A stretch of DNA of 28,764 nucleotides from Zygophlyctis sp. KS116 (GCA_054661495.1 BAAFSQ010000120.1:1-28764); one strand, 5' to 3'; shown: positions 1-28,764, counted from the first letter of the stretch. The notes: generated from the letters alone by a model not told the origin. Made by a program: numbers and translations.

Positions 1-150
1 ATTTTCTTATAATTTTCTAATAATATGACCTGATAATTTTCTTATAATTTTCTAATAATATGACCTGATAATTTTCTTATAATTTTCTAATAATATGACC
101 TGATAATTTTCTAATAATATCACTTGATAATATCACTTGATAATTTTCTA
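1..150. repeat. AT-rich tandem repeat: three perfect 35-bp units (ATTTTCTTATAATTTTCTAATAATATGACCTGATA at 1-35, 36-70, 71-105) followed by degenerate partial units; may extend beyond the left edge
   Basis: Units read directly from the sequence; no spacers between them. Confidence 0.9.
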
Positions 151-230
151 ATAACTTATAACCTAGTGTAACCTAGTGTGACTAAATCTAACCACACACT
201 AGAAATTTAGAAAATACAAAAATAAAATGC

Positions 231-467
231 TTAAAATCTCTTTTTTTTATTGTCTTCCTTCTTCTTGTAAGAAAAATCTTTTGTAGTTGCTGCAAACTCT
301 CCAAATTTCCTAGAAAGCATTTCTTCAGTTACGAGTATAGATACATGAGATTTTCCATTATGAATTCTAACCTGTTTTCCAATCATTGGAGGGATAACTG
401 TAGCATTCCTAGATACACTATTAATATTTGTGTTCAATAGTGGTCCTTTCCAAATGGATCTGGGCAT
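231..467 (-). CDS. RSM19: Mitochondrial ribosomal protein uS19m (nuclear-encoded), 78 aa, intronless
   Basis: RSIWKGP N-terminus, SRNATVIPPMIG, IHNGK and KFGEFAAT motifs typical of uS19. Confidence 0.88.
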   Translation of the reverse strand: MPRSIWKGPLLNTNINSVSRNATVIPPMIGKQVRIHNGKSHVSILVTEEMLSRKFGEFAATTKDFSYKKKEDNKKKRF

Positions 468-553
468 TTTTCTATTAATATACCCTTAAACTAATTACCT
501 AGACATTATTTGAAATTCAAGGGTCTAGGTTGTAAAATCTAGGGCAAGAAAAA
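468..553. promoter_or_regulatory. 86-bp divergent spacer (putative bidirectional promoter) between RSM19 and RPA190, with three CTAGG/CCTAG motifs
   Basis: Head-to-head ATGs at 467 and 554; element TGAAATTCAAGGGTCTAGGT at 511-530. Confidence 0.55.
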
Positions 554-5774
<5,221 letters not shown>

Positions 5775-5804
5775 AATAAGATAGTTTTCATTTATTTCAA
5801 ATCT

Positions 5805-6290
5805 TTATGGCTCTTGTAGCTTCTCTTGCTGGTTCACTTCAGAGACCGGTTCCTGATCTTGTGCTGTATGGCTTGTTTCATCATTAGAAACAATATCAGG
5901 CTGAGGATCTTTTGGAGCCTCTTCCAATCTTTTAGCTGCATCCAATCTTTCTTGCTCTAATTGTAATGCCAAGATTTCCTGAGCCTTTTTGTCTTCTTCC
6001 GCCTTTATAATAGCCAATTCTTCATCTCTCTTTCTTCTATGAATATTCGCAATAGCTGAAACTATTTTTTGTCTTTGCTGATCGTCCTTTTTACATTTCT
6101 CTGCAGTTTCTGAATAATTTAATAGATATCTAGCTACAAAACTCACTGGATCTTCACTTGTAGAGTATGGATTTGTTCCCAAGTTTATGGATAGTTTTGG
6201 GTGAGTCTGACTATGCCCATGCTGAACTAATTCTGACAATGCTTCTGAAATGGCAGTTCCAACTGTTTGCTTTAGATAAGCAGCGTCCAT
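5805..6290 (-). CDS. Dpy-30-motif (RIIa-like docking domain) coiled-coil protein, possibly DYDC-like/axonemal
   Basis: MDAAYLKQTVGTAISEALSELV...EDPVSFVARYLLNY matches the Dpy-30 motif (with an insertion), followed by a charged coiled coil. Confidence 0.7.
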   Translation of the reverse strand: MDAAYLKQTVGTAISEALSELVQHGHSQTHPKLSINLGTNPYSTSEDPVSFVARYLLNYSETAEKCKKDDQQRQKIVSAIANIHRRKRDEELAIIKAEEDKKAQEILALQLEQERLDAAKRLEEAPKDPQPDIVSNDETSHTAQDQEPVSEVNQQEKLQEP

Positions 6291-6363
6291 TTCGGGATTT
6301 TAAGACTGATGACGTCTCTCAAAAACAGATATTAGAAGAAAAACTTATTAAGCGAACAACTAA

Positions 6364-6946
6364 CTATTCATCGTCTTCATCGTCTTCGTCATCAGATGCG
6401 ACGAGAGCCTTAAAGTCAATAACTTTACCACGGGTACGTCTACCAGATGGAATGATATTACTTTTATCCAAAGCACCTTCATCTAAAAGTAAGAGCATGC
6501 AACTATACCTTCTTCAACATCCTCTTCCTCTTCAAAGTCACTTGATGCATCTTTTTTAGATTTCTTTGATTTTCTTCCTTTGCTCTTTGTTGGCTTTTCC
6601 TCTTCTTCTTCCTCTTCGACAACTTCCTCTTCATCGGCTTCCTCATCAGCAACGTCTTCCTCTTGGGCTTCTGGAGTAACATCTTCAACTTGAGCCTCTT
6701 CTTCAGTCTCTGCAGACACATTGGCATCATCGATTGGTTCAGCGACTTCAGGTTCAGTGACTTCAGGTTCAGCGATTTGATCAGATGTTAATGTGGCTGA
6801 TGATTCCTCTGCTTCCAATACAGGCTTAACAATCTTGGTTGCACTATATCATCTTAATAAAGATTAAATTACTCTTGGGCTAATTCATCTTGAGCCTTTC
6901 TCTTGAGATCAACATTGTCAGCTTGGATGATGGTTTCTTGAGTCAT
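6364..6946 (-). CDS. CHZ1: Histone H2A.Z chaperone Chz1-like acidic protein; introns 6844-6872 and 6483-6508
   Basis: Spliced C-terminus LDKSNIIPSGRRTRGKVIDF is the CHZ motif; highly acidic body. Confidence 0.8.
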
Positions 6947-7178
6947 TTTTACTTTTTTTTTTTGAAAATATTCTTTGCCGTCTCTAGGTTTCAGTCTTAG
7001 TCTAGGTGAAACAGATCAAGATTCAAGGGGTATGTCTCATTTAGGTTTCAACCCATGTTTCATCTAGGTTTCATCTAGGTTACATCTAAGTAGGCGCCGC
7101 CTTCTCAAAGACCAACAGACCAAACCCTGAAATTCAATGTCTAGGTCTACCAACACATTGAATTAGTGTCCGATTTAA

Positions 7179-8110
7179 ATGAAACTGAGCGGAATTGGTT
7201 TTATTAAAATGTATAATTCACAATTGCCATCACCGCTAAGATCACCAATGGATATTCATTCTTCTCTTACGTACAGTCCTTCTTCTAGCATGGGATTTCC
7301 TATTTTTCATCAAGATTATGCAACTAAAGGGCAAAGGTCAATAGCACCGCAAAAGACAAAAATCAGGCTTGGAGAAGCAGCTATTTCTAGAAATAAAATT
7401 AGGACTATTGATACACATCCTACATGGCCTACTCCATTTGCTTCATCATCTTCTTGGATGAATAATGATAATTCTGCAGCTATGCCAATGACTGATTTTC
7501 TAAACCCAGCAATACCTATTCTTGATCATACTACGTCTTCACCTTCAGCATCTTACACATCTTCAAATAATGCTGCGGTAATTAAATTCTCAAAAAAGAA
7601 ACAAATGGTGGATCCTCTGTCATATAACTTTACATCTGAAAGTGCGCTTGTTACAGATCCTGTTAAATTTGATGAAGCGGTCATTGCATTTTTGAAAGAT
7701 CAAGGTACTCCAGTCATTAAAATGCCTTCAGTTGATAAAAAATGGTTAAGTTTTTGGTCCTTGTTTCATGGTATTATTTTATTAGATTTTATATTTTAGC
7801 TGTTCATGAATTAGGAGGATCTAAATATGTTACAAAAGCCAGGAAATGGAAACAAGTAGCTCATAAATTGTTATTACCAACAACTCTTACTAGTGCTTCA
7901 TATACTCTTCGGACTTTTTACTCAAAGTATTTGATTAATTTTGAAGATTTTTATCTCAATCATCCCACCAAAGAATCACTTGATGTCTATAAATCAGCAC
8001 CAATGACTGGATTTTATTCGGGATATACTAATCATGACATGAGTCAATTAAGACTTGATGAAAAAAATATCATGCAAGATTATTTTCTTGATGATCAAGT
8101 AATGTACTAA
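7179..8110 (+). CDS. ARID/BRIGHT DNA-binding domain protein; intron 7771-7799; start may be 7209
   Basis: Spliced FLKDQGTPVIKMPSVDKKWLSFWSLFHAVHELGGSKYVTKARKWKQVAHKL...SASYTLRTFYSKYLINFE is an ARID domain. Confidence 0.85.
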
Positions 8111-8156
8111 ATATAATTTTTGTTCGGGTAATTCATCTTTAGTCGCGATATTCAAA

Positions 8157-10976
8157 ATGTCTCAGTTTACTGAATGGCAAATAAGACGATTTGCTTTTCT
8201 TTTTGATCAGTATTGTTCCAACATCAATGCTGTTATGAGGCTTAGTCTTGGAAGGGAGTCTCAAGTAAACTTAAATGATAGGCTGGGTGTTCATCAGCTA
8301 TGTCAAGTATTAGTATGCAATATATATCATGATGCATTAGGCTCGCTTAGGACCGCAAGTTAGTATGGACTATGCCAGGGACATTATATACCGATATGAT
8401 AGTACATGTACCGGATGCTTGGAGTATGAGGATTATCTAGAGTTTCTGGCAGATTATCAAGAAATATTGCATATTAAGCGCTCAGAGGCTATTAAGAATT
8501 ATGACAGAATGAAAAATGTATCATGGTATTTTATAAATTATTAGAGCACTGCGTATGAAGACGAGCAATTTCTGTCTTCATTTCCAGTTATAACAAATTA
8601 TATTGCCTATTTAAGGCTCGATGATCCAGAAAACTTTTTTACACAAGCCGATCCAATTACAGAAGCGATTTCTAATGATGGGTATATCAGTGATCCAAAT
8701 ATTCTTAATAGAACGATCACTGTCCGGATATTTGGCGCTAAAAATTTAAGGAGCTTTTGTAGGTAGATATCAAGTATAGACTTTTAATAGGATAAAGAAG
8801 AGAGATGGGGTTGGAATAGAATATCAGACACTTAATCCAGTCATTCGCGTATCAGTGACTGATATCATAAAATCGACTACAGTAATCTTGGGATCGGTAC
8901 TTATTTTGTTGAAAATTTTAATGTTCAGACGACGTCAGAATGGAATCAAGATCTAGTTTTTCCTATCAGAATACCTCCTGGAGAGCTTCATGATGTCCAA
9001 AGTTGGGTAGAGACGCAGAATTTTGTCTTTCATTTGTATGATTTTGTTTCTTCAGGTTTGGTGCCGTAAGTTTAAAGCTGATAATAACTATCAGACATCC
9101 AGAACTTTTAGCATTTGGTTCTATTTCTCTGAAGAGAGTTTTAATGTCAACCAGAAAACCATTTACAGCGGTTATTAAAATGAGCCCACTTCACTGCTCG
9201 TCATTAGAGCAAGATAATGTCCGTTTAGACGTGTCTTTTTCTGATTTAACGTTGGAAACATGGGCTTGGTCAAAGGTGGCGGATTCGTTTTTACATCCTG
9301 AACAAGGTAATTTATTAATTTATTCAAATTAGTATGGAATCGATTATACCCGGTCAAAATGAAGAAGGATTTAGATTCATACAGCTCGGAAAAGCAGAAA
9401 AAAGGGAATGAAGGTTCAGCATGTACTCATTTTTTGAGTTTGGTAAATCCTTTAAGGCAGATTTTTCGAAGGCGACTATTTCATGCGGTAGTATTAGACG
9501 AATGTAATACTTTTCGCTTTCTTCCTGCACTGTTAAGTAAGTTGCTGAAATCTTATTTGATAAGGGCCTATACAGACACACGATCCACGTACATATTCAA
9601 ATGATGATTTGTGCGCATCTTTATCAAATATACCATTTAAAAAGAAGACGGTTCCTTTATCAGATTATACTTGCAGTCTGCGGGAACTGCAAAATGTTCG
9701 TGAATCTGTTGGCTTTGATTCACTTCCAAGCAACCAAGTGGCAGCTTGGACCATTGCGGCCAGCCCACCAGACTTTCTTTCAGAAAATTTTTTCGCTCAA
9801 ATCTCATCACCTTCTTGTATGATTTCTAGAAGAGAAGGTTCTATTTTGGAGCATGCTATGGCACTTTGCTCTCTTCTTTTAGGAAAGGAAGAAAATGCGT
9901 ATGTCGCTATTGGTAACGTCAAGAAAAGATGTTATGTGTGGGTGATAGTTTTTAAATCAAGACAAGAAATGAATGGTCTCATGCGCAAAAATAGAATGGC
10001 TGATACAGAAGAAGAAGAAATCGAAGTTTTACAAAATGGCACATATATTTATGGGTCTTTAGATTCTTCAGAATCATTTAATGTACAAGACTTTGAACGA
10101 TTTTCTAAGACAGAAACTATAAAGGCGAAAAACAATAAGCTAACGGTTTTGCACTACGATGTTGCTACAGGAAACTGTTTTCAGTACGCTCCAGGAAACA
10201 AATTCCCATTTGATCGTATTTCTACAATATTCAACCACAAAAATATTTGGTATAATGTGCAGCATACAGATCTGATTTCGCAGTAGGTTCTTAATTTATA
10301 ATACTTAGTCCAATGTTTTCGTGGGATTTATTCATCGCTGATTGCTGGTATCCTCTTTTTTCAAAATCCTCAGCGATCATTCCGGGGTCGATTCAATGCT
10401 TTTACATGGAACCTCATTTCACTAATATTTATGAATATAAACTGGACTATGTTCGTATGGATGCGCCGTAAAATTTTTTCAGCTAAATATAGATGGATCT
10501 TGAAGGAACTTGTGTCCTTTATTCAGCTTTACAGAAAAAATATCCTGTTTATTGCTGAAACATATTTCCATCGAGAGATCTCTAGGAATATTCAGGCAAT
10601 TTTGAACCAAAAATCAGAAAAAACCACTGATCGAAAATCGATAATGTATGGCCAAGACGCCAGCCAAGCGCCTTTAGGATCTCAAATGACCTATATTATT
10701 GACACCCCAAACAAGAATGAATTGGATAAAGTGACTCTTCGAATGATCAGAGATAGGATTAATAATCTATTGCCAGATCATCATACTTGGGAGGGTTGTA
10801 TTTTTCAATTCAATGATTCTGATCTTTCAAATATCATGGAACAACTAATTTGGTCTGGTTATCTGGATTGTTCTGTTCCTGACTCTCTCTATACGATCGC
10901 ATGCAAAGTCCAGAGACGGCCATTCGGGCAAACTTCTCTCAAGCTTGTTGTCGGATATATTTATGATATTTTGTAA
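8157..10976 (+). CDS. CEP76/CC2D2A-like protein: EF-hand + C2 + transglutaminase-like domain; 9 introns (8307-8340, 8518-8544, 8763-8790, 8897-8928, 9066-9094, 9307-9332, 9537-9564, 10283-10308, 10468-10492)
   Basis: EF-hand-like YDSTCTGCLEYEDYLEFL; C2-like ITVRIFGAKNL...WNQDLVFPI...FHLYDF; GSILEHAMALCSLLLG...AYVAIG...VWV and IFNHKNIWYNVQ resemble the CEP76/DRC7 peptidase-like domain. Splicing gives a continuous frame. Confidence 0.7.
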
Positions 10977-10992
10977 GACTGCAGAATTTTAT

Positions 10993-11594
10993 TTATCCAA
11001 CTAATAAAAGAATTGATACCATTAAAACAGCCCGCTCCATATTGTTTGTATATTTCAAGTTCTTAAAGTAACTCCAACCATTCTTTGCTTTGAAGGAGTC
11101 TGAGATCTCGTTGTTGACAATGCTAGGTGAATCAATAATCCCCCGATTTGTATGGCGAGCAAACCGTGAATTAACATCATCGGGTGATGCCACACCACCT
11201 CCAATCGCCCACACAAATTTAGTCAGATCATTAATAACTGGAGTGTCACTAAGAGGCCGGGAAATGGAGCATGTCAATTTATCTGCAGATGGTGTCACGT
11301 TAGTCGCGTTAAGCGGAATTACCAAAGAATTCTGAGAATCAGAAAGGGTTGGTAGAGTATATAATGCAGCTGTACGTCTTGAAACAACACATCCTCCGGT
11401 AGAATTTTTCCAAAAAGCATATATATCTGATCCGATCATACTATTTCCTATACCAAAAGCAGCCCATCTTGTGAGTTAGAAAACTATATAATATACCCAT
11501 CACATGATAAACTCTTAGTTTGTATAGTGATATCAATGTTTTGACCATTCTGATGAGTATAAAGACAAAAACTTCCTGATGGATCACAAGGCAT
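10993..11594 (-). CDS. DOMON-domain protein (heme-binding type) with hydrophobic C-terminus; intron 11468-11496
   Basis: Spliced GWAAFGIGNSMIGSDIY motif, SRR strand, FVWAIG and FARH (candidate Met/His heme ligands); C-terminal AVLMVSILLLVG; the intron has a CTAAC branch site. Confidence 0.7.
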
Positions 11595-11677
11595 TTTCTG
11601 ATCTGTTTAATTTGACACGAAGTTAATTATCTCCGAAATAAAGCTATCTTCTCTCTTTGCCTTGATGCATTTGAAAG

Positions 11678-12934
11678 TTAAAAGACCTTTAGAGTTCCTT
11701 CAAAAAAAGAATCCTGGCTTCCTATTCGTATCTTTATTGGGCTTGAAATAGGTATCTGTGCCAACCTATTCCAAGCACGATCATCTACCGAATTCACATC
11801 TGAAACTTCAAAGATACGAATTTCCCTTAATTGCTTAATCTTGATATTGGGATCCAATTCCCATCCAGGCCCTTCCTTAATTCTATTTAAAGCTTCAATC
11901 AAACGATATTGATCAGCCTCATACCCCATCCATATCTCTAAAATTTTAATTGAAGGAGCAAACCATAACACACCCATCCCCAAAGAATTTAAAAATACTG
12001 AATGTGACTGTGAACGATGCAATGGCGTGGTATAAGGATTTTTTGGCGATCCTACACTAAGCATTGATAAGTGATGCCCACTTGCTTTAGGAAACAATCT
12101 CCAAAAGTTTTTATCTACTCTTCCAAGTCTTCCAAAAGTTTTTAATTTTGGAAGACTATAAAATAAATCCAAAATAATTTCTCCACCCAGAGTTTGAAAA
12201 TCCAGATCAATCATTAAATAAGTCAAGTTTTCTAATTTAGAAATAATTGATAACATAAGTGTTGAATCAAGTACCCATTTCTCCAACCAAGGACCACAAA
12301 AATACAATCTTGATAGAGTTTTTGGCAAATCATTAAAATCTGTAGCATTAAATATTCCACTAGTTTCTTGATACAATCGTCTTGCAAAACCTTGAAAAGA
12401 AATTGATTTCAAGACTGTACAAGACTTTAAAGGCGTTAGATCTATTCTTGCCCCGACTTCCATAAAATCCAATAATTCTATTCTAGTCAAGTCTCTAGAA
12501 TATAAAATATTTGAATTTGGAGAAATAAATGTAATTTCTGGAAAAAAATCTAGAGTATTTTGAGAATGATTTGAAACCAATAATCTTCTAAGAACCATTT
12601 TCCCATTAGTCCATGTCCTTTTAATTGCATCATGTAGTCTAGATCTTGATCCATTTCCAAGACTATTAGTGTCAAAATGGATCCAACATTGTCCAGAATG
12701 AGAAGGAAAGACTCTAATAAATGGTTTAACAGTCAGCAGACTTGGAAAACAAGGATACATTATCGGATCTGAATTCTTAAATGATGAGAGAGAGATCAAG
12801 ACTTGAATTTCCATAACCATTGACTTTACTAAATAATATAATCGTTTATTAACTGTACTCAGTCTGATCAGCCCATCCATCGGAACAAAAGAGAGTACTA
12901 GATACCAGATTTCATTAGGGATCTGCAGATTCAT
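11678..12934 (-). CDS. F-box protein with LRR-like C-terminal region, intronless
   Basis: N-terminal LQIPNEIWYLVLSFVPMDGLIRLSTVNKRLYYLV F-box signature; LxxLxL-type repeats (LPKTLSRLYF, LENLTYLMI, LPKLKTF). Confidence 0.8.
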   Translation of the reverse strand: MNLQIPNEIWYLVLSFVPMDGLIRLSTVNKRLYYLVKSMVMEIQVLISLSSFKNSDPIMYPCFPSLLTVKPFIRVFPSHSGQCWIHFDTNSLGNGSRSRLHDAIKRTWTNGKMVLRRLLVSNHSQNTLDFFPEITFISPNSNILYSRDLTRIELLDFMEVGARIDLTPLKSCTVLKSISFQGFARRLYQETSGIFNATDFNDLPKTLSRLYFCGPWLEKWVLDSTLMLSIISKLENLTYLMIDLDFQTLGGEIILDLFYSLPKLKTFGRLGRVDKNFWRLFPKASGHHLSMLSVGSPKNPYTTPLHRSQSHSVFLNSLGMGVLWFAPSIKILEIWMGYEADQYRLIEALNRIKEGPGWELDPNIKIKQLREIRIFEVSDVNSVDDRAWNRLAQIPISSPIKIRIGSQDSFFEGTLKVF

Positions 12935-13490
12935 CTCTTACCCTTTTCAACTGATGACAAGTTTCAAGATTAAGATTCCTTCGAGCCTTATAAATAGGTT
13001 CATATTCCTGCAATTGATTTTTAAATCCAATATTGGGATTAATACAGAATCTGATATTTTGTACCCAAGAATACGCCTTAAAATAATCCCAGTCCAGAGA
13101 TTCCATTAAATATGCAACTGCGACCGCTGGAGATCTAGAAATACCTCCATTACAATGTATTAATACAGATCCACCGGAATTCCGAGCATTATGAATAAAT
13201 TCAAAACAAATTGGAAAGTACTGAATCAGATTTTGAACCGGTGAGTCTGAGACTGGAACAATCTGATGCTTAAAGACTCCAGGATGCAAGTCCTTGATTA
13301 AACTAGAATAAAATAAAATCACTTACTGCTCTTCATTTACATCTCTCAAACATAGAATATGAGAAATTCCTTTAGAGAGTAAATACTCTTGAGATCTGGT
13401 AATTACATATGGGCCAATGTATAGTCCAGGTAGGATCTGTTGCATATCTCTTCTCATTTCATAAGACCATTCAGATCCAATCAAACTCAT
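12915..13490 (-). CDS. STYX: STYX-like dual-specificity phosphatase; intron 13303-13326 (24 nt)
   Basis: EWSYEMRRDMQQILPGLYIGPY, GISHILCLR, VLIHCNGGISRS and RFCINPNIGFKNQLQEYEPIY closely track animal STYX motifs. Confidence 0.82.
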
Positions 13491-13495
13491 ATTTA

Positions 13496-13769
13496 TTAAA
13501 GGGTTGAAACAATTGCATCAGTTTCAATTGCTTCAATCTCTACAATAGATTCTAAAGTGCCTAAATATTAAGAAAAGTGGTTAAAATACTCTTGATAGAT
13601 GCTGGAATATCAGCACTAAATCCCTTCATCACATCTGTAAAAATATTATGAATTATACCACCTAATTTTAATTATCAAAATTACCTTGATCCTTGATCTT
13701 TTCAATAATCTCATAGAGTACTGCAAGAGGAGTTTCATCTTTAAGAGTTATAATCAATTTTTCAATCAT
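13496..13769 (-). CDS. Peptidase inhibitor I9 (Pbi2/POIA-like), about 73 aa, absent from the ORF track; introns 13662-13684 (23 nt) and 13561-13589
   Basis: Spliced protein MIEKLIITLKDETPLAVLYEIIEKIKDQGGIIHNIFTDVMKGFSADIPASIKSTLESIVEIEAIETDAIVSTL has the I9 hallmarks IITLK, GG.I.H, KGFSA and IE.D..V. Confidence 0.78.
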
Positions 13770-13776
13770 TTTGAGA

Positions 13777-15288
13777 TTATTCCTTGACAGAGTAAAATTT
13801 GTTTCTCTGGATTTGATCAGCGACTGATGATGAATTGGAGTTTACAAGTTTTTGACGAAGAGAGTGTGAAAATGAGTCTGTAAAAGTAGACTTTATAGCA
13901 GACTCTTGTTTTTGTAATAATTGTAATTTTCCATTTCTAGCTTCTTCAAGATTTTTAGCCGCAGCTTGCATTGCAGCGAGTTTTTCCAATTTTTCCTGGT
14001 CAAGAGAGTTATGTTTTGGAGAGGGTGATCTTCTTCTTCTTGCTTCCATAGATGGTGATCTTCTACGTCTTGACTCCACAGGAGATGGTGATCTTCTACG
14101 TCTTGATCCAGAAGGAGATGGTGATCTTCTACGTCTTGATCCAGAAGGAGATGGTGATCTTCTACGTCTTGCTTCCATAGATGGTGATCTTCTTCTTCTA
14201 GACTCCACAGGAGATGGTGATCTTCTAGGTCTTGATTCAACAGGAGATGGTGATCTTCTTCTTCTTGCTTCCATAGATGGTGATCTTCTTCTTCTTGATT
14301 CAATAGATGGTGATCTTCTACGTCTTGATCCAGAAGGAGATGGTGATCTTCTACGTCTTGATCCAGAAGGAGATGGTGATCTTCTACGTCTCGATTCAAC
14401 AGGAGATGGTGATCTTCTACGTCTCGATTCAACAGGAGATGGTGATCTTCTACGTCTTGACTCAACAGGAGAGGGTGATCTTCTACGTCTTGATCCAGAA
14501 GGAGAGGGTGATCTTCTACGTCTTGATCCAGAAGGAGATGGTGATCTTCTACGTCTTGACTCCACAGGAGATGGTGATCTTCTACGTCTTGACTCCACAG
14601 GAGATGGTGATCTTCTACGTCTTGACTCCACAGGAGAGGGTGATCTTCTTGATTCAATAGAGGGTGATCTTTTTCTTCTTGATCCAGTAGGAGAGGGTGA
14701 TCTTCTACGCTTGGTAGAATTAATAGATTGATGATCAGATTTCTTGGACCCATCCGTTTCTTTTGACCTCTTCAACTTTTTCAATTGCATAGGATTTGCC
14801 AAAACAGCTTCCATTGACATTTTCTCTCTCTTTCTAGGAATAAATTTTTATAATAATCTATACCTTATTGCCAATAATGGATCTTCCCTCACCTTTGCTT
14901 GAAAATCTCTATCAGAATTAGCCTGAAACCCATAAAAAGCAGAATTACTTTTTGAATAAGAAACTAGAGTTTCTTTTGCCTGTACCAAATCATCAATTCT
15001 CTTCCTTCCTAATAAATATGCTTCCTTATCCTCATCTACTGTACCATCCTGATTAGCTGAAGCAGCATACATCCATTCCAACCTAGAAGACTTTTTCTTT
15101 ACTCTTCCCGCCGCCTCCGCAACCGACTGTAATTCCTCTCGTCTCCTCTCTTCCTCCTTTTCCTTTCGAAGCTGAAGCATCTTTTTATCTTCTTCCTCTT
15201 GAGCCTTTTCTCTCTGCCATACTAGCTCAATATTCTTAAAAGTTGCTGGATGCCAAGACTTTTTGAGATTCAAATCGCCACCGCCCAT
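13777..15288 (-). CDS. CWC25: Pre-mRNA splicing factor Cwc25 with an expanded RS/RSPSP repeat; intron 14834-14863
   Basis: MGGGDLNLKKSWHP N-terminus, RLEWMY, EAYLLGR and KVREDPLLAI motifs. Confidence 0.92.
14022..14710 (-). repeat. Coding minisatellite, about 22 units of 30-33 bp encoding (S/A)RRRRSPS(PVE/PSG/ME)
   Basis: Repeated GGTGATCTTCTACGTCTTGA core on the + strand. Confidence 0.92.
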
Positions 15289-15318
15289 TTTAAACTGCAG
15301 GGTTTTTCAACGGTGGCC

Positions 15319-15924
15319 ATGCTCGTTTTGTTAATTGGAGATTCGTACATCCCATTCAACTCTCCAGACTTGCCATTGAAATTCAAGAAATTGCTAACTC
15401 CAGGGAAAATATCAAAGATTTTATGCACTGGAAATCTAAATTTAAATCTGACTGTAGACTATCTAAAGACAATTTGCAATGATATTACTTTTGTAGGCGG
15501 AGAGTTTGATGATAATTCAGTGACTGTACAAACAATAGAATTTGGGCAATTAAGGTTTGGATTGATCTCTGGTTATAGCATGATTCCTTGGAATAATGAC
15601 AGGATTTGGGAAATAAAGGCAAGGGAATATAATTTAGATGTACTGATATCTGGTTTTGGAAATGGTTTTTGGGCAAAGGAAAGTGATGGGAGGTTTTATG
15701 TCAATCCAGGGAGTTGTACTGGAAGTTATTTTCATGTATTTTATTAATTTTTAAAATTATAGAACTCTAGCAACTCTTTAACTGGGAATGAAAATACTCT
15801 AGAAACTTGTCCATCTTTTGTGTTAATGGATGTACATGAATCAAGTGTTGTTTTTTATATTTATAAATTGATAAATGGAGATGTAAAGGTGGAAAAGATG
15901 GAGTTTAAAAAGAAAATATTCTAG
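15319..15924 (+). CDS. VPS29: Retromer subunit Vps29; intron 15736-15762
   Basis: [46 protein letters not shown] and [19 protein letters not shown]. Confidence 0.92.
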
Positions 15925-15951
15925 GTATTACTATTGTTTAAAAGTTGAGTT

Positions 15952-18900
15952 TTAAGAGTCTATATTGAAGTCAAGACCTTTAAGATTGATGGATTTTCTT
16001 ACATCTTGCATTTTACGGTTTAATGTTGATCGCCTCTTGGATTGTGAGGCTAAAAGAGAATGGCGGCGGAGAACATATTCTGGGTCATCAAAGTCTACAG
16101 TAGTAGATGCTGCATTAGATAGAATACTGTTTGTATGTCCACGAGAGTTATTGTCTACAAAGATTTGACCACCAGTTATTTGGGCTGAGAGTCTATTTAC
16201 TATTTTACGGCGAGTGGTTTCAAATTTTGAGTCTTCAAATAAGTCATCTGAGCTATTGTCTTTTTTTATAGTGTCTGTGGATGCCATGCTGTTTTGAGAT
16301 AAGGTGCTTGATGTTGAAGCTAAATCATTTAATTCACTGTTAAAAGAAGATGCAGAGGCTGAATTTAAGATGGCTTGTTTTTTTAACCGAAATGCATCAT
16401 TCTTCTTCTTTTTTTCAGTCTCTGATCTTGCATTAGCGGCAGCATCTTTAAAGGTTTGAAAAAATAAATCTAAAGAGACAAATATATACACTGGAGATTT
16501 TTTACTTTCTTTAGATGGGTCCTGATGATCATTAATGATGTTATAATATTCTGATTTGTCCTCTCCGAAATATAAGAGTGTATCCAACCATGCATGGATA
16601 AAGTTTTTAAATCGCTGATTGAGTTTTTCTAAAATTTCAGAGGAATTTTTGAAGAACTTTTGAAGAATAAGTTCAAAACTTTTGTCCTTAAATTGATGGC
16701 TCTTCAACTTTTTTTCAGTTGCTTCCATGGTTAGAAATTGTATATAGAATTCTCTAATGTCGAATGATTTTACAATATTAAGTCCAGCAAAACTGTTTTC
16801 AAGGCCCAATAACTACAAGTCAGTAAAAATAATAAATGAAAAACCTCGGGGTAATTATTGTGTATCATATCAACAAGAAAAGTGATAAGACTCCACTTCC
16901 CATCCGCACTTTTAACGTCTCTTAGTCGGGCCAGGCCGTCAATCTTAAATCCGGCTGCTCTAGCGTTATTTCCCATCCATGGTCTAAAACTAGAATTTCC
17001 AGCGCTATATTCATAATTAGTTAAATTGCCAAGTTCTAAAACAAGTTTTAATAGCTTTTTTAGCCTAACTGAAGATCGTAACTCAAAGCATAGATTTATC
17101 ACTATATCGAGTTTTTCTATCAGCTCATCACTTTCAAATTTTAATTGCAGTTTGAATACAAAAGCAAGGACCTGATATGGGAGGTCTTCAATTTTCGACA
17201 CTTCAATCAGAAATGCTTCAGCGGGAGCAAAAGGAAGATCTGGATTTTCAGGAGCATTTCGAATCATTTTACGCTCTTCAAATGTTGGTAAAAGGGCTTG
17301 ATATGTGACTAAATCATCTGCATCCATTAAAGTCTCATCCATGCGAGAAATTGCACCAACGAGCATTTCTGGTGTCAATCCTCTACGAGTAAATCTTGAG
17401 AGGCCAATTAATATATTATTGCTCCTTCTAGTGTCCAAAAAAGAATTAAACTGAGCCCTTAAGATTAAATATTTTACAATAGATAATATACCTTTGAACA
17501 ATATTAGTATTTTTGTTCTTGGCACCTGGAATCACACAAAAAAGTTCTAAAAGCTATTAAATAGAACCAAAAATACCTTCAAATTTTTGGACGTCTAGCT
17601 GTATATCATAATCGAGTTGTTTCCAAACAGAATCATCATCAATATTACGCAAAACACTCCAATGAAGCTTATTTTTCACTCTTTTTAAGTTATTCTGAGA
17701 TTTGTCTCCTGGCATTAGAGGTGTGGGCGGTGTTCCTGGTGGGGGCGGTGCTACTGGCGGAGGGGGTGCTACTGGCGGAGGAGGTGCTACTGGTGGAGGA
17801 GGTGCTACTACTGGTGGAGGCGGTTCTAATGGTGGAGTATCTGAGGATTTTACAACTTGCATTGATGATTCGGGTGGCCTGGCAGACATACTTTCACGTT
17901 TGGAGGAGGATCTTAAAAGATGCTCTGAGTTTAAAGGTAATGCTTGGCCTGAATCTGGTATGTTCTTTGCTAAAGTCATTGTAGAAGAGATATCAGACTG
18001 TCCACCCTGAAAATTTGGTTCATCTGAAAAGAAAACTGAAGATGTTTGAATAGAAACTGATGATCGTTTCTTCGACGAACCACGAGATTGGTCAAGCTCT
18101 TTAGATGAATTACTAGATTCATGTAAATTAGCAATAGTATTAGACAAAGCATGGCCTTCTTTAATAGGTATCGGCATTAGTTGTTCTAACTCCTCTATTA
18201 GCTGTTCATTATTTGAATAAGGCTTTTGCACCAAATTCGCTATTGTACCAGACTGATTTTCATCTCTAAATACTGCTGAATTTAAATGATCCAAAATAGA
18301 TGAAGTAGGCTGATTATTCGCAGTTGTAATATTCTGGAAAGCTTTTTTAGAACTTGTTTCTTTTGTTCCTTCCATAAAAGGCTGATTTTCACTTGCTAAA
18401 TGAATATCTGAAAATGAGGTATCGATAGTTCCAAGTCGATCTTTAGCTGATAATTTAGTAGATGAGGATTTTTTTGAGAATGTTCCATCTTGACTGGCCA
18501 GTTCTAGCTTAAATGAATCGAAATCACCAGAGACCATTTTTTCTTTGCTATGTAAAAGATTATTGATAGTGCTTAGCCATCGATCTGCCCATTCATTATT
18601 ATCAGGATCACCTTCCAGCATGCTATTTTGGTCAATTTGTCCCGGCTTTTTTCGAGCAGATGATTTTGGAGGCCTTGTTTGAGAAGATTCAAAACTGCTG
18701 CCGGATCTATCATCTGTGATGGCCATATCCACTGCTGAGTGAGGTTGGTATTTCTGATATTTTGAATTCGCTTCTCGGTCGAAGGCAATCTGCTCTTTGT
18801 CATTGTGTTTCAGTTTTTCAGAAGATTGATACTTTTCTTCATTCTGACTTAAGGAACTCTTCCTCACGCCGTAAGAATTATCACCTCGATTATCCTCTTC

Positions 18901-20742
18901 TATACTACTCCGAGAAGAATTAAGCGAGCTATTTGCACTGTTGATTTCTCTTGATTTATATGATTGTTTTCGGGTATGCCTTGAATTTTCCTCTTTAATA
19001 CTTGCGACACTTTTGGATTCATAATCCGCATATGATCGCTTCAAATAAACCATTTCGTCATTTTCGGCTCGAAAACTACTTGAATGAAAATCTTCAGATT
19101 TAGCAAGTTTCTTTAGAATCTTGAAAGCCCCCTCCAAATCATTTTTTGAGCGCTGAAGAGCAAAAGAAGCTAATATTAGTAAAGCTTTGTAAAATACAAA
19201 TTATTGTCCCTTGTCCCATTGATGTCAGCCTATCCGTCAACTTTTGATCAGCTTGGACAGAGTGACTATCCACCAACTTTTGCAAACATGATAAGACATC
19301 GCGATCCATTGCGTTTTCGTAGGAGATTTCTTCTTCCTTGCTAATTTCATCTGCAGTGCGAACGTCAATCTCCAGAGAAAATTTCCCCAATTCTTTAGGT
19401 GATGTATACCAATCAATATCTTTTTTTAGTATTCGAATAACCCCTGGGGGCATATATCCTGTATGAAAGGTGAACTGAAATAATTTTTCAATAACCTCCC
19501 CGTTATCATCATATGTATTAAGTCTTATCCTGAGCTCGTTTTTCAAGTTTAAAGACTTGTTAACCATCAGATCAAAAATTAAGGTATTTCGGTATTGAAA
19601 CATACAGTTGGTAATTGGCAATAAAGAATTAGGCTTTGGAGTTTGAAAATCATCTATGGCATGTCCATATGATTTAAAAACACAATCTGCTTTTTCAAAC
19701 AATTCAAGTCCAATGTTTCCATTCTTTGACTTTTTGATAGTATTAAACCCATGAACAGATATCCTTTCCACTAAAATCCCATTTGGATTTGGAACTTTTC
19801 CATCGGTAGCAATTATATTTGCAAAATACATTGCATATCTATAGATACCGATATTAAGCCTTAATCTTCTCCTTACACAAACAAAGTCTAAAGCTTCCAT
19901 CCCATCATCAAAAAACCCAGCATAAATAAGCCAGCATGCTGCCACCAAAGCTGAGTAAGTGCCTTTCAAGCAGTGGATAATTGCAACATTGGAAAAATCA
20001 AGAGTAATCCACGCATCTATAGATCTAGATATATCTAAAAGAGTAGAGATGGTACAATCAGATGATTTAGAAAGCTTATAATTTACAACCTGATGATTAA
20101 ATATTGAAAAATCATATTCAGCAATTGAGTTACCCACTAGAATTTAATCCAATTTCCAACTTACTTCCTAAATTCCAAATCATATAATTATCATTGAACC
20201 TCTTTTTAAGAAATATAGATCCATCCAATATATTATTCCGCCGATGCCTTCTGCTAGATTCATTCTTCCAAAATAATCCTCCTAATATTAATCTATTTGT
20301 AATCCTTGTAAAATCGATGGTTCTGATTATATTCAATAATTTTTCATCAGTCTTTGGAATTGGTAGTGGTCCAGTTCCAAATAGAAATGACTTTTTTTTG
20401 GGAAATTCAATGAGCTTTAAAGGCGAAGGAAAGAATGGATCTCTTGTTAAGAGCGATAGTTCATTGAATTGTGAATTTTGACCATCTTGTGCCAGAAAGT
20501 CATCAGTATTAAAATCATCCCGACTTTCTGTTACAAAATTCATTTGACTCTGTATTTTGAATTCATTGATAACTGCATTCATCTGATTTGACTGTTGTCC
20601 AATAACATCTTCTGAATCATGATGATCTGCTGTGGTGATTTTAGCCTTTTTATATCCAGACACTGCTACTTTTTCTCCAGTAACTACAGAAAATAGAGCC
20701 TTGGATAAGATAAAAATAAGACAGTACCTTTATCAGTGACAT
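15952..20742 (-). CDS. Formin with PTEN-like phosphatase, C2, UBA-like, FH1 and FH2 domains; introns 20700-20727, 20137-20164, 19170-19197, 17546-17576, 17458-17491, 16813-16844
   Basis: PTEN-like IDFTRITNRLI, YMIWNL, AIIHC and LFQFTFHTGYM; polyproline FH1; FH2 KLHW, FLDTRRSNNILIGL, LELGNLTN, AAGFKIDGLARLRDVKS. Confidence 0.88.
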
Positions 20743-20797
20743 GATGATTTAATTGACTAATGACGTCGCTAGTCTTGAGGTCAAGGATGGTCATATA

Positions 20798-21834
20798 ATG
20801 ATAATTCTTGTGACTGGAGCAAACACTGGCATAGGCTATGGAATTATCCAAAGATTATTGGCAGCTTATCGTAGCAGCAAATCATGTCCGACGATTATCA
20901 TGGCATGTCGTAACAGACGCAAGGCACAGGATGCAAAAGATTCATTACTCCAAGAGTTCTTTCCGATAGATGGAGAGGCTCCATTTAATAGAAATGTTGG
21001 GGAGGCTCAACTGGTTATCTCAATTGTAGATTTGGGTTCTGTAAAGAGTGTCGTTGAGGCCTGTAAAGAGATAAAAATGGCTTATGCGCATATTGATATG
21101 TTGATTCTTAATGCCGGATTTATGCCGGTCGAAAGAATAGATTTGATCATGGGCTTAAAGAACTTGATTACACGCCCAAGTTATGTTGCTAAAACAGGAG
21201 GGGATATTATCGTACAGAAAAAGGGATTGATTAATGCAGATGGAATAGGAGAATGTTTTGCTTCTAATGTATTTGGTCATTGGATTATGGTGAGGGAGTT
21301 GAATACATTACTAGAAAAGGCTACTGACGGAAAGATAATTTGGTTTTCTTCAACAACAGCAGATTCCATGTTTTTTGATCCACAAGACTTTCAGGCTTTG
21401 AAATCGTAAGTTTTTATTTGCTGAATTTTAGAGATCATCCTTATGAATCTTGTAAAAGATTATGCGAACTTTTGAGCTTTTATTTATCTAGATCATCAAA
21501 AGTAAAGTCTTTTGTTTGTAGTCCAGGAAACGTTTTATCTAATATAACGCAAGGAAATGTAAATGTCTGGCTTATGCTGTTGGCACTTTATATTATGCGG
21601 TTTTTCTATTGCTCTGGGATCAATATAACCCCACAAAATGGTGCAACTTCAGTTTTGTATCTGCATGATGCAAGAGATTTGGATCCTCTAAAGTTGTATC
21701 ACTCTGATATTACTCCATTTGGGAAAACGTGGGTAAAGGAAATAGATGTGGAATTTGAAGATATAACGCAAGTGGCAGATAGTATGGACGATTTGTTATT
21801 GAAATTCAAAAAAAGATATAATTTGGAAATCTAA
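20798..21834 (+). CDS. ERG27: 3-keto-steroid reductase (Erg27/HSD17B7-like SDR); intron 21406-21431
   Basis: LVTGANTGIGYGI, MACRNRRKA, LILNAG, FASNVFGH, IIWFSS and catalytic YESCK. Confidence 0.85.
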
Positions 21835-21839
21835 ACAGA

Positions 21840-23447
21840 TCAAGTAGATTCTATTTTGACACGATGCCAGGCATTTGATAATACTCCTCTTACATTATAA
21901 ATCGGACCATATGTTTCGGGCTGGGATTGATAACTTGAATCTACTGCTTTACATACGATTTCTAGTTCTTCTGATTTAGAGACGGGAACTAAGGCTTCCC
22001 ATTTAGTCCACGCCCACTGCTTACCCCAATTTGATTGATTTTGAATCAAATTGGCATCAATCCAAGACTTTCCGCCATCAGGAGACACATCTACTCGATT
22101 TATTCCTCTTCCTCCTCCACTCCAAGCATACCCTAAATATTTAATCCACTAAAAATATACCCTTTACAGCAATACATGCTTGCCCGTCACTATCAACTAC
22201 AATATTTGCTTTTTGACCATTTTTCGGAGATAGAATAACAGACTGAACAGGAAGTTCCTGGATAGATTGAGCAGATGAATAATCGCTAGTTTCTAAAGTT
22301 GCAGAGGGAGAAAACCCTTTGTAATCTTGTCTTTGCCAATGAGAATAAGATTCATCATCACTCAAAACGATCCTATCCAACCATTTCACGCTTCTAGCAG
22401 CGACATGTCCTGGAACAACAACTCGTACTGGGAATCCATGATCTAAAGGAAGTGTTTCACCATTCATTTCATAAGCCAATAAAACATCTCCATTTGGATC
22501 AGTTGCCTTTTTTACTGGAATAGAAGCACCATATCCTAAAACTTTAAAGATTAAACATACCTTCCATTCCGTGAAAATGTACATGTTGAACAGTATCATT
22601 AGGCTTATAACCAGCATCTTCCAAAATATCAGATAATTTTACACCTGCCCACTTTGCATTTCCAATAGCTCCCAATGACCATAATAGTCCTTTAACTGGC
22701 TTAACATTATGCATTTCATTTCTACGATTCCCTGCACATTGAATAGTAGCAACAATTTCTGTTTTTGGAAACTTTTTTAAATCTTCCAAGCTATATTCCT
22801 TGCCTGTAGATATCCCTGCTCCTTCAATCCCAACTTTGAATGTCTCTAATTCAACCTTTGGCACAGGTAAATGATTTCGGACGTAAAACTTTTCATTTGG
22901 AGTTATAAACTCTTCCAAAGAATCCATTGCAGCTTCTGCATTATACGGGCGTTCTGACCGGACAATTAGCGATTCATCTCTAACAGGATCATTTTCAAAT
23001 AATGCAGCTATTCCAGGATCGACTTTGGAATAAGTTTCGTGAAAAGGATCTTGCTCTGCAGGTATCAGATCACCTATTCTATAGTCTTCCAAGAGCTCTT
23101 TAGTCTCTACCGACTGATGAATCACAAATACAGACCAATAAGGATCAATGGCTTTTCCGGCCGCTAGCATAATTCTATTTCCACCTTTTGATTAAATTGA
23201 ATTGGATACCAGGATGAATATCAACAAATTCAGTGATATCATAGACTCCGTTTCCAAAACTAACCCAAATTCTATCGTCCTTTGTTTTGTGGGAAGCGAC
23301 TTGCGATCTAGTAAATACTTGCCGCTTTGGCGAGGAAAATGCCTCGGTATCAATCGGCTTACATGGTAATATGCTCCAGGCAGCAACTCCTCCAATGCTA
23401 AGAGGAACTCCCCATTTGATTGCTTTTACAATGGAAAAAGTTCTCAT
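21840..23447 (-). CDS. SUOX: Sulfite oxidase (cytochrome b5 + Moco + dimerisation domains) with N-terminal targeting/TM segment; introns 23185-23209, 22536-22560, 22133-22160
   Basis: [14 protein letters not shown] heme motif, [45 protein letters not shown]. Confidence 0.92.
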
Positions 23448-23563
23448 TTTAAATCTCAAATTTTAGATGAGTGTAGACTTATGTAAATTTCTATGCTAGG
23501 ACTGCATTATGATTCAAGTTGATTAATCAGAATATACTCGTTAAAAATATTAAATTTAAATTT

Positions 23564-24294
23564 CTATTCGTCAAATGGAACTAGTGCTTTGGCCAACTTC
23601 TTTTTTCTCATATATACAGACATGATTTTACCCCGTGCATGGGTTAATTGATCTATATATCCTTGAGAAATATTACACATTTCCTAAATATTAGATATTG
23701 AATCTAACCTGAACTTGTAAGGTTGCATCTGACATGATTTCTGATGGTATTTGACTAAAATCAATATCCTTTGTAAATGTATCTTCTCCTGCTAAAACAT
23801 CTCCCAGTCGTGCTAAAGTCCTATAAAAACTACATTCTTCTTCAATGAATCCTAATCCAACCTGACTAAGTCCTCTTAAATGTCTATTTCTCAATGTGTA
23901 GACCATTGAGCCGACAGACCCGACTTGGTCAGAATCTTCAGGGATTCCCCAGGCTTCTAAGATTTAGAATTATTAAATACCGTCTATATGTACATCCAAA
24001 TATGGATCGTCTTCAATTAAATGCCTGGCAGAGGTCATATCATCTTTAAGTTCCTTTCTAAATGCCTGATGGAGAATCGCTCTCTTTTTTCCTAGTTGAG
24101 ACATCTTGGCTTAGTAATAACAATCTTACTTGAAAGCAATCATTTATGCTCATGGAAGAAATTAAGCCAGGTTTGTGACAAGTCCAGTCTGATTGTTCAA
24201 CAACGTTTTTAAGTTTCTGTCCCCTATTGAACGGTCGATGATTTTTCGCCCCATAATCAGGCATAGGGACTGCCATTAAGTCTAGATCATTCAT
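23564..24294 (-). CDS. Rxt2-like (Rpd3L/Sin3 complex) protein; introns 24105-24129, 23957-23980, 23684-23708
   Basis: NRGQKLK, GKKRAIL and DDPYLDVHID motifs recall the Rxt2 N-terminal domain; splicing gives a continuous frame. Confidence 0.55.
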
Positions 24295-24377
24295 AAACAC
24301 TCCAGATTTTCTTTAAAACGCGAATTTTACGTATGCGCGATTTTCAACATTGGCAGTTTTATCATAAATACAGTTAA

Positions 24378-26776
24378 TCAAGCATTTATATTTAAGATTA
24401 TAGACTCTACTAGTACAAATAGAGTCATGCCAGTAAGAAGGGTCAGTGAAACCGTTGCAGTCACGTAATTTGGAATAATATCTGTCCACCATTTAGGTAG
24501 GGCCCTCCACGATGTTTCTAAATATTCTTCTGATCCATCTTCTGGACCATGAACAAGTAAGTTTACAGACATGTTTGCATCATCAGGAACTACTTTACCA
24601 ACAGTGAATGATGGGCCAAATGCAGATGCTCTTCTTTGTGGTGCAACGATGGAAATATATGGATCAGGATTCATCATAGCTGAAGGTCTTCTCCCCATTC
24701 GAGGGCCTCCAGGAGCAGCTAATCCATGAATTGTAGATGATGGGGGTAGTTGTGATGCATTACTTCCCCTTCGGTTCATTGACATCATTGGCAATCCAAT
24801 ATTTGATGCATTACTTCCCCTACGAGATGGAACATATCCTTCTTGTACTTCATTCATTGAAAGTTTAGAGCCCATGATTTTAGATGCAACTAAATTCGTA
24901 TATAAAGTATTATTGTCCCTTTGATTTCCCAACATATGACGTACTTCACGTTTTGAAATTGATCGACAAGACAATGCAGACATTCGAGAACTTACTGACA
25001 GGCCAGATGTAGAAATGTAACGATCATCTAATTTTTTACCAGAAAGAGCTTTTGGTTCAGCAAATGGATCTCTAGGAGGCCCCAGTCTTTCTAAATCTGC
25101 ATGCGGAAGATGGTAAATGTAATCAAAGTCATCATCTTCATCATCTATAACTTTTTTAACCCCAGCTTCAATGTCCAAAAACTCCAACTATTTTGATTAG
25201 TGCAGATTAAAATTTACTTCATCCAAAACTGACTGCTGCATGACTAGATTTCTTTTAGAGAGGAAAAGGTATATTAAAAAGGGAAAAATGAAATTACAAG
25301 GAGCCTGGAAAAAGATACTAGTCCAGGTTTCTAATCAATTAGTGGAAGAAATTACGAAAGTTTTCATTCCAAGTTCCAGTCAACATTGGAATTGCAATTA
25401 TAAATGGAACAGTAATACCAAAAAATGCAGCAGAAGCTAAATGTCGTTACATATGAAAAATTACACTTTGAACACAGTCTAGAAGACACCAAGTTTAACT
25501 GTACAATAATCATAGCGACTGGAATTGAAGTCAAGTACACCAAAAATGAGAATAGTATATTAACAATCGTATTCCAGGTGATTGAAGAAGCAGGCAGATT
25601 TGCGCTTGTACCAATAGCTTGGATGATGTTTGACCCAACAGGCACTGGAAAAGAAAATCCGGCTATTTTCAGACAAAAAAATCTTACGAATAAGTCCTAC
25701 AATCAAATAAAATCCTGTAGACAAATATGTAGAAATCCATAATGTTTTTTGGGCATTTACATTTTTATGCTATGTTTTTAACACTTTAAACGTACAGTAA
25801 TGTTAACCCATGAAGGTGCTGTATTTGCAAGGGCTAATTATAAATCACAGTATAATTACTAAAATTAAACAAAATATTGGGTATAGCAGCAATCATATTC
25901 GAACCAAAGGCAGGAACTAAATTCAAATCAAATCCATTCTGGATTGATTGAATACACCAAGAGAATAAAACTAAGAGCAAAAATGCAAATGATACTAAAA
26001 TGAGTTCGATAAATCTATCTTACTAAATTGTATAATCATATTGTCATTTAAATCAATCATCAACAGTGGAATCATGAATCCTAAAACAACCTAAATCAAT
26101 TAAAAAATCGTAATTTACAATATAACCCAAAGTGAAAAGCATGTAATTCTCTCCAAATGGTGAATTAGTATTAGCTTCTTGACGAACACAGTATATTCCA
26201 GCTACAGGAGTAATTCCGTATCCACAAGTCACGCCGAATAAGTTTACAAAAGCAGAGTCCATTTGCTTATATCAGATTTTAAAATCTTACAGCTACAGCT
26301 GAGATAATTGATGCGATATTAAACGATTGCATTGATCCATATAAAACAAGATGAGTGGCATAATATGGTATACGACCATAAAACTAACATTTACATGTTA
26401 CGATCATACCTGATGAACTAGCACTGTGAATTCTACATTCCTCTTATCATCATAAATATTAAAATTACCTCGAAATTCTCGTTTCCCGGGAATTTTGTAA
26501 GAGCCTCTAGCAAGAGTAAGGATGCGAAATTCGCTAATGTAGATATTATAATAAAAAATAGAATCGTTCTGTGATTAATTTCAATTTTAATGATTTACAT
26601 AAACCATCCAGACTGTTGAAAAACACTTGGAATGAGAGTGATAGCTTGCTATTAACGCGAATTATGTTACCAGGCCCAGTGATACTACAGATTAACACAG
26701 ATAATCCACCAACAAATCCCCTGATATTTTATTGAAATAGATCTTACACATTCTTCGTATATGCTTCATCAGACAT
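24378..26776 (-). CDS. Amino acid transporter (Aa_trans/AAAP family); 14 tiny introns in the 5' 1.6 kb and one long final exon
   Basis: Spliced GFVGGLSVLICSITGPAITLIPSVFQQSGWF, LLEALTKFPGNENFERNVEF and APSWVN, plus multiple hydrophobic helices. Confidence 0.78.
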
Positions 26777-26803
26777 GTTGCTATTATGGATTAATTATTG
26801 AGA

Positions 26804-26811
26804 TGACGTCA
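26804..26811. promoter_or_regulatory. CRE-like palindrome TGACGTCA, 27 nt upstream of the transporter ATG
   Basis: Perfect ATF/CREB consensus in a 92-nt spacer; TGACGTC also occurs at 6310-6316 and 20761-20767. Confidence 0.45.
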
Positions 26812-26868
26812 AAGATGATCGGAAATCAGTTTATTTTCCATTACATAAATTACCATAAGTTTAGTAAA

Positions 26869-27867
26869 TTAGTTCCAATCATCATCTCCACTATTATTTC
26901 CTTCTGAGCTATCACTCATTTCCAACGCCACTCTACGCATTAAAAGAGATGTTAGATCTTGATTGCCCTTTAGAACATTTGTCCTGGTATTCTGATCACC
27001 AATCTTTTTTAATTTAAACTAGATTATTACTCTTTGTTAATTACTTGTGAATTACGTATATCATCAAGGAACGTATTAAATTTTGATCTAGATTCAGTTT
27101 CAGTTTCAGATTCAACTTCAGTGTCTAGATCTGTACTCAACATATTAATTTCTGACTGATCGCTATATCCGCCGGCCAGACTGAAATGAAGATCAGTAGA
27201 ATTGCTTATGGGATCTATATTTGATATGTTTTGAATTTCAGTTGACAAATTGAGAGTCTTGGAAGAGGTACACGTTGGCGAATCAAGAACTGGTTTTTCA
27301 GCATCAGATATTATTTGTTCTACAGCAGAAGTCATGCTTTTCAACGACTCTTGTAAATGAATAGATTGCTGATAGTAAAATTCTGGATTTGAATAAAGCT
27401 TAATATGATTATAGATTCATCTTACTTTGGCACAGGATTTACCATCTTCACGAAAAGAATCTAACAAATGCAACTCTGGCTTTGAATGACATCGATCATA
27501 AGCTATAGCCACATTATGAGGCCGGTTTTTTGAAGTAAATAAATATAAAAATGTATGAAATTTAGGTTGCCATTCAATTCCTGATTGTAAATGACAATAA
27601 ATATTACGCTTTCGATCAAGGGAAGTGCCAATTAAATTGTCCAGGTAGAATCCGATTTCCTTTCTTGATGACAGATTATTGATTCTCTTATGAATTTGGC
27701 TTACTCTTTCGGACACATTGTCCAAGCGGGCATGTAATACAATCATTTAAAGAAGCGTGTCTTACATTCAAAATCATCCATGTCATACATAAGCTCATGA
27801 ATAAAATCTGTCAATCTTTCGTTTATTATCTAAGAGTAAGATATATTGAAAAATTCACTTTAGACAT
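26869..27867 (-). CDS. SCAR/WAVE family Arp2/3 activator (WHD + VCA), compact; introns 27830-27858, 27740-27765 (GT-TG), 27399-27425, 27019-27044; 5' end uncertain
   Basis: WHD motif RPHNVAIAYDRCHSKPELHLLDSFREDGKSCAKLYSNPEFY; WH2 FLDDIRNSQFKLKKI; central DLTSLLMRRVALEMSDS; acidic terminus DDDWN. Confidence 0.8.
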
Positions 27868-28692
27868 GTGAGTACTCTTTATTCAAAAACGGAGAATTAG
27901 TTAGAAACTGGAATCGGCCAAAATTAACCTTGGTCGATTCTATTGATTCATCCAATAATATTATTCCTCTTGATCCTGCATGATTTTTGGAGTGATGAAT
28001 CATATTGTCTCTTCGAACAAATTCCCTTGGACAGTCTTCCAATAGACACTTGAATGGCTTAACTCCTAAATGTATTTTTGCATGACGCTTTAGATGAGCT
28101 CCGGATGTAAAGCTTTTCAGGCAATCCTGCATATAATTACTTCAAAATCACTCACATGTTTCTTGCAGATAAACCCCTTTCCTGATTTAGAATCGTTTTG
28201 GGATAGCAGTTCCGAACTCTGGACATCGGTATCTTTTGAATTGGTAGATTTAGAAACATCGTTGGATTCATTATTATCAGTAATTTCAGTCATCAAGCAC
28301 ATGGATGAATTTCCCTGAATAACAGATCCATAATGAAGTCCATGGCTTGATACGATGGAATGCTCCCTAGTTGCCCTTTGATAAGTTCCATCTGGGATAG
28401 TCTCTGAAAGAGCATTGATCAGGTCCTCTGGTAGAGCATTTTTTTGAGTAGAAGGAACATATGGATATCTTACCCTGTAAGTATATTCTACGTCCTGATA
28501 AGCATGGTCATGATAAGAATGAATCTCTGGTGGCTGAAAGTAATAGTAATTTCTGGGATAATTTTTGCTTAAGTATTCGCGATTTTGTAACTGATTTTGG
28601 GAATTTTGCATTTGTTCAATTTCAATCGGTGACAGTGGATTTGCATAGTCGTGCATAGACATTGCAAGCTGAGCATTGTTAGTCCAGTACAT
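27860..28692 (-). CDS. C2H2 zinc-finger transcription factor (2 fingers); intron 28127-28155; start 28692 or 28662
   Basis: Spliced FICKKHDCLKSFTSGAHLKRHAKIH-LGVKPF-KCLLEDCPREFVRRDNMIHHSKNH. Confidence 0.82.
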
Positions 28693-28764
28693 ACACGCGC
28701 CAAAAAAACAATTCGGATTATCAAACTGCCGGAATTTTATCACGGAGATGCAAATCCGACCCCA

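Follow-up and report, generated by a model that had tools for sequence, protein, structure and literature searches.

Known systems of packed and shared transcription

Overlapping transcription of neighbouring genes is described for the compacted genomes of the microsporidia Encephalitozoon cuniculi and Antonospora locustae and for nucleomorphs (Williams 2005, via PMC2099475; PMC2803860; PMC2742732), and RACE experiments in Encephalitozoon have revealed 5' UTRs shorter than 7 nt, an AAUAAA close to the stop, transcripts that run on into neighbouring genes, and translation of a single ORF (PMC2803860, PMC2742732). Agaricomycetes harbor polycistronic units that were defined by long reads and whose inter-ORF distance averages 364 nt (PMC4503453), and green algae possess translated polycistrons, in which gene pairs lie 10-fold closer than the background and which need a weak start context in the upstream gene (PMC7896298). 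A further system, that of caliciviruses and influenza B, involves TURBS-dependent reinitiation, with stop and start codons located a few bases apart (PMC5972666). For chytrids, no paper describing either polycistronic transcripts or transcription that overlaps between genes came to light in the literature searched.

The locus described here belongs to an uncultured lake fungus, a chytrid that is detected in lake samples and whose assembly comprises 12.7 Mb in 1175 contigs. The window, which is the whole stretch of DNA analyzed (28,764 nt), carries on its minus strand a chain of five genes (CWC25, an I9-like gene, a phosphatase, an F-box gene, and a DOMON-like gene) that follow each other with gaps of 7, 5, -20 and 83 nt. 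The packing of this chain is that of the genome at large, and represents a chytrid case of a known packing type. Like microsporidia and nucleomorphs, the chain displays tiny spacers in all orientations, a putative poly(A) signal at the stop, a conserved order of unrelated genes, and tiny introns; unlike microsporidia, its host is intron-rich (approximately 3.5 introns per gene) and gene-rich, its start context is A-rich with no CCC-like motif ahead of the ATG, and its overlapping transcripts are predicted from gene anatomy. The Agaricomycete units resemble the chain in being composed of co-oriented, unrelated fungal genes, for which read-through is plausible, but are defined by long reads and far more widely spaced, whereas the chain, with gaps of 5-7 nt, is known from DNA. 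Green-algal polycistrons share with it a short upstream ORF (here, the I9-like gene) and conserved collinearity; in contrast to them, the gaps of the chain are the tail of the genomic background, and the start contexts of its upstream genes are normal. The likeness to TURBS systems is limited to the proximity of stop and start, with TAATG or ATGA contacts in single orthologs, while UGGGA is missing from the chain and its geometry is not conserved.

A packed chain of five genes

CWC25, a splicing factor of 493 aa (15288-13777, on the minus strand as are all genes of the chain), carries the Pfam domains Cir_N and CWC25 above cut-off and a single 30-nt intron (14863-14834). Its stop codon, overlapped by an AATAAT, is separated by a 7-nt spacer (13770-13776) from the ATG of the I9-like gene (13769-13496), which encodes a 73-aa protease inhibitor of the S8 propeptide type and is interrupted by introns of 23 nt (13684-13662) and 29 nt (13589-13561). 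Five nucleotides (13491-13495) lead from there to the STYX-like dual-specificity phosphatase (13490-12915; 183 aa; 24-nt intron at 13326-13303), recognized through Pfam DSPc and alignment, and the AATAAA reported as spanning the I9 stop is present at 13497-13492. The 3' end of the phosphatase gene overlaps the following gene by 20 nt (12915-12934), the ATG of the latter being located at 12934; this intronless gene (12934-11678) encodes a 418-aa protein of a chytrid family that carries a Pfam F-box domain, and its named relatives are all chytrids. A spacer of 83 nt (11595-11677), which is also the median length of tandem gaps in the sampled part of the genome, precedes the DOMON-like gene (11594-10993; 190 aa; 29-nt intron at 11496-11468; AATAAA at the stop), whose resemblance to the CDH cytochrome domain is a Pfam CDH-cyt match under cut-off (E 9e-5). 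All introns of the chain genes measure 23-30 nt.

Both ends of the chain are tight as well, in orientations that do not allow polycistrony, and serve as controls. VPS29 (15319-15924, plus strand) is placed head-to-head with CWC25, with ATGs 30 nt apart, and a CEP76-like gene (8157-10976, plus strand), supported by Pfam and its gene model, is convergent with the DOMON-like gene, their stops lying 16 nt apart. The 30 nt between the divergent ATGs (15289-15318) are a candidate minimal bidirectional promoter; the corresponding distance is 17-145 nt in five relatives, the shortest being found in L007.

The five gene models were returned unaided by a purpose-written gene finder, whose self-training used the window together with 200 kb of the four largest contigs. 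It is conceivable that the tight gaps arose artefactually, from misplaced start codons or spurious gene boundaries, since the same gene finder produced one false split (RPA1, at 2332-2343). However, orthologs support the N-terminus and the stop assigned to each of the five genes: among seven relatives, the F-box protein has its Met 2-7 residues ahead of the motif in five, the other two being N-terminally partial, and the next in-frame Met of the phosphatase already falls within its conserved N-terminal motif. An artefactual origin is already largely refuted, and is very unlikely. The packed chain proposed in the earlier note therefore stands with all its gaps, and the start codons, whose mis-assignment had been named as a ground for abandoning it, are supported by orthologs.

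The I9-like gene is absent from the ORF track, but is a real gene as confirmed by orthologs in the relatives L007, L010, L011 and L016 and in Batrachochytrium (L017); its last two introns and its reading frame are kept in five other lineages. Searches of the PDB with single-exon profiles yielded weak matches that are collinear with protease propeptides, to the proteinase K propeptide region for exon 1 (E 0.028) and to an 81-aa 'Protease' chain for exon 2 (E 0.21), while no Pfam match (I9 being PF05922) was obtained with single exons as queries. The I9 label, so far weakly tested, is a likely one.

The phosphatase had been labeled STYX. In human STYX, Gly replaces the catalytic Cys. The relationship to STYX-like dual-specificity phosphatases (DSPc) holds, but the HCxGxSR motif is intact and its Cys is invariant in 13 aligned sequences, features by which a pseudophosphatase identity was rejected at the level of predicted protein. 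The best named matches of this phosphatase are chytrids.

Several other features of the window deserve mention. The SR-rich linker of CWC25 is encoded by a 33-nt unit repeated 19.5 times (14018-14649), an array that much exceeds that of relatives in length and regularity, and several public contigs end nearby. The neighbouring formin (15952-20742, minus strand; 1536 aa) displays an N-terminal PTEN-like/C2 region, a proline-rich FH1 and an FH2, a plant class II-like architecture that has been reported in chytrids. At the contig start, AT-rich tandem repeats (1-154) are adjacent to the nuclear gene of a ribosomal protein S19 of organelle type (231-506, minus strand), located 47 nt head-to-head from RPA1.

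The gene block in relatives

The block was compared with loci of four environmental relatives (L007, L010, L011, L016) and of Batrachochytrium dendrobatidis (L017). In the latter, CWC25, I9 and phosphatase follow each other with spacers of 235 and 435 nt, and AATAAA is present at the CWC25 stop; in strain JEL423, the I9-like gene located between the two others (L017:9116-9565) is absent from the called genes. Among the environmental relatives, the gap between CWC25 and I9 is 0, 20 or 6 nt, that between I9 and phosphatase 16, 8, -1 or 235 nt, and that between phosphatase and F-box +8, -4, +20 or +182 nt. In L016, I9, phosphatase and F-box are present in this order; the contig extends a further 350 nt upstream, and nothing in this stretch matches CWC25. 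A DOMON ortholog is present in L009/L010, and was not found in L007, L011 and L016; in Entophlyctis, the F-box gene is still convergent to the CEP76-like gene. Metagenome scans yielded no loci with the F-box protein, and 39 loci with the phosphatase, none of them accompanied by I9, F-box or CWC25.

Synteny in related chytrids, which the earlier note had proposed as a check, thus gives a divided answer: the order CWC25, I9, phosphatase is, as judged from these loci, old, but the geometry of its junctions varies from -20 to 435 nt. The 20-nt overlap between phosphatase and F-box looks like a lineage-specific C-terminal extension. It is of note that in L011 the CWC25-I9 gap stays within 0-20 nt though the other gaps amount to 182-235 nt, an observation compatible with coupling of the two genes or with a promoter of I9 that has become fixed within CWC25.

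Packing and orientation across the genome

Spacing statistics were obtained from ab initio models over 229 kb, made up of the window and the 200 kb that had served, with it, to train the gene finder. This sample is 88% coding, 6% intron and 6% intergenic, and thus compacted in all orientations; its density of approximately 590 genes per Mb, which the choice of large contigs may overstate, exceeds that of Rozella (497-535 genes per Mb; PMC8042348). Its 474 predicted introns have a median length of 27 nt, and 95% of them measure at most 31 nt.

Gaps differ with orientation (Kruskal P 1e-5), with medians of 24.5 nt for convergent (n=30), 83 nt for tandem (n=70, including the false RPA1 split, later dropped to leave 69) and 130 nt for divergent pairs (n=31); without the window, the respective values are 24.5, 89 and 133 nt. 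Convergent gaps of at most 30 nt are found in 19 of 30 cases, and divergent gaps of at most 50 nt in 9 of 31, so that both promoter and terminator signals already fit within, or overlap, neighbouring genes. An additive model, in which each gene contributes one promoter and one terminator and a tandem gap approximates the mean of a convergent and a divergent one, predicts a tandem median of 77 nt, as compared to the 83 nt observed, and 6-8 tandem gaps of at most 12 nt, as compared to 8 of 69, although its fit to the shape of the distribution is imperfect (KS P 0.01-0.05).

Since 8 of 69 tandem junctions measure 12 nt or less, a run of three tight junctions does not exceed what chance would produce in this genome, in which 0.5-1.8 such triples are expected. 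The stop-to-start check on these 229 kb hence does not set the chain apart from the background. Same-strand neighbours make up 53% of pairs, a proportion indistinguishable from random (P 0.48), and no excess of co-oriented runs was detected in the sample. Other tight tandem pairs link unrelated genes, such as an acyl-CoA dehydrogenase and a gene of unknown function, or NMD3 and a glycosyltransferase, where the NMD3 stop lies 1 nt from the next ATG (L033:7167). On contig C4, a TAATG stop-start overlap joins a gene of 671 aa to a histone deacetylase (L033:4409-4413).

Signals at the junctions

Among tandem junctions of at most 35 nt, 4 of 14 carry AATAAA at the stop, as compared to 3 of 53 longer ones. 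The A-rich start context could mimic such an enrichment, and for this reason stop and start contexts were shuffled; 0.66 occurrences are then expected at the tight junctions (P ~0.002), or 0.54 against 3 of 11 when the window is left out (P 0.012). Tight tandem junctions are hence enriched in putative poly(A) hexamers at the stop of their upstream gene, whereas an operon should avoid such hexamers at its internal stops.

Within the chain, the CWC25 and phosphatase stops carry variant hexamers only. These weak hexamers, at two of three stops, would suit a dominance of read-through, in which most transcripts span several genes, as in Agaricomycetes, and downstream proteins arise from a minority of independent transcripts; in fungi, read-through is common and downstream genes are also independently transcribed (PMC4503453), and it is known from Encephalitozoon as well. 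This possibility, which only degree separates from the model preferred below, is unlikely: four loci contain genes with a CID domain, as found in termination factors of the Pcf11 type, with orthology unassigned, whereas E. cuniculi is devoid of Pcf11. Two lake metatranscriptomes yielded five contigs of 129-183 nt, none of which bridges a tight junction; one runs gapless through the phosphatase intron, and may be DNA.

Upstream of genes, CGCG-core, GACGTC, TCCGAT and AAACCCT motifs are enriched genome-wide within 120 nt of ATGs, where they are candidate promoter elements, and the CpG observed/expected ratio rises from 0.56 to 0.86. Inside upstream coding sequences at tight junctions, CG motifs show no significant enrichment (P 0.23-0.67), and synonymous conservation rises only slightly (61% vs 53%, P 0.13); it is on account of these two tests that promoters embedded in upstream genes are spoken of conditionally here. 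No ApT enrichment was observed near starts, and a sigma-70 promoter scan, of no relevance here, remained at chance level.

A polycistronic precursor resolved by spliced-leader trans-splicing would be expected to leave acceptor signals before downstream ATGs. In L007, a pyrimidine tract followed by CAG lies just 5' of the F-box ATG (L007:5771-5790), a feature of one relative that is not general. Within the 40 nt that precede ATGs, the best acceptor scores have a median of 1.5, not above that of antisense sequence (1.8) and far under that of real acceptors (4.6), and an excess of co-orientation is absent. The trans-spliced operon was rejected on the missing acceptor signal, and is exceedingly improbable.

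Another scheme is that at least one junction, at best CWC25-I9 or I9-phosphatase, lies on a true bicistronic mRNA whose second ORF is reached by termination-reinitiation. The gaps of the chain fall in the range of reinitiation, and stop and start are in direct contact in single orthologs (0 nt in L010, TAATG in L007, ATGA in L016) and in the TAATG pair on contig C4; the CWC25-I9 gap stays at 0-20 nt in four lineages, the I9 gene is short, as are the upstream ORFs of algal bicistrons (PMC7896298), and start contexts are good in all genes of the chain. However, the geometry varies, from -1 to 435 nt for I9-phosphatase and from -20 to 182 nt for phosphatase-F-box, UGGGA, which 9 of 109 other junctions carry 30-90 nt ahead of the stop, is missing from all 14 tight ones, the stops of tight junctions show a surplus of poly(A) hexamers rather than a deficit, the count of tight pairs equals that predicted by a monocistronic model, and reinitiation after long ORFs is thought to be very rare (PMC5972666). 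TURBS-dependent reinitiation was rejected on the missing motif and unconserved geometry, and leaky scanning on the 19, 6 and 14 intervening ATGs to be bypassed, upstream start contexts not being weak either. A bicistronic junction is unlikely overall. Native nuclear bicistrons that employ TURBS-free reinitiation at approximately one in ten tandem junctions, with CWC25-I9 as the oldest case, are likewise improbable; if they did exist, they would represent a rare cellular case of reinitiation following long ORFs.

Probable overlapping monocistronic transcripts

The chain is probably not an operon, since the whole genome is squeezed likewise in every orientation. The co-linearity on which the earlier note based its operon-like polycistron is real, but the absence of a co-orientation excess, the unrelated functions, the unconserved gaps, and the lack of a TURBS-like motif or acceptor leave that polycistron with no positive support. 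Its second model, with promoters and poly(A) sites inside neighbouring coding sequences, is backed by orientation statistics, hexamer placement and orthologs. Monocistronic, overlapping transcripts with some read-through are thus the probable explanation (approximately 0.7), supported by the convergent < tandem < divergent order of gaps and its additive prediction, by the unrelated genes of other tight pairs, and by the same gene order with wide spacers in Batrachochytrium.

In such a model, an old block of functionally unrelated genes would have become compressed as non-coding DNA was lost across the genome, and RNA polymerase II would still transcribe each gene from a minimal promoter of its own. 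At tight junctions, this promoter would occupy the final tens of bases of the preceding coding sequence, or else the 5' UTR would be a few bases long. Cleavage and polyadenylation would take place 10-30 nt past the stop-fused hexamer, a position already within the beginning of the following gene. Transcripts would consequently overlap, some reading through, and only the 5'-most ORF of each mRNA would be translated.

Microsporidian-grade gene packing extends to an intron-rich, gene-rich chytrid, in whose packed genome annotators will fuse or miss genes. In addition, the same block in relatives constitutes a graded series at a single junction (435, 235, 16, 5, and -1 nt), a natural experiment in which promoters and poly(A) signals may be followed as they move into coding sequence.
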